Part shown: piece after piece, positions 1 through 64,000 of the stretch
Numbering within the stretch: the stretch's first letter is position 1
How the letters are laid out: the number at the start of each line of letters is the position of its first letter
Assembly (NCBI GenBank): GCA_903894565.1
Contig: CAITQP010000007.1
Coordinates: 28,213 to 92,212 of the forward strand
DNA length: 64,000 bases
DNA from: an uncultured bacterium
Lineage (GTDB): Bacteria; Patescibacteriota; Minisyncoccia; Phycocordibacterales; UBA9973
Reading direction: 5' to 3'
Position numbers and translations under genes: made by a program
The notes under the pieces: generated by a model
The model's input: only the letters and a program-made list of their open reading frames with translations
The model's database searches: none
Told to the model about the DNA's origin: nothing

Positions 1-94
1 TCGGTGTAGAAATGGTATTTAATGTTGGTGGAGGAAAACTCCGTAGTTCATCAGAGTTACTTAAGGCATACGAGGACAAAGCATAATGTAAAGT

Positions 95-865
95 ATGAAA
101 ATGCCTGCATCAAAAAAGAACTTAAAACTTGTCGCTTTCGATCTCGACGGAACCCTCGCTGAGAGTAAGTCACAGCTGACAAAAGAGATGGCAGACTTAC
201 TGACTCGCCTACTCGACAAGATGCATGTAGCAATCGTATCAGGCGCTGCGTTTCAACAGTTTGAAAAGCAATTTCTATCCACCTTCAATCCAGAGAGCGA
301 TCATGCCGGGCGCGTGCATATTCTCTCGACCAATGGGGCGAGCTTATATGAATACGATAATTCATGGAACACCCTTCATACAAGTACACTCACGAGTGTC
401 GAAAAGAAAAAAATATTTCAGGCGTTTGACGAGGCGCTCAGTGAAACAGGTTTTGTATACCCAGAAACTATTTACGGAATTTTGATTGAAGACAGAGATT
501 CACAGATTACTTTTTCGGCTTTTGGAAGTGAGGCACCACTTGCACTCAAAGAGGGATGGGATCAGGACCATGCGAAGCGCGAGCGCATCGCGCTCGCGCT
601 TCGCGCCCGTCTCCCTGAATTCTCCGTCCGCATCGGCGGAAGCACCTCGATAGACATCACTGCTCAGGGCGTCGACAAAGCATCTGGTCTCGAACGACTC
701 ATGAACCATCTCGACATCGCCCCGCATGAGCTCCTCTACATTGGTGACGCACTCTTTCCGGGTGGTAACGATGCATCTGTACACAGACTCGGATCACACA
801 CGCTCGAAACGTCAGGACCAGAAGAAACCAAAAAAATTATCAACGATATCCTCAGTGAAGAATAA
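95..865 (+). CDS. HAD-superfamily hydrolase, subfamily IIB (eukaryotic-type phosphomannomutase-like)
   Basis: 256 aa. N-terminal DxDGTL motif (FDLDGTLAES) and C-terminal GDxxxxGGND motif (IGDALFPGGNDA), both typical of HAD-IIB/PMM-type phosphatases. Confidence 0.6.
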   Translation: MKMPASKKNLKLVAFDLDGTLAESKSQLTKEMADLLTRLLDKMHVAIVSGAAFQQFEKQFLSTFNPESDHAGRVHILSTNGASLYEYDNSWNTLHTSTLTSVEKKKIFQAFDEALSETGFVYPETIYGILIEDRDSQITFSAFGSEAPLALKEGWDQDHAKRERIALALRARLPEFSVRIGGSTSIDITAQGVDKASGLERLMNHLDIAPHELLYIGDALFPGGNDASVHRLGSHTLETSGPEETKKIINDILSEE

Positions 866-869
866 CTAT

Positions 870-1217
870 ATGCAATTACATCCAGAAAATACTGAACGAC
901 CATGGGGTATGTTTCGTCTATTTTCCAAAAACACACCTGCGACGATAAAAATAATCTCCGTTAAAAAAGGTGGAGTACTTAGTCTGCAATATCATAATCA
1001 CCGCGAAGAATTTTGGCATATCGTAAGTGGTACACCGCTTGTTGAGATTGGTGAAACAAAAATAACCGCACACAAAGGTGACGAATTTACTATCCAACTC
1101 AAAGAAACACACCGAATCAGTGCTCCCACTGATGATGTCGAGTTTTTAGAAATCTCCCTCGGCGAATTCGACGAGGGAGATATCATTCGCATCAGTGATG
1201 CGTACGGCAGAGCGTAG
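870..1217 (+). CDS. cupin-domain protein, mannose-6-phosphate isomerase type II-like
   Basis: Cupin-type sequence (WG.F......IK...VKKGG.LSLQYH..R.E.W.IV.G). The start was moved to the internal ATG at 870 (MQLHPENTERPWG) because the longer ORF from 726 overlaps the upstream HAD gene. It is adjacent to a PMM-like gene. Confidence 0.5.
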   Translation: MQLHPENTERPWGMFRLFSKNTPATIKIISVKKGGVLSLQYHNHREEFWHIVSGTPLVEIGETKITAHKGDEFTIQLKETHRISAPTDDVEFLEISLGEFDEGDIIRISDAYGRA

Positions 1218-1228
1218 CTCCTACCGAT

Positions 1229-1840
1229 TTATTTCTTTTTCTTTGTAACAGGTTTTGCCTTTGGAGCACTTTTTGCAACTGGCTTTTTTGCGACGATAAC
1301 TACTTTCTTTTTTGCCGGAGCTTTGACTGCAATTTTTTCGATACTTTTTACGGGAGTTTTTTCAACAATTTTTTCAACTGCATCGTACGCCTTTTTCATA
1401 GCAGGAACGACAACTGATTCAACTGATCGAACTGAAGGGTTACTTTCAATCATTTTGATGATGCGCTCAAGTTTTGCGTGCACTGCATTCATCTCTGAAA
1501 CGAGCTTGTCGATACGGCCGTCTGGAGCAGTTGTTTGTGGACGCTGCGCTTGTGTGTGTTCTGCACGTGGAACGAATGCAGGTTTTTCATTGTTACTTGG
1601 GTATGCTCCCTTCTTTTTTCCAAAACAGTCTTTACAGTAAACTGGCTTCGATCCGTTTGGACGAAATGGAACCTCACAGGTATTGTTACATTCTGAACAC
1701 ACGGCACGATGAAGCACTTCACGGCGCTCGCCGCGTTCGCCACTATCGCGATTGCTCGAATACTTGTTGTATCCACCGCCGAACCCTTGTCCTCCGTCAC
1801 GATCACGTCCTTGTCCGCTTGGTCTTCGAAAATCTTTCAT
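1229..1840 (-). CDS. zinc-ribbon protein (CxxC-x17-CxxC type) with Gly/Arg-rich N-terminus and Lys/Ala-rich histone H1-like C-terminal tail
   Basis: Motif CSECNNTCEVPFRPNGSKPVYCKDCF, an RGG/GGY-rich N-terminus, and a C-terminal AKKPVAKSAPKAKPVTKKKK tail. Confidence 0.5.
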   Translation of the reverse strand: MKDFRRPSGQGRDRDGGQGFGGGYNKYSSNRDSGERGERREVLHRAVCSECNNTCEVPFRPNGSKPVYCKDCFGKKKGAYPSNNEKPAFVPRAEHTQAQRPQTTAPDGRIDKLVSEMNAVHAKLERIIKMIESNPSVRSVESVVVPAMKKAYDAVEKIVEKTPVKSIEKIAVKAPAKKKVVIVAKKPVAKSAPKAKPVTKKKK

Positions 1841-1925
1841 AAAACTTCAATAGGTTATATTAGTAGTGTCCCTCGAGCTTAGTGGTTTATGGCCCAAAAA
1901 GCAATAGCTAGAACAGTTTTGTGTC

Positions 1926-2162
1926 CTACGCGCGGAAATTTTCAATACTTCCGCCATCGGTCACACGGGCGAATCCTGCCTGCTCCATGAGCGAGCACGC
2001 CATCATTGAACGATTGCCTGATTCACAAAAAAGCGTGATCTCTGCGTCCTTCGGTACGTCAGGAAATACTCCCTGCATCATGTCCATAATGTCATGATGG
2101 AGCGCTCCGGCGACCGATCCCATATCATGTTCCCCCTTTGTCCGCACATCGATATATACCAT
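1926..2162 (-). CDS. rhodanese-like single-domain sulfurtransferase
   Basis: 78 aa with the active-site loop CESGNRS (CxxGxR) in a rhodanese-fold context. Confidence 0.6.
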   Translation of the reverse strand: MVYIDVRTKGEHDMGSVAGALHHDIMDMMQGVFPDVPKDAEITLFCESGNRSMMACSLMEQAGFARVTDGGSIENFRA

Positions 2163-2190
2163 GATTATGAGTATACACGAGATATAGGAT

Positions 2191-2221
2191 TTGACAAGAT
2201 AGCATTAAGGTGCTTTAATAT
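2191..2221 (+). promoter_or_regulatory. putative sigma70-type promoter (TTGACA ... TAATAT) upstream of the 2260 ORF
   Basis: TTGACA at 2191, then a TTTAAT/TAATAT box 17-19 nt downstream. A GGGG ribosome-binding site sits 6 nt before the ATG at 2260. Confidence 0.3.
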
Positions 2222-2259
2222 ATTTAACCCGAAGATTTAAAACCAAAAAAGGGGCAATT

Positions 2260-2547
2260 ATGGACTACATAGTAGAAACAAACCAACGGTATCGTCTCAA
2301 AACCGCCAGAGAAAAGGTTGAACAGGCCTTTTTAGACAAAGAAAGTATGTGTGCTACACACGTACAATCAAAGCCAGGAACGTTCACGGTTATTCTCCAA
2401 GTTGGGAGTAACTATAAAAAACTTTCTCAAGAGGCCGAGGAAGTGTTCGTGAAGACTTTCAATTGTCCTAAGGGCAGTTTGAAGCCGACACAACACGTCA
2501 ATACGTTTCGTATTGATATAAACTCATGGCTTAGCCAAAAAGTTTAA
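2260..2547 (+). CDS. hypothetical protein (95 aa)
   Basis: ORF with a GGGG Shine-Dalgarno sequence and an upstream promoter-like element. No recognisable domain. Confidence 0.4.
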   Translation: MDYIVETNQRYRLKTAREKVEQAFLDKESMCATHVQSKPGTFTVILQVGSNYKKLSQEAEEVFVKTFNCPKGSLKPTQHVNTFRIDINSWLSQKV

Positions 2548-2630
2548 AAAGTTGAGGGTGATTTATCGCCCTCCTTATCTAGATCAGAATCCAAGATTGT
2601 GATCTGAATAAGGAGTACCACTTCCCCGAG

Positions 2631-3569
2631 CTATGTGTTCGACGCGCGAACAATATCATCGAGTGCTTGATCAGCATTTGAAAATTCGTGGGCGAATCCA
2701 GCATCGTGCAATTTGTGTGAATCAGTATTCTGACTTCCAACGAGCGCTTGAGCGAATTCGCCAATCACAATACGCGCAACAAAATATGGAATCCTCCACA
2801 AGAATGGCGCATGGATTGATTTTTGTAATGCACAAAACAATTCTTTTTGCGTGGGCGTATTTCCCGCACCGACATTCACTGGACCCGAAATCTCCGTATC
2901 GAGCGCAAACAAATACACACGAACAATATCTTTCCAATGAATCCATGGCATGCGCTGTGCGCCACTACCGAAATATCCACCGAGTCCTTTTTTGAAAAGT
3001 GGTGTGAGTGCTGTAAGCAATCCTCCCGGACCAAGTACGTTGGCTGTTCTTATGCAGACGACACGCACTCCAAAAGATTCCGCTTTCAGAGCTTCCGCTT
3101 CCCAGTCACGACAAAGTTCGGCCAAAAAATCCGTTCCGCACTCATGACCTTCCTGAAGTAATTCTTCTTTGCAGTCACCATAGAACCCAGACGCTGAAGC
3201 ATTCACGAGAACTTTTGGTTTCGTCTCAAGTTGTCCAATCAATGCGACAAGTTTTCGAGTCGTCGCTACGCGACTCTCGTACATCACTTTTTTGTACCCG
3301 CGAGTCCAGCGCTTGCTGATTGGAGCTCCGGCAAGATTGATGACAGCATCGCATTCCCGAATGATATGTAAATCAATACTGTCTTTCGCAAAATCCACAT
3401 GAAAATAACCGACACGAGAATCTTTCACTCGAGGCGGTACAATATCGGCGATCACTACATGGCTACCAGCTTGAAGCAAGACTTCAGCTAGCTTTGTGCC
3501 AATGAATCCCGAACCTCCAACAATAAGTACCTGTTTGGGCTCTTTAATCATCATTTTGCTCTTCCCCAC
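2631..3569 (-). CDS. TIGR01777/YfcH-family NAD-dependent epimerase/dehydratase (DUF1731 C-terminus)
   Basis: N-terminal Rossmann GxxGxxG (VGGSGFIGTKL) with the YfcH-type architecture. The start may instead be the internal ATG at 3554 (MMIKEP). Confidence 0.6.
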   Translation of the reverse strand: MGKSKMMIKEPKQVLIVGGSGFIGTKLAEVLLQAGSHVVIADIVPPRVKDSRVGYFHVDFAKDSIDLHIIRECDAVINLAGAPISKRWTRGYKKVMYESRVATTRKLVALIGQLETKPKVLVNASASGFYGDCKEELLQEGHECGTDFLAELCRDWEAEALKAESFGVRVVCIRTANVLGPGGLLTALTPLFKKGLGGYFGSGAQRMPWIHWKDIVRVYLFALDTEISGPVNVGAGNTPTQKELFCALQKSIHAPFLWRIPYFVARIVIGEFAQALVGSQNTDSHKLHDAGFAHEFSNADQALDDIVRASNT

Positions 3570-3816
3570 GTTCGTGTACTGGGCGTGTCTGAGGTACCGG
3601 TGTAATTTTAGGCTTTGTTACAACAGACTTCTTTGCTAATGATGCTGTCTTCGAAGGAAGACTGGTTTTTTGCGATGCAACTGGTAGCGGGGCTTGATAG
3701 ACTGTATCCTGATTTGAATCAGCCAACTGCCGAGCAACGGGGATTCCAATCAAAATACCCAGCATTAATACTGATCCTGTAATAAACACAATTTCTTTTT
3801 TGATGAATGTAAGCAT
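3544..3816 (-). CDS. hypothetical membrane-anchored protein
   Basis: N-terminal transmembrane helix (FITGSVLMLGILIGIPV) followed by a Pro/Thr/Lys-rich tail. Confidence 0.35.
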   Translation of the reverse strand: MLTFIKKEIVFITGSVLMLGILIGIPVARQLADSNQDTVYQAPLPVASQKTSLPSKTASLAKKSVVTKPKITPVPQTRPVHERGEEQNDD

Positions 3817-3819
3817 AAA

Positions 3820-4461
3820 TTATTTTTTTTGAACTCCCCATGTCTCTTTAACAAAAAAATCGACGCCATCTGAAATCATTTGAATGCACGCAGCATTTTG
3901 AATTGATGAAAAAGAAAATTCCCGTCTCTCGATATACCCAATTCGAACCAAAAACATGTATAAACATCCCCCGTGTGTTACTACAGCGACATTCTTCGCA
4001 GGATACGCGAGCGCAATCTCGCGAAGTTGCAAAAGTAGCCGTGTCGTTAATTCTGCGTCATTCTCAATATCAGCAATTCTAAACGTGTCCTGTTCGCTCG
4101 GACACAAAAGATCACGTTCCGCTAATTTGTCTTTCAACTGCTTTTGGTATTCCTCATAATGCACGCCTTCAAAGCTTCCGTGGTTGCGCTCACGTAATAG
4201 CCTCGAAGCTTGCACAACAATTTCTCGATCCAATTTTATAATCTCAGCAGTCTGAACTGCTCGACTAGAATCAGATGAAAAGATAGCATCAAAATGAATG
4301 TCGGCAAGTGTATTCGCTCTCTCTGTTACCTGAGCAATACCAAGAGCTGTAAGTGGCGAATCAGCATGACCTTGTATGAGCTGTTTTACATTCCACTCAG
4401 TCTCACCATGACGAATAAGATACAGAGTGCAGTAGGTGTTCGTATCGAGAGTTTTCTCCAT
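3820..4461 (-). CDS. histidine phosphatase family protein (phosphoglycerate mutase-like)
   Basis: RHGETEWN catalytic motif, and a downstream histidine (VTHGG) typical of the branch-1 histidine phosphatase family. Confidence 0.7.
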   Translation of the reverse strand: MEKTLDTNTYCTLYLIRHGETEWNVKQLIQGHADSPLTALGIAQVTERANTLADIHFDAIFSSDSSRAVQTAEIIKLDREIVVQASRLLRERNHGSFEGVHYEEYQKQLKDKLAERDLLCPSEQDTFRIADIENDAELTTRLLLQLREIALAYPAKNVAVVTHGGCLYMFLVRIGYIERREFSFSSIQNAACIQMISDGVDFFVKETWGVQKK

Positions 4462-4474
4462 GATTGGTATTCTA

Positions 4475-4894
4475 CTACCAACTGCCGATAATTGCCCCCA
4501 TCGCTACCATAACGACGAGCGAACAACCGGCCTCAAAGAGCCACAATCGAATACTGCGACCCATCCAAAGAACCTCGATCGAACTTGATGGCACCAAAAA
4601 ACCGACCCACACCAACACTGCAGTCATGATGCCTGTCCAAACACCTAATCCACCAGAAAGTGGTGACGTCGAGACAAATCGATATATCACGGCAAGCACT
4701 AATGCAGTGACGATATTTGAAACCAAATTCCCCACCATTTGAGGAATCATATCCGACAATTTTTCATTTCCTGTTGGATGGATGTTTGCAAGCTTCATCC
4801 ACAACTTTCCGAGTAGTGGTCCATGAAACATAAATCCAAGAACAAAGGCGACGACCGCTGATACAAGCACTGCAAAAATATTGATTGAAATCAT
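4475..4894 (-). CDS. small multi-pass membrane protein (DUF1761-like)
   Basis: 139 aa with four predicted hydrophobic helices; composition resembles DUF1761. Confidence 0.4.
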   Translation of the reverse strand: MISINIFAVLVSAVVAFVLGFMFHGPLLGKLWMKLANIHPTGNEKLSDMIPQMVGNLVSNIVTALVLAVIYRFVSTSPLSGGLGVWTGIMTAVLVWVGFLVPSSSIEVLWMGRSIRLWLFEAGCSLVVMVAMGAIIGSW

Positions 4895-4909
4895 ATAGTT
4901 ATGAGTATA

Positions 4910-5770
4910 CTATTTCCCCTGTTTTTTCTTAACAGGAGCCAATTTGCGGCTCGTACGTATTTCACGTTTTTCTCCGGTAACTTCTGTTGTGTAGAATTTC
5001 TCGCTGAGAAGACTGATGACTTTGCCGATATCGGTATTGTTTATGAGAGCAATCTTTCCACTTTCAATTTCAAGACCCAAATCATACTGCATCGCATAGG
5101 TGAGATATTTTCCATAGGTCATTGGGTCATTGAGATCAATCGTCTTGTCGAGAACGATAGACACGATCTTGCGTCTATTCCCGAGTCCGATCACATCACT
5201 ACTCATCTCTGCTTGTAGTTCGAACATCGGACTTGAGAGGAAGGCATTCGTGCCTTCCTCAGTAATTTGTTTGTACATTTTGTGAATCCCTGGGAAGAGC
5301 GATCGGATGAATGTGAATTTTTTGAAATAGAGTAGTGATCCGTTCCAGTATGCATCGACTTGTCCAGTAAGCACGAGTGTATTCCCTTGTTGTACGACTT
5401 CAGGTTTCTCGTTGAATGCAATATATTTTTGTGAACGTGCGACCTGACGCGAAGTGACTTTGGTAAACAAAATTTCAACTCCTCCGACCGCATAGAGCGC
5501 TTTGATTTCCGTGTAGTGATCAGGACTAATCATATCGAGGAGAGCGCCGCTACTCTCGGAAACATATCCGCCAAGCATTTCCTCTTTTTCTTCTTCGGTG
5601 AGCACGACAAAATACCACTCACCTTCTGCGAGTGCTCGTGTGTCTACCTCAAACGGTATGGCAAGGGTGATTTTTGGGATTTTGTAGACATCTTTGAGTC
5701 CCTCAATCTCAGCATCCGGAAATACCGTTACATTTTGGTCGTTCTTCAGTTTGGCAATAATTTTTTTCAT
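4910..5770 (-). CDS. hypothetical protein (286 aa)
   Basis: Long ORF with no recognisable motif. First gene of a same-strand three-gene cluster with 5856..6386 and 6431..6913. Confidence 0.5.
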   Translation of the reverse strand: MKKIIAKLKNDQNVTVFPDAEIEGLKDVYKIPKITLAIPFEVDTRALAEGEWYFVVLTEEEKEEMLGGYVSESSGALLDMISPDHYTEIKALYAVGGVEILFTKVTSRQVARSQKYIAFNEKPEVVQQGNTLVLTGQVDAYWNGSLLYFKKFTFIRSLFPGIHKMYKQITEEGTNAFLSSPMFELQAEMSSDVIGLGNRRKIVSIVLDKTIDLNDPMTYGKYLTYAMQYDLGLEIESGKIALINNTDIGKVISLLSEKFYTTEVTGEKREIRTSRKLAPVKKKQGK

Positions 5771-5855
5771 ATTTTTTGTTTTGAAGGCCTATTATATACT
5801 ATCGCATCATCACAAAACAGCACGGCCGATTGGGCGTGCTGTTTTCTCTATTGCA

Positions 5856-6386
5856 CTATTTATTTTTATTTCCTCCACGAAACCATCGTTGCACTACCAT
5901 CTTGCCTTTTAGCACATTGAGGATATCTTGTACTTTTTTTGCTTCGAAAAATCCTTTTTTGTCATTCTCATCAAGAGAATCCCATTGTCCAAGTGATTTC
6001 GAGTTTTGAGCCTCTTCAAAAATTTCCTCGGCATCCATCTTAATCTTGTCAACCTTCAATAATTCAGCCCAGCGCTTCTTGTTAGATTTTTCAACATTTT
6101 CGTGAGCATTGTCATCCTTACCGAGGGTAACATCTCTTTGAAAACGCTTAAAATGCTCATCGTGAATTTCGTTATAAATAGCGTCGATCTCTTCAGGAGA
6201 AACCCCTGCCTCTATGTCCTTTATCTCTCGATGCAAGGAGTCTTCTGCTTCAACATCGCCTAATGTAACATCCTCAACATCTGTAGTCGAATCCGGTACA
6301 AAGGGAACATATTCTGCATTTAATTCATTCGGAGACGCAACATATTTATGCCCTCGCCATATCTTCTGAGGATTTTCATTCATCAT
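5856..6386 (-). CDS. hypothetical acidic protein (176 aa)
   Basis: Asp/Glu-rich ORF with no recognisable domain. Confidence 0.45.
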   Translation of the reverse strand: MMNENPQKIWRGHKYVASPNELNAEYVPFVPDSTTDVEDVTLGDVEAEDSLHREIKDIEAGVSPEEIDAIYNEIHDEHFKRFQRDVTLGKDDNAHENVEKSNKKRWAELLKVDKIKMDAEEIFEEAQNSKSLGQWDSLDENDKKGFFEAKKVQDILNVLKGKMVVQRWFRGGNKNK

Positions 6387-6430
6387 GCCTAAAAGTATAT
6401 CAAATTACACAACAACCTAAAAATCTATCT

Positions 6431-6913
6431 TTATGGTTTGAGGTATCGTTTTGGCACATAATGTTCGCGCACAACGAGCCACAAAATGATGACATCCATC
6501 AGGATGAAGAGCGAGAGTGATAGTGAATAGCTCACGATCACGCAATATATTTCATACAAGAGCAGTCCCCCGAACCCAATGACCGCAACAGGAAACGACC
6601 ACTTTTTCTTAAAGTACAATCCAAAGATGATACCAAGCTTGATGATGCCGTGAGAGAGTAAATAAAATACGATAAAAAATTTGCTTGCTGCGGAGAGCTG
6701 AGTCACACCGCTCATGAGCAGATTCGACATGAAATCTCTCGGCATTTCTGTGAGTTCACCATGAGCAATCGTAAGTACAAACGTCGTTATCGCATTTGTA
6801 CTGATGAAATAAAAGAGAACCCCTGCAACAATCTCCAAAAAAGCCTGTAGGGCTTTCAGGAATAGGCCAATTTCATAAACAACGAATATTCTTTTTTCCT
6901 CGATTATTTTCAT
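6431..6913 (-). CDS. hypothetical integral membrane protein (160 aa)
   Basis: Four hydrophobic segments. Confidence 0.5.
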   Translation of the reverse strand: MKIIEEKRIFVVYEIGLFLKALQAFLEIVAGVLFYFISTNAITTFVLTIAHGELTEMPRDFMSNLLMSGVTQLSAASKFFIVFYLLSHGIIKLGIIFGLYFKKKWSFPVAVIGFGGLLLYEIYCVIVSYSLSLSLFILMDVIILWLVVREHYVPKRYLKP

Positions 6914-7066
6914 TTAATCTAAAATATCTATTTCTTAACGACTTTGCATTACCCCATGAGAGTGCAAGCACCAAAAATATATCCGGCTGTCAGAAGGACA
7001 ATGATCAAAAACGAAAGATAAACCTTTTTCATAGTACGATTATACCAAATTAAAAAAATCATCCCG

Positions 7067-7105
7067 AATAAAAAAGATTGCCAGGTAACATTTGCTACCT
7101 GGCAA
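7067..7105 (-). terminator. rho-independent terminator downstream of the NHL-repeat gene
   Basis: Inverted repeat TTGCCAGGTA / TACCTGGCAA (7078-7105) with an 8-nt loop, followed on the minus strand by TCTTTTTTATT. Confidence 0.5.
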
Positions 7106-7143
7106 TCAATGAACTATCGTACAAATTACTTACTCAAACGAAT

Positions 7144-8406
7144 TTATTTAATTATCGTAATTTGTTTTCGAACAAGCACTCTTCCGGACTTTGTCCCTAC
7201 GAGGGTATAAATATATGCTCCATTCGGAAGATTCTCATCCAAATAGTGATTTTTATTTTCAACCCACACAACCGCGCCCCTGAGGTCATAGACGATTATG
7301 GTACCTTCCTCTGCTGACTCTTGAGGCAGCACGGGGACAGCCGTTGGATCGTGCACGACTTTTCGCACACGATCATTCTCCACATCACAGATGTAGAAGT
7401 CGCCAGCTTCATCATACGCAATACCGCGAACGGCATTTATCCGTGCATCTGTTGCAGGACCTCCGTCTCCACCGTAACCGCTCACGCCAGTACCAACAAA
7501 TGCTGTGATAACACCTGACAGGTGTATCGTCCTGATTTCTGCATTTCCGCCGTCGGAAACAGAAATGTCTCCATTACGTGCGTTATACGCAAGATAGACC
7601 GGAGTCTCAAACTCAGCGCCAGTAGCAGGCCCACCATTGCCACTAGTACCAAATGTACCCGTTCCCGCAAGCGTAGTAATAATGCCATCCGTGCTTACCT
7701 TTCTGATTTTTATGTCACTCAAATCAGCAACGTAGATGTTTCCATTCTGGTCCGCACATAGACCACAGGGAGACATCAACTCTCCGTTCGTCGCAGGGCC
7801 ACCATCTCCGCTCGAACCAAAAACACCGGTCCCAGCAATAGTTGTGATAATTCCAAATGTATCAACTTTCCGGATACGATGGTGTCCGCAATCAGAGATA
7901 AACAAATTTCCCGTGTTATCAAAACACAGGCCGTTAATCGTGTTAAATTGCGCATTTGTTGCAGCTCCACCATCGCCGAGAGTGCTCCCTGGAGCATTCC
8001 CAGCAATAGTTGTGATAATTCCAAATGTATCAATTTTCCTAACTACATTATCGTCAGCAACGACGAGACTCCCCTTAGCATCAACAGTGAGGGTGTAGAT
8101 ATTGCTCATGCCCGCATTTGTTGCGGGGCCACCATCGCCGCTCGATACGCTTGATCCATTCCCAGCAATAGTTGTAACAATTCCAGATCTTGTTATTTTC
8201 CTAATTTTAAATGTGTAGGGATCTGAAAAATATACATTTCCGTTATACACGGAAACATCTCCGGGCGCAGTAATTTTCGCCCGAGTGGCTAGACCTCCGT
8301 CGCCACTGTACCCACGCACGCCGGTACCAGCAATCGTGCTGATATTTTGTGCATTCGCATTAATAGTGGACAAAACAAGGAGCGCCACCATAAGAACTTT
8401 CTTCAT
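7144..8406 (-). CDS. secreted NHL-repeat beta-propeller protein with C-terminal T9SS-type (Por secretion C-terminal) sorting domain
   Basis: Signal peptide MKKVLMVALLVLSTINANAQ. Repeated SGDGGPAT/NHL-like blades (IRKIDTFGIITTIAGN and IRKVDTFGIITTIAGT). The C-terminus IIVYDLRGAVVWVEN...LPNGAYIYTLV...K matches the T9SS C-terminal domain consensus. Confidence 0.65.
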   Translation of the reverse strand: MKKVLMVALLVLSTINANAQNISTIAGTGVRGYSGDGGLATRAKITAPGDVSVYNGNVYFSDPYTFKIRKITRSGIVTTIAGNGSSVSSGDGGPATNAGMSNIYTLTVDAKGSLVVADDNVVRKIDTFGIITTIAGNAPGSTLGDGGAATNAQFNTINGLCFDNTGNLFISDCGHHRIRKVDTFGIITTIAGTGVFGSSGDGGPATNGELMSPCGLCADQNGNIYVADLSDIKIRKVSTDGIITTLAGTGTFGTSGNGGPATGAEFETPVYLAYNARNGDISVSDGGNAEIRTIHLSGVITAFVGTGVSGYGGDGGPATDARINAVRGIAYDEAGDFYICDVENDRVRKVVHDPTAVPVLPQESAEEGTIIVYDLRGAVVWVENKNHYLDENLPNGAYIYTLVGTKSGRVLVRKQITIIK

Positions 8407-8562
8407 AATCCGTTTTTTTTGATTTGCCTACTTTTTGAAAGTTTCGGGTTTCGGCATTTTCCCTTGTGAATGAATTGTTTTTTTCAATTTCCACACTACT
8501 GATTAAATCGTGATCTGTCAACGAATAATTAAAGAAGCCTCAGATTCTGGTATACTAGAAAA

Positions 8563-9255
8563 ATGTGGAAAAAAGGAAATGAGACTCAAACGAGCGACGA
8601 CACCCAACAACTTATCCAATCAGCGGGGCTAACCACGGATCGCATTCAGGCGCTCGGAGACAGCATTTTTGCCTTTGCGATGACACTACTTGTGTTGAAC
8701 TTTCGCCTACCAACGGTAGCTGAGCCACTCGCTACCGCGGGACATGTATTATTCGGACTCATTCCGCAATTCATCATTTATGTACTCTCGTTCATCGGTC
8801 TTGGAGTTTTGTGGGTCGCGCACCACAATCAATACAACTGGATCCAACGATCCAATCGTACTTTTCTTTGGATAAACATTTTCTTTTTCATGTTCATCGT
8901 TCTTGTCCCCTTTTTCACCGACTTACTCGCGACATACCCTGCCGATATTTTGGCGGTCATTTTTTACGGGCTCAATCTCGTTGTGTGTACGAGCATTCTA
9001 TATCTTCATTGGTGGTATGCGACAAACAAACAGACGCTTGTGGTAACAAACGCAACAGAGGCCATCATCTTTCGTTTCAAATCACGTATGAGTTTCTCTA
9101 TCGGAAGCGATCTTTTGGCTTTGATCGTCTCCTTCCTTTCAATTCGTACTGGAGTCTTCATGCTTATCTTGACTCAAATACTCAGCATCGTGCCGTCAGT
9201 CGTGATTGATAAGCTGATCATTGCACGACATTCATTCCGCAAGGAAAATGCCTAG
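8563..9255 (+). CDS. TMEM175/DUF1211-family membrane protein (putative K+ channel)
   Basis: Signature R..ALGDSIFAFAMTLLVL (RxxxFSDGxxAFAxTLLV-type) followed by multiple transmembrane helices. Confidence 0.55.
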   Translation: MWKKGNETQTSDDTQQLIQSAGLTTDRIQALGDSIFAFAMTLLVLNFRLPTVAEPLATAGHVLFGLIPQFIIYVLSFIGLGVLWVAHHNQYNWIQRSNRTFLWINIFFFMFIVLVPFFTDLLATYPADILAVIFYGLNLVVCTSILYLHWWYATNKQTLVVTNATEAIIFRFKSRMSFSIGSDLLALIVSFLSIRTGVFMLILTQILSIVPSVVIDKLIIARHSFRKENA

Positions 9256-9260
9256 AGCGA

Positions 9261-10058
9261 TTATCGAGTGAGCGCATTTATATACGCTCTTGTCAGAGCA
9301 CCGAAATACCCAGTGGCAGGAAGACCAACACTTGCTTGGTATGTTTTGAGAGCGTGTGTAGTCTTTGAACCAAACAGCGTCGAAAGTTTATTGATCGATC
9401 CCCATCCACTCAGCGCAACAGGTGCACCATGCGTATCGAGGAATTGCTCTAAATCAGCTACCGCCGGATCATTCATTCCCTGTTTAAAATTTTTTACAAA
9501 ATGAAAAGCAGTTCCGAGTGGAGCTGAAGCTGAAGGTGAAGGTGAAGCACTATTTTGTGTTTTGTAAATACACTCAGCATTCGCAGCAATTACAAACGAA
9601 CTTGCATTGTAATTACTCGCAAGTGGATCTTTGCAACCAAGGATAATGTTTGCTCCACGACTCGGTGAAACAGGAGCGACTGGAAGCGGACAACCCGTAG
9701 CTCCGGGCGTAATTACGACGGTACCCGTAGTAATCGTAAGTTGTGCGTCAGGTCGACTGCACACGGGTAAACCCGCGTCGTTGTTGAGAATAGTTGTTAT
9801 ATCAGAAGCCTTTACAGTAAGTGAATTGCCCGTACCTGCAACAACCGTCATACTTGTCGTTCCGTATGTCACAGACGAAGCAGTACTACCGGGAAGTATT
9901 GTAAGCGAAACTCCATTGACTGAAATCTGCGTATCGATAGAGTATGTCGATTCACCGACAGCCGATACGTGCGTTGGAGTCCCAAAAACTGCGAGGAAAA
10001 GAATCGCGAAAAATAGTGTCATGAACCCAAGTCCCTTATTTCCGTATTGTATTTTCAT
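9261..10058 (-). CDS. secreted protein with C-terminal peptidoglycan-binding (PG_binding_1-like) domain
   Basis: Signal peptide (MKIQYGNKGLGFMTLFFAILFLAVFGTPTHVSA; start may be the ATG at 10022). The C-terminal LKTYQASVGLPATGYFGALTRAYINAL resembles a PG-binding domain. The longer N-terminal extension to 10208 was rejected. Confidence 0.5.
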   Translation of the reverse strand: MKIQYGNKGLGFMTLFFAILFLAVFGTPTHVSAVGESTYSIDTQISVNGVSLTILPGSTASSVTYGTTSMTVVAGTGNSLTVKASDITTILNNDAGLPVCSRPDAQLTITTGTVVITPGATGCPLPVAPVSPSRGANIILGCKDPLASNYNASSFVIAANAECIYKTQNSASPSPSASAPLGTAFHFVKNFKQGMNDPAVADLEQFLDTHGAPVALSGWGSINKLSTLFGSKTTHALKTYQASVGLPATGYFGALTRAYINALTR

Positions 10059-10080
10059 TCTTTTTATTCGTAGAGACGAA

Positions 10081-10968
10081 TTAGTACTTGATGATGTAAT
10101 TGACGGCGAGATATGGACTGAGCTGATTGAAAGCGTCACCTGATCCAATCGTATTGGTCGTGTACTGCTGTGAGCCAGCAGCAACAACTGCCTGACCAAA
10201 AGCACCAAAGAGATTCAACGTGTCATAGGTGGCAGGCAAATTCACATTAAAGTTATGTGGTGGCAATTCGCCGATAGTCAAAGTATGTGTTTCTTCTCCT
10301 CCGGTCTGACCCAATGTCTTGTTTGAAATTCCAACAACACCAGAACTGACTCCCTCTCCAAAGCGACCTCGCATATCAGGCACCGTAAATGTTCCACTGC
10401 TTCCTCCGTACGTATAGCCGATCACTGCGAAGAGGTCTGGGTATGTTGCTGTTGAGTACGATGAACCATCACAAATCAGATAGCCAGCAGGTGCTGAACT
10501 TCCCGCAAACATATTCATTGATCCAGCTGGGACCAATGCATTCGTGCCATTTTTCGTCACGCCCCCAGAGACATCAAGCGTTCCGTTGACCGATGTAGTA
10601 CCAGTCGATGCAACTTTCAACAAAGAGCTTCCGTTCAATTGGAAGTCCGCGACATTACCAGTAAATCCTGACGCAGCATTCACTCCGAGTCCCGTTCCGT
10701 TCGTAGACCAACTTGCAGATATTGCGCCTGCAGGTTCAACGAGCGCGAGCGGCTTTGTCGTTGTTGACGAACCGCCAGTAAACCAAGAGCCAGAGAGACT
10801 GAGCGCCGGAGTAGAGAGAGTGCCACTCGTTGTATTGTTGATCAATGCACTGATAATAGTATCGGCACGTGCGACACCTCCAGAGACAAAGACGGTGGTA
10901 ACAAGCCCCGCCACAAGTCCAATCATAATTCCACGAGTCAGCACTTCTTTGGTGAGTAATTTCTTCAT
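10081..10968 (-). CDS. phage tail collar domain protein (MdpB-like)
   Basis: Collar-domain hallmarks: GYLICDGSSYSTATYPDLFAVIGYTYGG...FTVPDMRGRF and C-terminal NQLSPYLAVNYIIKY. N-terminal transmembrane/signal segment; start set at MKKLL (10968). Confidence 0.6.
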   Translation of the reverse strand: MKKLLTKEVLTRGIMIGLVAGLVTTVFVSGGVARADTIISALINNTTSGTLSTPALSLSGSWFTGGSSTTTKPLALVEPAGAISASWSTNGTGLGVNAASGFTGNVADFQLNGSSLLKVASTGTTSVNGTLDVSGGVTKNGTNALVPAGSMNMFAGSSAPAGYLICDGSSYSTATYPDLFAVIGYTYGGSSGTFTVPDMRGRFGEGVSSGVVGISNKTLGQTGGEETHTLTIGELPPHNFNVNLPATYDTLNLFGAFGQAVVAAGSQQYTTNTIGSGDAFNQLSPYLAVNYIIKY

Positions 10969-11061
10969 AGATAAATATAAATTAATAACTTTACTAATTT
11001 TAACACAAATCATAAAAGAAAATCGATAAAATCACATCTCGCCGGTATCCTTTTTAAAGAT

Positions 11062-11090
11062 TTGACATATTGAATCAATAATTTTATATT
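11062..11090 (+). promoter_or_regulatory. sigma70-type promoter TTGACA-N17-TATATT
   Basis: TTGACA at 11062-11067, a 17-nt spacer, and TATATT at 11085-11090, lying 30 nt upstream of the ORF at 11121. Confidence 0.4.
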
Positions 11091-11120
11091 TATAACCAAA
11101 CTTTCTAAAACGTTATTTGT

Positions 11121-11468
11121 ATGGCGAAAAAAATATGGTACCTCGACAGTAATCCTGTGAGCGTTTTACTCGCACAAAAATTATGCGAGATATTGAAAAT
11201 TGGATTCGAAGAAGTAAAGGAAGAAAAGATTTTTGAGATATTGTCCCAGTGCAACTTGGGAAAAAGTATCCTGATCATGGATCTAAATTCAGATCCCTAC
11301 CATCATTTGGATTCTTATCCGGAATTGCACAAAAGAACAGAAGTATATATTATTTCTAGTTCACTGAGACAATCTGACGGTGATACTGCCTCGAGCGACC
11401 CGAGAGTGTCCGGTTATCTAACCTTACCACTCACGATAAACGATCTAACAAGAATCGCCTCGCCGTAA
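11121..11468 (+). CDS. hypothetical protein (115 aa)
   Basis: ORF downstream of a good promoter. Weak resemblance to a degenerate receiver-like fold only. Confidence 0.4.
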   Translation: MAKKIWYLDSNPVSVLLAQKLCEILKIGFEEVKEEKIFEILSQCNLGKSILIMDLNSDPYHHLDSYPELHKRTEVYIISSSLRQSDGDTASSDPRVSGYLTLPLTINDLTRIASP

Positions 11469-11510
11469 CAAACGAATTCACGACAATGCAAAACCGGCTG
11501 AGTTTATAAC

Positions 11511-11942
11511 TCAGCCGGTTTCTTCTGGAAAAAACTTTGTGCCGTTTGGTTCAATTATTTCATGAACTCGATTAACAAAAAATTTTATCTCTTTAATTTT
11601 CAGCGTACGTAGCTGATCTCCGGTAATTCGTCTCAAAAAAATAAAGACCTCCCTGTCCAACCTTTGGATATTGAGACGATTTTCATCATTCTCAAACTTA
11701 CCAAATTTTTTGAACCTTTCACCATAGGTGATGGGCTTCCATTTCGTTGCCCGGATAATCTCGCGGCACTCTCTTACGTTGCAACTTTTTGCGATCGTTA
11801 CAATACCAAGTAGGGTGTCGTAATAGATTGTAGATAGACCACTATCCGGATCAATGTGGTCTATTGTCTTCTTCCCTGTCTTCATAACATCGGGATGCTG
11901 CGAAGTAATCTGCACAGTAAGCAATTTGTGTTTGGCTGCCAT
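11511..11942 (-). CDS. hypothetical protein (143 aa)
   Basis: ORF with no recognisable domain. Confidence 0.4.
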   Translation of the reverse strand: MAAKHKLLTVQITSQHPDVMKTGKKTIDHIDPDSGLSTIYYDTLLGIVTIAKSCNVRECREIIRATKWKPITYGERFKKFGKFENDENRLNIQRLDREVFIFLRRITGDQLRTLKIKEIKFFVNRVHEIIEPNGTKFFPEETG

Positions 11943-12018
11943 AGAAAACTATTTTCTTTAATCTAATCCGTATCGCCTCAATATGCAAGACTCAAAAAAA
12001 TAAGTGGGTTATTTATAT

Positions 12019-12047
12019 TTGACATAAATCAAATATTATAGTAATAT
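12019..12047 (+). promoter_or_regulatory. sigma70-type promoter TTGACA-N17-TAATAT
   Basis: TTGACA at 12019-12024, a 17-nt spacer, and TAATAT at 12042-12047, upstream of the HD-domain gene. Confidence 0.4.
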
Positions 12048-12083
12048 GTAAAAAATATTTCATCACTCACAATTCAAAAAACA

Positions 12084-12713
12084 ATGAATATAGAACAAGT
12101 AATTCAGCTCGTTAACAACGAGGGGATCACCTACGAAGGAGATCTGAGGCACTACTTCCGCGTAATTTGGCAAAGCGAGAATGTGGACGTCCCCTACCAC
12201 AACCTGAGGCATATGCTGCACGTGCTGTGGCATACTCATCGTGGTTTAGTGTCAACGGGGATCTCCCCGATTGAAATAAGAAAAACATTAATCGCGGCGA
12301 TATTCCACGATTATAATCATCCGGGGAAACTCGGAAACGATGCTGACAATATCGAAATTGCAGTGCAGGGACTGCGTAATAATATCTTGCCAGAAGATGC
12401 TGTGCATATGGAGGATATTGTCACCTGCATAAAAGCAACTCAGTTTCCCCATATTCAAGGTGAATTCCCTATCAACGCAAAAATTCTGAGGGACGTTGAC
12501 GTTGCATCAACATTAAATAACGTCTGGATGCAGACGGTATTATTTGGTCTTGGAAAGGAGTTTGGTAAAACTCCAAATGAAATGCTAAAAATGCAATTAG
12601 TATTTCTCCCTTTGCTTAAATTTGAAACAATATGGGCCCAAAAAGAATACGGACCCCTGGTCAAAAAACGAATCAAAGAGGTTCAAAAGATGATTGATTG
12701 TCTCAGTATCTAA
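12084..12713 (+). CDS. HD-domain metal-dependent phosphohydrolase
   Basis: H...HD motif (YHNLRHMLHV ... IAAIFHDYNHPG). Confidence 0.55.
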   Translation: MNIEQVIQLVNNEGITYEGDLRHYFRVIWQSENVDVPYHNLRHMLHVLWHTHRGLVSTGISPIEIRKTLIAAIFHDYNHPGKLGNDADNIEIAVQGLRNNILPEDAVHMEDIVTCIKATQFPHIQGEFPINAKILRDVDVASTLNNVWMQTVLFGLGKEFGKTPNEMLKMQLVFLPLLKFETIWAQKEYGPLVKKRIKEVQKMIDCLSI

Positions 12714-12789
12714 TAAACTATTGACTCAATTTTATTTTTTTGGTTCACACGAATTACACCAGGATCTTGCAATGCGAGGTCCTGGTTTC

Positions 12790-13626
12790 TTATTTACCCA
12801 AAGCGGCATAGAACCCACACCAAGAAAAAATTGCCTCAAATATGGCAAACCCTGACAAGAATATCAGAACTAAGCTCCATGTAGTTGTTATTGCCCAGAC
12901 AAGGAGTATCACTCCAATGAACAATCTGATGAGACGACCCTTGGTGCCGATATTTTTGCTCACTCCTCGCTCCGTATTTTTTGCAATTTTTCTCAACACA
13001 AAACGATACACGAGACCGAGAGCACCCGCGAGCACATAGAGCATAAGAACAATCCCCCACCCGAAGGGTGAGAGAATAAAAGATATTGGCGACTCATTAA
13101 AGAACACGCTCTTCAAGTGCGGGACAAGCGTGAGCGCGTTCATTATTTCTGTAAAGTTAAAGTTTTCAATCTCTCCAATCGCAAGAGAATACTTGCTGTC
13201 ATTATTCCCGCTCGTCACAGTCACAACATATGTCCCGGCATCGGCAACAGCTCTGTACTCTGGACCAGTCCAGTAATTGTCATGACCAAACGGCTCAAAC
13301 ATTTTTTGCCATGCAAACTGCGTGCCATCAAGGGCAAGGAATGGTTTGCCGTCTTTTGAAATTGTAGCGGAAACATCTTTCTTTTGACCGGAGATATCAG
13401 GCACCAAAATATTGACGTACAAATTAAAAGGAGCGCTCGCGTGTATTGTATACACGTCAGGCACTCCAGTTAATTTTCCGTAATACGCCTTCGATATCTC
13501 AGGATCGACAACAGCTGTTTGCCTACTTTCAACCATCCGTGGTTGATGAGCAGACGCAGACATTGGAATGAGCACACAGAGAAATAGGAACAATGGAAAT
13601 ACTTTTTTAAACGAGAGTTTTTTCAT
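12790..13626 (-). CDS. hypothetical secreted/membrane protein
   Basis: Signal peptide (MKKLSFKKVFPLFLFLCVLIPMSASA), an extracytoplasmic domain, and three C-terminal transmembrane helices. Confidence 0.5.
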   Translation of the reverse strand: MKKLSFKKVFPLFLFLCVLIPMSASAHQPRMVESRQTAVVDPEISKAYYGKLTGVPDVYTIHASAPFNLYVNILVPDISGQKKDVSATISKDGKPFLALDGTQFAWQKMFEPFGHDNYWTGPEYRAVADAGTYVVTVTSGNNDSKYSLAIGEIENFNFTEIMNALTLVPHLKSVFFNESPISFILSPFGWGIVLMLYVLAGALGLVYRFVLRKIAKNTERGVSKNIGTKGRLIRLFIGVILLVWAITTTWSLVLIFLSGFAIFEAIFSWCGFYAALGK

Positions 13627-13676
13627 GCTCTCATTGTATCACCTTCTTGCGTCCTTCGAGCTCTTTTATGGCACAA

Positions 13677-14078
13677 TTATTTTTTTGCGAACAATTGAGA
13701 ATACGTTGCGCGTTGTTGCCACAAGAAGTATCCGTTAAGCACTGCGAATACAACGCCAGGAACTGATCCTGAAGTAAACAATCCCCCGTCAAGGAACGCA
13801 TGGAAAGCAACAATATTGACTGTGATCGGCAATACCAAAAGCGCAGCGAGCGCCATGCGATTTGTCCAAACAAGGACAAATGACAGCGCAAACACAATAG
13901 CCATAATATAATTTATGTACGAGGCAGAATCCATGAGCATTTGAATGAATGCGAACGACTGCGGATTGTTGTACATAGCCTGTGTTGGTGCCGGAAATAC
14001 ATGCACAGCTCCCAATATTGGAATGAGCATTATCGCACTAAATATAATTTTGAGAAAAACATTCGTATATTTTTTCAT
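13677..14078 (-). CDS. hypothetical integral membrane protein
   Basis: Four hydrophobic helices. Start chosen at MKKYTNVFL. Confidence 0.45.
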   Translation of the reverse strand: MKKYTNVFLKIIFSAIMLIPILGAVHVFPAPTQAMYNNPQSFAFIQMLMDSASYINYIMAIVFALSFVLVWTNRMALAALLVLPITVNIVAFHAFLDGGLFTSGSVPGVVFAVLNGYFLWQQRATYSQLFAKK

Positions 14079-14120
14079 ATTTTTTACATTCATTATTTTT
14101 TACAAACCTTATAAAAATAG

Positions 14121-14492
14121 TTAGACCTGTTTCAGAGAAAACTCTGGATTATAAATAAGTCCGATAAGATTATTCCATGGATCTTTTACCGTAGCAACCA
14201 TAACCTCACCACCCACGTTCATCGGCTTTTCGATAGCTGTAGCATCTTGTTCCAAAAATCTTTTGTACTCTTTGTTGATGTCTTCTACTCCCCAGAAAAC
14301 AGCAACATTCTCACCATGTACCACTTCTTCAGGTTGGAGCCCAAGCTCATACCCACCAACATTGAACCCAACATAAAAGGTCTCATCAAAGTATGGTTGG
14401 GTTTGAAATACATTGGTATACCACTCTTTCGCCTGACCCAAATCACTGACCTTGTAAATAACGGTTCTCAATCCAAGAATTGGTGTTTTCAT
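14121..14492 (-). CDS. VOC-family protein (glyoxalase/bleomycin-resistance fold)
   Basis: 123 aa with a typical glyoxalase-like beta-alpha-beta-beta-beta sequence pattern (LGLRTVIYKVSDL ... VGFNVGGYELGLQP). Confidence 0.6.
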   Translation of the reverse strand: MKTPILGLRTVIYKVSDLGQAKEWYTNVFQTQPYFDETFYVGFNVGGYELGLQPEEVVHGENVAVFWGVEDINKEYKRFLEQDATAIEKPMNVGGEVMVATVKDPWNNLIGLIYNPEFSLKQV

Positions 14493-14597
14493 ATTTGGTG
14501 ATTATAACAGAAATTTAAAACTAATCGTTTGACTTAAATAAAATTATGTGTTATTGTCAATAATGATATATTCTTCCATAACTTAATAAAATAGCTG

Positions 14598-15380
14598 ATG
14601 AAAAAAATAACAATATTTATCGTACTCACCTGCGCATTCGTGAGCGCCTACGGACAAAAGATCCAGTATCAAATGTCAAACCCCCTCCCAGACAGCCTTC
14701 GAAGGGTCTTAAAAAGTACTTTGCAGGACTTCCAAAAGAAGTATGGGAGCCTTGGGACCATTGTAGTTCGGGATACAACCGAACAGAACATTTATGCGAA
14801 CGATGGGACCACCTGTACGCTCGCAAGGGCGCACCATGGAAGCGTAAGTATAAATGTATTCGCCCTCAAGCGGTACAATCTGACCAAAATTGATTTTAGG
14901 AATACGATTGCCCATGAGGCGAAACACATGTTGATCCCCGAAGGAATTCGTTTGACCAAGCCATTCAAATTGGCTGACGGACATACAATTATCGGATTTA
15001 GAGGATTGAATTTGATAGTTGATTCCGTCAACGACGTCAAATTCGCAAAAATTGAGGAAGGTTCGGCGGAAGCACTCGCCTCATTGTTATACAGTGATTA
15101 CACGTGCTTTGATTCGATGGATGTTCCCTTGGGAACATTGGTTCGGTGCTGTATCCAAGCAAAATGGATCACAACAACTGACCTGATAAGAACAACCAAG
15201 GAGAGCGATGTGCCAGGCTTGGTTGGCCTCATTCTGGGAATACCGACAAACAAAGTTACCGCGAGTGACATCGTTTGTGTGGTAAATGCATTTAACTATG
15301 CATACCAAAAAAGTGATTACAAACTCCCCTTTTTAGCTTTACAACAAAAACGCGGAGGAGTGCAAAAATTTAAATTTTGA
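14598..15380 (+). CDS. secreted protein with HExxH motif (putative zinc metallopeptidase)
   Basis: Signal peptide MKKITIFIVLTCAFVSAYG. HEAKH motif with a downstream Glu (EEGSAE). Confidence 0.4.
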   Translation: MKKITIFIVLTCAFVSAYGQKIQYQMSNPLPDSLRRVLKSTLQDFQKKYGSLGTIVVRDTTEQNIYANDGTTCTLARAHHGSVSINVFALKRYNLTKIDFRNTIAHEAKHMLIPEGIRLTKPFKLADGHTIIGFRGLNLIVDSVNDVKFAKIEEGSAEALASLLYSDYTCFDSMDVPLGTLVRCCIQAKWITTTDLIRTTKESDVPGLVGLILGIPTNKVTASDIVCVVNAFNYAYQKSDYKLPFLALQQKRGGVQKFKF

Positions 15381-15436
15381 ACAAATAGTAAGTTAGGGGC
15401 AGGAATATATATTTCTGCCCCTAATTTTTTTATAAC

Positions 15437-16126
15437 TTACCGCTGAGAACAAAGACGAGACTGATGACCCCAAACAGAAATGCCCACACTAGGATAATTA
15501 CTGCACCCGAGGAATCGGCCGAATTTGCCGGATCGCTCGACGAGCTGTCCGCCGCACTTTGGACAGACCGAACTGGCGGTGCCAACCGAAACATCGATTT
15601 TGGCGAGGCGCAGATAGTCCATGAGTTTGAATCTGTCAACGAGTTCAATCGGCTTTTCTGCGGCGAATTTCTCGGCGTCTAAAGTGAAGACGTTGGTCGT
15701 AATGAAGTAACCCTTTCCTCCGTCGAGCTTGTCGGCAATTGCGCCATAGAAGTCGCGCACCGCACCGACAGACACTTGGCGCGTGATGAACTTCTTGCAT
15801 TGTATGTAGTGGACGACTCCATCCTTCTCGGCTTCGACATCTATTCCGCCGTCCCCGACACCACCGACCACTCGCGTCTTGTATCCAAGAGCGCGAAAAA
15901 GTTCGGCTGTGTACGATTCAAACTCAGACGGAGTGAGTCGCTGTAAATCTAAAATCTTTTTCTTACTGAAGAACCAACGGATACGACTTTTACGGTTGAG
16001 CAGATCAGTCAGCACTTGCAACGCGAGTGCGAGAATTACAACACCTCCTGCCAGAAGCCAGAGTTTTTTAACAGCCCATATTGCTTGTAAAATCTCAAAA
16101 AGAAAGTTACTTGTTCCAAAGTTCAT
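15437..16126 (-). CDS. membrane-anchored Mrr-cat family restriction endonuclease-like protein with C-terminal topoisomerase-type C4 zinc ribbon
   Basis: N-terminal transmembrane helix. Mrr_cat core GDGGIDVEAEKDGVVHYIQCKK (D...ExK). C-terminal CPKCGGQLVERSGKFGRFLGCSNYP; the final Cys of the ribbon appears missing, so a frameshift or truncation near the C-terminus is possible. Confidence 0.6.
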   Translation of the reverse strand: MNFGTSNFLFEILQAIWAVKKLWLLAGGVVILALALQVLTDLLNRKSRIRWFFSKKKILDLQRLTPSEFESYTAELFRALGYKTRVVGGVGDGGIDVEAEKDGVVHYIQCKKFITRQVSVGAVRDFYGAIADKLDGGKGYFITTNVFTLDAEKFAAEKPIELVDRFKLMDYLRLAKIDVSVGTASSVCPKCGGQLVERSGKFGRFLGCSNYPSVGISVWGHQSRLCSQR

Positions 16127-16149
16127 ATATCTAAGTAAATAAACTGCTC

Positions 16150-17934
16150 CTAACTTTGTTTGACTGGAGACATAGTGATTCGAGGCTCCCCGTTTGCATC
16201 CAGATACGGCGAGACCCTTCGGAACCCGTCCTGAATGCGCGTTCCAAAATTGTCATTTCCGGAAAGGAATTTCTTGAAATTGTTATATACCGCGTTTAAG
16301 AGAGTGTTACTTTTTTCGCCGTACTCGCTCGTTTCTGAGCCCGGAATATCCGCAGCAATTTTATCCGCCTGCTCCTGATGAGATTTTTCCGTTAGAACAT
16401 ATGTCAGAAATTCATAAGTATTGAGCCATCGCTCCTGCTCCGGACGATCAGCTTTTTGCATGAAGAAATCGAACTGCGCCTTCAGATTCTTATAGAAATC
16501 TTTTTCTGCGTCGTTCAGCAAATAATCATGCTCTTTGTTATTCTCGTCTTCCAACAGCAAAATGATGTGATTCGTCAAATAGTGTAATGATTCATGTAAA
16601 ACCGTCTCATTATAGCCTTCTTTTGATGTGTATAGCTCAGGTTCGGAAATAATGAAATCGTTCGTTGATTTTAACTCTCCGTTTTCGAGGGCGATGTTCG
16701 TCTGGGCTGTTCCGAGGTGCTTGTGAGGATTCTCTCCTTCAAAAAGAGCGACATCCAAATTTTGTGTCCCTTGTAAAAGTAAGCTCGCGAGTGTTTTCTG
16801 TCTCAGGTCGGTTGTCGTGTCTTCGATTCCCCGAAGAACTTTTGCGAGCTCTTTCTTTTCCAAGCCGAGGTATTGCTGCCATTCACCGAATTGTTCCTTG
16901 AAGTTATCCGTTCGCACTACCCTCCACGCATGCTCATCTAGATTCGACTGAGGTCCGCCTTTATAGGCGAGCAAACTGCCATGCTCGTCTTTGTCTTCAT
17001 CGGAAACATGAATCACCTCGGCCTGCTCTTCCGCTTCCTGCGTCAGAGAAAAAGCATAGCTCAATGATGCATTTTCCAGCTTTCCACCCGCAACAAATTC
17101 TTTGAATCTTTTAGTATCTGACTCTGAACCGAGAATATGAATTTGGGATGGATCGAAAACGATGATCCATTTTTTCTCTCCTTCCAATCCGCTTTTTCTT
17201 ACGATCTCGCTGCCGTCATCAATGACAGCATCATAGCCCATGGATTTTAGAGGCTTAATCTGATACTCGTTCAGATTACCAATGAAATTCATATTATGAC
17301 TTAAATCTATAACGAGGTTATTATCGCTATTGAAAAGGCCAATTTCTTTTTCCATTCTCGGGGGCTTAGTGACAATAAGTTTATCGTCTTCGATGCGATG
17401 TTTCCATCCTATGGTTGCCCATCTCTCTAGCACGCCTTCGGTACTCAACACCGTGTCTATTTCTTGTTGCCCCTCTGCCAAGACCTTATCGTCAATTTTC
17501 GAAATTTCTTTCTCTCCAGTCATTACTGGATTCTTTATATCAACAACGGAAGGAATTATTCTTTTAGCTTGATTTTCTACACTTCCACTACCCCGAGTTT
17601 TCGCATCTTCTAGACTAGAAGTAAAAAATACACCTCCATGTTTTTTGAACCCGAAGCTCGATTCTTTCTCCACATCGAATTCAGAAAATTCCTCTTCGGA
17701 AGTAGTCCCGTGCCAAACAATGTCTTTTACCTTGCTTTCAGGGAAAATAGTTTCAAGATATTTTTTGTACAACTGAACAGCCTCGGGTGAAGTTCCCCCT
17801 GCCACCCTAGCTAAGTCAGGGCTAAGCTTAAAAATTTCGTGAATGTTATTTTCCTGCACGGAAATAAAACCTTCTGACTCCTTATGACCAGGGTCTCGTT
17901 GCATATTTTCCATCGGGTTCATGTTTCCAAACAT
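16150..17934 (-). CDS. large hypothetical protein (594 aa) with possible PARP-like ART-fold N-terminus and an HExxH motif
   Basis: VWHGTTSEEEFSEF and GGVFFTSS resemble the PARP/diphtheria-toxin-type H-G-[ST] and G-x-[IV]-[YF]-F motifs. HESLH motif lies in the C-terminal half. 23-nt gap to the downstream Mrr-like gene. Confidence 0.5.
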   Translation of the reverse strand: MFGNMNPMENMQRDPGHKESEGFISVQENNIHEIFKLSPDLARVAGGTSPEAVQLYKKYLETIFPESKVKDIVWHGTTSEEEFSEFDVEKESSFGFKKHGGVFFTSSLEDAKTRGSGSVENQAKRIIPSVVDIKNPVMTGEKEISKIDDKVLAEGQQEIDTVLSTEGVLERWATIGWKHRIEDDKLIVTKPPRMEKEIGLFNSDNNLVIDLSHNMNFIGNLNEYQIKPLKSMGYDAVIDDGSEIVRKSGLEGEKKWIIVFDPSQIHILGSESDTKRFKEFVAGGKLENASLSYAFSLTQEAEEQAEVIHVSDEDKDEHGSLLAYKGGPQSNLDEHAWRVVRTDNFKEQFGEWQQYLGLEKKELAKVLRGIEDTTTDLRQKTLASLLLQGTQNLDVALFEGENPHKHLGTAQTNIALENGELKSTNDFIISEPELYTSKEGYNETVLHESLHYLTNHIILLLEDENNKEHDYLLNDAEKDFYKNLKAQFDFFMQKADRPEQERWLNTYEFLTYVLTEKSHQEQADKIAADIPGSETSEYGEKSNTLLNAVYNNFKKFLSGNDNFGTRIQDGFRRVSPYLDANGEPRITMSPVKQS

Positions 17935-17973
17935 ATGTAAAAGAATTATAGCAGAGTTAATGACCTAAAGCAG

Positions 17974-18148
17974 AAAACACCCGTCTTGGACTCGAACCGA
18001 TACGAACAGCAAAAATACCTTCCAATAGAAAGGTATTTTTGCGAATTCACGCACATTTTGAATTTTTGAGGCCTCTCGGACTCGAACCAAAATTTTGCGA
18101 ACAAACTTGCAAAATAAGGCGTCTCGGTCGGTCTCACTGTTTTGCTGC
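17974..18148. repeat. direct repeat copy A (~175 bp) containing tRNA T-arm-like motif and AT-rich hairpin
   Basis: About 80% identical to 19408..19581. Contains CTTGGACTCGAACC (17985-17998, a reverse-complement tRNA T-arm), the hairpin AGCAAAAATACCTT-N9-AAGGTATTTTTGC (18008-18042), and TCGGTCGGTCTCACTGTTTTGCTGC. Confidence 0.6.
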
Positions 18149-18247
18149 CGCACTGCGACTCGAACTTTTCTTGAAAATACGTTGCTAAATATAGACTTCG
18201 GTTTTCAATTTCTTTGAAATTCTTGGTTCGAGTCCGAGCAGGGTCAG

Positions 18248-19369
18248 TTATTTCTTAATCCCAAGAAGAGGCAGGACCGCGCCCTCGCCGCCGTTATCAC
18301 CAACAAGGGCATTCCCTGATCCATCCTTGTTAATTGAATACATCAGATGCTCTCCGAAATCTCCACCCTTTGAGGAATCGATACTCTCATATGCCAACTT
18401 GTCGCTTGATAGCCAAGCAATCGGCTGAACTATCACCTTTCCGTTCTGCGAAAGCATCTTAGATGTTTGCAGGCTAGCAATATCAGCAAGGTAAATGCCT
18501 CCCGTTGTACTGTTCGCAAAACTGTAAGCAAGGTTTTTTCCATCTGGCGACCAAATGAGATTTACGTAAGAATCCGTATTGCTCTGGATAACAGTCTGGT
18601 TAGAAGAGCTATCGAGGTTAGTAATCCCAATAGTGTACGGAGACTTCCAGTCGGTATAATACTCGCCCGGAACAAATGTAATGTATGCTACTTTGCTTTT
18701 ATCAGGAGAGAACGTGACGTTATTGATGCTGACGACATTTGGAACGGCAGTCTTTTCGATAGCGCCGCTTGTCATATTGATTGCAATCATGCCTCCGGAA
18801 GTCGCTCCATGATCACGCCCGGGGAGAACAAGAACATACATTTCTGAACTATCAGCCGACCATGCGACAGGCTTCAGCGGGAATAGTCCGTACTGCGTCA
18901 GAGAATATTTCCCCGTCAGATCTGCGATCATTTTTTGATCAGTGCCGTCATTATTAACTGTCCATAATTGGATAGAGGGATTGGGATTAAAGGTATTCGG
19001 AGCTTTTGAAAGAAATTGGGTATTCTTGAAATATGCGATCCGCTTTCCATCTGTAGAAATAGAAGGATAGGTGTAATCGCCGTCAGCTGGAAGATTGGCA
19101 ACTTTTTTTGGATCCTGACCATTTCCAACGATTGACAAGACACCGTCTTTTATTACGGCGAATTCTCCAGCGTCAGAGTAAGTAGTGTACCCCGCATAGA
19201 ACCCGCTATTTACGGAAAAAGGCGTAACACTTTTTGAAGAAGGCGTTTTTTCTGATGTTGAAGGCAAGTCCTGAACGGAGTCTTTTTGAGCATGCTTAAG
19301 AACGAAAGCATACATGGCAAGTGCTACGACTAAAACAGCGAGAATTCCTATAACGATATTCTTTTTCAT
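18248..19369 (-). CDS. membrane-anchored PD40/TolB-like beta-propeller protein
   Basis: N-terminal transmembrane helix. Repeated PD40 signatures SPDGKRIAY, SPDKSKVAY and SPDGKNLAY. Confidence 0.6.
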   Translation of the reverse strand: MKKNIVIGILAVLVVALAMYAFVLKHAQKDSVQDLPSTSEKTPSSKSVTPFSVNSGFYAGYTTYSDAGEFAVIKDGVLSIVGNGQDPKKVANLPADGDYTYPSISTDGKRIAYFKNTQFLSKAPNTFNPNPSIQLWTVNNDGTDQKMIADLTGKYSLTQYGLFPLKPVAWSADSSEMYVLVLPGRDHGATSGGMIAINMTSGAIEKTAVPNVVSINNVTFSPDKSKVAYITFVPGEYYTDWKSPYTIGITNLDSSSNQTVIQSNTDSYVNLIWSPDGKNLAYSFANSTTGGIYLADIASLQTSKMLSQNGKVIVQPIAWLSSDKLAYESIDSSKGGDFGEHLMYSINKDGSGNALVGDNGGEGAVLPLLGIKK

Positions 19370-19407
19370 ATAACTAAATTTTATCACACATCATGCTTAA
19401 AATCTCC

Positions 19408-19581
19408 AAACACCCGGCCTGGATTCGAACCAACTCAATTAGCAAAAATACCTTCGCACTAGAAGGTATTTTTGCTAATCCACGCACATTTTGAATTTTT
19501 GACGCTTCTCGGTCTATAACCAACATTTCCTAAAATACGTTGGTAATTAAGGCCTTTCGGTCGGTCTCACTGTTTTGCTGC
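19408..19581. repeat. direct repeat copy B (~174 bp) containing tRNA-Gln-like T-arm fragment and AT-rich hairpin
   Basis: CCTGGATTCGAACCAA (19418-19433) is identical to 16 nt of the tRNA-Gln 3' half at 31886-31901. Hairpin AGCAAAAATACCTT-N10-AAGGTATTTTTGC at 19441-19476. Confidence 0.6.
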
Positions 19582-19712
19582 GGGGACTAGACCAAGTTAG
19601 AACCGCACTAATGACAATTTCGGACCTAAATCGATTCGCAATTGTGGCAAAATGGCAGACAATTATTTAATTAAAACGCCATTCTTGAGCTAACGTATTT
19701 TGAGGAATTTAC

Positions 19713-19740
19713 TTGACAAAGTATATATATTGTGTATAAT
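19713..19740 (+). promoter_or_regulatory. sigma70-type promoter TTGACA-N16-TATAAT
   Basis: TTGACA at 19713-19718, a 16-nt spacer, and TATAAT at 19735-19740, about 110 nt upstream of the ORF at 19851. Confidence 0.4.
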
Positions 19741-19850
19741 ACATACCGTTCATTGAACTATAGCGGGAATGGAGAAGTCCGCAGAAAGCCATCAAGGAAA
19801 CAATTGATCTCGGTCGCACTGACGTACAGGGCACAAACGCACATTTACAA

Positions 19851-20360
19851 ATGAAAAGCGTTAAACTAACACTCACAAAGCTTGGCATCGCCGCTTGTGA
19901 AAGAATGTTCAAACCAGGCATCGAAACAATCGAATTGCCAGGAATCGGAGAAATGAAGGTGGTGACAATCCTCACGCACGAGGATGAAGCCATTGACGTA
20001 ATGAGGCTCGAAGCAGAGCTACACCCAACCAGTTCTCGTGGCTGGATCAAGCAATGCCTCATGTGGGGAGTGAAGCTTGGACAGGAAGTTCTCCCAGAAT
20101 CAAATAATGGAGAGAGCATCATGAGCCTCATCGTCCGCACATTGGTCGCCCTCGACACCGAACATGTGCCGTGTAATTTTATCCTCATGCGGTCGCACGT
20201 CCGTGATGAGGGTGCCGTACAGCACAGGAGTGATTGTTACTACAACTATCACATCGCCCAGCCACAGCAGGAATTGATTGCCGTCGCCGTGCGGAACGCA
20301 AAAATCGCGGGGCATCACCCAGACCATGCGCTCATGCTGATACCTGGCGCACTTAGTTAA
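19851..20360 (+). CDS. hypothetical protein (169 aa)
   Basis: Preferred over the overlapping antisense ORF 19709..20188, which is low-complexity. A strong upstream promoter is present. Confidence 0.4.
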   Translation: MKSVKLTLTKLGIAACERMFKPGIETIELPGIGEMKVVTILTHEDEAIDVMRLEAELHPTSSRGWIKQCLMWGVKLGQEVLPESNNGESIMSLIVRTLVALDTEHVPCNFILMRSHVRDEGAVQHRSDCYYNYHIAQPQQELIAVAVRNAKIAGHHPDHALMLIPGALS

Positions 20361-20479
20361 AGAAAACAAATTGAAGTAACAGCCGTCCATCACAAGTGGG
20401 CGGCTTTATTTTTTATAGAATAAAAAAGAGGCTCTCAAAAAATGAAAGCCTCATAAAAATCTGTTTTGCACAATAGAAA

Positions 20480-21019
20480 TCAGGCAGTTGCCTTTTTAAA
20501 GATAAACCTCTCATGAATGGGAATCTTGTGCTTTATTCCGTCTGGCTCAAACAGTTTCAAAATCTCGGATTCAAGAATCCCTCCGAATGTCTCAACGGGG
20601 TAGCCTGCGTCCTCGACCAGTTGCCCGAACTGTATCTTTTTCTTCCGCACTGGAAGGTCTTTTCGGTGAACACCGAAAATAATTTCCCGTATGCCAGTCT
20701 GAAAAATGACAGAACTGCACATTTGGCAGGGTTCGGCAGTCGTGTAAATTGTGCATCCTTCGAGACGCTCACTGCGCTGTTCCTTGCACGCCTTGCGTAT
20801 CGCCACGATCTCAGCGTGATTGGTCGGGTCACAGGTATGCTTGTCTTTGGCATGACCCCTACCGATGACTTCGCCATTTCGCACGACGACCGCACCGATG
20901 GGAAGCTGATTTTTCTTTACTTTCTTGGCTTGCTTGATCGCCTCACGCATGAAATGCTCATCATACGGATTGTTCGCCCCGTGATTTGCTGGAGGGGGGG
21001 GTAACTCTTTTCTAACCAT
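20480..21019 (-). CDS. CDA-fold nucleoside/nucleotide deaminase (TadA-like) with ~50-aa C-terminal extension
   Basis: Zinc-binding motifs HAEIVAI and PCQMC. N-terminal DEHFMREAIKQAKK aligns with TadA. Confidence 0.7.
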   Translation of the reverse strand: MVRKELPPPPANHGANNPYDEHFMREAIKQAKKVKKNQLPIGAVVVRNGEVIGRGHAKDKHTCDPTNHAEIVAIRKACKEQRSERLEGCTIYTTAEPCQMCSSVIFQTGIREIIFGVHRKDLPVRKKKIQFGQLVEDAGYPVETFGGILESEILKLFEPDGIKHKIPIHERFIFKKATA

Positions 21020-21207
21020 GTCTATATTTTTTAGTGGGTTACCTGAAACTCCGAAAGCCAGAGGCTCGGGTAACCCACGAAAATCCTGTCAAAGAGCGAT
21101 GTATAATTTTACATTAACACGAATTGCATTTTTTGACAATCAAACTAAATCGTGTTATTTTTAAACCGAAAAAGCAAATTCATCACAATTCAAAAATATG
21201 ATCAATC

Positions 21208-22044
21208 ATGCAAACAGAAACACTTACTCGCCCAAAGAGCGAAGTCATGAAAGAGCTTCGCTCGGCACTCATAGCCGCATTTGAAATCATTGGCTACAAG
21301 AATTTCGTACACTACAGAATATCCAAGGAAAATCACCTCACATCGTATTTCGACATCACCATCTTGGGCGATGAGAATGCGGACAAGAGGAAGCTGAAAT
21401 GGGATGCCCTGCTGGATTCTATTATCAGGGAGTTCGAGACGGAAGCGAACTTCAAGGTGCTGGACGACCAGAACGAGCAGATCCGCTTGTGGGTCGGACA
21501 GGAATGCGAACTGCGCCAGAGCCAGCCGAAGAAAGAGATCGTCATCGCGGTTGAAGAAATTGTCGAGGAAGTGATTGAACAGTTGTCATTTTTTTCTCCA
21601 CTGATTCCCGTCAAAAAGGAAGAGAAGCCGAAACCCGTGCCCGTCGCACAAGCACCCAAAGCAAAGGTCATGGTCAAGCCGAGCATGTTTCTCAAATCAC
21701 ACAAGAAAGGCAAGGCGATCTACGACAAGAGGATTCTGGCGGACATGTACATGACAATCTATATGTCACTACAGAAAGAAGCCAAGCTGAAACTTGGAAG
21801 CGACTTCAGCCTGAGCAATCCCGATGGCTCGTCGCTTGAGCTAAAGTTCGTCCCGAGCCAGAGCAACGCTGGGCTGTCTGTCGCAGAGAGAGTTTCAAGA
21901 GCGCGCACGCATTTTGAGACCAAGTTCAACAACGATACGACCAATCCTTATTTTCCCATTACGCTCGGCAAGGATTCCGTGCATGAGGAGATTATCGTTT
22001 TGAACGTCGCCGAGGAATATCACAGGCGATGCGAGACAAAGTAA
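21208..22044 (+). CDS. hypothetical protein (278 aa)
   Basis: ORF in a region that looks GC-richer than the flanks by eye, followed by a terminator. No recognisable domain. Confidence 0.5.
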   Translation: MQTETLTRPKSEVMKELRSALIAAFEIIGYKNFVHYRISKENHLTSYFDITILGDENADKRKLKWDALLDSIIREFETEANFKVLDDQNEQIRLWVGQECELRQSQPKKEIVIAVEEIVEEVIEQLSFFSPLIPVKKEEKPKPVPVAQAPKAKVMVKPSMFLKSHKKGKAIYDKRILADMYMTIYMSLQKEAKLKLGSDFSLSNPDGSSLELKFVPSQSNAGLSVAERVSRARTHFETKFNNDTTNPYFPITLGKDSVHEEIIVLNVAEEYHRRCETK

Positions 22045-22059
22045 TTGCATTTTTATTTT

Positions 22060-22097
22060 AGGGCTACCCGCTGAACGCTGGTAGCCCTATTTTTTTC
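22060..22097 (+). terminator. rho-independent terminator
   Basis: AGGGCTACC ... GGTAGCCCT hairpin followed by ATTTTTTT. Confidence 0.5.
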
Positions 22098-22129
22098 TAA
22101 AAATAAGAATCGGTGCGTTCTCAAAGAAA

Positions 22130-24475
22130 TCAGAATGAATCTTTCAAAGAATCCCAGCCAGTAAATGAGTCTGAATGCGAATATTTTTCATTAGTGTTAA
22201 TCTTCCATCCATTCGGACCGTCCTGCACAGCTATACCTCCATCAAAACCTTTTTTGCTTTTGAGCCATACCCGAAGTGCTTCCGCTTTGTAGGTCGTGTC
22301 CGGCATCTCGGCTGTCGAGCCCTTCTTGGTGTCAATGACCCAAACCGCGCTTTTCGTCTTTACGATCCAGTCAGGATAAAAGAGCTTCTCCTTGTTCTCG
22401 TCGGGATTGAAATACGAGATCGAGAAGTATTCACTTCCGGCGTCGCCGTTCTTGTACCACCAAAGAACACTCTTGTGTGCTTCGAGGAATGAGATGAACT
22501 CCTTTTCGTTATCTTCGCCTTTATATTCCTTTTCGATGTAGAACGGCTGTAGCGCCGATTTTTCGGCTTTGATCTTTGCCTCCTTGGCTGTGTGGTAGGC
22601 ATCAGTGAAAAAGAGCGTCTGGCGCGGGATTTCAATCGTCTCCGTGCGCTTGGACCGCTCGGATTTTTTGTTCACCTCGCGCTCGCGGATCGGGCGATAG
22701 GTGGCTAGGGCGTCGCCGACGACGGGAGCAAGGACGCTCGCCGGATTGAGCAGATCGGCCACCACGATCCGGTAGATCGTCTGGCGCGTTTCGCCGATCC
22801 GGTTCAGGAGCCAAACATTTAGAGCCGTCTTCAGCTTGCCCCAGGAACGTTCGGGAGCGAACTTCTTATTCTCGTCCACTTGCTTGGAGATAAGCGCAAA
22901 GCATCGGAGATTATAGAGACGTTCAAGGTCGTACTGTGACATCTCCTGATCGTGCTCGCTTCCCTCGGAGAGAAGCTCCCTGGTGAAGTTGTCATAGTCG
23001 TCGATTTCAACGCCAACAATGATACCGTTGGTCACTATCGGTTCTGGCTCAAGGTTCTTGGCGGCGAGCTTTTTGAGGGCCACTTGCTTGCTATCATTTT
23101 TGGAGATGCCGAAGTATTTATCGGCCGCTTTGGAGAACGTCTCTTGAAAGCTGTCACCAAGGTCATTGTAGTCTGTGCGGCTCATGAAGATTGACTCAAG
23201 CTCGACCGGCTCGACGTCCTCCCTGCGGTGGCTCGGGAAAATAGCCGGACGATTATCGGACTTTGATTTGGCATATTCCGCGAGAACTTCGTTGCGCTTG
23301 TAGTTCGTGTAGAGATAGCCCACGTTCAGCTCCGGCCGCGCGAAATGGACACCGAGCGGCATACGGAGGATACGTCCGACCGTCTGGATGGCGAACGTCG
23401 GGTTCTTGATCTCACGAAACATGACGAGCACTCCCGCGCGTGGGCAATCCCATCCAGTCGCGGCGGCTTGCTTGAACAGGAGGAATGACTTGGGCGAGTT
23501 ATTTTTCTCGATGTCCTGTAAATTAACCTTGTCATCCGAGAGCCAAACGGCGATTTCGTCTTCGAGAACGCCTTTCTGCTTCAAGAAGTTGAGAACTATA
23601 TTCTGTTTGTTGACTGTAGCCGTGTCCTTGCTGGCCTGGTCGTCATTCGGAAGCTGTATAAGGACGAGCGGATTGATGTCTTTGCCGAGCGATTTGTAGT
23701 GTACGGCAAGCTCGCGCCGCTTGTCGAAAGCGAGGGCAAGGAGGATGTCGTCCTGGTCCATGCTCTTGAACTCCTTACGATTAAGGTCTTCTTCTGTCTG
23801 AAAAATGATTTTCTCTTTAATAAGTCCTGCCTCCACGACGTCGTCCCGCTTGGCCTGGACGAAGCCACCGCGCCGCTCGCCAATCTCCTCGGCGTTCGGG
23901 ATATACTTCGGCGTAGCCGAGACGCGGATCGTGATTTTCGGCTGAATGAGGCCGTCCACGATCTCCATGGCAAGGTCCGTGTCGGACCCGATGTGTTCCT
24001 CGTCGATGATAACCACGAGCTTGCGTCCGTCCTCGTGAGTACGGTTGATGACGTTGTCGAACGTGAAGCCCCACTCGTTCTCTTTGCGGAGCTTGCGACT
24101 CTCTTTGCTCTTGCCTTTAATCTTCTGCCAGTTGATGAAAAAGACCGAGTTCTTTGAAAGCTTGCCTCGTGTCAGATCGTTGAGATCAAGCAGGTCGAGT
24201 TCGGATGCGCCGCCGTAGTATTCAAAGAGTTTGTTCTTGCTCTGGACATACGAGTCCTCGCTGAACGTAAGCCAAAGAAAGGCAACATCGTTTCCCTGGA
24301 AGCGCGGATCGCCGACAAGGTCCCGAAGGAACTGCGCGATCATGATCGTTTTGCCCGAGCCGGTAGGCGATTTGAAAACGAGCGGGATGTTCTGGTGCGG
24401 CGATTTCCAGAGCGAAAGGAATTCATCCTTGAGCTTCGCTACGGTCGTTTCTTGGAATGGTTTGAGTGCAAACAT
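22130..24475 (-). CDS. res: Type III restriction-modification system restriction subunit (Res)
   Basis: Helicase motif I SPTGSGKTIM and motif II IIDEEH. C-terminal PD-(D/E)xK (YPDWIVKTKSAVWVIDTKKG). The ATG at 24475 directly follows the mod stop codon (TAATATG). Confidence 0.8.
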   Translation of the reverse strand: MFALKPFQETTVAKLKDEFLSLWKSPHQNIPLVFKSPTGSGKTIMIAQFLRDLVGDPRFQGNDVAFLWLTFSEDSYVQSKNKLFEYYGGASELDLLDLNDLTRGKLSKNSVFFINWQKIKGKSKESRKLRKENEWGFTFDNVINRTHEDGRKLVVIIDEEHIGSDTDLAMEIVDGLIQPKITIRVSATPKYIPNAEEIGERRGGFVQAKRDDVVEAGLIKEKIIFQTEEDLNRKEFKSMDQDDILLALAFDKRRELAVHYKSLGKDINPLVLIQLPNDDQASKDTATVNKQNIVLNFLKQKGVLEDEIAVWLSDDKVNLQDIEKNNSPKSFLLFKQAAATGWDCPRAGVLVMFREIKNPTFAIQTVGRILRMPLGVHFARPELNVGYLYTNYKRNEVLAEYAKSKSDNRPAIFPSHRREDVEPVELESIFMSRTDYNDLGDSFQETFSKAADKYFGISKNDSKQVALKKLAAKNLEPEPIVTNGIIVGVEIDDYDNFTRELLSEGSEHDQEMSQYDLERLYNLRCFALISKQVDENKKFAPERSWGKLKTALNVWLLNRIGETRQTIYRIVVADLLNPASVLAPVVGDALATYRPIREREVNKKSERSKRTETIEIPRQTLFFTDAYHTAKEAKIKAEKSALQPFYIEKEYKGEDNEKEFISFLEAHKSVLWWYKNGDAGSEYFSISYFNPDENKEKLFYPDWIVKTKSAVWVIDTKKGSTAEMPDTTYKAEALRVWLKSKKGFDGGIAVQDGPNGWKINTNEKYSHSDSFTGWDSLKDSF

Positions 24476-24476
24476 A

Positions 24477-26216
24477 TTAGAGTCGGTTAATTTCCTTGTA
24501 AACCTCAATGATCGGCTCGGGAATATCCTCGACTCGGATATGGTCTGTTGAGTACTCGTTTTTGTATTCGTTCTTACCCCAACTGAAAGCGTAAAGGACG
24601 ACAGGGGTGTTCTTCTTTTCGAGCAATTTTATGAGTTCGGGAAGCTTGGTTTTGTCCTCCTTGAAGTAGATGGCGGTCAGCTTGCCGTTGCCCTCGAAAA
24701 TCTGCCACCAATCGGTACGCTCGATTTCGCTGAGCGTATCCTCACGGAGTGCGATCATCTCTCCGGCTTGATGGGATATTTTAACCCTTGCTTCGTCCGA
24801 AATTTTCTGGAGCTTGTCGATGTTCACGAGATCGGTCTTGTAGTACGAGAGATTGCCGCCGAGACCGGAAACGGCCTCGCCCTTCTTGTTCTTGTAGCCT
24901 TTCATGACGCGCTTGATGCGTTCGTAGGTCACTTCCTCGCAAATCTTGTTCTCGTTATTGGTACAAAGAATGAAGCGACGGTTGCCGCCGTCTTGCTTGT
25001 TGAGTTCGAGAACTGCGTGGCCGGTCGTGCCCGAACCGGCGAAAAAGTCAAGGACCGTGGCGTTTTTATCTTCCGACAAAACAAGTATCGAGTCTATAAG
25101 CGCATGAAGTGATTTCGGGTAGTCAAACTTTTTTTCTCCAAGTAGAGATGTTAGTAAGTTCGCACCCATTGATGAGGCAGAGTAATCGGGCTTATCCCAA
25201 ATCGTATAAGGCAACATCCATTCATCACGCATTCTGCCTTTGTAGTAGACCGAGGGATTTTTGTCTTTGTCTAAACGAACGCCCATCTCGGTATTTTTTA
25301 CCGCTTCAACAGTATCGATTGACCATTTCCACGTTCTCTCGCGCCCGTTCGGGTCTACAGGGATTGAAATTACTTCGGAAGCATTAGGCTTTTCTAAAAG
25401 GTCATAAGATTGCCTCTCCGTATTCCATTTTAATTTTGGTATCCGAAAGCCCGAGCAATCCTTCTTTACGAAGATAGGATACTTCATTCTTGGTGACTCA
25501 GTACTGTATTGAGCGCGGAAGTTTCTCCACTCAAACGGACCATTAGCATCGGATTGTTTATAGCGATCGATCTGTTCCTGAGTTCTTGGAAGCCTACCAA
25601 TTTTTGCTTTCGACGAACGACCGTAAAAAAGTGCATACTCGTGAGAAACCTGAAAACCAGAAACACTAGAGCGTCCTTGCGGATTGTTTTTTATTACAAC
25701 TGTCCCAAGATGATTTTCTTCTCCAAATATTTCATTCATCAAAAGCGTCAAGGTGGCAATCTCGTAATCGTCGATGGTTACGAGAATTATTCCTTCATCT
25801 TTTAAGAGCGAACGTGCCAGGCGTAATCGCTTTTCCATAAAGCTAAGCCATTTACTGTGACGAAAAGCGTCGTTGCCATCGACGTAGTCATTGTTATAAA
25901 TCCAGTTTTTTGCTCCTGTGTTGTATGGCGGATCAGCGTATATTGCATCAACTTTTCCTGAATGAGTATAGTTTAAAACTGAAAGCGAATGATAATTGTC
26001 TCCCTCTATTAAAATGTTTTTCGGTAAGCAATCATTATTGACGATTTTCCTACTCTGGACCTCCTTCAAAAGTGGCACGTTCTCCGCGCATTGCAAAACA
26101 ACATCCTCCGGTTTGTGTTCCCAAACCAAGCCGTATTTTTTCTGGTTCTTTAATTTTTTGATCTCGGATTGTAAATCGGAGATGCGAGCCAGTAGCTCTT
26201 TTGTATTTTCTGACAT
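24477..26216 (-). CDS. mod: Type III restriction-modification system N6-adenine methyltransferase (Mod)
   Basis: DPPY motif (YADPPYNTG) and SAM-binding FFAGSGTTGHAV. Sits immediately upstream of res on the same strand. Confidence 0.8.
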   Translation of the reverse strand: MSENTKELLARISDLQSEIKKLKNQKKYGLVWEHKPEDVVLQCAENVPLLKEVQSRKIVNNDCLPKNILIEGDNYHSLSVLNYTHSGKVDAIYADPPYNTGAKNWIYNNDYVDGNDAFRHSKWLSFMEKRLRLARSLLKDEGIILVTIDDYEIATLTLLMNEIFGEENHLGTVVIKNNPQGRSSVSGFQVSHEYALFYGRSSKAKIGRLPRTQEQIDRYKQSDANGPFEWRNFRAQYSTESPRMKYPIFVKKDCSGFRIPKLKWNTERQSYDLLEKPNASEVISIPVDPNGRERTWKWSIDTVEAVKNTEMGVRLDKDKNPSVYYKGRMRDEWMLPYTIWDKPDYSASSMGANLLTSLLGEKKFDYPKSLHALIDSILVLSEDKNATVLDFFAGSGTTGHAVLELNKQDGGNRRFILCTNNENKICEEVTYERIKRVMKGYKNKKGEAVSGLGGNLSYYKTDLVNIDKLQKISDEARVKISHQAGEMIALREDTLSEIERTDWWQIFEGNGKLTAIYFKEDKTKLPELIKLLEKKNTPVVLYAFSWGKNEYKNEYSTDHIRVEDIPEPIIEVYKEINRL

Positions 26217-26475
26217 AGGCGATACTATGTCAGGCGGTTCTTATTGAAATTGAAGCTCAAAAAGGGGGACGCCTGATGATCGCCACATAGTACATAGGCC
26301 GAGGCCGTCGCTCATGTGCATCAGGTGTTGCCCCCTTGTTGCTCACGAACGACAGCCCGGCCCCTTTTGAAGGGCTTGGTCCAATACTATGTGGCGATAA
26401 GTATAGCTTAACAGAAAAACCAATTTTTTACACTAAACGTGGTAAAATGACTATTCATAAAACAAAAAAAACGCC

Positions 26476-27846
26476 ATGAATGATTATCAGCCCGAATGGA
26501 AAATCTACCTTTGGAGAAAAATGCTTGTCGGACACAGCGATGAGACCGTTCTTCACTCTATTCGAGATTTTATCTATTTTGACGAGTCCGAGCAGAGGGA
26601 TTTGATGCTCAAAGAAGCTCAAGGTTCAATCGATGCGATCAATACGTCATACACCAAAGCAATCAGCACCAAAACACCAATGGAAGTCGATAGCGGCGAC
26701 GCTCTCAGCCACACTGAACGTTTTTATAATTCCAATGTCGAGAACGCATTTTTAGGTTTGCTCGGGTTGAACAGTGAGACTCCGGCGGGGCTCACTTTGA
26801 GTGAACTATATATTACGCCCAAATATATCGAAAAATATCAGCAAGATGTCCGACGACGCGCCGCACAGGAAGAAAAGAAAAGGATCGCATCGATCAGTGG
26901 CGGGCACGCATACCGAAGCGAGAAAGCTGACGCGTATTTGAGAGATAAATTTTGCGGGTTGGGTTCAACCATTTTCAATAAGGTCCAAAACTCTCAATTT
27001 TTGACGATTACCGATCTGGTGACTCTGATGCAAATTAACGACCCTCTGATATGGCAAAATCTCACGTTCAAAATTGAAATCCACGAAACCGCCCTCCGAA
27101 AAATCTTATCGGACTACCTCGACGAGTTTCGGACTGGCGACCTACTCGGCGCTCCGAAGATGCGATATTTCAGCTATCCCAAGCAACGGGAAAAATTGAT
27201 AGAGGCGATCAAAGTCCTAACTGAAAAATACGACTCAAAAAATCTTCGGGTTACATTTGAAGAATTGGCCAGAGCGGGAGGATGGTACTTGAAGGATGAA
27301 AATCATTTTCGTTTCTACGAGACGATGTTCTCGCTTGAAAAAGAGAATGTGATAAAAATCATTGACTTGGTCAAAGAGGAAATAATTATCTCCCTCACCC
27401 GAGATTTCATGATGGATCAGCAAGCCATCGATGAAGGCAATCACCCTTTCAGTGGGACCGCTGCCGAAACTGCGTACTTCCTTGATTTTGATCCAAAAAC
27501 GAGAGAGCTTGTTCTTAACAAGGAGTACATTCTCTCTACTCCTAATTTTTCCAGCGAGAACCACAATTTCATCGAGTATGTTTTTGCGCGGCCAAACGAA
27601 AAAATCACCAAGGAGGAAATAGAGACTGCGATAAAAAAATCTCTGGGAAAGAGCTTTCATCAAATCCTAAACGACCTTGGTTTCAAGGGCGAATTGAGGA
27701 AAATGTTTTTTCCGAGCGTTTCAAAAGACGGCATCATTTTTGAAAACAGCATTTCATATAAAGATTTTGAGGATCGAAAGATTGATACTAAAAAATTAGC
27801 TTTGGATATAAAAAAATTACACAAATTAAGAAGTAGTAAGAAATAG
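26476..27846 (+). CDS. hypothetical protein (456 aa)
   Basis: Long ORF with no recognisable motif. First gene of a plus-strand block that ends with the integrase and recombinase. Confidence 0.5.
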   Translation: MNDYQPEWKIYLWRKMLVGHSDETVLHSIRDFIYFDESEQRDLMLKEAQGSIDAINTSYTKAISTKTPMEVDSGDALSHTERFYNSNVENAFLGLLGLNSETPAGLTLSELYITPKYIEKYQQDVRRRAAQEEKKRIASISGGHAYRSEKADAYLRDKFCGLGSTIFNKVQNSQFLTITDLVTLMQINDPLIWQNLTFKIEIHETALRKILSDYLDEFRTGDLLGAPKMRYFSYPKQREKLIEAIKVLTEKYDSKNLRVTFEELARAGGWYLKDENHFRFYETMFSLEKENVIKIIDLVKEEIIISLTRDFMMDQQAIDEGNHPFSGTAAETAYFLDFDPKTRELVLNKEYILSTPNFSSENHNFIEYVFARPNEKITKEEIETAIKKSLGKSFHQILNDLGFKGELRKMFFPSVSKDGIIFENSISYKDFEDRKIDTKKLALDIKKLHKLRSSKK

Positions 27847-28030
27847 TCAGAAAGACATTGAACTAACAAGATAACGGCTATGGAATAGTGGCGACATGGG
27901 ATGCTCAAATTGAGCTCCTTTTTGTTTTGCTCAACTAAATGCCATGGAAAAAATCCGAGCAGGTTCTCTGTTTGCTTGGTCTGTCTGTTCATGGCGTTCG
28001 GACGGATCAAGCAAAGAGTGAGCCTGCACT

Positions 28031-28213
28031 ATGTTACCAGAACAGGCCATTGACGAATATATCAAGATGTTCCGAAAGAAGTTCGGAGTCACGCTTTCCA
28101 GACAGGAAGCGTCATTTCGTGCTAACCATTTGGTCAATCTGTATAAGGCGGTCCTTGGCCCAGAGTCATCTGGGGAAGTAAAAAAGGTCGAGAAACCAAA
28201 CGATAGCCGTTAA
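28031..28213 (+). CDS. hypothetical small protein (60 aa)
   Basis: Short ORF in the same orientation within the element. Confidence 0.3.
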   Translation: MLPEQAIDEYIKMFRKKFGVTLSRQEASFRANHLVNLYKAVLGPESSGEVKKVEKPNDSR

Positions 28214-28217
28214 TCCT

Positions 28218-28562
28218 ATGACAAGGATCAACGGCCAAAAAATCATCGGTTCGACAAGTTATACAATCAAAGAACTTGCGAGAGATGCGGATGTGAATGA
28301 GAAAACTTGCTTGCGTTGGATCGAACAGGGGCTCCCGACCGTTCCTGGCGGGAAAAATCCGATCCTCATGCGCGGCTTTGAGATCAAAGATTTTTTGAGA
28401 AAAAAAGACTCAAAAAAGAAAATAAAATTGAAGCGACACGAGTTTTATTGTCTCAGATGCAAGGCCGCGCGGAGCGCAAAGCGAAACACGATCAAGAAGC
28501 TAAACGGGCGAAAAACAGGCGAATGTCGTGTCTGCAACGGGAAAATGAGCCGGACAATCTAA
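28218..28562 (+). CDS. HTH (excisionase/MerR-like) DNA-binding protein with C-terminal CxxC zinc ribbon
   Basis: YTIKELARDADVNEKTCLRWIEQG helix-turn-helix. C-terminal CLRCK...CRVCNGK. Confidence 0.5.
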   Translation: MTRINGQKIIGSTSYTIKELARDADVNEKTCLRWIEQGLPTVPGGKNPILMRGFEIKDFLRKKDSKKKIKLKRHEFYCLRCKAARSAKRNTIKKLNGRKTGECRVCNGKMSRTI

Positions 28563-28703
28563 CCCTGCCAAAAGGACTAAATGATATTCTCTCTCCCAAC
28601 TTAAATGTCCGTTTAGAGCGAGAAACGCGCGTATCGATTCGGTAACAAAAAGAACCCTAAAAAAGCAGGCAATTATCAAACTAAAAAACACTAAATTAAT
28701 TCT

Positions 28704-28937
28704 ATGGAAACACCATCAAACGAAGAAAAAATCGAGCTAAAAATCAGCCTCAGAAATATACCGTATGTTGTCTCTGCTCTTGAATCGGAAATAGAGCATC
28801 TGAAAAAAATCCAGAAAGCCTGTACTAAGAAAAAGCAATTCCAAGCGGCAAACGATCTCCTACCCGGAATTATGCTCTTAGAAAAAATGGCAAAACACTT
28901 GAAGCCCATGAAGCCGACCCCATTACCTCTTACCTAA
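28704..28937 (+). CDS. hypothetical small protein (77 aa)
   Basis: Short ORF immediately upstream of the integrase. Confidence 0.3.
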   Translation: METPSNEEKIELKISLRNIPYVVSALESEIEHLKKIQKACTKKKQFQAANDLLPGIMLLEKMAKHLKPMKPTPLPLT

Positions 28938-28949
28938 CCATTCTTAGTC

Positions 28950-30062
28950 ATGAAAACACCTTACGAAAACGAGCAGATAAAGAGGCAATTCTTTGAGCAG
29001 TTAAAAGGCGCTCGGGGGTTTGCCAAAAGCTCGGTGCGTACTCACGCCGACGCCATCACACAATGGGATACCTTCAATCAGAACGAGGACTATTCCACCT
29101 ACGATAAATCAAAAGCTGCCGCCTTTACGGAGTGGCTCAGCACGAGACCCGCCAAATCAAAATCCGGCAAAGTTTCCCTTGTTACCCAGTCGAACTATAT
29201 TCGCCGCATAAAGAAGTTCTTTGAGTGGCTTTGCGAACAGCCCGGCTACAAGAGCAAGATACAAAAAAACGATGTGGACTACTTACGCCTCTCAAAAGCG
29301 GATGCCCAAATCGCACGTTTGGGAACCACCAAAAAAATGCCTACCTTTGAGGACGCTAAAAAGATAATCGAGGGCATTGATGGCAAGTCCGAAATCGACA
29401 TGCGCGACCGTGCCCTCATCTCTTTTGCGCTCATCACGGGTGCTCGCATCAATGCCATCATTTCCTTGAAGATGAAAAGCTTTGACAAAGAGAAGAAACA
29501 AATCGACCAGAACCCAGGTGACGGAGTGAAGACCAAAAACACGAAACGAATACTTACCACATTCTTCCCAATTGGTTGGGACGATCCAGAAAAATATTTC
29601 ATGGAATGGTATGAGTACTTGGAGTCAAAGGGTTTTGGACCTGATGAGCCGATCTTTCCGATGACATCCCATTCTTTTGGCGGAGGAGAAAATAGCTACA
29701 GTAAAGAAGCCATTGGGCAAGATGCTTGGGTTGGCACAGGCGCGGCACGCAAGATTTTTGAAAAGCGATGCAAAAGTGCCTACCTTCAGTATTTCCACCC
29801 GCACTCCTTTCGCCATTTGGTTGTAAGCATCCTTAGCAAGAAACGCCTTACCGAGGAAGAGAAGAAAGCGATCAGCTTAAATCTGGGACACGAGAATGTC
29901 ACGACCACATTTGGATCATATGGATATGGCGCTATGAGCAATACGGATGCCGTCAAAATCGTTCAGAAATTGAAGGATATTCAAGAAGGTTCGAGCGATA
30001 CTCTGGCACTCACCGACCAAGAAAGGGCCGTTTTCGAGAAAATAGCTAAGCGTATCTTGTAG
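28950..30062 (+). CDS. int: tyrosine-type site-specific recombinase/integrase
   Basis: Catalytic Arg in ALITGARINAI, box II HPHSFRHLVV (HxxR), and LGHENVTTTFGSYGYG containing the catalytic Tyr region. Confidence 0.8.
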   Translation: MKTPYENEQIKRQFFEQLKGARGFAKSSVRTHADAITQWDTFNQNEDYSTYDKSKAAAFTEWLSTRPAKSKSGKVSLVTQSNYIRRIKKFFEWLCEQPGYKSKIQKNDVDYLRLSKADAQIARLGTTKKMPTFEDAKKIIEGIDGKSEIDMRDRALISFALITGARINAIISLKMKSFDKEKKQIDQNPGDGVKTKNTKRILTTFFPIGWDDPEKYFMEWYEYLESKGFGPDEPIFPMTSHSFGGGENSYSKEAIGQDAWVGTGAARKIFEKRCKSAYLQYFHPHSFRHLVVSILSKKRLTEEEKKAISLNLGHENVTTTFGSYGYGAMSNTDAVKIVQKLKDIQEGSSDTLALTDQERAVFEKIAKRIL

Positions 30063-30091
30063 ACTTGCAATGTAAACAATAGTAAAGTAAA

Positions 30092-30274
30092 ATGAAAGAC
30101 ATGGAACAAGATTTTTACACCGCCCGAGATTTGGCCGACAGGCTCGGCCTGAACATTATGACGATCTACCGCTGGATCGGAGCGAAGAAGCTCAAAGCGT
30201 ATAAGCTCGGCAAGGAATTCAGAATTGAGAAAAAGGATTTCGATGCTTTCTTAAAGAAGGCAAGCAATAAATAA
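30092..30274 (+). CDS. excisionase-family HTH DNA-binding protein (Xis/AlpA-like)
   Basis: 60 aa with YTARDLADRLGLNIMTIYRWI, the HTH_17 pattern. Confidence 0.6.
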   Translation: MKDMEQDFYTARDLADRLGLNIMTIYRWIGAKKLKAYKLGKEFRIEKKDFDAFLKKASNK

Positions 30275-30278
30275 CATT

Positions 30279-31925
30279 ATGCAAACAGAAGCACCACAAA
30301 AACTCAAATACGGCATGTACGGCCGAAAATCTAGCGAGACCGAAGATCGCCAGGTCCTTTCGATTGACTCCCAGATCGATAGCGCAAAAGCTATCTGCAA
30401 AAACCTCAATATCCGTATTGCGGATGAGGATGTTTTAACCGAGTCAAAATCAGCAAAGACCACAAACCATCGCCCGCTATTCAAGGAGATGCTCGACCGA
30501 CTAGAGCATGGCAAGATCAACGCCATCGTCGCGTGGCACGCTGACCGCCTCTCGCGTAACGCCATCGACTCCGCACTCCTCGTCGATATGATGGATCGCG
30601 GCAAGCTGATCGAAATTGTTACTCCTGGGCAAACGTATCGAAATACGCCATTTGATAAGTTCATGTTCACTCTCGCTTGTACCCAAGCAAAAATGGAAAA
30701 CGACAAGAAAGGTATCGACGTTACGCGAGGGCTTACAAAGAAAGCGACTATGGGTATGTTCCCTGGCCCTGCGCCGTTCGGCTATCTGAATGATAAGTTT
30801 ACAGAGAAAGGAAATAAAAAAATCATCACCGACAAAGTGCGTCTCCCTCTTATCCGCAAAATGATGGAGCTGATGCTAACCGGCACATACGGACCACTTC
30901 AAATCCGAGAGATTGCAACGAACGAGTGGGGCTACCGAACTCCCAAAGGCAAGAAGATGGGTCGAAGCACGATCTATCGCATCTTCACAAATACCTTTTA
31001 CTACGGCATGTACGAGTACCCACTCGGAAGCGGTCGTTGGTATCGTGGAACGCACGAGACGATCATCACCGAGGAGGACTACGACAAAATCCAAGCACTC
31101 CTCGGTCGTAAGGGCCGTCCTCGTCCGAAGACCCATATCTTTGATTTCGTAGGAATGATGAAGTGCGCCGACTGCGGCGCGTCTATTACAGCCGAAACAA
31201 AGTTCAAGAAACTCGCCAATGGCGATGTGAACACTTACGTTTACTATCACTGCACCAAGAAGCTCAATCCGAACTGCACGCAAGGATCAATAGAGGAAAA
31301 GGAACTTAAAAAGCAGATCGTCCGCGAGATCGACAAAATCGAAATACCAACCGAGTTCCACGCCTTTGCCATGAAATGGTGGAAGACCGAAAACGAGAAG
31401 GAAGTCGACGACCGCAACACTATCGTCGAAGCCCAACAGAGGGCCTATAAGGCTTGCCTTGCGAAGATAGACGGCCTGACCAATATGAGAGCGGGCGGCG
31501 AAATCGAGGGGGACGAATTTATCCGACGCCGAGAGCCGCTTCTTGAAGAAAAGAAGCGTTTGGAGAAACTATTTGAAGGCACGGGTAAACGCGTTGATGC
31601 CTGGATGAAGACCGGCGACGAAATGTTTACTTTCATCGAGCGAGCAATAAACCGCTTCACTTACGGTACACTTGAAGACCGCCGAGCCATACTTGCGGCT
31701 CTCGGCTCGAACCTACTCATAAAAGACAAAATACTCAGTATTGATATAGAGAATTGTCTATTCCCAATACAAAATATTTCAGGCACTGTCCGAGACATAA
31801 AAGAACGGCTCGAACCAATAAATACCCTGGAAAAACAAGGACAGTTTGAGCAAATGTGCTCTAACAGTCCAGTAGTGCTGCCAGACCTGGATTCGAACCA
31901 AGATACACTGCTCCAGAGGCAGTAG
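30279..31925 (+). CDS. large serine recombinase (resolvase domain plus recombinase domain plus zinc ribbon)
   Basis: N-terminal YGMYGRKSSETEDRQ...SIDSQ (catalytic Ser) and a resolvase fold. Zinc ribbon CADCGAS...YYHC. The 3' 48 nt overlap the tRNA-Gln on the opposite strand. Confidence 0.85.
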   Translation: MQTEAPQKLKYGMYGRKSSETEDRQVLSIDSQIDSAKAICKNLNIRIADEDVLTESKSAKTTNHRPLFKEMLDRLEHGKINAIVAWHADRLSRNAIDSALLVDMMDRGKLIEIVTPGQTYRNTPFDKFMFTLACTQAKMENDKKGIDVTRGLTKKATMGMFPGPAPFGYLNDKFTEKGNKKIITDKVRLPLIRKMMELMLTGTYGPLQIREIATNEWGYRTPKGKKMGRSTIYRIFTNTFYYGMYEYPLGSGRWYRGTHETIITEEDYDKIQALLGRKGRPRPKTHIFDFVGMMKCADCGASITAETKFKKLANGDVNTYVYYHCTKKLNPNCTQGSIEEKELKKQIVREIDKIEIPTEFHAFAMKWWKTENEKEVDDRNTIVEAQQRAYKACLAKIDGLTNMRAGGEIEGDEFIRRREPLLEEKKRLEKLFEGTGKRVDAWMKTGDEMFTFIERAINRFTYGTLEDRRAILAALGSNLLIKDKILSIDIENCLFPIQNISGTVRDIKERLEPINTLEKQGQFEQMCSNSPVVLPDLDSNQDTLLQRQ

Positions 31926-31948
31926 TCCTACCATTAGACGATCTGGCA
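31878..31948 (-). tRNA. tRNA-Gln (anticodon CTG)
   Basis: Cloverleaf folded by hand: acceptor TGCCAGA/TCTGGCA (U1-A72 as in bacterial tRNA-Gln), D arm GTCT/GGAC, anticodon stem ACTGC/GCAGT with loop CTCTGGA, T arm CTTGG-TTCGAAT-CCAGG, discriminator G. CCA is not encoded. Confidence 0.8.
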
Positions 31949-32048
31949 ATATTTCACACGGGCACACTTCGCCCGTATAACTCCCCAACAATAGCTTAAA
32001 TATGGGCTTTTTTCAAGTATTCGAGACCCGTGGTATGATAATCTGCAT

Positions 32049-32783
32049 ATGACAGACGAACAACAACACGTAGACAAGAGTGGACACCGACACCTCACGC
32101 TCGATGAAATCAAGCAGGGATGTGTCGAAGTAGCCGGCGACAATCCAGACGGCGTACGCATTTGTCGCATCAACGAAGAACTCAAACAAGGCATAACAGA
32201 AATGGAGACGATCGAACGCTCCGTCACTTTTTATGGCTCAGCACGTTTCAAAGAAGGCGATGAATTCTATGACAAAGCTCGTCATCTTGGAGGCCGTATC
32301 GCCAAAGAACTCGGCTTCACTGTCGTGACTGGCGGAGGTCCTGGCATCATGGAAGCTGGCAACCGCGGTGCTTTTGAATCGGGTGGCAAATCTGTTGGCC
32401 TCTCGATCAAACTTCCGATGGAACAGCACAACAACGAATATGTCACAGACGATGTTCCCTTCTACTTCTTCTTTGCTCGCAAAGTCGCACTCTCGTTCTC
32501 GTCGGAAGTGTTCGTCTTCTTCCCTGGAGGATTCGGCACAATGGATGAAATGTTTGAAGTACTCACGCTCGTACAGACAGGCAAACTCAAACCAATTCCC
32601 CTCGTCTTTTACGGCGTCGAATTCTGGACACCGCTCATCAATTTCTTCAAATTAACAATGCTTGAGAAATATCAGACCATTAGTCCAAAAGACATGGATC
32701 TCTTCACCGTCACAGACGACGACAATCTCGTCATCGACATCGTCAAAAACGCAAAGTCTCGCGAAGGCAACCACTTAGATTAG
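32049..32783 (+). CDS. LOG-family protein (cytokinin riboside 5'-monophosphate phosphoribohydrolase / TIGR00730 Rossmann-fold)
   Basis: GGGPGIMEA and PGGFGTMDE motifs. Confidence 0.8.
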   Translation: MTDEQQHVDKSGHRHLTLDEIKQGCVEVAGDNPDGVRICRINEELKQGITEMETIERSVTFYGSARFKEGDEFYDKARHLGGRIAKELGFTVVTGGGPGIMEAGNRGAFESGGKSVGLSIKLPMEQHNNEYVTDDVPFYFFFARKVALSFSSEVFVFFPGGFGTMDEMFEVLTLVQTGKLKPIPLVFYGVEFWTPLINFFKLTMLEKYQTISPKDMDLFTVTDDDNLVIDIVKNAKSREGNHLD

Positions 32784-32923
32784 CCGCCACAAAATAAAAA
32801 TAGCAAAAATACCTTTTGGAAGCACTCTCGGAGCGCGACGGCGAGAGAGAGAGGCGAAATTTCTTCAGAAATTTACGCCGGTGCTTCTGAAAGGTATTTT
32901 TGCTATTTTTATTTTATGGCGGC
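32783..32923. repeat. long imperfect palindrome (stem ~40 bp) enclosing conserved 55-nt loop - copy 1 of structured element
   Basis: Arms CCGCCACAAAATAAAAATAGCAAAAATACCTTTTGGAAGCAC and GTGCTTCTGAAAGGTATTTTTGCTATTTTTATTTTATGGCGG. The loop at 32826-32880 has about 85% identity to the reverse complement of 36366-36420. Confidence 0.6.
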
Positions 32924-32943
32924 TACTAAAAGTAGTTTTTTGT
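32923..32943 (+). terminator. rho-independent terminator (CTACTAAAAGTAG + T-run)
   Basis: Short hairpin followed by TTTTTTGTG, sitting between the convergent LOG and pyrG genes. Confidence 0.4.
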
Positions 32944-32948
32944 GCGCG

Positions 32949-34619
32949 CTATGCGCGTTTTGCTCGTGTAGCTGCTGCCTCAGCAAAAGCCTTGAAGAGT
33001 GGATGTGGTGCAAGTGGTCGTGATTTGAATTCTGGATGGAATTGTGTGCCAAGGAAGAATGGATGAACGTCTTTTGGAAGTTCAGCGATCTCCATGAGCT
33101 CGCCGTCAGGCGAGCGTCCTGAGAACACAAGTCCTGCCCCCTCGATATCCTTGATATACGCAGGATTCACCTCGTAGCGATGACGGTGGCGCTCACTGAT
33201 GGTGTCTTTGGCATATGCTGTACGCGCCATTGTGCCCGTACCGAGATATGCATCGTACGCGCCGAGACGCATGGTACCTCCATAGTCATGAGCATCGAGC
33301 TTCCCTTTCTGAGATTCCATAATATCGATCACAAGACGTGATGAATCTGGATTGATCTCTCGAGTATTCGCATCTTTCCATCCGAGTTTGTGACGAGCAT
33401 ATTCAATCACCGCAAGTTGCATTCCGTAACACAACCCAAAATATGGAATTTTGTTTTCACGCGCAAACTGAATTGCAGAAATAATTCCTTCGATACCACG
33501 CGCTCCAAATCCTCCAGGAACAATGATGCCATCGTATTGCGCGAGATCTTTGATACGCTCAGGATGCTGTTCAAAATCAACTGAGTTTATCCATGTGAGC
33601 ACCGGCTTCTGATTGATAGCGTAACTCGCATGACGAATCGCTTCAATCACTGAGATATATGCATCTGAAAGAACATAGTTTCCCGTATCAAAATATTTTC
33701 CAACCACCGCAATCTTGAGTTCACCTTTTGCTGTTGCAATACGATGGGTAAACATATCCCAAAGCTCTGCACTCTCAACGCGATTCTTTTTGCATGAGAG
33801 AAAGAGAATATCACACAAAATATCTGAAAGTCCTTCCTTTTCAAAATTTGCTGGAATGTCGTAAATACTGTCAACGTCAGGAGCACTGATCACACGACCT
33901 TCAGGAACGTTACAAAAGAGTGAGAGCTTTTCTTTGCGCTTCTCGTCGAGAGGATCATTACTACGAGCAACCAGAATGTCTGGCTGAATTCCAGAACCAT
34001 TCAGTGTACGGACTGCATGCTGAGTTGGCTTGGTCTTCATCTCCCCAACCTTACTTGGTACAGGAAGATACGAGACCATAACAACAGCAACATCTTTTGG
34101 ATTCTTGAGCTTCATCATACGTGCAGCCTCAAGGAAGAGAATATTTTCGTATTCACCAATCGTTCCTCCGACTTCAATCACGACGATATCGGCCCCAGCT
34201 TTTTTCTGAGCAGTCTCGATTCGGTCGATAACCTCAAGTGGGATATGTGGCACAACTTGTACGCATTTTCCTGCGTAATCAAGATTGCGCTCTTTGTTGA
34301 TGACGGTCTGATACACACGTCCAGTCGTCATGTAGTTTACGCGTGTAAGGTCGATGTTCAAGAATCGTTCGTAGTTGCCCATGTCCTGATCGGTCTCATC
34401 GCCATCATCAAGCACAAACACCTCTCCGTGTTCAGTCGGATTCATCGTACCCGCATCAACGTTGATGTATGGATCAATCTTTATTGCCGTTGCACGAAGA
34501 CCGCGATCTTGCATGATCTTGGCAATAGAACTAGCGGTGATCCCCTTGCCCACTCCGGAAATGACACCTCCTACGACAAACACATATTTTGGATTTTCTG
34601 CGGTCTTTTTGTTGAACAT
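32949..34619 (-). CDS. pyrG: CTP synthase
   Basis: 556 aa with an N-terminal synthase domain (VVGGVISGVGKGI) and a C-terminal glutamine amidotransferase domain (GGTMRLGAY). Confidence 0.9.
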   Translation of the reverse strand: MFNKKTAENPKYVFVVGGVISGVGKGITASSIAKIMQDRGLRATAIKIDPYINVDAGTMNPTEHGEVFVLDDGDETDQDMGNYERFLNIDLTRVNYMTTGRVYQTVINKERNLDYAGKCVQVVPHIPLEVIDRIETAQKKAGADIVVIEVGGTIGEYENILFLEAARMMKLKNPKDVAVVMVSYLPVPSKVGEMKTKPTQHAVRTLNGSGIQPDILVARSNDPLDEKRKEKLSLFCNVPEGRVISAPDVDSIYDIPANFEKEGLSDILCDILFLSCKKNRVESAELWDMFTHRIATAKGELKIAVVGKYFDTGNYVLSDAYISVIEAIRHASYAINQKPVLTWINSVDFEQHPERIKDLAQYDGIIVPGGFGARGIEGIISAIQFARENKIPYFGLCYGMQLAVIEYARHKLGWKDANTREINPDSSRLVIDIMESQKGKLDAHDYGGTMRLGAYDAYLGTGTMARTAYAKDTISERHRHRYEVNPAYIKDIEGAGLVFSGRSPDGELMEIAELPKDVHPFFLGTQFHPEFKSRPLAPHPLFKAFAEAAATRAKRA

Positions 34620-34667
34620 GATGATACTTACAATACGAAAAATACTAATAATTGAAAATCCGAAACA

Positions 34668-35594
34668 TTACACTTTTAAATACTTTCTACTCGCCAAAAC
34701 ACTTGAAAGCGCTCCAAGTCCCGTCCCGAACACGAGCAAGATTCCTGCAAACGAAAGGATATTGCCGAGATAATAGCGGAACAAATTTACACCCCCAAAG
34801 AAATCCGTCATGTGACTTCCAAACCAAAATGTAATTGGAAGGAAAAGGACGAGGGTGAGGAGCGTAGCGACGAACCCGTACAATGCTCCTTCAACAATAA
34901 AAGGGCCTTGCACATGGGAGCGCGACGCACCGACGAGACGCATTACTGAGATCTCTTCACGTGCAAAATAAATAGCGAGACGCATTGTGTTAAACGTAAC
35001 GATGATCGAGATGAGCATCAGAATGAGGGTCATCACGAGACCGAGACGACGCCCGTTTGAAAGAATATTTTGAATCGCCTCGATGTCTGCCTTGTTCTTG
35101 CTGTAATCGACATGGTCAATAATAGATTGTGATCCAGTGCCGAGGGTTCCTGTATTATCAAAAAACTTTGCGATACTTTCATACTGTGAAATATCTTTCG
35201 CTTTAATATTAAGCATTGCCCCGATTGGATTTTGATCAAGCTCATCAAGCGCCTGAAGTGTTGTCTGGTCATCGGCATGACGCGCGCGAAAATCAGCGAG
35301 TGCCTGATTCTCAGAAACGTAATCAACACTCGCGACTTCAGGAACATCGGCAACTTTGTCTTTGAGCGTAAGTATTGATGTCTCGTCAGTACCAGGAACA
35401 ACATACACAGTCACATCAACTTTATTTTCTACGTTCACGAGTGTTGTCTCGAGTACGTGTTGAAAGAGTAATACTCCCCCGAGCACACAGAGGGTAATCG
35501 TCATTACGAGAACTGAAGAGAGGGAGACAAGACTATTCCTTGAAAAATTAAGGAATCCTGTGCGGAACGTACGCTTGAAATTGACCATTGCCAT
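34668..35594 (-). CDS. ftsX: cell division ABC transporter permease FtsX
   Basis: FtsX topology (N-terminal transmembrane helix, large extracytoplasmic loop, three C-terminal helices), immediately downstream of ftsE. Confidence 0.7.
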   Translation of the reverse strand: MAMVNFKRTFRTGFLNFSRNSLVSLSSVLVMTITLCVLGGVLLFQHVLETTLVNVENKVDVTVYVVPGTDETSILTLKDKVADVPEVASVDYVSENQALADFRARHADDQTTLQALDELDQNPIGAMLNIKAKDISQYESIAKFFDNTGTLGTGSQSIIDHVDYSKNKADIEAIQNILSNGRRLGLVMTLILMLISIIVTFNTMRLAIYFAREEISVMRLVGASRSHVQGPFIVEGALYGFVATLLTLVLFLPITFWFGSHMTDFFGGVNLFRYYLGNILSFAGILLVFGTGLGALSSVLASRKYLKV

Positions 35595-35600
35595 ATCTTA

Positions 35601-36281
35601 TTAAATCATATATCGCCCATCCTTGTCATCTCGAACAACACGGCCCTTTTCGAGTGTGATGACACGTTTCCCAATCGAGTCGACAACTCCACGATTGTGC
35701 GTAGTGAGAATAATCGTCGTGCCTAATTCGTTGATTTTTTTGAGAATCTGCACTATCTCGTAGGTACTGATGGGGTCGAGGTTCCCTGTTGGCTCATCAG
35801 CAACAATGATCTCTGGCTGATTGATGATGGCGCGCGCAATCGCGAGACGCTGTTTCTCTCCGCCAGAAAGTTGTCCAGGAAAATGGTCCTTCAATTCAAG
35901 TAGGTTTACAAGGTCAAGCACATGAGGAACATCGGCGGCGATTTCTTCGTCGCTTTTGCCAGCGGCCTCCATTGCAAACGAAATATTTTCAAATGCAGTC
36001 TTGTTTGGGAGTAATTTAAAATCCTGAAACACAGTCCCGATGCGTCGGCGGAGACGCGTCAAATCACGACCACTCAAACGGTTGACATCGAGCGACTCAA
36101 ACATGACAGTACCTTCGGTTGGTTCTTCTTCTGCGATAATGAGTTTAACGAGTGTGGTTTTGCCGGCTCCAGAGTGGCCGACGACGGAGACGAATTCCCC
36201 TGCATTTATCGAAATGGTGACTTCTTCAAGAGCTACTGACCCTTGGGGGTATTCTTTTTTGACTCCTTTGAAATAGATCAT
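35601..36281 (-). CDS. ftsE: cell division ATP-binding protein FtsE
   Basis: Walker A GHSGAGKTT, ABC signature LSGGEKQR, and Walker B IIVADEPT. Confidence 0.85.
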   Translation of the reverse strand: MIYFKGVKKEYPQGSVALEEVTISINAGEFVSVVGHSGAGKTTLVKLIIAEEEPTEGTVMFESLDVNRLSGRDLTRLRRRIGTVFQDFKLLPNKTAFENISFAMEAAGKSDEEIAADVPHVLDLVNLLELKDHFPGQLSGGEKQRLAIARAIINQPEIIVADEPTGNLDPISTYEIVQILKKINELGTTIILTTHNRGVVDSIGKRVITLEKGRVVRDDKDGRYMI

Positions 36282-36334
36282 TGGTAACGGGGTCTAGTAT
36301 ATCATATTTCACGAAACCTTAAAGCTCAGACCCA

Positions 36335-36451
36335 CAAGATTGGGCACACGCCCTCTCAAAAGGACCAGCGTAAAATCCCGAAGGATTTTCGCCTCCCTCT
36401 CGCGCCGTCGCGCTCCGAGAGTCCTTTTGAGAGGGCGTGTGCCCAATCTTG
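36335..36451. repeat. long palindrome (31-bp stem) enclosing conserved 55-nt loop - copy 2 of structured element (opposite orientation)
   Basis: Arms CAAGATTGGGCACACGCCCTCTCAAAAGGAC and GTCCTTTTGAGAGGGCGTGTGCCCAATCTTG. The loop at 36366-36420 is the reverse complement of the copy-1 loop with compensatory changes in an internal hairpin. Confidence 0.6.
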
Positions 36452-36455
36452 CGAT

Positions 36456-37238
36456 TTGTACTTTCGTGATGAAATCTTGATATACTGGACATATATGCAT
36501 GAAACAATACTGTTTATTGCGACTTTTGTTGTAGGAGTAATCGCAAGTACTATTGGTACACTCGTTGGTGGTGGAAGTCTCATATCTATCCCCTTTCTTA
36601 TTTTTCTCGGACTACCACCCCAAATGGCGATAGCTACTGATCGATTCGGTGGACTCGGCCAACTAACGGCACTCTACAAATTCTGGAAATCTAAAAAAAT
36701 TATCTGGAAGTTTGTTTTCCTGTTCTCAGTTTTGAGTCTTGCTGGATCTCTCATCGGCTCTCATCTTCTCCTCCAAATAAATCCTTCAATTTTAAAAAGT
36801 GTCATCGGAGCACTCATGCTCATCCTCCTCCCAGTTATTTTTTTGAAACGAAATATCGGTGTACAGCCAAGTGAAGTACACGGAATTAAAAAAATCCTTG
36901 GTTGTATCATCTATTTCTGTGTACAAATTTACGCAGGATTTTTTGGCGCTGGCTCTGGGACACTTATCTTTTACACAATGATGAGCTTCTTTGGTCTCAC
37001 AATCACTGAAGCAAGCGCAACTCAAATCATCCCTGTCACAATCCTCGATATTGCCTCACTTATTGTTTTCGCCTCACACGGACTCATCAATTACAAAATT
37101 GGATTCTTGTTTCTTGCTGGAACAGCGACGGGTGGATATATCGGCTCTCACATTGCACTCAAAAAAGGCGACAAATGGATCAAGCAACTTTTTGCCTTTA
37201 TTGTTATCGCACTTGTCATAAAATTGCTCTTTTTCTAA
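36456..37238 (+). CDS. TauE/SafE-family (DUF81) membrane transporter
   Basis: Multiple transmembrane helices with Gly-rich LVGGGSLISIPFLIFLG and FFGAGSGTLIFYTMM repeats typical of TauE/SafE. The true start may be the ATG at 36495. Confidence 0.6.
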   Translation: MYFRDEILIYWTYMHETILFIATFVVGVIASTIGTLVGGGSLISIPFLIFLGLPPQMAIATDRFGGLGQLTALYKFWKSKKIIWKFVFLFSVLSLAGSLIGSHLLLQINPSILKSVIGALMLILLPVIFLKRNIGVQPSEVHGIKKILGCIIYFCVQIYAGFFGAGSGTLIFYTMMSFFGLTITEASATQIIPVTILDIASLIVFASHGLINYKIGFLFLAGTATGGYIGSHIALKKGDKWIKQLFAFIVIALVIKLLFF

Positions 37239-37239
37239 T

Positions 37240-38118
37240 TTAGAGTTTTTGTTCAGCTTCAATGAAAATGTCGAGGTTGCCTTCGTCGAGGACGCCTTTG
37301 GTGTCTGAGGTTTCGACTCCGGTGCGGAGGTCTTTGACGAGCTTGTAGGGATGCAGGACATAGTTGCGGATCTGATTCCCCCATTCGATTTCTGTGCCTT
37401 TGGTACTCTGCATACTTTCGACGAGACTTTTGTGTTCGTCTTCAGCTTTCTTGTAGAGTTTGCCACGCAAAATTTCCATTCCGCGTTCGCGATTTTGTTC
37501 CTGACTACGTTCTTCGCGCACGAGAATACTGATGCCCGTTGGCTTGTGCATGATTCGCACCGCAGTCTCGCGCTTGTTCACATTCTGTCCACCTGGACCA
37601 CCAGCACGTGCAAAATCAACTTCGACATCACCTTCATTCAGTTCGGGCATGGCTTGTTTTGGCACTTTTGGGATGACTTCGACGAGCGCAAAGCTCGTGC
37701 TTCGTTTGCCTTTTGAATTAAACGGACTTGTTCGCACGAGACGATGCACCCCACTCTCGTGTTTGAGCAGACCATGCGCTCCACGACCAGTCACTTCGAG
37801 CGAAATATTTTTGTAACCATTCTGATCATTTTTGCTTTCGTGGATCACCGCGTACGAAAGATTTTTGCGTGCAAAGAATTTCACGTACATATCAAAGAGC
37901 ATGCGCGCAAAATCTTCGGCATCATCTCCACCCGCCCCTGAAATGATTGTCATAATTGCATTGCCTTTATCAAAAGCAGCTGCACCTTCTTTCTTTTGTT
38001 TGAGCTCGCCGAGTTCACGAATCATTGTCTGAGCCTTGTCTTTGTCGGCCCAAAAATCCGCCCCGCTCATCGCGGTTTCGATTTCAACAATTCTATTGTC
38101 TACGTTGCCATTGTCCAT
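37240..38118 (-). CDS. prfB: peptide chain release factor 2
   Basis: SPF tripeptide (RTSPFNSKG) and GGQ motif (GPGGQNVNK). At 292 aa it lacks the N-terminal region that carries the programmed frameshift in many bacteria. Confidence 0.85.
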
Positions 38119-38148
38119 AATTTTGATTATAACAGAGCCACCAATTTA

Positions 38149-38754
38149 CTAAGCAAAAATACTGTAACATCGCCAAGCCAAAAAGAGAATGAGGCAAAAC
38201 GTGACCAACACAAACAAGCCGTCCTTGTAATGATGTTTGCCGTACCACGATGGTCTCACAATCTCAAGCACGAGATGGTTCGAGAGAAGAACATGAACGA
38301 TAATAAGTACTGACGTGAGGATGAACGAAACATATGAAAGCATCGGAGTAAAGAAATAGTACAAGCATAGAACCATCATCGCCCCAGTCATATAAACAAA
38401 ATGTACCCACCCCGCACGAGTGAGTCTGCCGTTACGTACATGCGACTCTGGTATCTCGATTTTTGTATACAAATAATGGAGCACGGCACTTGTACCGAAC
38501 CCCACAATAAACGCGACACCATATTGGTGAATATCCCAATACAGAGCGTAAGTCAAAAGTATGTATGCGATGAGTGGAGAAACCAAAATAAAATCTCCCC
38601 ACATACCCGCGTGTGCGAGAAACGGTAGCCCTTGTGTAATCCCGTGCCGCTTCATCTCTCCGACGGTCAAAAAATGATCGCGGTATGCATACCATGCACC
38701 AAGAACAACAAGTAATTCCGCAAAAATGAATGTGAATAAAAAAAGAGAATTCAT
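38149..38754 (-). CDS. hypothetical integral membrane protein (201 aa)
   Basis: Five to six hydrophobic helices. Confidence 0.5.
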   Translation of the reverse strand: MNSLFLFTFIFAELLVVLGAWYAYRDHFLTVGEMKRHGITQGLPFLAHAGMWGDFILVSPLIAYILLTYALYWDIHQYGVAFIVGFGTSAVLHYLYTKIEIPESHVRNGRLTRAGWVHFVYMTGAMMVLCLYYFFTPMLSYVSFILTSVLIIVHVLLSNHLVLEIVRPSWYGKHHYKDGLFVLVTFCLILFLAWRCYSIFA

Positions 38755-38755
38755 A

Positions 38756-39277
38756 TTATGTGGTCGGTACCCAAAAGCGAAGACTCACCAGACCCTCATC
38801 GTTTGTAACTTCGTTTTCAAATATTCCACCATTCTTTTCGATAATGCGACGTGAAGCTTCGTTCGTTTTAAGACACGTGAGAAGTGCTTTCTCTATTCCG
38901 AGCTCATGAACTTTTGGGAGCACGAGTCCGAGTGCGATACTTCCATAGCCTTTGTGTCGTTCGCTCGGACGAATTGAATATCCGACGTGTCCACCAATAT
39001 GCATGAGTGCCTCATTCAATCGGTGGCGAATCGAAATGCGCCCGATGAATTTTTCTCCGTCAATAATCCAGTACACCGTCTGTGGAACACGCCCTTCGAG
39101 TAAATTCTTTCCTTCACGCTCATCGCTCAAATACGCGAGAAACGCCTCAAAATCTCCGTTGAATCGTTTGTAGCTTTCACCTTCAAGCGGATTCATTTGT
39201 CCTGGATCTTGTTCAGCGAGCGCTTCTAAAAAACTCTCTTTATATTTTTCCGACGGCAATACAAGAATCGGATTCAT
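38756..39277 (-). CDS. GNAT-family N-acetyltransferase
   Basis: Acetyl-CoA-binding motif (HKGYGSIALGLVLPKVHELG) in a GNAT fold. Confidence 0.65.
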   Translation of the reverse strand: MNPILVLPSEKYKESFLEALAEQDPGQMNPLEGESYKRFNGDFEAFLAYLSDEREGKNLLEGRVPQTVYWIIDGEKFIGRISIRHRLNEALMHIGGHVGYSIRPSERHKGYGSIALGLVLPKVHELGIEKALLTCLKTNEASRRIIEKNGGIFENEVTNDEGLVSLRFWVPTT

Positions 39278-39278
39278 G

Positions 39279-39352
39279 AGCCACCTCTCGGGATTGAACC
39301 GAGGACCTTCTCGCTACGAGTGAGATGCTCTACCAACTGAGCTAAGGTGGCG
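39279..39352 (-). tRNA. tRNA-Thr (anticodon CGT)
   Basis: Hand-folded: acceptor GCCACCT/AGGTGGC, D arm GCTC-AGTTGGTA-GAGC, anticodon loop CTCGTAG, T arm CTCGG-TTCAATC-CCGAG. 74 nt, no encoded CCA. Confidence 0.85.
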
Positions 39353-39371
39353 TATATATTTATACTTTACA

Positions 39372-39824
39372 CTAAACTTTTTTACTCGCAAGAATCCGCG
39401 CATCTTTAATTCTTTTACTTACGCTCCGGTTCGTTCTTCCGTTTCCTTTATTAGCACCTGCATATGTAGGAGTTAATGAGTCGCAATTCGGGCAAAGTAA
39501 CCGTAGATTGCTTTCAACATTGTTATGCCAGTTACCATCAATGTGGTCAGCAACAACGGGAACTTTCCCTGTCTTTTGATTTATCTGCGACCAGCCACAC
39601 AAACAACACTTATCTCCGTACTTTTCCCGCAAATATATTTTGATCGCAGTTGAAACGACACCGATACTTTGTAGTCCTTGAATCTTTCCCGACTTCCATT
39701 TTTCGATGTACACAGCGCGTTGATATGCACCCTGACATGCGTTGCTACAATATTTATACTTTGCACTTGCTGGCTCCTTACCACAGTACAAACATGGTGT
39801 CCTGAATTTTTTAGGATTCGGCAT
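39372..39824 (-). CDS. HNH endonuclease (free-standing, homing-endonuclease-like)
   Basis: HNH motif CCLCGWS...VADHIDGNWHNNVESNLRLLCPNCDS. N-terminal CxxC pair (CLYCG...CSNAC). Begins 46-82 nt 3' of the intron-containing tRNA. The ORF could extend to 39860 only with a TTG start. Confidence 0.6.
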   Translation of the reverse strand: MPNPKKFRTPCLYCGKEPASAKYKYCSNACQGAYQRAVYIEKWKSGKIQGLQSIGVVSTAIKIYLREKYGDKCCLCGWSQINQKTGKVPVVADHIDGNWHNNVESNLRLLCPNCDSLTPTYAGANKGNGRTNRSVSKRIKDARILASKKV

Positions 39825-39905
39825 AACCTTATTGTAAGTGAACAATCGTTCACATGTCAAACATCTTCTTGTTGAAACAAGACTAAAACATTATTGTTTC
39901 AGTGA

Positions 39906-40159
39906 GCCGTTGTCCGGGATCGAACCGGAGACCTCATTCTTCGCTTACACCTCCTTTTTATATATAGAAGAGGGCTAGACTGTATATTTCTCCTCTTTCG
40001 AGGAAACCCTTGTCAGTCGTTCGGGCGAAACAATTTCGCCACGGTCTTGGCCAATCTGGCTATTAACCGTTATTCGGGATTCACCCAAAGATTACTCTCT
40101 GAGTGGGCAGGAACTGCGTTCCACCATGAATGTGCTCTACCAACTGAGCTACAACGGCT
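39906..40159 (-). tRNA. intron-containing tRNA (probable tRNA-Arg, anticodon region xCG; ~181-nt intervening sequence in the anticodon loop)
   Basis: The 5' exon (40127-40159, GCCGTTGTAGCTCAGTTGGTAGAGCACATTCAT) gives acceptor strand, D arm and the 5' anticodon stem CATTC. The 3' exon (39906-39945, ...GCGAAGAATGAGGTCTCCGGTTCGATCCCGGACAACGGCT) gives the 3' anticodon stem GAATG, the T arm CCGG-TTCGATC-CCGG and acceptor CAACGGC, which pairs perfectly with the 5' exon. The two halves are separated by ~181 nt. Confidence 0.6.
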
Positions 40160-40209
40160 TCTGTAATTTTCAATCAGTCAAAAGTGACCAACTTCGCAAT
40201 ACTACTAGA

Positions 40210-40791
40210 TTACGAGGCTTTTTTCAATCTCCCACGAAGGACCAAGAAACACATGACTCCTCCACACACAGTCAAATATGCAGGAAAAAGTACTACTCCA
40301 TATGAAAATCGTGGAATCGTGGCGACAAGCGATGTGATGTAGCTCAAAAGAAAGAGCAACCACGTCGCAAGATTCTCAGTAGAAGCATCGAGATACGTTT
40401 TACGCATTGTCGGAAGAAACGCAACTGCATCGGCGCACAAGCTCAGTGTAAGAGAAAAGTTTGCCGAGTGAAACATCACATACGTCACGATCGCAAGCAG
40501 TGAAAACCCGAGACAAAAATAATCAAATAGTGAAAAATCACCTTTCCAATTTCGGAAAGAAACACACATTATAATAAACGGCAGAATCGTCCCTGCAAAC
40601 GCAAATGGAAGTGTTTCGCGCGCGCCAACCTGTACATACAAATACGCACTAATAATTCCAATAAGTGTCCAAAGCATCCAACTGAACGGGTGCGGTTTCG
40701 TCTCCCCTCTCACAATCGAAAAGATGTATGGAATATATGCGATTATAAAAATGAATGCGGAGAGAATACCGAAAAATTGGTACAACGTCAT
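40210..40791 (-). CDS. hypothetical integral membrane protein (193 aa)
   Basis: Six hydrophobic helices. ATG start at 40791 (the listed 40809 start is not an ATG). Confidence 0.5.
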   Translation of the reverse strand: MTLYQFFGILSAFIFIIAYIPYIFSIVRGETKPHPFSWMLWTLIGIISAYLYVQVGARETLPFAFAGTILPFIIMCVSFRNWKGDFSLFDYFCLGFSLLAIVTYVMFHSANFSLTLSLCADAVAFLPTMRKTYLDASTENLATWLLFLLSYITSLVATIPRFSYGVVLFPAYLTVCGGVMCFLVLRGRLKKAS

Positions 40792-40810
40792 GCAAGAATG
40801 ATAACACAAA

Positions 40811-40841
40811 AGGCCACGCGTACGCGTGGCCTTTTGTGTTT
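40811..40841 (-). terminator. rho-independent terminator after tRNA-Asp
   Basis: Perfect palindrome GGCCACGCG-TA-CGCGTGGCC flanked by A-run and T-run (AAAAGGCCACGCGTACGCGTGGCCTTTTGTGTT). It can terminate transcription in both directions. Confidence 0.55.
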
Positions 40842-40844
40842 CTG

Positions 40845-40918
40845 CGCAGTCGACGGGGGTCGAACCCGCAACCTCTCCCGTGACAGGGGAGTGCTCTAAC
40901 CAGTTGAGCTACGACTGC
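40845..40918 (-). tRNA. tRNA-Asp (anticodon GTC)
   Basis: Hand-folded: acceptor GCAGTCG/CGACTGC, D arm GCTC-AACTGGTTA-GAGC, anticodon stem CTCCC/GGGAG with loop CTGTCAC, T arm GCGGG-TTCGACC-CCCGT. Confidence 0.85.
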
Positions 40919-40947
40919 ATCTATTTTCTCGGACGTGAGTCCGATTG

Positions 40948-41021
40948 TGTCGGCGGGAGGGATCGAACCTCCGACCTTGGGCTTATGAGTCCCACGCTCT
41001 AACCAACTGAGCTACGCCGAC
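40948..41021 (-). tRNA. tRNA-Met (elongator-type, anticodon CAT)
   Basis: Acceptor GTCGGCG/CGCCGAC fully paired, anticodon loop CTCATAA, T arm GGAGG-TTCGATC-CCTCC. Could alternatively be tRNA-Ile2 (lysidine). Confidence 0.75.
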
Positions 41022-41257
41022 ATCTCTATAAGTTCCAACTTCTTCGTTCGACTGAGTTTTTTAATCTCAGCTTCCCGTCGAAGCGCGTTTCCGCGCGTCC
41101 CGCACGATTCACTATATACGCACGCAGTAACAGGGTGGCTCTTCGTGTAGCGCGCGCCTCTACCCTCTTTGTGTGCAGTAAACCTTCTATCCAAGTCGTT
41201 GGTACTTCCTGTATAAAGGCTCCCGTCTTCACATTGTAGAATATAGACGAACCACAT
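41012..41257 (-). CDS. GIY-YIG nuclease superfamily protein (YhbQ/UPF0213-like)
   Basis: WFVYILQCEDGSLYTGSTNDLDRRFTAHKEG...YTKSHPV matches the GIY-YIG core. Stop codon TAG lies inside tRNA-Met (10-nt overlap). The N-terminal extension to 41359 was rejected. Confidence 0.6.
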   Translation of the reverse strand: MWFVYILQCEDGSLYTGSTNDLDRRFTAHKEGRGARYTKSHPVTACVYSESCGTRGNALRREAEIKKLSRTKKLELIEMSA

Positions 41258-41302
41258 AGTGCATGCAACCCTTGTCACTTGCACGCATCCGTAGGATGCT
41301 TG

Positions 41303-41373
41303 TTGCGGGGCCCGGAATCGAACCGGGGTCTCAAGGTTATGAGCCTTACGAGATACCACTTCTCCACCCCGCG
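41303..41373 (-). tRNA. tRNA-fMet (initiator, anticodon CAT)
   Basis: Acceptor CGCGGGG/CCCCGCA with unpaired C1-A72, the bacterial initiator hallmark. Anticodon loop CTCATAA with G-C pairs next to the loop, T arm CCCGG-TTCGATT-CCGGG. 71 nt. Confidence 0.75.
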
Positions 41374-41458
41374 CGTAATCAATCTAGCCTTACGGCAAAA
41401 ATGAAAATGCGCCTTGTGACGCAGATGCATTGTACTAAAAAAGCGCGAAAAAGCAACC

Positions 41459-42067
41459 TTATGACAAAAAGCCTAGTTCGCGGAAGACCACTTCGTAGAG
41501 CTGGATCGTGCGACGAGCATCGCGTTGGCTCAGGGAAAATTCACTTCCTTCGTGGGCGATTCTGTTACGAACGAGGTGTGCTTCCCATGCTGCTTGAATA
41601 CTACCGAGATCACCTGGTGGTATATTCTTGAGACGTTCTCCAATCCCCGCTCCTGGTATATCCCGAGCCTCGAGAAGGCCTTCGAGAACACTATCAGCCT
41701 CCATAACTGCAATCCTCCACTCCGCACTTGATGGTGCGTTGAGTAATTCTTGAATATGTTCCCAACGTACGTTGCGTCCGGAATTCGCGCGATCATTGTG
41801 ACGATCCTGATATTCATGAATCGCGTGTTTCAAGTGTTCATCTTCCTCATATGCAATCTCCACCATGCGCACGAGACAATAGATGATCATTGTTATACCA
41901 AATAGCGAAAGAACGTAGGAGACAAAATAGACCGGTCCACCTGCGTGAATACCCTTGAACCAATTAACGATGACGAGTACTTTGCCGAACCAATAATCGA
42001 GGTTCAAAAAACTCGGGTCAAAGAGTGGCTTGGTGAGAAGTTGTGTACCGATTGCGTTCGGATCCAT
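41459..42067 (-). CDS. hypothetical membrane-anchored protein with possible HEPN-like Rx4H motif
   Basis: Two N-terminal transmembrane helices. C-terminal region contains RNRIAHE (R-x4-H). No secure family assignment. Confidence 0.4.
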   Translation of the reverse strand: MDPNAIGTQLLTKPLFDPSFLNLDYWFGKVLVIVNWFKGIHAGGPVYFVSYVLSLFGITMIIYCLVRMVEIAYEEDEHLKHAIHEYQDRHNDRANSGRNVRWEHIQELLNAPSSAEWRIAVMEADSVLEGLLEARDIPGAGIGERLKNIPPGDLGSIQAAWEAHLVRNRIAHEGSEFSLSQRDARRTIQLYEVVFRELGFLS

Positions 42068-42087
42068 ACTATCTTTTTATTGTAGCA

Positions 42088-43515
42088 TTATTTCGATTGA
42101 TTCGTACGCTCAAATTCTTTTCCAACAGCAAAGAGGGTGTCGTCTTCCCATCGTGGAGCAGTAATTTGTACGGCAGTTGGAAGTCCGGTCGCAGTGAGTC
42201 CAATTGGAAGGGCGATTGAGGGAGCACCTGAGAGGTTTGCTGGAGCAGAAAATACGTCGGCAAGATACATGGCAACAGGATCAGTCAATTTCTCACCAAG
42301 CTTAAACGGAAGCATCGGTGCGACAGGAGTGACCACAAAATCATATTTCGTAAAAGTCTCATCGAGTTCTTTGGTTATTGCATCACGCAAACGGAGCGCT
42401 CGACGATAGTACTCACCATCATTTGAAAGCACATAGGAACCAAGAATAATACGTCGGCGAGATTCGCGACCAAATCCTTCACCACGAGTTTTCATATAAA
42501 ATTCGTTTAGATCTTTCGCTTCTTTTGCATGGTATCCATAGCGAATACCGTCGAGACGTTCAAGGTTTGTTGAAACTTCGGCTGGCATGACAATGTAATA
42601 CACGGCAAGCGAATACGGCATGAGCGGGAATGAAACTGTTTCGATTGTATAGCCCATTGCACGGAACGTATCGAGCGATTTCAAAAATGCCTCGTGCAAT
42701 TCTGTATCGATACCTTCCCCTTTCATACATTCTGCGGGAACGGCGATTTTCTTTGTGAGTGTTCGTGGCGCAGGTACACGCTTTTCCATTGGTACTGTCG
42801 TTCCATCAAGCTCAGGATCATAACTCACAAGTGCTTTGTGAATGATTTCAGCATCACGCACTGTGTGTGCAAGCGGACCAACTTGGTCGAGCGAATTACC
42901 CATGGCGATAATCCCGCTTCGAGATACTGCTCCGTAGGTTGGTTTAAATCCAACAAGTCCACAAAACGATGCGGGCTGACGAATCGAACCACACGTCTCG
43001 CTACCAAGTGATGCGAGTGCTCCGTACATCGCGACGGCAGCAGCTGGACCACCACTTGATCCACCTGGAACGCGTTCACGATCGAGTGGATTACGCGTCA
43101 CTCCATAAGCACTCGTCTGTGTTGAACTTCCCATAGCGAACTCATCCATGTTTGTACGTCCGAGAAAAACGACTCCTTGGTCGATGAGATTTTGGAGTGC
43201 CGTCGCCGTATACGAAGCAGTATATCCTTCAAGAATTTTTGATGCAGCACTCGCATGCTTGCCCTTGATGAGCATGTTGTCTTTCATCGCAAGCGGAATA
43301 CCAGTCAGCAATGTGGCCGTTCCATTTTTGAATTTGTCTTGCGCCTTGTCTGCTTGGTCCATGACATCGGCAAATATTTCGAGGTATGCATTGATATCAG
43401 GATTCTTTTCTTTGATCACGTCGAGATATGCTTGGCACAATTCACGAACAGTATACTCACCTTTGGTGAGCGCATCATGAGCTTTTTCGATTGTGAGATC
43501 TTTTATATCAATCAT
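42088..43515 (-). CDS. gatA: Asp-tRNA(Asn)/Glu-tRNA(Gln) amidotransferase subunit A
   Basis: Amidase signature GGSSGGPAAAVA with the catalytic Ser-cisSer-Lys triad context. Immediately downstream of gatC. Confidence 0.9.
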   Translation of the reverse strand: MIDIKDLTIEKAHDALTKGEYTVRELCQAYLDVIKEKNPDINAYLEIFADVMDQADKAQDKFKNGTATLLTGIPLAMKDNMLIKGKHASAASKILEGYTASYTATALQNLIDQGVVFLGRTNMDEFAMGSSTQTSAYGVTRNPLDRERVPGGSSGGPAAAVAMYGALASLGSETCGSIRQPASFCGLVGFKPTYGAVSRSGIIAMGNSLDQVGPLAHTVRDAEIIHKALVSYDPELDGTTVPMEKRVPAPRTLTKKIAVPAECMKGEGIDTELHEAFLKSLDTFRAMGYTIETVSFPLMPYSLAVYYIVMPAEVSTNLERLDGIRYGYHAKEAKDLNEFYMKTRGEGFGRESRRRIILGSYVLSNDGEYYRRALRLRDAITKELDETFTKYDFVVTPVAPMLPFKLGEKLTDPVAMYLADVFSAPANLSGAPSIALPIGLTATGLPTAVQITAPRWEDDTLFAVGKEFERTNQSK

Positions 43516-43519
43516 ATGA

Positions 43520-43798
43520 TTAGAGAATTTTCTTTACCTTTACAAAACCATCCATTTGCGATGGCGCCTGAGCGAATACATCAGCTGCTACAGATCCTGT
43601 TGGATTCGATACGACATCATCTCGCACAGCGTTACGATTGAGAGGAACGACAACCTCCTCCGGTGGAAGAGGGGCCGAATTGACTTGATTGATATAGACG
43701 AGCGTTGCGTCGAGGTCCTTGGCAAGGCCTTCTGCCTCCTCGTCGCTCATCGAAATACGAGCTGTTGAGGCGAGTTTTTTGATATCGGAAAGTTGCAT
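43520..43798 (-). CDS. gatC: Asp-tRNA(Asn)/Glu-tRNA(Gln) amidotransferase subunit C
   Basis: 92 aa with GatC-like sequence (LARISMSDEE...L.....YINQ), positioned upstream of gatA. Confidence 0.75.
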   Translation of the reverse strand: MQLSDIKKLASTARISMSDEEAEGLAKDLDATLVYINQVNSAPLPPEEVVVPLNRNAVRDDVVSNPTGSVAADVFAQAPSQMDGFVKVKKIL

Positions 43799-43815
43799 GT
43801 CTTATTTATACCACG

Positions 43816-45843
<2,028 letters not shown>

Positions 45844-46758
45844 TTAAGGACAAGCCACATTAGCATTTCCGGTGGCACTATATCCAGTACCTACTGCATT
45901 TCTCGCCCACGACCTCATATATATGGTTGAACATGAAGTGATTGGAAAATCTGGGTAACCAAATGTACTAAATGAATGTCCGACCAAGATACTAAATCCT
46001 GCGTCAATATTCCGATCATAGGTACCTGGAAAAGGCTGGGTAACCCCAAGAGTTGTTGGAATGATCGTGTACTCAAATCCTGCTTGGAGAAGTGGAGAAC
46101 CTCCGTCAGAAGTAACAACACCTCCAGTCGTCCCAACGGTCGGATCAATATCTGCGGTAACAACTGGCACCGTAGGTCCAGTACCACCCCCTCCGGTCGT
46201 GCTACTTGTTCCTGAATTTGGATACTGCAAGAACAAACGGCGAGTAACGACACGAAGTCCAGGTGTACCGCTGACACAGACAGTAGGATCAGTCCTGCTT
46301 GCTTCAACATTGTATCCAACGGAAGAGATCGAGGTGTAATCACTCGCTCCCGTACCAAGTGCATCATATGCCTTGTTCACATTCACGAGCGCACACGAAC
46401 GTGGACCAAGTGGAAGTACGAATTGAAATGTTGGGGATGTATCTACGAGGTAGGGTGAAATCGGAGGATTGCCACAGGTATAACTACCCATACCTGATCC
46501 ACTAAATACTCCACGTACTGGTGCGTCGAGATACAGTGCGCATTCGATTCCAGTGTCAGCTGCAAAAAATGCTCGATCTGATTCTTGGGCTTCAAACGAA
46601 AATGTTGTTTCTCGGTATGAAATATTCGTAATACCAATCGAAACCAACAGCAACACGCTCGTCAGTAAAATAACGAACAAGAGAGCTACTCCCCGCTCAG
46701 GTGTCTTACGGCTATTCAAGGTAGGTCGTGAGAAAAACTGTTTCATATCTAGTACCAA
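45844..46758 (-). CDS. PilX-like pilus assembly protein / large minor pilin
   Basis: N-terminal ERGVALLFVILLTSVLLLVSIGI resembles the PilX_N hydrophobic segment. Last gene of the pilus cluster. Confidence 0.45.
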   Translation of the reverse strand: MVLDMKQFFSRPTLNSRKTPERGVALLFVILLTSVLLLVSIGITNISYRETTFSFEAQESDRAFFAADTGIECALYLDAPVRGVFSGSGMGSYTCGNPPISPYLVDTSPTFQFVLPLGPRSCALVNVNKAYDALGTGASDYTSISSVGYNVEASRTDPTVCVSGTPGLRVVTRRLFLQYPNSGTSSTTGGGGTGPTVPVVTADIDPTVGTTGGVVTSDGGSPLLQAGFEYTIIPTTLGVTQPFPGTYDRNIDAGFSILVGHSFSTFGYPDFPITSCSTIYMRSWARNAVGTGYSATGNANVACP

Positions 46759-47342
46759 TTAAAAAGTTCTTCCGTGTGAGTAATCGACTCTGGGGTAATA
46801 CCATCTTTCCATGTTACGGTCGATGTGACCGTAACCTCATCTGTTGAAAGCGACACGGCATCAACGGTAATTTTTCGCGTGAACACAGAAGAAGGCGGGA
46901 TACCTGCTGACCAAGTGTCTTTATAAAAACCGCTCGAAGTATCGTAATACAATGGACAACCAGAGACTGGACACGAAACGATATTCGTAACGTTTGGAAA
47001 AATAGTTGCTCCTGCTGAGTTCGTTGCGTCTATATCACACGAAACTGAAGTACTCGTTGTACAAAGAGCGATCCCCGTCATAAACGACGCCCATCCCGTA
47101 CCGCGAGAACCAGCAGATACACCAGCAACATTCGTATCGCGAAATCCACGAACCAATTCAACTCCTTCATCGGCAAGATACGTTGCGACTAGTTTGTTTC
47201 GAGCAATATTAATAGTAAGCCCACCTTGTGAGGCAACAGTAATAACTCCGGCAACCGCAATTGAAAAAATAGTAAGCGCAATAAGCACTTCTACAATAGT
47301 AAATCCTCGTTCTGTGTGATTATAAGTGTGAGAAAATTGCAT
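46749..47342 (-). CDS. type IV pilus minor pilin (prepilin-type N-terminal cleavage/methylation domain)
   Basis: ERGFTIVEVLIALTIFSIAV matches the prepilin G/FT(L/I)(I/V)E motif. Confidence 0.6.
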   Translation of the reverse strand: MQFSHTYNHTERGFTIVEVLIALTIFSIAVAGVITVASQGGLTINIARNKLVATYLADEGVELVRGFRDTNVAGVSAGSRGTGWASFMTGIALCTTSTSVSCDIDATNSAGATIFPNVTNIVSCPVSGCPLYYDTSSGFYKDTWSAGIPPSSVFTRKITVDAVSLSTDEVTVTSTVTWKDGITPESITHTEELFNWY

Positions 47343-47354
47343 AGTGAGTATGTA

Positions 47355-47984
47355 TTACGAATCGAGCGCACGCTGTGATGCCGTTGTTTCGATTGCAAAC
47401 TTAGAATTTATTCCTTTGTAATGAATCGTTCCCGCAAGCCGGATCACCACTGTTGGCTGTGCACCATCACCTGCTTCTGCACCACGTACGGTGAATCCAG
47501 AATTCGCCCAATCCATTTCAACTTCATTCGGAGTGATCACTTGAGGTATCCCCGCCCCCTTTTGCTTCACAATGGTGCTTGGAGTACTGCCACTCGCGGG
47601 CATGATTTCATATGTTATCACAGTGCCATCTTGAGAGTTAAATGAAATAATGTTGTGTGGGTCAGAAGGAAGTGGACATGATAGTGGATCCACAATCCCG
47701 CTCGTACCACCAGTGCCCGGAGCACCACAGTGTGGTGGTGTCCCCAATCGAATGTTTCGCGCCATATCTTCCATCACGTAATTGAGACTATCCATTACTG
47801 TACGCAAATTTTGTGTCGCGTAATGCTGATTGATTGCATCGAGGACACTACCAATACCGATCGTAACGATAACCGTAAAGATTGCCATCGCAATCATGAC
47901 TTCAATAATCGTGAAGCCTCTTGAATCGAGAGTAGTTGCTATTTGATTTTTGTTCATACGAGAATACATCATATCGATTAGCAA
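47355..47984 (-). CDS. type IV pilus minor pilin (PilW/FimT-like)
   Basis: SRGFTIIEVMIAMAIFTVIV prepilin motif. Confidence 0.6.
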   Translation of the reverse strand: MLIDMMYSRMNKNQIATTLDSRGFTIIEVMIAMAIFTVIVTIGIGSVLDAINQHYATQNLRTVMDSLNYVMEDMARNIRLGTPPHCGAPGTGGTSGIVDPLSCPLPSDPHNIISFNSQDGTVITYEIMPASGSTPSTIVKQKGAGIPQVITPNEVEMDWANSGFTVRGAEAGDGAQPTVVIRLAGTIHYKGINSKFAIETTASQRALDS

Positions 47985-48700
47985 GAAGTACCAACAAGAT
48001 CACACGCGGGTCCGTTGTGTACACTAATTTCGCCCAAACCAGTAATCACTATCGTTCCAGCAAGCGCAGTATTCACGGCTGAACGAAGTTCGATGTATCC
48101 TGTTCCAGCAGGAGTACAGGTTCCTCCGCCTACACACATTTCGATTGTTGCATCCGGAAAAGGTCGAACAAACGTAATGTTCGCAGACATTGCACCAGCA
48201 CTACAGCCTTGTGTTCCATCAAGAGCAACCCAACACACTTTGCTTACGTATTCACCACTTGTTATGGATGTTGTGGCGATACATTCATTTCCTACGGTTG
48301 GAGTACTTGGACAACCAGTTGTTGGATCGTAGACGCCATTTCCACGAGTAGTTCCAAGAAGTGGGATATCAGTAAAATAAGTAAACTGATGTGTCAGCGG
48401 GTCCGCAGTTGGATCAGATGCAGATGTCTGAAAAAACATTCCATACGATGGTGGATTGTTCGTATCAGTAAAATTTGGATTCAGAGTTCCTGAGATTGCT
48501 GATTTTTGTGCCTGCACAATGTGCAGAGCAACATCTTGAATGAGGTTATCAAATGCAGTTTTTGCACCAAAATCTTTGAATCGAAAAAGAACAATCGATG
48601 CCATAACTGCGAAAATAGTAATCACGAAAGAAACTTCAAGCAACGTGAATCCTTTTTCTTCTTTCCATTTTGACTGTGTATGCGTAAAAAGTGAAATCAT
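47978..48700 (-). CDS. type IV pilus minor pilin / pseudopilin (GspH/FimT-like)
   Basis: EKGFTLLEVSFVITIFAVMA prepilin motif. Confidence 0.6.
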   Translation of the reverse strand: MISLFTHTQSKWKEEKGFTLLEVSFVITIFAVMASIVLFRFKDFGAKTAFDNLIQDVALHIVQAQKSAISGTLNPNFTDTNNPPSYGMFFQTSASDPTADPLTHQFTYFTDIPLLGTTRGNGVYDPTTGCPSTPTVGNECIATTSITSGEYVSKVCWVALDGTQGCSAGAMSANITFVRPFPDATIEMCVGGGTCTPAGTGYIELRSAVNTALAGTIVITGLGEISVHNGPACDLVGTSC

Positions 48701-48703
48701 TTT

Positions 48704-49525
48704 TTAACGTGCAAAAAATTGCGTTATGCTTTCAATATTTACCGAAAAAAGAAATACGAGCAACGTGCCAAATGCAAGAAACGGGCCAAACGGAATCGCT
48801 GTTTTGAGAGATACGGCTTTCTGCTTCGCAAACAAGGCAAGTCCAAGAATACCAAGAATACTTACACCGGCACCAATCCAGAACGAAAGGAGAATTGCAG
48901 CAGTCCCCGCCGACAACCCAAGCATAAACCCAATTCCAATCATGAGTTTTGCGTCACCGAGTCCCATCCATTTTCCTTTTGAAACAAGCCACAAAAGTGA
49001 AAATGGTGCAGGCAAAAGCAAACCAGCAACACAATCCCACCCACTTGGAATATGAAGGATGAGAGCATCGCCTTTGAAGAGAAACATTCCGATCAAGGCG
49101 ACCGAAGCAAAGAGCATCGTCATGCCGTCAGGTAAAATCTTATGTTTCAAATCGTACACCGACATGACTAATAACAAACAAAAAATAAAACCATAATATC
49201 CAAAGAGTACTGCGAATAATAACGGGATTTGAGTTAGGAGGTACGCGAATCGAATATAGAGAGCGACAAACAAAAATCCAGTAACCGCCTCGATTATTGG
49301 ATACTGCCATGAGATGTGAGTTCCGCATCCTGCGCACTTCCCTTTTTGGGTAACAAAACTACCGATTGGCACAAGCTCAAACCAAGTGAGTGTTTTGCCA
49401 CACGAAAAACACATCGATCTACCTTGAAGCGTACGTCCGCTTCGGTATCGCAAGATAACAACGTTTAAAAAACTTCCAATAATAGTACCGAACAAGAAAA
49501 ATATAATCATGAGTGCCGTGTTCAT
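48704..49525 (-). CDS. pilD: prepilin peptidase (A24 family)
   Basis: N-terminal Cys tetrad (CFSCGKTL...CAGCGTHI) and a multi-transmembrane peptidase A24 domain. Confidence 0.8.
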   Translation of the reverse strand: MNTALMIIFFLFGTIIGSFLNVVILRYRSGRTLQGRSMCFSCGKTLTWFELVPIGSFVTQKGKCAGCGTHISWQYPIIEAVTGFLFVALYIRFAYLLTQIPLLFAVLFGYYGFIFCLLLVMSVYDLKHKILPDGMTMLFASVALIGMFLFKGDALILHIPSGWDCVAGLLLPAPFSLLWLVSKGKWMGLGDAKLMIGIGFMLGLSAGTAAILLSFWIGAGVSILGILGLALFAKQKAVSLKTAIPFGPFLAFGTLLVFLFSVNIESITQFFAR

Positions 49526-49580
49526 TTCTACTAGTAGTATACTACAGCTTATCCATAAAAATCATTGATATTCTGTGTAC

Positions 49581-49616
49581 AAAAAAGCTCGCGCCCATTG
49601 GGCGCGAGCTTTTTTA
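49581..49616 (-). terminator. rho-independent terminator downstream of pilA
   Basis: AGCTCGCGCCC-ATTG-GGCGCGAGCT hairpin flanked by A6 and T6 runs. Confidence 0.6.
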
Positions 49617-49628
49617 AGAACAAAACGA

Positions 49629-50105
49629 TTATGACTTGAGGCAAAGACCGTCAGTAACACTGAGTGTTGAAAGTGAAACACCTTCAGTGCCTGAAAGCAT
49701 CTGACCAGTACTGTCAGCACACCATTCAGCCATAGTTGTAGTATTTTCAGACTTAACTGCCCAAGCACTCGCGTTCCCCGATGAAGGAGTATTGGTATAA
49801 CATGTCGTTGTGTAACCAGATGGAATACCGTCGAGCAAACCTTTGAGTGTGTTTGTTCCAGTCGCAAACAATGAGCCCGCGCTACAATCAACCGTACCAC
49901 TCGTAAGTGTACCGTAATCACCTGAACCAGTATAAAAGAGCTCTGCCTGAGCACGCATTGAAGAAAGTTCAGCCTGAACCTTGGCATCGTTTGCCTTTAC
50001 ACGAGCACTACCAAGAGAGGTGAGGACGATTGTTGCGAGAATCCCGATGATGGCGATAACGACCAAAAGTTCGATAAGCGTAAAACCTGCTTGTTTATTT
50101 TTCAT
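49629..50105 (-). CDS. pilA: type IV major pilin
   Basis: Class III signal peptide MKNKQAGFTLIELLVVIAIIGILA. C-terminal Cys pair for a disulfide-bonded D-region. Confidence 0.8.
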   Translation of the reverse strand: MKNKQAGFTLIELLVVIAIIGILATIVLTSLGSARVKANDAKVQAELSSMRAQAELFYTGSGDYGTLTSGTVDCSAGSLFATGTNTLKGLLDGIPSGYTTTCYTNTPSSGNASAWAVKSENTTTMAEWCADSTGQMLSGTEGVSLSTLSVTDGLCLKS

Positions 50106-50207
50106 ACTTTAATATTGGCTAGTAATAATATTGCATTCCTGTAATACCTCCGATTATAGCACTTTTACTCCTCCCCCATGAGCAAAGCGGGTTGTGGAAA
50201 ACAAATA

Positions 50208-51413
50208 CTATTGAATACTTGAAGCAATGTTGTAAATTGGCACCAAGATCGAAGTAAGCAATACTCCAACTCCAAGTCCGAGCACCACGATCATAACAGG
50301 CTCGATCAGTCCGACAAGTGTATCAACAGCATCGTCAACTTCTCGCTTATAAAACTGAGCAAGAGTTTTGAGAATATTTGAAAGGTTTCCTGTTTCTTCC
50401 CCCACTCGCACCATTTGAATCATGATTTGCGGTACACGTTCCCCGTTTTTGGCAAGGGCATCAGAGAGAGAACTACCCGCTTTGACCGCCTCCCCTGCTT
50501 CTTCAAGAACACTCTGATATACACGACTTCCGACAACTTTACTCGTAATTTCAATTGTACGAACAATTGAAACACCAGACGTAAGCATCGTACTCATGTT
50601 GTCTGAAATACGCGAAAGGTAGAGCTTCGTATACAATCGTCCAAGTACAGGAAGAGAAAGGCTCATTGTTCCAAGGTATGTTTTGCCTCTTTCAGTTCGA
50701 GACAAACGCCAAATATACATCCCGGCGATCACGATAAAGATAAGTACGAACAATCCATAATTAACAAAAAACTGAGAAATCCCAATAACCACCTTCGTAT
50801 AGAGAGGGATCGCTTGCCCACTTGATTCGATGATTGCAGACAATTTTGGGATCACCAATATAAACATGAGCACCATCACGATGATAAATACTCCGATAAC
50901 GAAAGCTGGATAAATAAGCGCGTTTTTTGTTTTTGAGTTCAGCTCGTATTGACGATCCAAATATTCAGCCAAATAATCAAACACCTGGTTTAATTTTCCA
51001 GACTCTTCACCGGCTTTTACCATGTTCACATAAAAATCAGTAAAGATATCTGGATGTTTCGCGAGCGCCGCTGAAATAGCACTTCCCGCCTGAATATCAT
51101 CAGTGACCGCAGTCAGCTTTCGCTTCAAGAGTGGATTTTCAGCATTTGAAGCAAGAAGACTGAACGCCTTCAATGCAGAAACTTGCGCGTCGAACAAAGT
51201 CGAAACCTGTCGTGACAAAATCACGATATCGCGAGGTGGAATACGCTCAAAGATATCTCTCTTTAAAAAAGTTTTTTCTCCATCTTCATTCACGGAGACA
51301 ACAATAAACCCGCGTCGCTGCAATGCAGCAATGGCAAGATCCTTGTTTGGAGCATCAATTGCTCCCTCTTTTTTTTCACCCGTATCAGTGACAGCTTTGT
51401 AGGTAAAATTCAT
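50208..51413 (-). CDS. pilC: type IV pilus inner-membrane platform protein (GspF/PilC family)
   Basis: 401 aa with two GspF-type repeats, each with transmembrane segments. Confidence 0.85.
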   Translation of the reverse strand: MNFTYKAVTDTGEKKEGAIDAPNKDLAIAALQRRGFIVVSVNEDGEKTFLKRDIFERIPPRDIVILSRQVSTLFDAQVSALKAFSLLASNAENPLLKRKLTAVTDDIQAGSAISAALAKHPDIFTDFYVNMVKAGEESGKLNQVFDYLAEYLDRQYELNSKTKNALIYPAFVIGVFIIVMVLMFILVIPKLSAIIESSGQAIPLYTKVVIGISQFFVNYGLFVLIFIVIAGMYIWRLSRTERGKTYLGTMSLSLPVLGRLYTKLYLSRISDNMSTMLTSGVSIVRTIEITSKVVGSRVYQSVLEEAGEAVKAGSSLSDALAKNGERVPQIMIQMVRVGEETGNLSNILKTLAQFYKREVDDAVDTLVGLIEPVMIVVLGLGVGVLLTSILVPIYNIASSIQ

Positions 51414-51428
51414 ACTATGTTCAAAAAA

Positions 51429-52487
51429 TTAGAGAATACGTTCTAGCGCCTTCGGGTTCATAGAATACAAATACGCACTTTCCATCGTAATCTCACCTGA
51501 ACGAACAAGTTCGAGCAAACTTCGATTCATATCTACCATGCCGTGTTCAGTACCAGTTTCGATAACAACATCGATCTCATGAGTTCGCTTTTCACGAATA
51601 AGGTTTGCGACTGCGTTGTTGTTGATGAGCAATTCGTATGCTGGCACCAATCCTCCAGTAATTCGAGGAATTAAACGCTGAGAAAAAATACCGAGCAAGC
51701 TTTCAGCGAGCTGTGAGCGAATCTGATCTTGTTGATCTCCCGGAAAACTATCGATAATACGATCAATTGTTTGTGCTGCATTATTTGTATGGAGTGTGGA
51801 AAGGACGAGGTGTCCTGTCTCAGCGGCAGTAACAGCAGTAGAGATCGTCTCAGGAGAACGCATCTCGCCAATCATAATGACGTTTACATCTTCGCGGAAA
51901 ATAGAACGGAGTCCTGTTGGAAAATCCTTTGTATCAATACCAACTTCACGTTGATCTATGATTGAATGCTTTTCTTCGAACACATACTCGATTGGATCTT
52001 CGATTGTAAGAATGTGCTCTGCTCGTTCACTATTGATGAAATCAACCATCGCAGAAAGAGTCGTGCTCTTCCCTTGCCCCACAGGGCCCACTACCAAGAA
52101 AAATCCTTGCTTCTTGCGAGCGAATTCTTTGAGAGATTCTGGGAGTTTTAATTCTGGAAGCGTGCGCACTTGTGGAATAAGTCGGAGTGCAATCGAAACA
52201 GAACTCTTGTGGTAGAACGCATTGCCACGAAGACGAGCTTGGCCTTTGTGGTCATAAGAAAAATCAACTTCTTGAGTCGCAAGAAAACGTTCGTACTTTG
52301 TTTTGTCGAGAATCGCCCCAAGAATACCAAGCATGTTTTCCTGAGTGAGCGCAGGCTGGTTTACGAGCTGGATGAGCTGAGTAGAAACACGAATCGAAGG
52401 GAGACGACCAGCTGAAATGTGGAGGTCCGAACCTCCTTCTTTGATAACAGTATCAACAAGTGATTCAATCAGTGCTCGTGGATCCAT
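51429..52487 (-). CDS. pilT: twitching-motility retraction ATPase PilT
   Basis: 352 aa. Walker A GPVGQGKST, Asp box, Walker B and His box (HLVLSTLHT), all typical of PilT. Confidence 0.85.
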   Translation of the reverse strand: MDPRALIESLVDTVIKEGGSDLHISAGRLPSIRVSTQLIQLVNQPALTQENMLGILGAILDKTKYERFLATQEVDFSYDHKGQARLRGNAFYHKSSVSIALRLIPQVRTLPELKLPESLKEFARKKQGFFLVVGPVGQGKSTTLSAMVDFINSERAEHILTIEDPIEYVFEEKHSIIDQREVGIDTKDFPTGLRSIFREDVNVIMIGEMRSPETISTAVTAAETGHLVLSTLHTNNAAQTIDRIIDSFPGDQQDQIRSQLAESLLGIFSQRLIPRITGGLVPAYELLINNNAVANLIREKRTHEIDVVIETGTEHGMVDMNRSLLELVRSGEITMESAYLYSMNPKALERIL

Positions 52488-52492
52488 AGTAA

Positions 52493-52885
52493 TTATTTTT
52501 TCTCAACTTTTGAAATAATGTCGGCAACCTGTGTGATCACTTCGGCTGGAGTCGTCGAAGCTTTCACGATATATCCTGCAGCGCCGAGTTCTTTGCCACG
52601 TGCAATATCTGCTTCTTGACCACGGTTAGAGAGGACGATACGAATCGCACCAAGCGCAAGCTTCTCTGCGCGCATCTTTTCGAGAAATTCAAATCCATCC
52701 ACAACAGGCATGACGATGTCGAGCAAGATGATCTCAGGATCGTACGTTCCGCCACGGAGTTTTTCAAGTGCGGGAAGGGCTCCAAGTGCTGTCGTCACAT
52801 CATATCCCGATTGCGAGAATTTGAGTGCGTACATATCGAGGAGAAAGCTGTCGTCATCTACGATGAATATCTTTTTATTTTGCAT
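52493..52885 (-). CDS. single-domain response regulator (CheY/PilH-like receiver)
   Basis: Receiver-domain residues: DD in IFIVDDDSF, phospho-acceptor Asp in ILLDIVMP, T/K positions. Confidence 0.75.
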   Translation of the reverse strand: MQNKKIFIVDDDSFLLDMYALKFSQSGYDVTTALGALPALEKLRGGTYDPEIILLDIVMPVVDGFEFLEKMRAEKLALGAIRIVLSNRGQEADIARGKELGAAGYIVKASTTPAEVITQVADIISKVEKK

Positions 52886-52949
52886 ACTATTATTAGGTGT
52901 CAGAGACTATTATAGTATAGCACAACCGCCTTGCATAGAGTGGAAAGCT

Positions 52950-54722
52950 TTATACATTATAAATCTCTTGGAATGGAATCTTACCTTCGATACACTTAAG
53001 AATAGCGTCCTCACGCATAGTGAGGTACCCCTTCTCTCGAACCAATTTATAGATATCCGTCTCAACTGGCTTCTTCAATATAAGTGCTTGTAAATCCTTG
53101 TCGTTTTGGTACATCTCAAAGACAGCCAAGCGTCCACGCGTGCCTCCTGGACATTCGGCGGAAGGTATCGCATCGGTAAACATCCCGTTTGGAAGCTTTG
53201 CTTTAAATTCATCAGGCAAATCAGAAAACTGTTTGGTTGCCATTTCTTTAAGACTGTCTTGATTGTCTGCTTGGTGACGACTTGAGACACAGGTCATACG
53301 AACAAGACGTTGCGCGATCGCGAGAGTCAACGTTGGTGCAATCAAATAGGGATCAATACCCATATCAATCAATCGAGGTACGATACCAATCGCGTTATTG
53401 GTGTGTAATGTTGAGAGCACAATGTGTCCAGTCAACGCCGCTTGAATAGCGAGCTGTGCTGTCTCCGCGTCACGAATTTCTCCCACCATGATCACGTCTG
53501 GGTCCTGACGAAGAATCGAACGAAGTCCTGAGGCAAACGTATACCCAATTTCAGGCATGACCTGCGATTGATTCACATCAGGAATATGATATTCAACCGG
53601 ATCTTCAAGCGACACAATATTGTATTTTTCCTTATCAAGCTCGTTGAGAATCGAATAAATAGTCGTAGATTTTCCAGACCCAGTCGGACCAGTCACCAAA
53701 ATCAACCCGTATGGTCGAGCAAGCGCCTCTCGAATCATCGCCATATGCTCCACTGAAAGACCGATGGTATCAAGCGCCTTTACCCCTTTGTCGGTATCAA
53801 GAATACGAAGTACGACTTTTTCTCCATAATAGGAAGGAAGTGTCGAGACACGAAAATCAATCTTGCGCGCGCTGATTGTCGCAGAAAATCCCCCATCTTG
53901 TGGTTTACGCTTTTCATCGAGACGAAGCTTTGACAAGATTTTGATACGAGCAACGACGCCCGCGTACACAGTCATAGGAAGTACGAGTGATGTGTGCAAA
54001 ATACCATCAACACGAAAACGAACTTTTACTTTTTCACCAGTATTCTCGATATGAATGTCAGAAGCATTGCCCTCAACAGCATTATTAAGAATCACGGCAA
54101 CAATTTTAATAATTGGTGCTTCCTCAACAATCTTTTCTTCTTCACCTGGCTTGAGTTTTTCTTGTGCAGTTCGGGGGTCATCAATTGTAATATCAGTATT
54201 TTGCCCCGACTCATTGCCGTAATCAGTCAGCGCCTTATCAACCTGGCCACTCATCCCACTATAGTTTTGCAAAATGGCTTTAAATACTCGTTCAGAAATA
54301 ACAAAAAGCTTAAACGGCATTCCTCCGTGTCCATCCGTAATAAACTGGAGCGCGTCACCAGCCTGGGTTTCTTCGGGGTTTGTGATACCGACAAGCAACG
54401 CTCCTGCTTCGATACCAAGTGGCACAAAGTGATAATGCTGTGCGGCATCTTCAGGAATATATTTGAGGATATCTCCTCGTACTGTCTTTGGATCTACTGG
54501 GCGAGCTGGCAAATTGTAGTATGAACTTTTTTCTGCAAGGAGTGTATTTTCTGGAACACCATGAGCGATAATTGATTCCTCGAGATTGCCTCCATATTTC
54601 TCACTTGCGACACGTAAAATATCCCCTACTTGATCTTGGGCGACAAGTCCTCGTTGTACTAATTCCTCAATGAATGTCATGTATGTTTGATTCGTACGCG
54701 TTACTTCAAAGCCGTCTTCCAA
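52950..54722 (-). CDS. pilB: type IV pilus assembly ATPase PilB (GspE family)
   Basis: N-terminal GSPII_E_N domain. Walker A GPTGSGKST and His box LSTLHTNNA. 590 aa. Confidence 0.85.
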   Translation of the reverse strand: MEDGFEVTRTNQTYMTFIEELVQRGLVAQDQVGDILRVASEKYGGNLEESIIAHGVPENTLLAEKSSYYNLPARPVDPKTVRGDILKYIPEDAAQHYHFVPLGIEAGALLVGITNPEETQAGDALQFITDGHGGMPFKLFVISERVFKAILQNYSGMSGQVDKALTDYGNESGQNTDITIDDPRTAQEKLKPGEEEKIVEEAPIIKIVAVILNNAVEGNASDIHIENTGEKVKVRFRVDGILHTSLVLPMTVYAGVVARIKILSKLRLDEKRKPQDGGFSATISARKIDFRVSTLPSYYGEKVVLRILDTDKGVKALDTIGLSVEHMAMIREALARPYGLILVTGPTGSGKSTTIYSILNELDKEKYNIVSLEDPVEYHIPDVNQSQVMPEIGYTFASGLRSILRQDPDVIMVGEIRDAETAQLAIQAALTGHIVLSTLHTNNAIGIVPRLIDMGIDPYLIAPTLTLAIAQRLVRMTCVSSRHQADNQDSLKEMATKQFSDLPDEFKAKLPNGMFTDAIPSAECPGGTRGRLAVFEMYQNDKDLQALILKKPVETDIYKLVREKGYLTMREDAILKCIEGKIPFQEIYNV

Positions 54723-55363
54723 GTCAGTACGTTCCCAAGCACTGTTGCACCTCCAATCAATGCATCTGCTCGAACATAATATGTTGTGTTCGGAAGCAAT
54801 TTTGAAACTACTTCTGTAAATGCTCCCTGAGTAGCCTGAGGCTTCGGCGTAGTCATTGAGCCAAGTGAACTTGTTGTTCCAAACTCAAACCATCGTGTCG
54901 TTGTTGCGTCTCCTGCGAGAAGAGTTCCGTTCAACGTCGCCGAGGTGCCTGTCACTGAAGAGGGGCTACTTGTCGAGACTTGTACTGTCGCGGCAATACC
55001 GTCTGAGCCAATTGGAGCAAATGGATTCGTGCGTCCAGGATTCTGGTCGGCAGGAATAGGGCGATTAAAATCTTGGAGAACGGTGAACTCTTTGCTTGTA
55101 AAGAGTGAGTCGTCAAGCGAAATTGATTCGATCGAAAGTAATGTATTCAGAAAATCTGTTCCGATTGTTCCTGCATCAGCTGTTGAAGAAGGATTAACCG
55201 CTGCGATTTGTGGACTTGCTGAAGTACCCGCTCCAACTCCAGCAGTTGTCTTTAAGCCGCTTGTAGGCGTGCTTGTTGTACTACTGAAAAACATCTTGTA
55301 GCCCACGACAGCTAACCCGAGTACAACCGCAATAATGATGATGTTACGAATAATAGATTTCAT
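54701..55363 (-). CDS. hypothetical membrane-anchored pilus-locus protein (possible PilP-like)
   Basis: N-terminal transmembrane helix, a Ser/Thr-rich linker, and a C-terminal beta-rich domain. Located between pilO and pilB. Confidence 0.4.
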   Translation of the reverse strand: MKSIIRNIIIIAVVLGLAVVGYKMFFSSTTSTPTSGLKTTAGVGAGTSASPQIAAVNPSSTADAGTIGTDFLNTLLSIESISLDDSLFTSKEFTVLQDFNRPIPADQNPGRTNPFAPIGSDGIAATVQVSTSSPSSVTGTSATLNGTLLAGDATTTRWFEFGTTSSLGSMTTPKPQATQGAFTEVVSKLLPNTTYYVRADALIGGATVLGNVLTWKTALK

Positions 55364-55367
55364 AGTG

Positions 55368-55943
55368 TTATCCTTTGAGCCAATAGGTGCGCAATTTTAC
55401 GGTGTATATTGTTGTACCCTTCAATGGATCTGCTGCGGTGAAGTCGATGGATTGAATGTCAGTGAGACGAAGACTCGACTCAACATCCTTCAAGAAACTT
55501 TGGAAATTGGCATAAGTAGCAGTCGTCGTAAACTGAAGGTTGAAAATACCATAATCCTTCGATGCCTGAGTCGCATCGAGTGTCGTCACCGCAGCAAGCT
55601 GACCGGGTGTAGCTGAAGCTCCGTTTGCTGAATCAAATTTGATTGAGTTGAGTGACATACCATAACTCTGTGCCATCTGTTGGATATCAATGATGAGACG
55701 AATGTTATCAGCATTGTCAGGGAGTAACTTTGAAAGTCTTGCGAGTGAGTCTTCAGAAAGAGCACGATACTTTTGGTTGAGCGCATCTCGTTCCTCGGTA
55801 AGTTTGCGAGCATTTGTAAGCGCAGTATCATATTTGGTTGCGAGTGCGCGTTGTGCAGAAAGTGACTGGTACGCAGGATTTGTGTACTCGAAGAATAATC
55901 CGAGAGACAATGCGAGCAAAATAATTGGAAGAATAAATCTCAT
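55368..55943 (-). CDS. pilO: type IV pilus assembly protein PilO-like
   Basis: N-terminal transmembrane helix plus a coiled-coil, with size and position (after pilN) matching PilO. Confidence 0.5.
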   Translation of the reverse strand: MRFILPIILLALSLGLFFEYTNPAYQSLSAQRALATKYDTALTNARKLTEERDALNQKYRALSEDSLARLSKLLPDNADNIRLIIDIQQMAQSYGMSLNSIKFDSANGASATPGQLAAVTTLDATQASKDYGIFNLQFTTTATYANFQSFLKDVESSLRLTDIQSIDFTAADPLKGTTIYTVKLRTYWLKG

Positions 55944-55948
55944 ATAAT

Positions 55949-56674
55949 TTATTGTGTTGGAGAAACAGGCGGTACCGAAGATCCTGATGCAGGAATGCCG
56001 GTTGTTACAGGAGTAGTCTGGACGGCTGTTTGCTGCGTCATGTCTATAGTACCACTTGATTGCTGTGCAGAAAAATCATCCAAGTGATTCTTGAAACGAA
56101 CAAGGTCAGCATCAACAGTAAACTCAAGGTCGAACGACACTGTCCCCGTCTGAGCATCAAGTGCGAGATTTGAAAAGAGTGAATTGTGAATATTGCTGTT
56201 CTTCGCAAGTTGATCTGATTGAAGCGCGATCGAACTATAGTCGCGAGCTTTACCACTCATATGAATAGTAATCGGAGCTGAAGGATCGACAGGAGTCGTA
56301 TATGAAAATTTTGTAAACTGAATACTCTTAAGTGTATTGATTTGAAGCGCATCAAATACAGGAGAAACCATGATGTGATTTCCGAGTAGCGATTTTGCAT
56401 CGGTGATACGACGGTCAAGCTTTTCGAGTGTTTTAATCAGTGTAGGCTGAAATGAATTTCGCGCAGCGGTAATTTGAGCACTCTTGTCAGCATTCGTCTT
56501 CAGAAGATTCGCTTGATAGAAATAAATTGCTCCGGCAGACGCAAGTGAACCAAAGAAAATCAGCGTTGCAAAAAATGAAAAGATCGAAGTATGACGCGGA
56601 GCAACAACCCGCTCTTCAGCAAGTGGCTTCTTCGGAATGAAAGATGTTTGAAAGCTAGCGTTTGTGTTATCCAT
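55949..56674 (-). CDS. pilN: type IV pilus assembly protein PilN-like
   Basis: Single transmembrane helix (IFSFFATLIFFGSLASAGAIYFY) followed by a periplasmic-type domain, positioned between the prsW-like gene and pilO. Confidence 0.45.
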   Translation of the reverse strand: MDNTNASFQTSFIPKKPLAEERVVAPRHTSIFSFFATLIFFGSLASAGAIYFYQANLLKTNADKSAQITAARNSFQPTLIKTLEKLDRRITDAKSLLGNHIMVSPVFDALQINTLKSIQFTKFSYTTPVDPSAPITIHMSGKARDYSSIALQSDQLAKNSNIHNSLFSNLALDAQTGTVSFDLEFTVDADLVRFKNHLDDFSAQQSSGTIDMTQQTAVQTTPVTTGIPASGSSVPPVSPTQ

Positions 56675-56744
56675 ACAAGCTATGCACTCTCTCTATTGTA
56701 GTACAACGAACGCAAGGTGTATAGAGCAAAAGGCTGTGGATGTC

Positions 56745-57770
56745 CTATTTTTTCAAAACTGAAAAAATTCCCGTAATCGCGCGAGGTGGAGCGGTGTCTG
56801 GAATCAATGTTTGTGTTGCTCGACGTGCGTCCTCTTTCTTTGCGCCTTGATTCATAAGATACATACTATATGCCTCTCTCAATGCGGTTAACAGTTGAGT
56901 GAGTTCAGCATGCAAGGGTCCATCGGGAGCAACTCCTTTTTTTGTAAGACCTGCAAGTATCGCCTCGGTATCATTTTCGTGCATTTCTGTATTTTGAAGC
57001 AAGTCAGTAAATGAATGCTCGAGTGCAGCAATCGCCTCATTCTTTCGTCGCTGGAGATTCTCTGCACTGCCATTCGCACGTAGTCGCTCAAACGAGATCA
57101 TGATAATGATCGTCGCAAGCCAAACGCAAGCGAGAATAGTGAAAAATGTCACATCCGGTTTTTCGGTAATAAAAAGATTAAACAAGCTATGCCCCGCGAT
57201 CGCAAGCGAAAGTCCAAAAATTGCGAAAATTATTTTGGTCGTACGCTTCTTAAAAAAGGCAAACCCGAGCGCGATACCAGGCAAACAACTAACAACTGCA
57301 TGCATTAATGTTGTTCCAAGAAAACGCATTGAGCCAGCGAGAATAAGTATATTCGTTGTTCCTGTTTGTAACGGCTGCAAAAAATACAAAGAATTTTCAA
57401 ACCCAGAAAACCCGAGCGCAACAATCATCATGTACACTGGGTAATCAATCGGTGATTCAACTGCAGACGACATAAACAGGACAAGTAAAAATGCAATAAA
57501 CTTGAGCACCTCCTCACTCCCCGCCCAGAGTACCGTTAATGTATTTGGATTATTTGAAAACACGAGCATGAATTTCTCGACAGGAAGCGCCATCACTACC
57601 ATAAAAACACCGCCGAGAAATGCGAAGAAAAAAGAACTAAACGAACGTGGTCGCTCACGTGTTTCGCGGATCCAGAAAAAAATCCAAATAAGTGCGGGAA
57701 TCACACCGGCGATCAACGCAAGTGAAAGTGTATTTGGATCCTGTGCGAATGAAAGGTCTATATTTTGCAT
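56745..57770 (-). CDS. PrsW-family intramembrane metalloprotease
   Basis: PrsW signature motifs EExxK (GSEEVLKF), FxxxENxxY (GFSGFENSLY) and HxxxN (HSLFN) across multiple transmembrane helices. Confidence 0.65.
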   Translation of the reverse strand: MQNIDLSFAQDPNTLSLALIAGVIPALIWIFFWIRETRERPRSFSSFFFAFLGGVFMVVMALPVEKFMLVFSNNPNTLTVLWAGSEEVLKFIAFLLVLFMSSAVESPIDYPVYMMIVALGFSGFENSLYFLQPLQTGTTNILILAGSMRFLGTTLMHAVVSCLPGIALGFAFFKKRTTKIIFAIFGLSLAIAGHSLFNLFITEKPDVTFFTILACVWLATIIIMISFERLRANGSAENLQRRKNEAIAALEHSFTDLLQNTEMHENDTEAILAGLTKKGVAPDGPLHAELTQLLTALREAYSMYLMNQGAKKEDARRATQTLIPDTAPPRAITGIFSVLKK

Positions 57771-58901
57771 TTATCCAAGTTTTCGAAGTGCGAGACCAAG
57801 AGCGACAGCAAACTCTGGACCAGTTTCGGCAAGAACTTTTGCTACGAACTCTGGTACCTGAACTTTATCAAAAGGATTACCATAGACAACTTCAGTACGA
57901 AATACATCAGACGCATGTTCACGAAAACCAGGGAGCAACGAACCTGCGCCAGTAAGGATCACTTTTGAAATTGGCTTCTCGTATTTACGCTCAAACGCTT
58001 GGATCACAGTCTGCGTTTCAGACAAAATATAATCAACAACAAGTTTCGCAACATCAGATGCTGCTCGGTTGTTACCGTTACCGACTATTCCAATATCACG
58101 TTTCATATCTTCAGCTTTCGCAAAAGATACGGCAAGCGAATTGGCGATATTGGAAGTAATATCAAATGATCCTTTGTTAACAATGTGAAAACTACGCACG
58201 ATGCCGTACTCAACAACTGCGAGTTTCGTTTTTGATGCACCAAAATCAACCAACAGTACCGCTGAAAGTTCGTGAGCAAACGTTGAACGAATCGAAGAGA
58301 AAACCTCGATCTCAAAAACATCACAATTGAGTCCTGAAATTTTCGTAAGGTCACGATATTTTGATAAGGTATCGTTATGTATTGCCGCAGTCAATACCTC
58401 AGATTTTGCAGGAAGTATCTCCGCCTTACTTCTCTCGTCTTCATAAAAACCTTCTTGACGATGTGGAATAACCCAGTAATCAAGTGTCACTTCTGAGATA
58501 GGTACTGGAATAAATTTGCGTGCTTCTGTAGGAACAATATTTGGTAAATCTCGTTCCGTGATTGTCGCTGGAATTTCAAGCAAAAAAACAAGCGAAGCAG
58601 AGGAAGGAATCGAGAGGGCTGCTTCTCGAGTACTGATTGAACCTTCCTTCAATGCATCCCCGATCGCCTTTGCAAGCAGGTCAGAAGAAAGATTGGTGGT
58701 TGCACCAACGTCAAGATTCGCATACGGACCAAGGGCCAGCGTGCTATATGTCCCAAGTACCGCGCGTCCATTCATTTTTTTTAGCTCGACGAGCTTAATA
58801 CTTGAAGTACCAATATCGACGCCAACGGCAATCTCGACTGAAGGGGTCCCGCGCAAAGCGTTTAGGTTGAATTCGGCCATGATTTTTTTAAACAGGTTCA
58901 T
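57771..58901 (-). CDS. pilM: type IV pilus assembly protein PilM (actin-like ATPase fold)
   Basis: N-terminal VGVDIGTSSIKLVELKK phosphate-1 motif of the actin/FtsA/PilM fold. 376 aa. Confidence 0.8.
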   Translation of the reverse strand: MNLFKKIMAEFNLNALRGTPSVEIAVGVDIGTSSIKLVELKKMNGRAVLGTYSTLALGPYANLDVGATTNLSSDLLAKAIGDALKEGSISTREAALSIPSSASLVFLLEIPATITERDLPNIVPTEARKFIPVPISEVTLDYWVIPHRQEGFYEDERSKAEILPAKSEVLTAAIHNDTLSKYRDLTKISGLNCDVFEIEVFSSIRSTFAHELSAVLLVDFGASKTKLAVVEYGIVRSFHIVNKGSFDITSNIANSLAVSFAKAEDMKRDIGIVGNGNNRAASDVAKLVVDYILSETQTVIQAFERKYEKPISKVILTGAGSLLPGFREHASDVFRTEVVYGNPFDKVQVPEFVAKVLAETGPEFAVALGLALRKLG

Positions 58902-58933
58902 GAATTATTAGGATGTAGAGATAGTATAGCTCC

Positions 58934-60007
58934 CTACTGTAAAAAAGCCAGTCCGTCGGGGCGAGCTCGCATCGCGATAATGTCGCTCCATACTCGGTCG
59001 TCCTCTTGACCAAGAGCCCATGCAGAAAATCCTCGAAGATTCTTGTCAGTAACCAACGCGAGCTTGGTTTGAAAACTTCGCTGATCTTCGTACCACGCTA
59101 TATATTGTCTATTCTGCTTTACATAGGTTACATACGATACACCGAGGTCATCAGACCATCCCTTCGTCTGGTATGCACCACTCGAAAGCAACTTCGCGAC
59201 AGAGCCGTACGTAACGATATGATCGAGCTTGCCTGTTTTTACACGATCTACCCAGGTATAAAACGCTACACCAAGGGAGACCTTGTTCGCTGGGATTCGA
59301 GCAAGCGTGTAATCAACGACCTGCTTTACCCATGGAAGCGCTGCGGTTGGACCAACGGAACGTGAATCGTCATATGCCATCACCGAAACAAAATCAACTG
59401 ATTTTCCGATTGCCGTGTAATCAAATGCTCCAGTCCAATTCTCGTATGATCCACCACCATAATCTGCGATCGCGTCCGAATGACGCGGAGCAAGGGCAAC
59501 CGACAATTGCAAACCTGCTGCGTGAAAATATGGAGCACTCTTTGCGACAAATGCTGAGTACAAATCTCTGTCGCTCGCCATCATATGTTCGAAATCATAT
59601 TGAAATCCAATGTATCCCCTCAGTTTTGCCTCAGCAATCAAATCAATAATCAATTTATTTTCGGCAGTATCGTTTTGCAAAAATGCATGCACATCATTTT
59701 GGCTGAAATATTGATTCACAACAAGCGGCATCACTTGTGCACCTGCATCACTCGCGATTTTGAGGATCGTTTGACTTGGCGAACCAAGTAATTTTCCTGT
59801 TTTTGTCGCAGCGTACGTTTGTGGCGCAACAATATCCATAGCCGTAACATGTTTTCGTAATGAATCGATGCCACTCTTTGTTGCAGTCACATACAATAGT
59901 GCGTGCGGAGTCGCGGAAGAAGGAGTGTCAGCAAAGACAGTTGTCGAAACACCACAAAAAAGAATCACTGAAAAAATGATTGAGGAAAAAATGCGCAAGC
60001 TATGCAT
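58934..60007 (-). CDS. secreted glycoside hydrolase family 18 (chitinase-like) protein
   Basis: Signal peptide. GH18 catalytic motif GFQYDFEHM (DxDxE-type). The start at 60007 gives an 8-nt ATGCATAG overlap with the upstream ATPase gene; alternative start at 60031. Confidence 0.6.
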   Translation of the reverse strand: MHSLRIFSSIIFSVILFCGVSTTVFADTPSSATPHALLYVTATKSGIDSLRKHVTAMDIVAPQTYAATKTGKLLGSPSQTILKIASDAGAQVMPLVVNQYFSQNDVHAFLQNDTAENKLIIDLIAEAKLRGYIGFQYDFEHMMASDRDLYSAFVAKSAPYFHAAGLQLSVALAPRHSDAIADYGGGSYENWTGAFDYTAIGKSVDFVSVMAYDDSRSVGPTAALPWVKQVVDYTLARIPANKVSLGVAFYTWVDRVKTGKLDHIVTYGSVAKLLSSGAYQTKGWSDDLGVSYVTYVKQNRQYIAWYEDQRSFQTKLALVTDKNLRGFSAWALGQEDDRVWSDIIAMRARPDGLAFLQ

Positions 60008-62564
60008 GTTTTTTTGAGTGCGTTTTTGCATGTGGTGCGATGAGATCTTCTCCATTGTGATTCCAAAAGTGATAATACGCAAGTTTGAGTGCTTCACTCG
60101 TCACAAAATACAAACAAACAATCGCGACGATAGTACAGATATTAAAGAACGACGGACTCACGAATCGGAAAAATGTGTGGCCAAACGTAGTAAACGGAAT
60201 TCCAACCGCGATACCAACGCAACAAACTGAAAGAATCATCAGCGCACGAGAAGGCATCTTTGCCTTCCAAAATGGTTCACGAGTACGAATAGAGTACACG
60301 AGCGCAAGTTCAGTCAAAACACTTCCGATAAACCAACATGTTTGCAGTGTTTGTTCACTTGAGTGATAGAACGTTGCGAAGAAAATAAAATCAAACAATG
60401 TTGACACAAGACCGAGAATGATCGCGATGAGCACAATTTCATGAACACTATATCGTCGAGGCTTTTTGATATCACGGGAAGCAACCGTATCGGTGGCAAT
60501 TGCAAGCATCGGAGAATCAGAAATGAGGTTGAGCAACAAAATCTGAATCGGAAGCATCGGAAGATATGGCAAAATAAGTTGCGCGATCGCAATCGTATAA
60601 AAATTTCCGAATGTAGAGATAAGACTCGTCTTCAAATACTTCACCGTATTTTCAAATACGGCACGACCACTCTTGATGCCTCCAATGATCACATGGAGTG
60701 ATCGATTCAGCAAAACAACATCAGCTGCATCGCGCGCAATATCAGACGCATTTGAAACAACAAGTCCAACCGAGGCAATCTTGAGCGCAGGCGCATCGTT
60801 GATACCATCGCCGAGATACCCGACAGATTTGTCTTTGGAAAGTATCTCAATCACACGATACTTCCCTGCAGGCGACATCCGCGCAAACACGTGATATTCG
60901 TGAACCGCTTCATTTTGTTCCGCGGGCGAAAGTGCAAGAAGTTGTGCTTCGGTGATGACCTTAGATGCATCAGTGACAATGCCGACTTCGCGGGCGACGG
61001 CGCCGGCTACGTCGGCGCCGTCGCCCGTCAAAATAACAATAGATACTCCAAGATTCTCAGCTTCGAGAATAGCACCTTTTGTCGTCGTCTTTACTGGGTC
61101 ACTAAATGAAACACATCCAACATAAGTTAGTTTTTTCTCGTCTTTGTCACAAGCCTTTGGATGAGTACAAACGCCACGCGCAACAGCAAGTGTACGGTGA
61201 CCTGCCTTACCCTGAGAAGCAACCCACTCCATGATTTTTTCGATCTCTTCTTTTGAAAGTGTGGTCAGTGCAAGAATTGTTTCAGGTGCACCACGAACAA
61301 CAACTTCGCTGGTATTTTCTGTGCCATGTTTTACTGCGACAGACACGCGACGACGGTTGGGATCAAACGGAATTGATGACACTCGACTATATATCTTGAG
61401 TGCCTCGCGTTCTGGTCGAGTCATCTTTTGGAACACAGCGAGATCAAATGCATCCACCGGCTCTTTGTCGGATGAGATCACTTCGTTTGAAGCAAGCGCA
61501 GCATACCCGAGACATTCAGATTGATCGACGGCGTTGATCGTTTGAATAGAAAGATGATTTTCGGTGAGGGTTCCCGTCTTGTCGGTACAAAGTATTTCGA
61601 TGCTTCCAAGATCCTCTACTGCGGAGAGACGTTTAACGACGACATGCTCTCGTGCAAGTCTGAGCGCTCCACGAGAAAGTGACAATGTCGTTACCATCGG
61701 CAACGCTTCCGGAATCACAGAGATCGCAAGAGCAACGGCGAAGAGTAAAAGCTCCACAATGTTATGTGTTCCTTTGATAATAAGATTCACGGCAAGGAGA
61801 ATAATCAGAATCACTGACACCATTTTCATGATGAACTCTGCAAACATTCTGATTGATAACTCAAATGCAGACAAATGATCTGTCTCCACCGTCAATGTCG
61901 CGATTCCTCCAATTTCAGTATTCTTCCCAGTTGCAACAACAACACCGACGCCACGGCCACTCGTTACGGTCGTTCCAGAATACGCCATATTTACCGCACT
62001 TCCGATATCAAGCGCTTCTGTTTTTTGAGCATCGCCGATTTTGGTTGCAGGAGCTGATTCCCCAGAAAGAACTGATTCATCTATTGAAAGACCTGTTGTT
62101 TCGATAAGGCGAACATCGGCGTCGATGATATCCCCTGTTTCAATAATAATGATGTCACCAGGAACAAGTGCTCCGGCATCAATTACAAGTTCTTCACCAT
62201 TACGACGTACTCGTGCGTGTGGATTCATGAATCGCTTTAAAAGAAGAAGCGAGCGAGCAGAGTGATATTCCTGAAAGAATGAAATACATACGTTCACGAG
62301 AACGAAAATAGTAACGATCACTCCATCTGAAACCTGACCGAGAAGGAGCGCGAGTACTGCTGTCGCAACAAGTATATAGACAAACGGAGACTTAACCTGA
62401 CGAACAAGAATGGAAAACCATGACACCGCGTGAGCCTCAAGTTCGTTGGGGCCAACCTCAGAAAGACGCTTTGTGGCTTCAGCGGACGTGAGTCCGCCCT
62501 CCCGGGTTTTCATTTCAGCAAACAAATCGCTCGTGCTTTGTGTTGTGTGTGTTCCAATTGCCAT
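60000..62564 (-). CDS. cation-transporting P-type ATPase (Mg2+/Ca2+-type, P2/P3 family)
   Basis: Phosphorylation motif CTDKTGTLT, hinge GDGINDAPALK, TGES-like and PEALP motifs. Ten transmembrane helices. 854 aa. Confidence 0.85.
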   Translation of the reverse strand: MAIGTHTTQSTSDLFAEMKTREGGLTSAEATKRLSEVGPNELEAHAVSWFSILVRQVKSPFVYILVATAVLALLLGQVSDGVIVTIFVLVNVCISFFQEYHSARSLLLLKRFMNPHARVRRNGEELVIDAGALVPGDIIIIETGDIIDADVRLIETTGLSIDESVLSGESAPATKIGDAQKTEALDIGSAVNMAYSGTTVTSGRGVGVVVATGKNTEIGGIATLTVETDHLSAFELSIRMFAEFIMKMVSVILIILLAVNLIIKGTHNIVELLLFAVALAISVIPEALPMVTTLSLSRGALRLAREHVVVKRLSAVEDLGSIEILCTDKTGTLTENHLSIQTINAVDQSECLGYAALASNEVISSDKEPVDAFDLAVFQKMTRPEREALKIYSRVSSIPFDPNRRRVSVAVKHGTENTSEVVVRGAPETILALTTLSKEEIEKIMEWVASQGKAGHRTLAVARGVCTHPKACDKDEKKLTYVGCVSFSDPVKTTTKGAILEAENLGVSIVILTGDGADVAGAVAREVGIVTDASKVITEAQLLALSPAEQNEAVHEYHVFARMSPAGKYRVIEILSKDKSVGYLGDGINDAPALKIASVGLVVSNASDIARDAADVVLLNRSLHVIIGGIKSGRAVFENTVKYLKTSLISTFGNFYTIAIAQLILPYLPMLPIQILLLNLISDSPMLAIATDTVASRDIKKPRRYSVHEIVLIAIILGLVSTLFDFIFFATFYHSSEQTLQTCWFIGSVLTELALVYSIRTREPFWKAKMPSRALMILSVCCVGIAVGIPFTTFGHTFFRFVSPSFFNICTIVAIVCLYFVTSEALKLAYYHFWNHNGEDLIAPHAKTHSKKHA

Positions 62565-62715
62565 ATGTGGATATAATTATAGCCTATTTTGAAATGTGAT
62601 ATACTGTTTGAGTCGATTTTTTTAGTGGTTTACTTAGAACACTACTATGCTCGGAGGACACTAATACGGCGAGGAAAGGGGCGAGCGTAAGCTCGCCCCT
62701 TTCCGTACTTATTTT

Positions 62716-63936
62716 ATGACCACACATACTCTCAAAAAAAATCCGTGTGCCGCTTGCGGTACAAGCCCCGTCAATCATCCCCGTTTTTATCTCGGGTCAG
62801 TACTTGAAAGTACCATCGAAACAACCATGGGTTTCCTTTTTGGATGGATCCGTGTCCCCCGCGAAGGAAGAATCTCAAACATCATCACCGCGGGACTTGT
62901 TGGTTTTTTTCGAATCATAGGACTCGCACATTTTGATACCGATACAGAAAAAGCAATCAGCGGAAGATCAAAACTTATTTGGGAGGAAGCCAACCGTCGA
63001 AAAATCCCGATGCAACAGATCGTTATGTTTGGAAAACACCTTGAACAATACCGCGCAAAGGTTGGTGGCTCATGGGTGTACTTTCAAAGTATCCCTATTC
63101 CTTTCTGGCTTCCTCAAAAAGGCTACGACTGGATGGATGACAAATTTAAACTCGGAGCACATCTTGAAAAAGCAGGGATCCCAACACCGAAAGTAATGCA
63201 TGGATGGAGCTGGTTTAAGATTCGTAGAGCATTTGCTGACTTTAAGAAACCAGTTATTATCAAACCACGTTCTGGTTCACGAGGCAGACACACTACAACA
63301 AACATTCACACCGAGGCCGAGCTTCGCTCGGCCTACAAACTCGCGCGAATGATTGCTCCCGAACTCGTCATGGAAGAACACCTCTATGGTTCGGTGTACC
63401 GAGCGACGATAGTTGAGAGCAAGCTTGTGGGATTCTTTCGTGCCGATCCCCCACAGATCACCGGTGACGGAGAACATACAACCAAAGAACTTATTGAAAG
63501 AAAAAATCTCCAAAAAAATACTGATCCCCTCAAAAAAGAAAAGCTTGGTGACATAGCGATCAATGAAGATTTAATTTCATTCATCGCTCGACTCGGATAT
63601 ACGCTCGAAAGTATTGTCCCCAGCAATCTCACACTCGACCTCTCTGCCAAAACCGGCCGCCTCTATGGTGGATATACTCGTGAGATGATTTCCGAGGTCC
63701 ACCCCAAAATGCACGAGATTTTTGCCAAAGCAGGAAAAGCGATACAAGCTCCCATTGTCGGTTTTGATCTCATTATCGAGCGACCGACTGAAGATCCCGA
63801 CACACAGACATGGGGCATCATCGAAGCAAACTCGCTTCCCTTCATTGATCTCCATTATTTTGCACTCGAAGGTACGCCAAATAATATCGCCATTCCAATA
63901 TGGGATGTGTGGGAAGACCACTACAAAGTATTCTAA
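62716..63936 (+). CDS. ATP-grasp domain protein (cyanophycin-synthetase-like/RimK-like ligase fold)
   Basis: ATP-grasp-type VIIKPRSGSRGRHTT and surrounding pattern. N-terminal CAAC motif. Function unclear. Confidence 0.45.
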   Translation: MTTHTLKKNPCAACGTSPVNHPRFYLGSVLESTIETTMGFLFGWIRVPREGRISNIITAGLVGFFRIIGLAHFDTDTEKAISGRSKLIWEEANRRKIPMQQIVMFGKHLEQYRAKVGGSWVYFQSIPIPFWLPQKGYDWMDDKFKLGAHLEKAGIPTPKVMHGWSWFKIRRAFADFKKPVIIKPRSGSRGRHTTTNIHTEAELRSAYKLARMIAPELVMEEHLYGSVYRATIVESKLVGFFRADPPQITGDGEHTTKELIERKNLQKNTDPLKKEKLGDIAINEDLISFIARLGYTLESIVPSNLTLDLSAKTGRLYGGYTREMISEVHPKMHEIFAKAGKAIQAPIVGFDLIIERPTEDPDTQTWGIIEANSLPFIDLHYFALEGTPNNIAIPIWDVWEDHYKVF

Positions 63937-64000
63937 CTATCATGTACGAACAAATCACCGAACAAGAACAAAAGGAACAGAACCCATTCCGAACAATGGA

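Follow-up and report, generated by a model that had tools for sequence, protein, structure and literature searches.

Two palindromic elements in the window

The window, by which we mean the whole 64-kb stretch of DNA analysed here, carries two palindromic elements, and no ORF fits inside either of them. Copy 1 lies between the convergent genes LOG (32049-32783, plus strand) and pyrG (32949-34619, minus strand), and copy 2 between the divergent genes ftsE (35601-36281, minus strand) and TauE; the gene context and coordinates given in a preliminary description of the locus are correct. A full-sensitivity covariance-model search of the 64 kb found these two copies only, at 32812-32894 on the plus strand (84.5 bits) and at 36352-36434 on the minus strand (90.4 bits). 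The 18-mer TCTCGGAGCGCGACGGCG occurs exactly twice, at 32826-32843 (plus) and 36403-36420 (minus); two or more occurrences were seen in 0 of 100 shuffles. Fold z-scores at the two copies range from -13 to -16. Coordinates of the individual features are collected in Table 1.

The arms of copy 1 (32769-32825 and 32881-32937, 57 nt each) are 88% complementary around a 55-nt spacer, and the fold reaches -85 kcal/mol (z = -13.3). Its P1 5' arm begins at 32783, the base with which the LOG stop codon ends. In copy 2 the outer stem P0 is followed inwards by an asymmetric internal loop, by P1 and finally by the three-way-junction core, a layout that recurs in other lineages; its 31-nt P1 arms are 100% complementary, again around a 55-nt spacer. 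The 8-bp P0 pairing of copy 2 is a reading by eye, and the minimum-free-energy fold draws a somewhat different outer pairing. Termini similar to this P0, CACGAAAC / TACAAAAC, occur on copies in JAUYLB01 and JAUYJR01.

The two 55-nt loops, described earlier as about 85% identical, match at 47 of 55 positions (85.5%) on opposite strands. Both stems had been called perfect, which holds for the 31 bp of copy 2; the inner 43 bp of copy 1 (32783-32825 with 32881-32923) include two G·T pairs and one C·A pair, the remainder being Watson-Crick. They had also been called completely different in sequence. This holds in part: the inner 14 nt match at 9 of 14 positions and both stems follow the family architecture. 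A chance or artefactual origin is ruled out by the shuffles, by the identical sequence found in two other assemblies and by hundreds of covarying relatives. A hairpin-adapter-type artefact is also a misfit, since the copies differ by compensatory changes and their flanks are unique.

Table 1. Features of the two elements, in window coordinates
Feature	Position	Strand	Basis or content
Copy 1, whole palindromic element	32769..32937	+ (sense is the strand reading TCTCGG)	inverted repeat, covariance-model match, fold
Copy 1, P1 5' arm	32783..32825	+	outer GC clamp, then A-rich tract, then inner CCTTTTGGAAGCAC
Copy 1, P2	32826..32849	+	consensus structure and pair counts
Copy 1, junction J2/3 (AGA)	32850..32852	+	family consensus N-G-A (alignments)
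Copy 1, P3	32853..32880	+	fold and pair counts
Copy 1, P1 3' arm	32881..32923	+	inner GTGCTTCTGAAAGG, then T-rich outer tract
Copy 2, whole element	36309..36469	- (sense is minus)	sequence reading and fold of extended region
Copy 2, P0, one strand	36309..36316	-	TCACGAAA on plus; pairs with 36462-36469
Copy 2, P1, 3' arm of sense strand	36335..36365	-	31/31 complementary
Copy 2, 55-nt core	36366..36420	-	P2 36397-36420, J2/3 36394-36396, P3 36367-36393, junction G 36366
Copy 2, P1, 5' arm of sense strand	36421..36451	-	inverted repeat
Copy 2, P0, second strand	36462..36469	-	TTTCGTGA on plus; direct sequence reading

Structure, covariation and strand specificity

The 55-nt core is predicted to form a three-way junction of P1, whose arms vary, P2 and P3. 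P2 has a near-invariant base (YUCUC/GAGAG), a GGA bulge and a covarying 4-bp tip, for which more than 15 Watson-Crick combinations occur among relatives. P3 is a covarying hairpin with a bulged A, and double changes are found in relatives at all 11 of its pairs. In copy 1, UCUC (32826-32829) pairs with GAGA (32845-32848), with a further C32825-G32849 pair possible; the GGA bulge lies at 32830-32832, and the tip stem (32833-32836 with 32841-32844), which has a G·A at its base, carries the loop GACG (32837-32840). P3 of copy 1 has a lower stem GGCG/CGCC, an upper stem AAATTTC/GAAATTT, the loop TTCA, the bulged A at 32875 and the junction G at 32880. The upper stem becomes AAAATCC/GGATTTT in copy 2, a change that keeps pairing through two double changes, as had been noticed before; the P3 loop of copy 2 is cUUCGg.

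The significance of covariation was judged against shuffled and slid-partner controls. In two alignments, 90.3% and 92.8% of cells were paired; shuffling lowered this to 67% and 61.5%, and sliding the partners to 58% or less. Double changes occurred at 25 of 32 and 30 of 32 pairs, and 0 of 500 shuffles reached the observed values. The inner 12-14 bp of P1 are conserved across the family, GA/GA internal loops recur among copies, and many copies have an A tract followed by the stem and a T tract. With more than 200 relatives aligned, covariation is overwhelming, and the preliminary claim of a selected secondary structure, made from two copies, stands on this comparative evidence. K-turn, hammerhead and other ribozyme cores were set aside, their consensus motifs being absent on inspection by eye.

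G·U pairs outnumber A·C pairs about 3:1 on the core strand (34:9 and 156:52), and the ratio stays at 47:14 where the element is antisense to its neighbours. Relative to co-directional neighbours, 51 copies are antisense and 25 sense. The wobble bias stays with the strand of the element and not with gene direction. We infer that one strand, as RNA or single-stranded DNA, must fold. For copy 2, the covariance model gives 11.4 bits to the antisense strand versus 90.4 bits to the sense strand.

Family size and taxonomic range

A covariance-model search for further copies and a check against Rfam had both been proposed. Many further copies exist: exact-pattern scans and the covariance model together give a total of more than 200, including 81 loci in GTDB genomes, where all taxon-naming records are Patescibacteria, and at least 120 metagenome loci. 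Two covariance-model searches returned 103 and 112 matches. Taxon-named sources are Patescibacteria (CPR) MAGs throughout, and the element spans the classes Paceibacteria and Saccharimonadia. Predicted rod length is 79-263 nt (median 129 nt). We rejected a viral origin: viral contigs gave 0 matches to a 23-nt pattern, and the 18-mer matches found there are chance matches in coding sequence.

When the window elements and 39 loci were compared with Rfam 15, only tRNA, rRNA and tmRNA passed the gathering threshold. At the elements themselves, the sub-threshold matches are to generic miRNA-precursor hairpins only, and no ribozyme or sRNA family matches even at E = 10. A literature search, which included the core sequence, returned no description of the family. 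The palindromic repeat family is apparently uncatalogued.

Genomic neighbourhood

The 166 flanking proteins fall into 142 clusters without a recurrent neighbour gene, and no integrase, RAYT or TnpA was found among them. Copies occupy all four intergenic orientation classes, divergent promoter regions included, and adjoin tRNA, tmRNA and rRNA genes, the 23S gene among them. Distances from core to ORF are 30-50 nt, and flanks are unrelated. Genes bracketed by two copies are housekeeping genes according to Pfam, for example recA, trmD and murA. At one locus (L205), two copies form an adjacent inverted pair.

Terminator-like hairpins lie just outside copy 1 on both sides, and a T-rich tract lies inside its stem. 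Promoter scans found none, and a terminator scan found none at either window element. A classical intrinsic terminator was rejected on this result and on copy 2, which is located in a divergent promoter region and has no T tract. A gene-specific cis-regulatory RNA was rejected because no neighbour gene recurs and both orientations occur. A link to the nearby integrase, serine recombinase and tRNA island found no support, since elsewhere the element occurs without them.

Mobility, termini and empty sites

Some genomes contain dispersed copies that share the whole unit at a median identity of 79-84%. Niyogibacteria JACOYI01 has at least nine loci, and eight of its copies, at unrelated loci, share about 165 nt (median identity 84%) with the termini TAGAACTCAT...ATGAGTTCTA. 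JAUYLB01 has 6-7 loci, with six copies that likewise share the whole unit; the termini are (TA)CAAAACTC...GAGTTTTG(TA). In multi-copy genomes the conserved unit measures about 150-165 nt and has TA-flanked inverted termini, and paralogues carry compensated variants of P0 and P3. Terminal inverted repeats are shared among the copies within JACOYI01 and among those within JAUYLB01, and are less clear in the lineage of the window. Most JACOYI01 copies are TA-flanked, in genomes that are AT-rich and with TA...TA itself being palindromic. In part, the evidence supports termini that are short inverted repeats with TA at their borders. The Niyogibacteria loci contained no additional occurrences of the termini, and neither a transposase or other partner nor an autonomous element with the same ends turned up in about 1.5 Mb of partial-genome loci.

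Empty sites occur in relatives. The pyrG-LOG spacer measures 17 nt in L104, and empty RF-ftsE sites measure a few nucleotides in ELA106 and L101 and about 70 nt in L105 and L106. The element has been gained and lost between related genomes. A search for empty hairpins at orthologous sites had been suggested; the empty orthologous sites carry no long hairpin of any kind. Moreover, 45-55 nt of arm per side are conserved between loci of one genome. From these two observations, the arms belong to the element, travelling with the core, and not to pre-existing host hairpins. A segmental duplication including the flanks had been named as a finding that would speak against the proposal, and the flanks are not duplicated. 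The only recent gain near the window, at RF-ftsE, may have come with the TauE gene, not by transposition of the element alone.

Insertion in 16S rRNA

In one organism the element is found inside the SSU rRNA (L168 479-560, L050 281-362), where it occupies the loop of 16S helix 40 in sense orientation with TA on both sides. A relative (L181) lacks the insert and has the helix 40 loop TTA with a single TA. This is the one clean filled/empty pair, and it is compatible with insertion at TA with TA duplication; further pairs are too diverged to read, and copy 2 of the window has no clear TA duplication. About 40 nt of arm arrived together with the core at this site, and the inserted segment does not include the stem of the host helix 40.

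Intervening sequences of rRNA are excised by RNase III, and the fragments are not re-ligated. RNase III could plausibly act on perfect stems of 31-43 bp. Short ORF-less rRNA insertions are reported to be common and uncharacterised in CPR, especially in Saccharibacteria (PMC11270868).

Retention at orthologous sites

The pyrG-LOG copy is retained in five lineages, down to 76% amino-acid identity of pyrG, with compensatory changes in P1, P2 and P3. About 12 more orthologous pairs, with flank identity of 69-85%, have the element on both sides of the comparison. Arms are homologous between orthologous copies; the P1 5' arm of copy 1, for example, is homologous to those in L093, L095 and L106. At the RF-ftsE copy of L095 the core is damaged and the arms have decayed too. 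The outer parts of some palindromes hold host sequence, namely the LOG 3' end (copy 1), the pyrG stop codon (ELA106) and a 16S segment (L168). That copies persist at orthologous sites suggests a co-opted role for some of them, for instance as structures of 3' UTRs, of processing or of a terminator-like kind.

Comparison with known systems

ERIC (IRU) and Correia (NEMIS) repeats resemble the element in being ORF-less, imperfect intergenic palindromes of 100-170 nt that lie in either orientation, number tens of copies per genome and form long hairpins when co-transcribed. They share with it TA-bounded termini, the lack of a transposase nearby and the keeping of some orthologous copies. However, their sequence is unrelated, they belong to another host phylum, and the strand-specific wobble bias sets the element apart. 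ERIC and Correia repeats have orientation-dependent effects on mRNA, with cleavage by RNase III or RNase E. MITEs conserve terminal repeats, whereas in the element the three-way junction at the centre, with its fixed bulge, is the most conserved part and the arms vary freely but still pair; a MITE-like repeat that conserves its centre and not its ends points to a recognition partner.

Intervening sequences of rRNA, like the element at L168 and L050, put an extended stem-loop in place of the loop of a helix and are sporadic among relatives. The great majority of copies of the element lie outside rRNA genes, however, and classical IVS families are not known as genome-wide repeats or for a conserved three-way-junction tip. 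REP/BIME sequences with their RAYTs are likewise dispersed extragenic palindromes, whose single-strand fold is thought to be recognised, and can form adjacent inverted pairs of the kind seen at L205. REPs, however, are 20-40 nt long, begin with 5' GTAG, number hundreds of copies and are RAYT-linked, none of which applies here. Integron attC sites share a conserved fold despite varying sequence, strand specificity and extrahelical bases, but their conservation lies at the outer R/L boxes, in cassette arrays beside intI. The element is conserved apically and stands solitary between housekeeping genes without a linked integrase.

Patescibacteria have highly streamlined genomes of about 1 Mb. Selfish repeats or unexplained non-coding structure would be unexpected in such genomes, yet the element is widespread across classes and visibly under structural selection. 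It is a covariation-rich candidate for a new class of structured RNA or DNA and may serve as a marker of CPR genome plasticity, possibly of recombination breakpoints. It also offers a specific hypothesis to explain the short rRNA insertions without ORFs that are reported from CPR.

Possible origins and functions

On balance, we consider that the two loci have diverged within one family of small, MITE-like palindromes without ORFs that extends across Patescibacteria. The miniature mobile element proposed earlier survives here in part: multi-copy dispersal, presence/absence polymorphism and the 16S insertion argue for it, but what moves is not the 55-nt core by itself. The copied unit is instead the whole rod, made up of P0, the internal loop, P1 and the three-way-junction tip. 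It sits in dispensable places (every type of intergenic spacer, once the helix 40 loop) in either orientation to its neighbours, and is gained and lost between related genomes. One strand of it would have to fold, and selection would keep the arms paired whatever their sequence, through compensatory or concerted change; copying of adjacent host sequence may sometimes lengthen the palindrome. The tip YUCUC-GGA...GAGAG-NGA is probably held nearly invariant by selection, which makes it a putative recognition module for a trans-acting partner, either a mobilising enzyme or an RNA-binding or processing protein. By analogy with rRNA intervening sequences excised by RNase III, the self-contained rod might make insertion harmless to host RNA. 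Against this explanation stand the failure to find a partner gene in about 1.5 Mb of loci, the single clean filled/empty pair for TA duplication beside TA-rich termini in AT-rich genomes, and the RF-ftsE gain that may have come with TauE. In addition, a cut-and-paste double-stranded DNA transposon needs neither a strand-specific fold nor a conserved centre, ordinary MITEs conserve their ends and not the middle, and a purely selfish repeat would not usually keep intact orthologous copies for so long.

More tentatively, the conserved junction may represent a functional module of a new kind, made of RNA or single-stranded DNA and apparently restricted to Patescibacteria, which is carried by the mobile rod or drives it. 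A lineage-specific protein might bind there, or the module might serve as a signal for catalysis or processing that makes insertion into transcribed DNA harmless, also in rRNA. If true, the module could account for the many short uncharacterised rRNA insertions of Saccharibacteria.

It is rather unlikely that the element is primarily a cis-acting RNA of the host (for example an RNase III processing site, a stabiliser of the 3' or 5' ends of mRNA or stable RNA, or an unusual bidirectional terminator), inherited vertically and seldom duplicated, with a mobility that is incidental or ancient. Such a role would suit the retention of orthologous copies with compensatory changes over deep divergence, the joint decay of core and arms in the RF-ftsE copy of L095 and the sense-oriented copy within 16S rRNA. 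Copy 1, between convergent genes with terminator-like hairpins outside it, would fall in both 3' UTRs. The A tract-stem-T tract layout of many copies and their proximity to tmRNA, 23S and tRNA genes point the same way, and the G·U bias, GA/GA internal loops and cUUCGg loop are RNA-like. But orientation is not fixed and is, if anything, antisense (51 versus 25), yet the G·U bias stays on the strand of the element. All four intergenic types are used, divergent promoter regions included, and copy 2 and many others lack a U tract. Dispersal of the whole unit at a median identity of 79-84%, and its absence from the same site in close relatives, also argue against infrequent duplication and vertical descent.

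We regard as improbable a single-stranded DNA substrate for recombination or transposition by a tyrosine recombinase or HUH enzyme, of the attC, IS200/IS605 or REP/RAYT type. The strand-specific fold, independent of host transcription direction, the conserved bulged bases (the GGA bulge and the bulged A) and the stems that vary in sequence while conserving structure would all be expected of one, and at some loci genes are flanked by two copies. These flanked genes, however, are core housekeeping genes (recA, trmD, murA) and form no cassette arrays, and neighbouring integrase, RAYT or TnpA genes were not found. The conserved sequence is at the tip, while the attC R/L boxes or the REP GTAG are found at the stem foot, and IS200/IS605 elements make no target duplication, versus the TA flanks seen here.

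A free-standing small RNA gene or self-cleaving ribozyme with its own promoter is very doubtful. Its conserved junction nucleotides and bulge do resemble a ligand-binding, protein-binding or catalytic core, and strand specificity is independent of neighbouring genes, but the 30-50 nt between core and ORF, with unrelated flanks and promoter-free scans, cannot accommodate a conserved promoter or terminator. The absence of an Rfam ribozyme or sRNA match even at E = 10, and the presence of several to many copies per genome, speak against it too.

Least credible is a 55-nt mini-element entering the loops of host hairpins whose stems are host sequence: the copy in the helix 40 loop, the outer arms that differ among loci of the window lineage and the host-derived outer parts of some palindromes (LOG 3' end, pyrG stop codon in ELA106, 16S segment in L168) would fit it, but even at the 16S site the core brought about 40 nt of arm with it and the helix 40 stem is not part of the insert, arms of 45-55 nt recur at loci of one genome that are otherwise unrelated, empty sites lack a long hairpin and the inner 12-14 bp of P1 are family-conserved.

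At one locus (L101), the arms are homologous and the core is flipped, which might suggest an invertible switch; the 55-bp core has no promoter-like sequence. Several copies can fall within 8-14 kb.

Two copies and a wider family

The two loci singled out in the preliminary description are present, with cores identical at 47 of 55 positions, and Pfam assignments agree that copy 1 lies between convergent LOG and pyrG and copy 2 between divergent ftsE and TauE. The window contains exactly two occurrences of the 18-mer TCTCGGAGCGCGACGGCG, one per strand; none of the shuffled sequences had two. The long perfect stems described earlier hold for copy 2, whose 31-nt arms are 100% complementary, but not for copy 1, whose 57-nt arms are 88% complementary and whose inner 43 bp include two G.T pairs and one C.A pair. 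Predicted folding energies are –82 to –91 kcal/mol (z ∼ –13 to –16). Searched by covariance model without filters, the 64 kb window gives just these two copies, each on a single strand. Identical sequence was found in two other assemblies, whose contigs end inside the copy 2 hairpin (contigs L011 and L010 stop at window positions 36364 and 36423, exactly within it). The breaks probably arise from the 31-bp perfect inverted repeat through a k-mer effect; alternatively they could stem from heterogeneity, such as variation in the orientation of the core.

The finding is genuine and broader than the window alone could reveal. A 23-nt exact pattern of hairpin P2 of the core matched 81 loci in a set of one genome per species (185,579 species). 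All records among them that name a taxon are Patescibacteria, the remainder being titled only 'bacterium', and the groups represented are Paceibacteria-type (Niyogi-, Kaiser-, Yonath-, Taylor-, Lipton-, Harrison- and Nomurabacteria) and Saccharibacteria. The viral contigs scanned with this pattern gave no match. At least 120 metagenome loci match a looser pattern with the P2 tip stem left free. The covariance-model search proposed earlier, with a model built from 47 copies, returned 103 and 112 matches in the fetched loci, some of which fit neither exact pattern. Rfam 15 holds no such family (only generic miRNA-hairpin models score, far under threshold), and the literature searched, with the core sequence as text included, does not describe the element. 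The family is large and, by its named records, confined to Patescibacteria; it belongs with the palindromic repeat elements already known from bacteria and is itself new to Rfam 15 and the searched literature.

Structure, covariation and strand bias

In the consensus structure, the 55-nt 'loop' forms a three-way junction. The base of P2 is formed by the last base of the 5' arm (C/U) and UCUC, paired with GAGA-G; beyond it come a GGA bulge, a 4-bp tip stem and a GACG-type closing loop. A short N-G-A junction leads to P3. Its lower stem has 4 bp and its upper stem 6–7 bp, with a conserved A bulged out on the 3' side between them, and AGCA is a frequent loop sequence. G(U R) returns from P3 to the long stem P1. 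Going outward, P1 is followed in most lineages by an internal loop (sometimes GA/GA) and a further stem, P0. The rod measures 79–263 nt (median 129 nt). In several loci (L012, L027, L033, L064, L084 and others) P1 carries a symmetric C-GA-G / C-GA-G internal loop (tandem G.A) 5–8 bp from the junction, as well as a single A.G or G.A adjoining the junction; this could be a protein-binding motif.

In the metagenome set, standard pairs occupy 92.8% of cells, versus 61.5% in shuffled controls and no more than 58% when partners are slid. Double changes occur in 30 of 32 pairs, and the covariation score (0.746 versus 0.18) was matched by 0 of 500 shuffles; the genome set gave a similar result. In the second scan, with the tip free, the P2 tip stem appears as GCGC/GCGC, GCAC/GUGC, CCGC/GCGG, GCCC/GGGC, AGCC/GGCU, AGAC/GUCU and more than 10 other Watson-Crick combinations. 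Because the search patterns fixed the P2 base, the GGA bulge and the junction, invariance at these positions is partly ascertainment; copies found only by the model mostly retain them.

On the core strand, G.U pairs in P1 outnumber A.C pairs, which would be G.U on the opposite strand (34:9 in a Watson-Crick-seeded extension, 156:52 in a larger set). The ratio is unchanged (47:14) in copies antisense to both neighbours. Hence, which strand folds is set by the element itself and not by host transcription. We infer that the folded molecule could be either RNA or single-stranded DNA.

The arms as part of the element

Insertion of the 55-nt core into pre-existing hairpins, one of the readings first offered, is unsupported for these copies, since the arms are shared between loci and empty sites have no long hairpin. 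In the Niyogibacteria genome JACOYI01 the whole ∼165 nt is common to 8 copies at unrelated loci (median identity 84%; termini TAGAACTCAT...ATGAGTTCTA), and in JAUYLB01, another multi-copy genome, ∼150 nt is common to 6 copies with ends (TA)CAAAACTC...GAGTTTTG(TA). Paralogues carry compensated variants in P0 (TTT/AAA to CCC/GGG) and P3. In the window's genus, the inner 12–14 bp of P1 are common to different loci, and the outer arms share a plan of GC clamp and A-rich tract. As for empty orthologous sites in relatives, the pyrG-LOG spacer of L104 is 17 nt, and RF-ftsE spacers without the element measure a few nt in ELA106 and L101 and ∼70 nt in L105 and L106.

Constrained host sequence lies inside the outer palindrome in three cases. 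Copy 1 takes in the final 15 nt of LOG, the ELA106 copy takes in the pyrG stop codon, and the arms at locus L168 each carry a copy of the neighbouring 16S segment GGAAGGTGAGGATGACGCC (17 of 20 positions, local score 13 versus 6–9 for controls). As the host sequence is constrained on one side, the unconstrained side must have become complementary to it. Such growth could proceed through selection for a longer stem or template-switch conversion of quasi-palindromes. The L168 arms (∼455–475 and 575–592, compared with 16S at 611–630) hold direct and inverted copies of this conserved segment, so that the 3' arm could pair with the 5' arm or with downstream rRNA.

Insertion into 16S rRNA genes

A flank search for filled and empty pairs brought to light copies within the SSU rRNA gene, in sense orientation, at L168 and L050 (a Saccharibacteria MAG). 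Helix 40 reads CCACAC-TTA-GTGTGG in the relative L181 and CCCAGCTT-T-TA-[GCTCGG...TTAGC]-TA-C-AAGCTGGG in L168. Provisionally, this one clean case has the pattern expected from duplication of the loop TA; we prefer duplication because TA as part of the element would leave an impossible 2-nt ancestral loop. Most JACOYI01 copies are likewise TA-bounded. A published survey reports short insertions without ORFs as frequent in CPR rRNA genes, above all those of Saccharibacteria, and as uncharacterised; it suggests that some are RNase III-type intervening sequences (PMC11270868). Some of these insertions may belong to the present family, whose copies may undergo RNase III processing. The 16S rRNA gene of L181 is itself split (6595–7352) by a ∼760-nt insertion after model position ∼546, presumably a CPR rRNA intron or insertion of a known type.

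Gain, loss and persistence

Copies at pyrG-LOG with homologous arms occur not only in the window but also in L095 and L093 (pyrG identity 98%) and L106 (76%). In these orthologues an indel in one arm recurs in the other, and P1, P2 (GCGC/GCGC to CCGC/GCGG) and P3 show compensatory substitutions. In L101 (∼81% pyrG identity) the arms are apparently homologous and the core is inverted (L101 7690–7772 versus L093 7686–7768), through either recombination between the arms or independent re-insertion. L104 (82%) has no element at this site. About a dozen other orthologous pairs with flank identity of 69–85% have the element in both members, and a few lack it. Only the window and the L095 group have the RF-ftsE copy, which is perfect in the window and decayed in both core and arms in L095. 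Between RF and ftsE, none of the relatives examined (ELA106, L095, L101, L105, L106) has the TauE gene that adjoins copy 2, and gene and element may have been acquired together. In polymorphism and long structure-constrained retention, ERIC-type elements are a closer match than a purely selfish repeat. Identity to L095 across window positions 32783–32949 is 99% on the LOG side of copy 1 and 90% on the pyrG side, a jump suggestive of recombination with its breakpoint at the element or close to it.

Genomic context and nature of the element

Copies are almost always intergenic and closely packed, with a core-to-ORF distance of typically 30–50 nt. Among 155 unique copies, those between co-directional genes are antisense in 51 cases and sense in 25, while convergent genes flank 26 and divergent genes 17. 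No neighbour gene recurs (166 flanking proteins fall into 142 clusters). Genes between two copies are recA, trmD, murA-like, nth-like, a glycosyltransferase and RNase J; further copies are found between tRNA genes and upstream of tmRNA or 23S rRNA.

Overall, the evidence best supports a mobile palindromic element of MITE/ERIC/IVS-like kind, Patescibacteria-wide, which would transpose with TA duplication. Its rod would be a self-contained fold inside any transcript receiving the insertion, and the conserved strand-specific three-way junction would serve as a recognition module for a putative partner, possibly with some benefit to the host. For a MITE it is unusual, as its centre is conserved instead of its ends, its fold is strand-specific and no transposase was found. 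Given these three oddities, the element may instead have a role in host RNA, recombine by way of single-stranded DNA, or be a functional RNA module of a new kind. A classical terminator is opposed by the missing T tract at copy 2 and many other copies, and a gene-specific regulator by the varied orientations and sites and the absence of a recurrent neighbour.

Neighbouring features in the window

Terminator-like hairpins with T tracts lie symmetrically just outside copy 1, each in the 3' coding end of the opposite convergent gene (the scan expects ∼0.8 chance matches per region). With these, copy 1 would fall in both 3' UTRs, the LOG and pyrG mRNAs reading through it before termination.

Coordinates of features in the window
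Feature	Position	Strand	Remark
Inverted and direct repeats	17979-18244; 19412-19581		
Integrative-element-like block	28950-31948		just upstream of LOG
Tyrosine integrase	28950-30062		in block
HTH_17 excisionase-like ORF	30092-30274		in block
Large serine recombinase	30279-31925		3' end overlaps tRNA-Gln
tRNA-Gln	31877-31948	-	
Terminator-like hairpin	32763-32750	-	
Copy 1	32769-32937	+	
Terminator-like hairpin	32941-32957	+	
Copy 2	36309-36469	-	
Copy 2 P0	36309-36316 / 36462-36469		then asymmetric internal loop and 31-bp P1; our own reading of the sequence, the predicted fold pairing the outermost part somewhat differently
TauE	36495-37238		

At the same tRNA-Gln, relatives carry different cargo (N6_N4 methyltransferase, ResIII helicase, serine recombinase). 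The repeats listed first contain tRNA T-arm-like GGTTCGAGTCCGAG with no called tRNA gene, and regions matching them occur in loci of relatives; they may derive from fragments of tRNAs or be what is left of attachment sites. In some genomes the element itself is densely packed (L205 8805–9021; L159 1892–2346; L189; L194), with two inverted copies 50 nt apart, alternation with tRNA genes, or 3–4 copies per 12–14 kb.

Follow-up and report, generated by a model that had tools for sequence, protein, structure and literature searches.

The hairpin between ftsE and the TauE-family gene

In the window, that is, the whole stretch of 64 kb of DNA analysed here, the divergent genes ftsE and TauE (36495-37238) are separated by a gap of 213 nt (36282-36494) that harbours the second of two copies of a hairpin element. 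The arms of this copy 2 (36335-36365, with the sequence CAAGATTGGGCACACGCCCTCTCAAAAGGAC, and 36421-36451) measure 31 nt each, are 100% complementary and are spaced by 55 nt. Recomputation of the coordinates and of the complementarity thus bore out the perfect 31-bp inverted repeat around a 55-nt core that had been described in a first-pass annotation, and its placement between the two divergent starts, as well as its reversal relative to copy 1, whose core lies on the opposite strand, was also confirmed. For the 31-mer and for the core, 0 chance matches are expected in the window. The computed folding energies are -80.0 kcal/mol for the plus strand and -85.8 kcal/mol for the minus strand, whereas shuffled sequences average -32 and -38, respectively (z = -13.6 for the plus and -12.2 for the minus strand), and 0 of 200 shuffles were as good. 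The core (36366-36420), which is common to copy 1 and to about 100 copies elsewhere, is read here on the strand that we call F, which is the minus strand of the window for copy 2 and the plus strand for copy 1, and it is predicted to fold into two small hairpins at the tip of the long stem. The first of these, P2 (36368-36392, minus strand; GCG-U-AAAATCC / loop / GGATTTT-CGC), appears in the minimum free energy (MFE) structure and in paired double changes, which are seen between copies 1 and 2 and also across 29 copies, the sequence varying while pairing is kept. The second, P3 (36398-36420, minus strand; TCTC-GCGC-CGTC-GCGC-TCC-GAGA on the plus strand), is a near-invariant hairpin with a 3-nt bulge.

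The size of the gap depends on the start codon of TauE. The first-pass annotation had assumed a TTG start at 36456 and therefore let the element fill almost all of a gap of 174 nt. An ATG at 36495 is, however, given by the public annotation (247 aa) and agrees with homologues of 247-249 aa aligned at 100% coverage, so that the gap amounts to 213 nt, of which the 117-nt hairpin occupies 55%. What does extend over nearly the whole gap (199 of 213 nt) is a wider, imperfect symmetry from 36292 to 36490.

As we read the sequence, TGATATACT, an extended -10 box, is located 14 nt before the ftsE ATG (36296-36304, minus strand) and again 8 nt before the TauE ATG (36478-36486, plus strand), within a 13-nt inverted repeat (36292-36304 / 36478-36490). 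The hairpin contains neither box, and each is directed outward; they would act as promoters for the two genes. A strict sigma-70 scan of the ftsE-TauE region returned no promoter. In the window, TGATATACT occurs 4 times (0.22 expected) and a TAnnnT box is found 5-16 nt upstream of the ATG in 26 of 55 long open reading frames, which suggests that mRNAs with a very short leader, or with none, are frequent in this organism. No intrinsic terminator was found by a scan of 36150-36650, and no gene reads into copy 2.

Close relatives of the window were reached via the 90%-identity cluster of its PyrG, and at the prfB-ftsE site they display, together with the window, four allelic states. In the metagenome-assembled genome (MAG) ELA106 (L197; FtsE 98% identical to that of the window) the site is empty and the gap amounts to 34 nt, in which an 11-nt spacer after the prfB stop is followed by TGATATACT-AGACCCCGTTACCA-ATG, the same as in the window. 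The native ftsE-side flank of the window (36292-36334, minus strand), which holds the ftsE box, is identical to this gap from 36309 outward, and the block 36310-37239, containing the element and the TauE gene, corresponds to only 6 nt in ELA106. L200, which is also very close, has the arrangement X-core-Y, without complementarity between X (CTGCCTCCGGATCTGCACGTGTCCTTTGAAAACAT) and Y (GTCCTTTTGACAGGGCGCGTACCCAATCTTG). L199 (FtsE 99% identical) has X and core as in L200, and on its 3' side an inverted copy of X, from the prfB side, with Y deleted. In the window, Y has been kept, with 3 substitutions relative to its L200 homologue 3' of the core, as the ftsE-proximal arm 36335-36365; across the core, beside TauE, lies its perfect inverted copy (Y prime, 36421-36451), at the position where L199 and L200 carry the unrelated X. 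Arm Y would therefore be the older of the two arms and Y prime the recent one. L200 is a metagenome contig that ends near the palindrome and may be a chimera of strains joined at the shared core; the contrast between L199 and the window is independent of it. Public contigs L121 and L200 both end, with their first bases, within the palindrome of copy 2 or immediately next to it, which marks the element as a place where assemblies break, and chimeric joins at the shared core are conceivable. Comparison of the empty ELA106 site with the filled L200 site shows a possible short direct repeat (CTTTAG / AGCT(G/T)TAG), the arms having since been remodelled; a repeat of this type was not seen at other copies.

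The TauE gene is absent from this site in ELA106, L199 and L200, whose FtsE proteins are 98-99% identical to that of the window; its nearest homologue anywhere is 62% identical, and its stop codon is at a distance of 1 nt from that of prfB. The gene seems to have been acquired very recently, as an almost flank-free reading frame; alternatively, TauE may have been lost in the three relatives rather than gained in the window. A search for an empty site by way of TauE homologues found none, the nearest being 62% identical with synteny lost. Between TauE and the hairpin, the flank 36452-36490 (plus strand), which holds the TauE box, resembles an imperfect inverted copy of the ftsE-side flank: when compared to the reverse complement of the latter, about 29 of 38 positions are alike, and the similarity extends beyond the box. 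This flank probably arose in the same inverted duplication as the arms, and it is plausible that the element has in this way indirectly supplied the TauE promoter. As TGATATACT is common in the genome, part of the similarity could be due to promoter consensus, which weakens this step.

The first-pass annotation had proposed that the element belongs to the 5' UTR or promoter of one or both genes. The 5' UTR part finds no support, both -10 boxes being outside the hairpin and close to the ATGs. The promoter part is not supported for ftsE either: the box is native, since ELA106 has it in the absence of the element, and with an identical start region in ELA106, ftsE does not need the element. What survives, in altered form, is the promoter claim for TauE, in that the TauE-side region looks like an inverted copy of the ftsE-side one. 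We consider it very improbable that the element is a cis-regulatory device (5' UTR or operator) dedicated to ftsE and/or TauE. Its position between divergent starts and the inclusion of both boxes in the wider symmetry would suit such a role, but L199 and L200 possess the element without TauE, the native ftsE promoter lies outside the hairpin and is unchanged where the element is missing, and the family to which copy 2 belongs is not associated with any gene.

A conserved core in Patescibacteria

Copy 1 (32769-32937, plus strand; core 32826-32880, with F as the plus strand) lies between the convergent LOG-family gene and pyrG. Its arms of 57 nt are 88% complementary and have the same 55-nt spacing as those of copy 2. 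The two copies are 84% identical over 75 nt, with the cores on opposite strands, and beyond the core they share no more than about 12-14 nt of inner stem. On the LOG side, the arm (32769-32825) reaches into the gene and covers its final codons and stop; behind the hairpin there is a T-run on the plus strand, which is the strand of the LOG gene. Orthologues of copy 1 are present in ELA106, L199 and L200. On the 5' side of P3, the window copy shows two substitutions (CTCTCTCTCGCC versus CCCTCTCGCGCC) that are not found in these orthologues, which means that either P3 is not absolutely constrained in place or copy 1 is decaying. Beside the LOG-family gene, L200 (4752-8582) encodes an N6/N4 DNA methyltransferase, a ResIII helicase and a serine recombinase, probably a strain-specific island, as L199 and ELA106 have different genes there.

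An unfiltered scan of the 64 kb with a covariance model (see below) returned these two copies and no others in the window. Two hairpins without a core were also noted. One (18008-18047) has a 14-bp stem (AGCAAAAATACCTT / AAGGTATTTTTGC), the same as in the outer arm of copy 1, around an 8-nt loop, and the other (19441-19476) has a 14-bp stem that is likewise the same as in the outer arm of copy 1. Each of them is contained in an intergenic block of about 310 nt (17935-18250 and 19368-19620); the blocks share a 214-nt repeat that is 75% identical and carry tRNA T-arm-like pieces (GGTTCGAGTCC) on both strands, while neither ARAGORN nor Rfam finds a tRNA there. In other fetched loci, a small search space, no core-less outer stems were found. 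Another repeat of the window consists of four copies of a 42-nt unit, with a spacing of 162-168 nt, at 7662-8201 inside a long minus-strand reading frame, which probably encodes a repeat-containing protein.

Both window copies fold as a three-way junction composed of a long closing stem, P1, and the two hairpins P2 and P3. The sequence of P1 differs between the copies, and the 7 bp of P2 are AAAATCC/GGATTTT in copy 2 and AAATTTC/GAAATTT in copy 1; P3 is near-invariant, with its 3-nt bulge (CTCTC-GCGC-CGTC-GCGC-TCC-GAGAG). A search with an 18-mer of P3 gave many chance matches in GC-rich genomes and about 28 genuine copies, all in MAGs of Patescibacteria/Paceibacterota with 38-64% GC, and a search with a 23-mer led to 65 metagenome loci. 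A covariance model trained on 29 copies recovered 102 copies (87 distinct), including ones without the search words, so that the family numbers 100 copies or more in MAGs of Patescibacteria and in metagenomes. At 19 of the 27 predicted pairs of P1 and P2, both sides have changed with pairing kept. The sequence and bulge of P3 are conserved across MAGs of 38-68% GC, although the base of P3 does covary in copies found by the model only (CCUC/GAGG at L157:11879; CUUUC/GAAAG at L196:4447-4545). The tip of P3 tolerates extra hairpins, which in L157 (1996-2148) and in L192 (2668-2733) are placed exactly at the P3 tetraloop of elements that are normal in other respects; the insert in L192, of 66 nt, is without a repeat in any fetched locus. 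Full elements are two-tier hairpins with a median length of about 196 nt, an MFE-based span that may include some flanking pairs, and elsewhere one to four copies occur per locus of 8-15 kb.

With Rfam 15 at gathering thresholds, the window yields 5 tRNAs only, and a permissive Rfam scan of both copies gave generic long-hairpin matches far below threshold, such as MIR8562 with 48 versus 211 bits. Resemblances to hammerhead and twister-type ribozymes, k-turns and SRP or 6S RNA were dropped after inspection by eye. The core has no match in 2.9 million viral contigs, and a phage origin was rejected on this account. Nothing relevant on the core sequence, or on Patescibacterial repeats or structured RNAs, was found in the searched literature.

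The copies are strictly intergenic and fill short gaps. Distances to the neighbouring genes are typically 0-30 nt, with a median of about 11 nt to the 3' end of the adjoining gene, and in 10 of 74 cases an arm extends into the coding 3' end of the neighbour. The 70 placements are tandem in 23 plus 17 cases (the two orientations), convergent in 19 and divergent in 11, and 59 of them have the 3' end of a gene on at least one side. Clustering of the 157 flanking proteins gave 129 groups, made up of housekeeping families, in which class II aaRS, MreB, Hsp70, RecA, LepA, EF-P, FtsW, DnaJ and L7/L12 are recurrent Pfam families. Pfam analysis of 141 flanking proteins revealed no recurrent transposase, integrase, nuclease or reverse transcriptase, and the two surveys showed no link to a particular gene or transposase. 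With so many unrelated clusters, in mixed orientations and contexts, and with only 11 of the 70 placements being divergent, the element is not specific to ftsE and TauE, nor is the pattern that of a dedicated leader or riboswitch. A tie of orientation to replication was also rejected: the two window copies are opposed although GC skew is uniformly negative and the stretch belongs to one replichore. Taken together with the mixed contexts, orientation thus follows neither transcription nor replication.

Inverted duplication of flanks and probable spread of the core

When copy 1 of the window is compared to its orthologue in ELA106, the coding flanks are about 94% identical, whereas in the arms about 6 of 18 positions differ, and each change is mirrored on the opposite arm. 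Furthermore, an outer block near pyrG (about 32905-32948) is absent from ELA106: the window, L199 and L200 possess 40 nt extra beside pyrG, which are the reverse complement of the LOG-side flank and include the LOG codons for GNHLD and the stop. Here the direction of copying is clear because a coding sequence cannot be the derived copy. Alongside the alternative palindromes at prfB-ftsE, these data make a strong case that the arms arise by inverted duplication of flanks. An origin from the flank also accounts for the arms of copy 2 being perfect and unique to their locus. Such configurations are what fold-back priming or template switching between imperfect inverted repeats would be expected to yield, and template switching is known to homogenise arms, to expand them and to create or maintain hairpins (PMC8794818, PMC8604942, PMC13100816, PMC7202029). 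An origin by copying also means that those paired changes in P1 which look compensatory may have arisen without selection for an RNA helix.

Two further ideas about the arms were given up. The core-less hairpins at 18008 and 19441 had raised the idea that the core inserts into loops of pre-existing hairpins, but the relatives show arms that derive from inverted duplication. The idea that variable arms serve as spacers or guides (CRISPR- or TIGR-like) was abandoned as an 18-mer of the copy 2 arm is unmatched in the 2.9 million viral contigs, and it fails also because the arms derive from the element's own flanks.

The core itself appears to be gained and lost. In the gap between recA and efp, it is present in L168, in L192 (RecA 96% identical) and in L146 (82%), while L196 (87%) has a plain hairpin without core in this gap and a diverged copy one gap farther. 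Other inserts occupy the gap in L193, L194 and L195. In L193 (3549-4100) a gene of the 23S_rRNA_IVP family lies between recA and efp, which makes the gap a hotspot for different insertions; in L194 (3500-3880) and L195 (3535-3990) it holds about 400-450 nt of GC-rich sequence in AT-rich DNA without an Rfam match, a candidate for a structured RNA not described before or for an insert resembling an intron. Within single genomes, one Niyogibacteria MAG has the whole unit of about 170 bp at three unrelated loci (L040/L089/L120), and L025 has two paralogous whole units at unrelated loci. The patchiness at recA-efp, the contrast with ELA106 and the paralogues within genomes indicate that the core spreads, and its mobility appears well supported. 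Some copies share their intergenic site between genomes even though the proteins encoded on either side are no more than 59-82% identical, which could reflect either long retention or repeated arrival at a hotspot.

Such same-site copies would also be expected of a hairpin that is useful to its host in the manner of REP or BIME sequences, as a bidirectional terminator, an insulator or a site for a nucleoid or topology protein. The frequent adjacency to gene 3' ends, at short distance, is in line with this proposal; many copies have A-runs 5' and T-runs 3' of the stem, copy 1 is followed by its T-run on the LOG strand, and the efp -10 box of L168 and L192 starts directly at the end of the hairpin. 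For such tasks, however, a plain hairpin would suffice and the asymmetric conserved core would be left unexplained. Neither strand shows an enrichment of T-runs directly behind the inner stem, a weak test given that the true hairpin ends lie farther out, and copy 2, between divergent genes, has nothing to terminate, as the empty terminator scan agrees. Considering in addition the patchy distribution among close relatives at recA-efp and that ELA106 functions without copy 2, we regard a host function of this kind as quite unlikely.

Arm mismatches point to one of the two strands. With all mismatches treated alike, the arms contain 3 G.T against 29 A.C mismatches on the strand reading CGCCGTCGCGCTCCGAGA; it is the complementary strand, F, which carries the wobbles, with 26 independent G.U/G.T events versus 3 once related copies are collapsed (p=1.5e-5), and G.U counts in MFE structures amount to 343 for F and 222 for the other strand. 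F is also the more stable strand with RNA as well as with DNA parameters (69 versus 11 in the case of DNA), so the asymmetry cannot tell RNA from single-stranded DNA. Copies with G.U on F are as frequent where F is antisense to its neighbours as where it is sense. As a cause of the strand bias, a -10 box inside the arm (CATAAT, in some subfamilies) was considered and discarded, since reading of the sequences showed that it is not general across subfamilies. The excess of wobbles on F indicates that some process acts on the folded F strand, be it RNA or single-stranded DNA.

If that strand were RNA, the element could be a new structured non-coding RNA gene or module transcribed from F, in which a conserved Patescibacterial protein would bind the three-way junction, with P3 and its 3-nt bulge, and the long stem would provide a scaffold or a processing site. 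The double changes in P1 and P2, the G.U preference of F, the conservation of the P3 sequence and bulge over a wide range of GC contents, hairpins of variable length at the P3 tip, as in many RNA families, and the lack of a mobile-element gene nearby are what one would predict for such an RNA. But F is antisense to both neighbours in the 23 tandem contexts of one orientation (sense in 17), 11 copies are divergent, and gaps of 0-30 nt leave no room for a dedicated promoter. The equal frequency of G.U-bearing copies in sense and antisense contexts, and the greater stability of F as DNA too, also speak against this reading. Functional RNAs do not usually have perfect stems as long as 31-57 bp, the arms are built from host DNA beside the core and are unlike in near-identical genomes, and there is no Rfam match. 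An RNA gene therefore seems unlikely to us.

The reading which we favour, with modest confidence, is that of a mobile, fold-back-prone DNA element with a conserved core that nucleates inverted duplication of the adjoining DNA. This core, about 55 nt long, is the conserved part and is predicted to fold, when single-stranded, as P2 and P3 at a three-way junction. The arms would not be inherited with it but built on site by inverted copying of one flank, either through fold-back priming or through a template switch of the polymerase while DNA is replicated or repaired, with core and short inner stem nucleating the fold-back. Such a process would keep the arms complementary and locus-specific and let the palindrome grow into flanks, coding ends and promoters, while the core would appear at new intergenic sites. 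For the prfB-ftsE locus, we infer a likely order and direction of two steps. First, the element would have come to lie between the prfB stop and the native ftsE promoter. In the second step, which would be very recent, the sequence on the ftsE side, promoter region included, would have been copied to the other side, yielding the 31-bp perfect arms and a second outward box 8 nt before the ATG of the newly acquired TauE. Copy 2 thus looks like a restless repeat rather than a purpose-built switch for ftsE and TauE.

Against this reading stands the absence of a transposase, nuclease or reverse transcriptase among the flanking proteins beside the copies, and template switching alone explains neither the conservation of P3 nor the wobble excess on F. 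These two features point to sequence-specific recognition of one single strand, for which RNA would fit as well. A less probable extension is that the core is the recognition module of an undescribed kind of mobile DNA, in which an unlinked protein, of the host or of an element, would recognise one folded strand through P3 with its bulge. Such an element would have no fixed terminal repeats, and its termini, being built by fold-back synthesis from flanks, could duplicate a neighbour's promoter in the opposite direction and so switch on captured genes like TauE.

Significance and relation to known elements

Genomes of Patescibacteria are tiny and streamlined, with few known repeats or described non-coding elements, and here they contain an element with phylum-wide conservation, a defined fold and a single-strand signature that belongs to no curated RNA family. 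The natural series from an empty site to an asymmetric one and on to two alternative palindromes shows how long perfect inverted repeats arise. It also comes as a warning that long stems of compensatory appearance may be a by-product of DNA copying and not of selection for RNA structure. Should the duplication of the promoter be true, it would offer a simple route to expression for a promoterless, newly acquired gene. In practical terms, assemblies break at these elements, and the core is a compact marker of strain-level variation.

The attC sites of integrons are recognised as strand-specific folded single-stranded DNA of conserved shape and largely free sequence, with a variable terminal structure. 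The present element is similar with regard to the strand-specific fold, the conserved shape and the variable terminal structure; it differs in that reading of its termini revealed no GTTRRRY/RYYYAAC core sites and in that its neighbours are housekeeping genes, with no integrase or cassette array. Bacterial MITEs, such as the Correia elements of Neisseria, ERIC and bcr1 of Bacillus cereus, are dispersed intergenic palindromic units of 100-200 bp which can carry or create promoters and terminators and can be co-transcribed with their neighbours. They are defined by terminal inverted repeats conserved throughout the family and by a target-site duplication of fixed length. Our family likewise consists of dispersed intergenic palindromic units, but conserved termini are shared only by recent paralogues of a single genome, as with TAGAAC...GTTCTA in L040/L089/L120 and with the paralogues of L025, and neither family-wide nor between the window copies. 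As for a target-site duplication, the possible short direct repeat of the prfB-ftsE site did not recur at other copies.

Template-switch (quasipalindrome) mutagenesis (PMC7202029, PMC8794818, PMC8604942, PMC13100816) resembles what is seen here in that one arm of an imperfect inverted repeat is re-copied, perfected and expanded into flanks or promoters, with a result that mimics compensatory evolution. It is, however, a general process and not an element, whereas we find one core at about 100 loci, tracts of 30-60 nt, and gain and loss of the core.

REP and REPIN sequences, which are associated with RAYT (TnpA-REP) proteins, are also short non-coding hairpin repeats found in intergenic regions near gene 3' ends (PMC3116915, PMC8266576), and they share with our family the occurrence at unrelated loci within a genome, paired changes, persistence at orthologous sites and the lack of an internal transposase (PMC3116915, PMC8266576). 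Their copy numbers of tens to hundreds per genome contrast with the two copies in our 64 kb, the recurrent Pfam families of the 141 flanking proteins include no Y1/HUH transposase, and REP/REPIN conservation lies within a genus whereas the core extends over many orders of a phylum. Moreover, in REPINs it is the arms, that is, the REP sequences, that are conserved and recognised while the loop varies. In the present family the core is conserved and the arms are locus-specific, differing even between genomes with 99% identical FtsE. In summary, REP/REPIN elements and MITEs are the closest known kinds, and what sets the element between ftsE and TauE apart from them is that its loop is conserved and its arms are not.

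Follow-up and report, generated by a model that had tools for sequence, protein, structure and literature searches.

A very small, divergent group I intron, probably self-splicing, in a Patescibacteria tRNA-Thr(GGU) gene, and a neighbouring HNH gene that tracks tRNA-Thr(CGU)

Group I introns of subgroup IC3 were reportedly described by Reinhold-Hurek and Shub in 1992 in the tRNA-Ile(CAU) gene of Azoarcus and the tRNA-Arg(CCU) gene of Agrobacterium. These introns are small (205 nt in Azoarcus), with a 5' exon that ends in U after nucleotide 36, a P1 helix of about 3 bp and GNRA-capped hairpins, and the anticodon stem helps to align the exons. Among phage endonucleases, SegB of phage T4 is a free-standing homing endonuclease in a tRNA gene cluster, and MobE, together with the nrdB intron of T-even-like phages, takes part in collaborative homing.

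The closest described introns are the divergent group I introns that interrupt tRNA-Thr(GGU) of Patescibacteria between nucleotides 36 and 37. They were reportedly described by Castelle et al. (2018, Nat Rev Microbiol), and the same introns appear in Table 1 of Nakagawa et al. (2026, mSystems; PMC13011429), with three Thr(GGU) cases from complete genomes and a range of 184-894 bp for all bacterial tRNA introns. According to that study, RF00028 misses the Thr(GGU) introns and ARAGORN calls Arg(GCG) with an intron at 34/35, the gpI_bact_tRNA model of tFind (gpI_bact_tRNA.cm) detects them, and they cluster, as a long branch, with introns of subgroup IA. Among the supplement entries examined, no Thr introns occur in other phyla. 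The intron family is thus already known and published. We report here on a copy found in a 64,000-nt stretch of DNA, the whole of which is called the window, and on the HNH gene next to it. It is very likely, in our judgement, that the locus is a tRNA-Thr(GGU) gene split at 36/37 by a 181-nt member of the published Patescibacteria family and spliced by the mechanism proposed below.

Identity and junction of the split tRNA gene

A complete cloverleaf was found on the minus strand at 40158..39905, in which 188 nt separate the 5' and 3' strands of the anticodon stem; whatever register is chosen, these are 7 loop nucleotides plus a 181-nt insertion. An earlier, sequence-only reading of the window had proposed that the two halves make one tRNA split by an intervening sequence. 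This holds: the acceptor stem GCCGTTG/CAACGGC, the D arm, the anticodon stem CATTC/GAATG and the T arm are all present, and the same split gene, with covarying helices, is carried by at least 120 species-level genomes, far more than chance would give. The parts of the gene are as follows.

40123..40158, minus strand: exon 1 of tRNA-Thr(GGU), with acceptor 5' strand GCCGTTG, D arm and anticodon-stem 5' strand CATTC
40125..40123, minus strand: anticodon GGU, within exon 1 loop nucleotides 32-36 (AUGGU)
39942..40122, minus strand: intron of 181 nt between nucleotides 36 and 37, GGAACGC...GUAAGCG, with omega-G at 39942
39905..39941, minus strand: exon 2, with A37 A38, GAATG, variable loop, T arm and acceptor 3' strand CAACGGC; the discriminator is U at 39905 and CCA is not encoded

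Eight registers are possible for the insertion, and only one of them combines a 5' exon ending in U with an intron ending in G; it yields the anticodon GGU. Comparison of 109 distinct homologues demonstrated that GGT stands directly before the insertion in every one (109/109). Likewise, an intron-final G followed by a 3' exon starting with AA is present in 109/109, once three boundary errors of ARAGORN were corrected, which answers the earlier query whether the intron ends in G. The last three intron nucleotides vary (GTG, TCG, ACG and GAG besides the commonest, ..GCG), and the anticodon stem occurs in 17 covarying forms. Intron-less tRNA-Thr(GGU) alleles also exist. Since the exons of one of them (locus L181), which reads ...TTGGTAATGACG..., are identical to those of a split gene (locus L131), the junction is fixed at T36|A37. 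The comparison with an intron-less homologue that had been suggested therefore located the junction, at neither of the two positions then considered (after U33 or G34), and the exon edges, first placed at about 40127 and 39945, lie at 40123 and 39941. The flanks of L131 and L181 are unrelated. A recent gain or loss of the intron between these two loci was therefore rejected, tRNA conservation alone accounting for the identical exons.

ARAGORN calls the spliced product tRNA-Thr, and the top-listed E. coli matches of this product are annotated tRNA-Thr. In line with a need for this tRNA, codons ACC or ACU make up 44% of the Thr codons in the long ORFs of the window. The sequence-only reading had assigned the loop as AU|GCGAA, with an xCG anticodon of the Arg type. 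A host tRNA-Arg (anticodon GCG or xCG, intron at 33/34 or 34/35) agrees with the output of ARAGORN when introns are allowed, Arg(gcg) i(35,181), and with the GCG end of the window intron; the xCG reading arises because ..GCG is the commonest intron ending. However, such a register would make G the last base of the 5' exon, or A that of the intron, GGT is invariant in the homologues whereas the last three intron nucleotides vary, and intact alleles read GGT. Position 20 of the D-loop is U, not A20, the identity element for Arg tRNA. The published assignment, based on tFind and BLAST, is also Thr(GGU) 36/37 (PMC13011429). We regard a tRNA-Arg host as practically untenable; on these sequence comparisons the gene is tRNA-Thr(GGU) with an intron at 36/37.

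Default tRNA finders did not detect the split gene, and neither did RF00028 detect its intron. These misses would also fit an insertion that is never spliced, leaving a dead tRNA pseudogene while another tRNA reads ACC and ACU, and the inspection for another tRNA-Thr(GGU) in the source genome covered the 64-kb window. Such a pseudogene is most improbable, given that both exons are kept intact in the 120 or more species, that the anticodon stem and the intron helices covary around an invariant core and invariant splice sites, and that none of the intron-bearing loci showed an intact tRNA-Thr(GGU). Moreover, a genome seldom has both an intron-bearing and an intron-less copy for the same anticodon (PMC13011429).

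Record titles of the intron family name almost exclusively Patescibacteria lineages, and one cultured bacterium, Niastella populi CCTCC AB 208238 (locus L034), is among the carriers. The window itself has the context of a bacterial chromosome, with a set of core bacterial genes and numerous type IV pilin-like genes. A phage origin was considered and rejected: the phage database matched only tRNA-Thr genes and, at 69% identity to Enterococcus phage iF6, one stretch inside the HNH gene. The placement of the host in Patescibacteria/CPR is supported by the named HNH homologues, the titles of the intron family and the gene content of the window.

Architecture of the intron and its proposed splicing

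The insertion folds at -62 kcal/mol (z = -4.6), and 0/200 shuffles folded as well. The claim that its roughly 181 nt hold no ORF stands, the single exception being a TTG ORF of 37 aa that is not meaningful. Homologues were searched for by an exact pattern, which required P7 and the 3' strand of P3. In the family alignment, 89.8% of cells are paired, against 33-47% with the partner slid, and 37 pairs have changed on both sides; the observed values were reached by 0/500 shuffles. Covariation is strong in P1ext, P2, P5, P6, P8 and P9. It is absent from P1, P3, P4 and P7, which are invariant or nearly so, in part because P7 and the P3 3' strand were prescribed in the search, and these core pairings thus lack independent covariation support. 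The elements are listed from the 5' to the 3' end of the intron.

40110..40122, minus strand: P1 extension hairpin GGAAC-GCA-GUUCC, immediately 3' of the splice site (helix 1; covaries; MFE)
40106..40108, minus strand: internal guide sequence GCC, predicted to pair with exon G34 G35 U36 (P1)
40082..40105, minus strand: P2, a 10-bp hairpin with a GUAA (GNRA-type) tetraloop (helix 3; 10/10 pairs change on both sides)
40076..40078, minus strand: P3 5' strand CCC, putative pseudoknot partner of GGG at 40009..40007, followed by J3/4 GAAUA
40041..40070, minus strand: putative P4 (ACGGU/ACCGU), J4/5 UAAUA, P5 (GCCA/UGGC) and J5/4 CAAG
40024..40040, minus strand: P6 hairpin GGCGAAA-UUG-UUUCGCC (helix 8; 6/7 pairs change on both sides)
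40007..40018, minus strand: putative P7 5' strand GACUG, J7/3 ACAA and P3 3' strand GGG
39989..40006, minus strand: P8 hairpin UUUCCUC-GAAA-GAGGAGA (helix 10; 7/7 pairs change on both sides)
39978..39988, minus strand: J8/7 AAUAUA and P7 3' strand CAGUC; family consensus AAGAUACAGUC
39950..39973, minus strand: P9 hairpin CCUCUU...AGGAGG with an A/U-rich loop (helix 11; 5/6 pairs change on both sides)
39942..39949, minus strand: 3' tail UGUAAGCG, with omega-G last

The guide GCC and the GGU that ends in U36 are invariant in 106/106 aligned sequences. The P1 predicted from them would place a U36-G wobble at the 5' splice site, with the covarying P1 extension lying between. P3 (helix 4) is 100% paired and almost invariant, its two C-to-U changes leading to U-G; P4 (helix 5) is invariant and P5 (helix 6) covaries. 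The core motifs were compared with the Rfam group I consensus. Positions 40007..40018 fit AGACUAAA... and are invariant, partly since the search pattern demanded it. The stretch from J8/7 through the P7 3' strand is AAGAUACAGUC in the family versus AAGAUAUAGUC in Rfam, P7 is GACUG/CAGUC versus GACUA/UAGUC, and J3/4 is GAAU in both. P3 has 3 bp versus 7 in the consensus.

Several other pairings were considered. An extension of P3 past CCC/GGG (AAUCCC/GGGUUU) was rejected because the bases after GGG covary with the P8 3' strand. A 6-bp P1 candidate, AUUCAU/GUGAAU, with splicing after U33, seemed attractive in the window but was rejected, as it is not conserved in loci L003 and L009 and needs an intron ending in A. 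No P10 candidate was seen by eye, save a possible A37-U pair beside the guide sequence. A candidate P9.0-like pairing would join J7/9 (GC) with the two bases before omega-G, which vary too little for covariation to show.

Rfam at gathering thresholds returned no group I match in the whole window. The group I covariance search that had been advised for the insertion did not recover it either, RF00028 giving no match over 39800..40300 even at E <= 10; only two other family members gave weak full-length matches (22.8 bits, E = 0.034, and 15.4 bits) below the gathering score of 50 bits. The splice-site rules, the order of helices, J8/7, P7, J3/4 and the covariation nonetheless point to a class that the sequence-only reading had named among its options, a minimal group I intron, and we conclude that the insertion is probably a divergent, very small and self-splicing member of it. 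The thought that a length below 200 nt signals a new class does not hold for a published family that spans 175-230 nt, and what was taken for a possible unusual intron class has already been described as divergent group I introns (PMC13011429).

In the mechanism that we propose, exon G34-G35-U36 would pair with the intron guide GCC, forming a P1 in which a U-G wobble marks the cleavage site, and the anticodon stem would keep the two exons together. The compact core, made of P4-P6, the 3-bp P3 and P7 enclosing P8 and joined by J3/4 and J8/7, would be the guanosine-binding site, and catalysis would presumably proceed without protein. An external guanosine would attack after U36, and the freed 3'-OH of U36 would then attack after the terminal G (39942). 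Ligation would join ...CAUUCAUGGU to AAGAAUG..., expected at the DNA level as ...CATTCATGGT|AAGAATG..., and give an ordinary tRNA-Thr(GGU) for the codons ACC and ACU.

A group I-derived intron could also be non-autonomous, in need of a protein cofactor or the tRNA exon scaffold to splice. The minimal core, with so short a P3 and without peripheral domains, the length of the family members and the failure of RF00028 would all suit such an intron. We found no splicing assay of a tRNA-Thr intron in the literature examined, and Nakagawa et al. assayed only Asn and Asp introns (PMC13011429). Against dependence on a cofactor, the GNRA-type P2 loop is kept across the aligned family, as is typical of self-folding RNAs, and the family occurs in many Patescibacteria lineages, which have very small genomes, with no conserved neighbouring gene found across them. 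In addition, PMC13011429 reports that related Patescibacteria tRNA introns self-splice in vitro. We consider a non-autonomous intron unlikely and favour self-splicing.

Should these introns splice without protein, with the anticodon stem contributing to the scaffold, no natural self-splicing group I intron characterised by experiment would be as small; in the literature we found no usable size floor for group I introns. With a 3-bp P3 and members as short as 175 nt, the family offers a group I core that is both compact and highly conserved, and since it occurs in so many species, including the cultured Niastella populi, a direct test of the minimal natural group I ribozyme becomes feasible. 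In annotation, the essential tRNA-Thr(GGU) escapes standard tools or is mislabelled as Arg(GCG), so that genomes seem to be without it; the remedy already published, to use tFind or to compare with intron-less tRNAs, also suits this case.

The neighbouring HNH gene and tRNA-Thr(CGU)

Two genes follow the split tRNA.

39372..39824, minus strand: HNH nuclease gene, 150 aa, with an N-terminal 4-Cys zinc ribbon and an HNH motif
39278..39351, minus strand: tRNA-Thr(CGU), conserved as the downstream neighbour of HNH

The HNH gene is close to the 3' end of the split tRNA, as had been noted, its ORF starting 80 nt past it. Alignment of 22 sequences revealed invariant D93-H94, N98/N101/N102, N106/N113, C73/C76 and C111/C114, and the protein has the beta-beta-alpha-metal motif (DH...N...N/H) with flanking Cys pairs. 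Pfam HNH_3 is matched weakly, at E = 0.0018, which does not reach the curated cut-off, and NCBIfam and PDB searches with the protein gave motif-level matches only, the closest solved structure being the phage HNH homing endonuclease I-HmuI (weak motif match, E = 0.24). Homologues are about 65-73% identical, and where a source is named it is Patescibacteria, Parcubacteria or Azambacteria. Locus L003, which is syntenic, stems from an NCBI MAG assembly.

We then weighed the earlier proposal of collaborative homing, in which the HNH enzyme would cleave those tRNA-Thr(GGU) alleles that lack the intron, so that the intron and the HNH gene spread together. The short distance to the split tRNA, the same arrangement in L003, L009 and 17 genome loci, and the weak likeness to I-HmuI speak for it. 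So does the presence of HNH between the adjacent tRNA-Thr(GGU) and tRNA-Thr(CGU) genes of some loci and its absence from others, which resembles insertion or deletion. However, among the 96 intron loci that could be evaluated, 79 lack an HNH gene in the 1.5 kb downstream. When a sample of 80 loci was instead selected by way of HNH, tRNA-Thr(CGU) followed the gene in 77/78, whereas the upstream neighbours were mixed: a split Thr(GGU) gene in 11 loci, an intact intron-less one in 10, tRNA-Gly(CCC) in 11, tRNA-Arg in 1 and no tRNA in 37, with no Thr(GGU) gene upstream in 49. An enzyme that targets the intron-less 36/37 site would cut the adjoining intact allele in those 10 loci. The synteny HNH-tRNA-Thr(CGU)-prfB-ftsEX, moreover, is maintained in divergent lineages. 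Collaborative homing of this intron with the HNH gene is thus highly unlikely.

Judged by its gene neighbourhoods, the HNH gene stands apart from the intron as a module of its own, tied to the 5' flank of tRNA-Thr(CGU), with which it forms a unit, and it is neither required for the intron nor specifically associated with it. The intron and the HNH gene can now be separated as two distinct matters. Our literature search found nothing on an HNH gene with tRNA-Thr in Patescibacteria; as far as we found, the near-universal link to tRNA-Thr(CGU) is a distinct regularity that the searched literature does not describe. Tentatively, and with slightly less than even confidence, we suggest that the Thr intron family may be a naturally minimised group I ribozyme, with its 3-bp P3 and no peripheral domains, and that the HNH gene could be a free-standing, selfish nuclease cassette whose homing target, across Patescibacteria, is the 5' flank of tRNA-Thr(CGU).

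Comparison with known systems

The window copy shares with the published Thr(GGU) introns the host tRNA, the anticodon, the insertion site, the phylum and a similar length, as well as the pattern of detection, in which RF00028 fails and ARAGORN calls Arg(GCG). Nothing essential differs; the present survey covers at least 120 species genomes and lengths of 175-230 nt, and the 181 nt of the window copy fall just below the 184-bp minimum of the bacterial tRNA introns in PMC13011429. With the RF00028 consensus it has in common, in its predicted structure, the order of elements (P3, J3/4, P4-P6, P7, P3', P8, J8/7, P7', P9, omega-G); the sequences of J8/7 and P7 are nearly identical, and J3/4 is GAAU in both. 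A canonical intron in tRNA-Met(CAU) at 33/34 of L003 (497..783, minus strand) scores 81 bits with RF00028, in contrast to the window copy with no match; compared with the consensus and with this intron, the window copy has a shortened P3, a simple P6 and no extra peripheral helices.

The Agrobacterium tRNA-Arg(CCU) intron is inserted at 36/37 like the Thr introns, and the Azoarcus and Agrobacterium introns share with them this site, the U-ending 5' exon, GNRA-capped hairpins and, as predicted for the Thr introns, a P1 of about 3 bp and an anticodon stem that helps to align the exons. They differ in that the Thr introns have a P3 of 3 bp, group with IA rather than IC introns (PMC13011429) and are missed by RF00028; the Thr introns are also shorter, at 175-230 nt against 205 nt in Azoarcus. 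As with SegB-type endonucleases, the HNH gene here is a small nuclease gene between tRNA genes, variably present between the tRNA-Thr genes. The SegB and MobE systems, however, are phage-borne, whereas this HNH gene lies on a bacterial chromosome, follows tRNA-Thr(CGU) rather than the intron, and has homologues of about 65-73% identity, several lineages of which share the prfB synteny.

Identity of the split tRNA and its splice junction

On the minus strand of the window, a full tRNA cloverleaf is interrupted within its anticodon loop, which bears out the split tRNA gene of the sequence-only reading. Its parts are as follows.

40158..40152 and 39912..39906, minus strand: acceptor stem (GCCGTTG/CAACGGC)
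40132..40128 and 39939..39935, minus strand: anticodon stem (CATTC/GAATG)
39905, minus strand: discriminator U
D arm and T arm, minus strand: both present

The anticodon-stem halves lie 188 nt apart, corresponding in any register to 7 loop nucleotides plus a 181-nt insertion. The gene was missed by default ARAGORN and by Rfam (tRNA and Intron_gpI models), and ARAGORN with introns allowed returned Arg(gcg) i(35,181). Group I introns require a 5′ exon that ends in U and an intron that ends in G. Only one of the 8 possible registers obeys both rules. It reads ...CAUUC AUGGU / intron / AA GAAUG..., giving the anticodon GGU (Thr) and an insertion between nucleotides 36 and 37. The ARAGORN register violates the rules and was rejected.

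Among 109 distinct split genes, GGT is constant at positions 34-36, and the anticodon stem occurs in 17 different covarying forms. An intron-final G followed by a 3′ exon starting with AA was found in 106 of them; in the remaining three, ARAGORN had misplaced the boundary, and the same rule holds after correction. The last three intron bases differ among homologues (GCG, GTG, TCG, ACG, GAG), so the xCG reading arises by chance from the variant that is most frequent. Intron-less alleles also exist. The intact tRNA-Thr(GGU) of metagenome locus L181, which carries GGT, is identical to the exons of the L131 split gene once these are joined, and the two genes part exactly after T36 and rejoin exactly at A37. 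The Arg-type anticodon proposed earlier is thus not sustained. The intron ends in G, a point that the proposal had left ambiguous, and the 5′ exon ends at U36 instead of at U33 or G34. When the spliced product was compared with E. coli, the top-listed matches were all annotated as tRNA-Thr. At the level of sequence, the comparison settles the register, with tRNA-Thr(GGU) as the host and the intron between nucleotides 36 and 37. The register, the homologues and the intron-less allele therefore define the gene as follows.

40158..40123, minus strand: tRNA-Thr(GGU) exon 1
40122..39942, minus strand: intron
39941..39905, minus strand: tRNA-Thr(GGU) exon 2

Among threonine codons of the long ORFs in the window, 44% are ACC or ACU, which shows the need for tRNA-Thr(GGU).

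Group I features of the intron

The 181-nt insertion folds at −62 kcal/mol (z = −4.6), a value equalled by none of 200 shuffles. An alignment of 106 sequences was scored against an explicit group I-style helix model. From 5′ to 3′, P1 (exon GGU with guide GCC) is followed by an extension hairpin; P2 has 10 bp and a GNRA loop, P3 (CCC/GGG) forms a pseudoknot, and P4 (ACGGU/ACCGU) is followed by P5 and then P6. P7 (GACUG/CAGUC) surrounds P8, and P9 precedes an 8-nt tail with the terminal omega-G. Standard pairs occupied 89.8% of cells, falling to 33-47% once the 3′ partner was slid by 1-3 columns, and 37 pairs had changes on both sides; none of 500 shuffles matched the observed pairing values. 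The covarying helices were P1 extension, P2, P5, P6, P8 and P9. Covariation is uninformative for P1, P3, P4 and P7, which are constant throughout; the search pattern itself fixed P7 and the P3 3′ strand, and left P1, the P3 5′ strand and P4 free.

The Rfam group I covariance search called for by the sequence-only reading gave no match over 39800..40300 even at E ≤ 10. Weak full-length matches to RF00028 were obtained over the family introns of loci L039 (22.8 bits, E = 0.034) and L013 (15.4 bits). We took the Rfam consensus from the alignment of a genuine 81-bit group I intron in the related genome L003, and the invariant core of the family agrees with it. J8/7 with P7′ reads AAGAUAUAGUC in Rfam and AAGAUACAGUC in the family, J3/4 reads gAAU and GAAU, P7 (GACUA/UAGUC in Rfam) differs by one pair on both sides, and P3 has 7 bp in Rfam and 3 bp in the family. 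Splice-site rules, covarying helices and the J8/7, P7 and J3/4 motifs agree in assigning the insertion to group I, one of the classes considered earlier. Family introns are 175-230 nt long, and the window copy lies toward the short end.

In line with the accepted chemistry of group I introns, P1 (GGU with GCC) would display U36 while the anticodon stem keeps the two exons close. Bound in P7, an external guanosine would attack after U36, whose 3′-OH would next attack past omega-G (39942) to yield mature tRNA-Thr(GGU).

The HNH gene and tRNA-Thr(CGU)

The HNH ORF (39372..39824) is real, encodes 150 aa and starts 80 nt past the tRNA. In its protein, a zinc ribbon of four Cys at the N terminus is invariant and the HNH motif is complete; database matches were at motif level only. 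More than 1,500 homologues were found, and the sources named among the best 120 (65-74% identity) were without exception Patescibacteria lineages or unclassified bacterium.

The sequence-only reading joined intron and HNH gene in collaborative homing. Among the 96 intron loci whose downstream flank was long enough, HNH was absent within 1.5 kb in 79 and present in 17. HNH was lacking, as was any tRNA within 400 nt, in 70/109 intron genes, and tRNA-Thr(CGU) directly followed the split tRNA without an intervening HNH in 11/109. Where HNH did follow the split tRNA, tRNA-Thr(CGU) came after it in all 16 evaluable loci. In a sample of 80 metagenome loci (L131-L210) picked via HNH alone, tRNA-Thr(CGU) lay downstream in 77 of the 78 that could be evaluated, at a distance of 0-80 nt or overlapping the stop codon. 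Upstream of HNH, 70 evaluable loci carried split tRNA-Thr(GGU) (11), intact intron-less tRNA-Thr(GGU) (10), tRNA-Gly(CCC) (11), tRNA-Arg (1) or no tRNA (37). The order HNH, tRNA-Thr(CGU), prfB, ftsE, ftsX is retained across divergent lineages. In ten loci an intact allele adjoins HNH and would be cleaved by any nuclease aimed at the intron-less 36/37 site, which argues against such a role for HNH. These ten alleles and the constant neighbour therefore indicate that HNH forms a unit with tRNA-Thr(CGU):

39278-39824, minus strand: HNH gene and tRNA-Thr(CGU)

Judged from gene order, HNH is not linked to the intron and pairs with tRNA-Thr(CGU), and the homing proposal falls. It may act selfishly, as a free-standing endonuclease, or be a resident nuclease. 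A literature search on HNH with tRNA-Thr and Patescibacteria gave no matching report. In locus L005 (3905-3935), a lone tRNA 5′-half-like fragment (GCCTGGATAGCTCAATGGTAGAGCAATC) without a matching 3′ half lies just upstream of HNH.

Surroundings, spread and published introns

The window comes from a Patescibacteria chromosome (ligA, gatCA, prfB, ftsEX, pyrG, several pilin-like genes), and assemblies from ENA and Logan contain the same contig (L001, L002). Three different nuclease families intersperse the tRNA cluster. An 80-aa GIY-YIG ORF (41012-41254, minus strand; Pfam E = 9e-19) lies between the window's two tRNA-Met genes (40947-41021 and 41302-41373), both intron-less. At the corresponding place in L003 (1140-1763), an ORF with faint LAGLIDADG matches lies between tRNA-Met and tRNA-Asp; tRNA-Met(CAU) there (497-783, minus strand) is split at 33/34 by the 81-bit RF00028 match, a canonical group I intron. 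Downstream of tRNA-Thr(GGU) in L181 (700-1118) and locus L009 (3830-3950) are 1-2 extra copies of its last ~17-30 nt, spaced by non-coding segments of ~90-160 nt. The pattern resembles repeated integration of small elements at the tRNA 3′ end; by eye, no such repeats were seen in the window. Pfam labels mark a serine recombinase gene at 30279-31925 that runs into the end of tRNA-Gln(CUG) (31877-31948) and adjoins a phage-integrase-family gene (28950-30062), so that 28950-31948 is probably a mobile element integrated at this tRNA.

A homologue scan of one genome per species, with two conserved core blocks as query, found the family in at least 120 species-level genomes. A few of the matches carry the MAG labels 'Gammaproteobacteria' or 'Pedobacter'. 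The cultured Bacteroidota strain Niastella populi CCTCC AB 208238 has a 181-nt member on a 300-kb contig (L034:5226-5424, minus strand) and offers an experimental handle. There, by eye, a tyrosine recombinase-like ORF adjoins the intron gene and a conjugative coupling protein-like ORF lies farther on; these neighbours could provide a horizontal-transfer route.

The intron family is already published. Nakagawa et al. 2026 (mSystems, PMC13011429) described tRNA-Thr(GGU) 36/37 introns in three complete Patescibacteria genomes, and named them 'divergent group I introns' with Castelle et al. 2018 as source. In their Table 1, RF00028 is 'not detected' for the three, ARAGORN gives Arg(GCG) 34/35 for two of three, and tFind gpI_bact_tRNA.cm (Williams 2020) gives Thr(GGU) 36/37 for all three. 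The Thr introns fell on a long branch together with Patescibacteria IA-type tRNA introns, tRNA introns ranged from 184 to 894 bp, and splicing was assayed for Asn and Asp 35/36 introns, not for Thr introns. The present analysis extends the family to at least 120 species and its lower size limit to 175 nt, and contributes a secondary structure tested by covariation, an unambiguous splice junction from an intron-less allele, and an HNH gene set apart from the intron.
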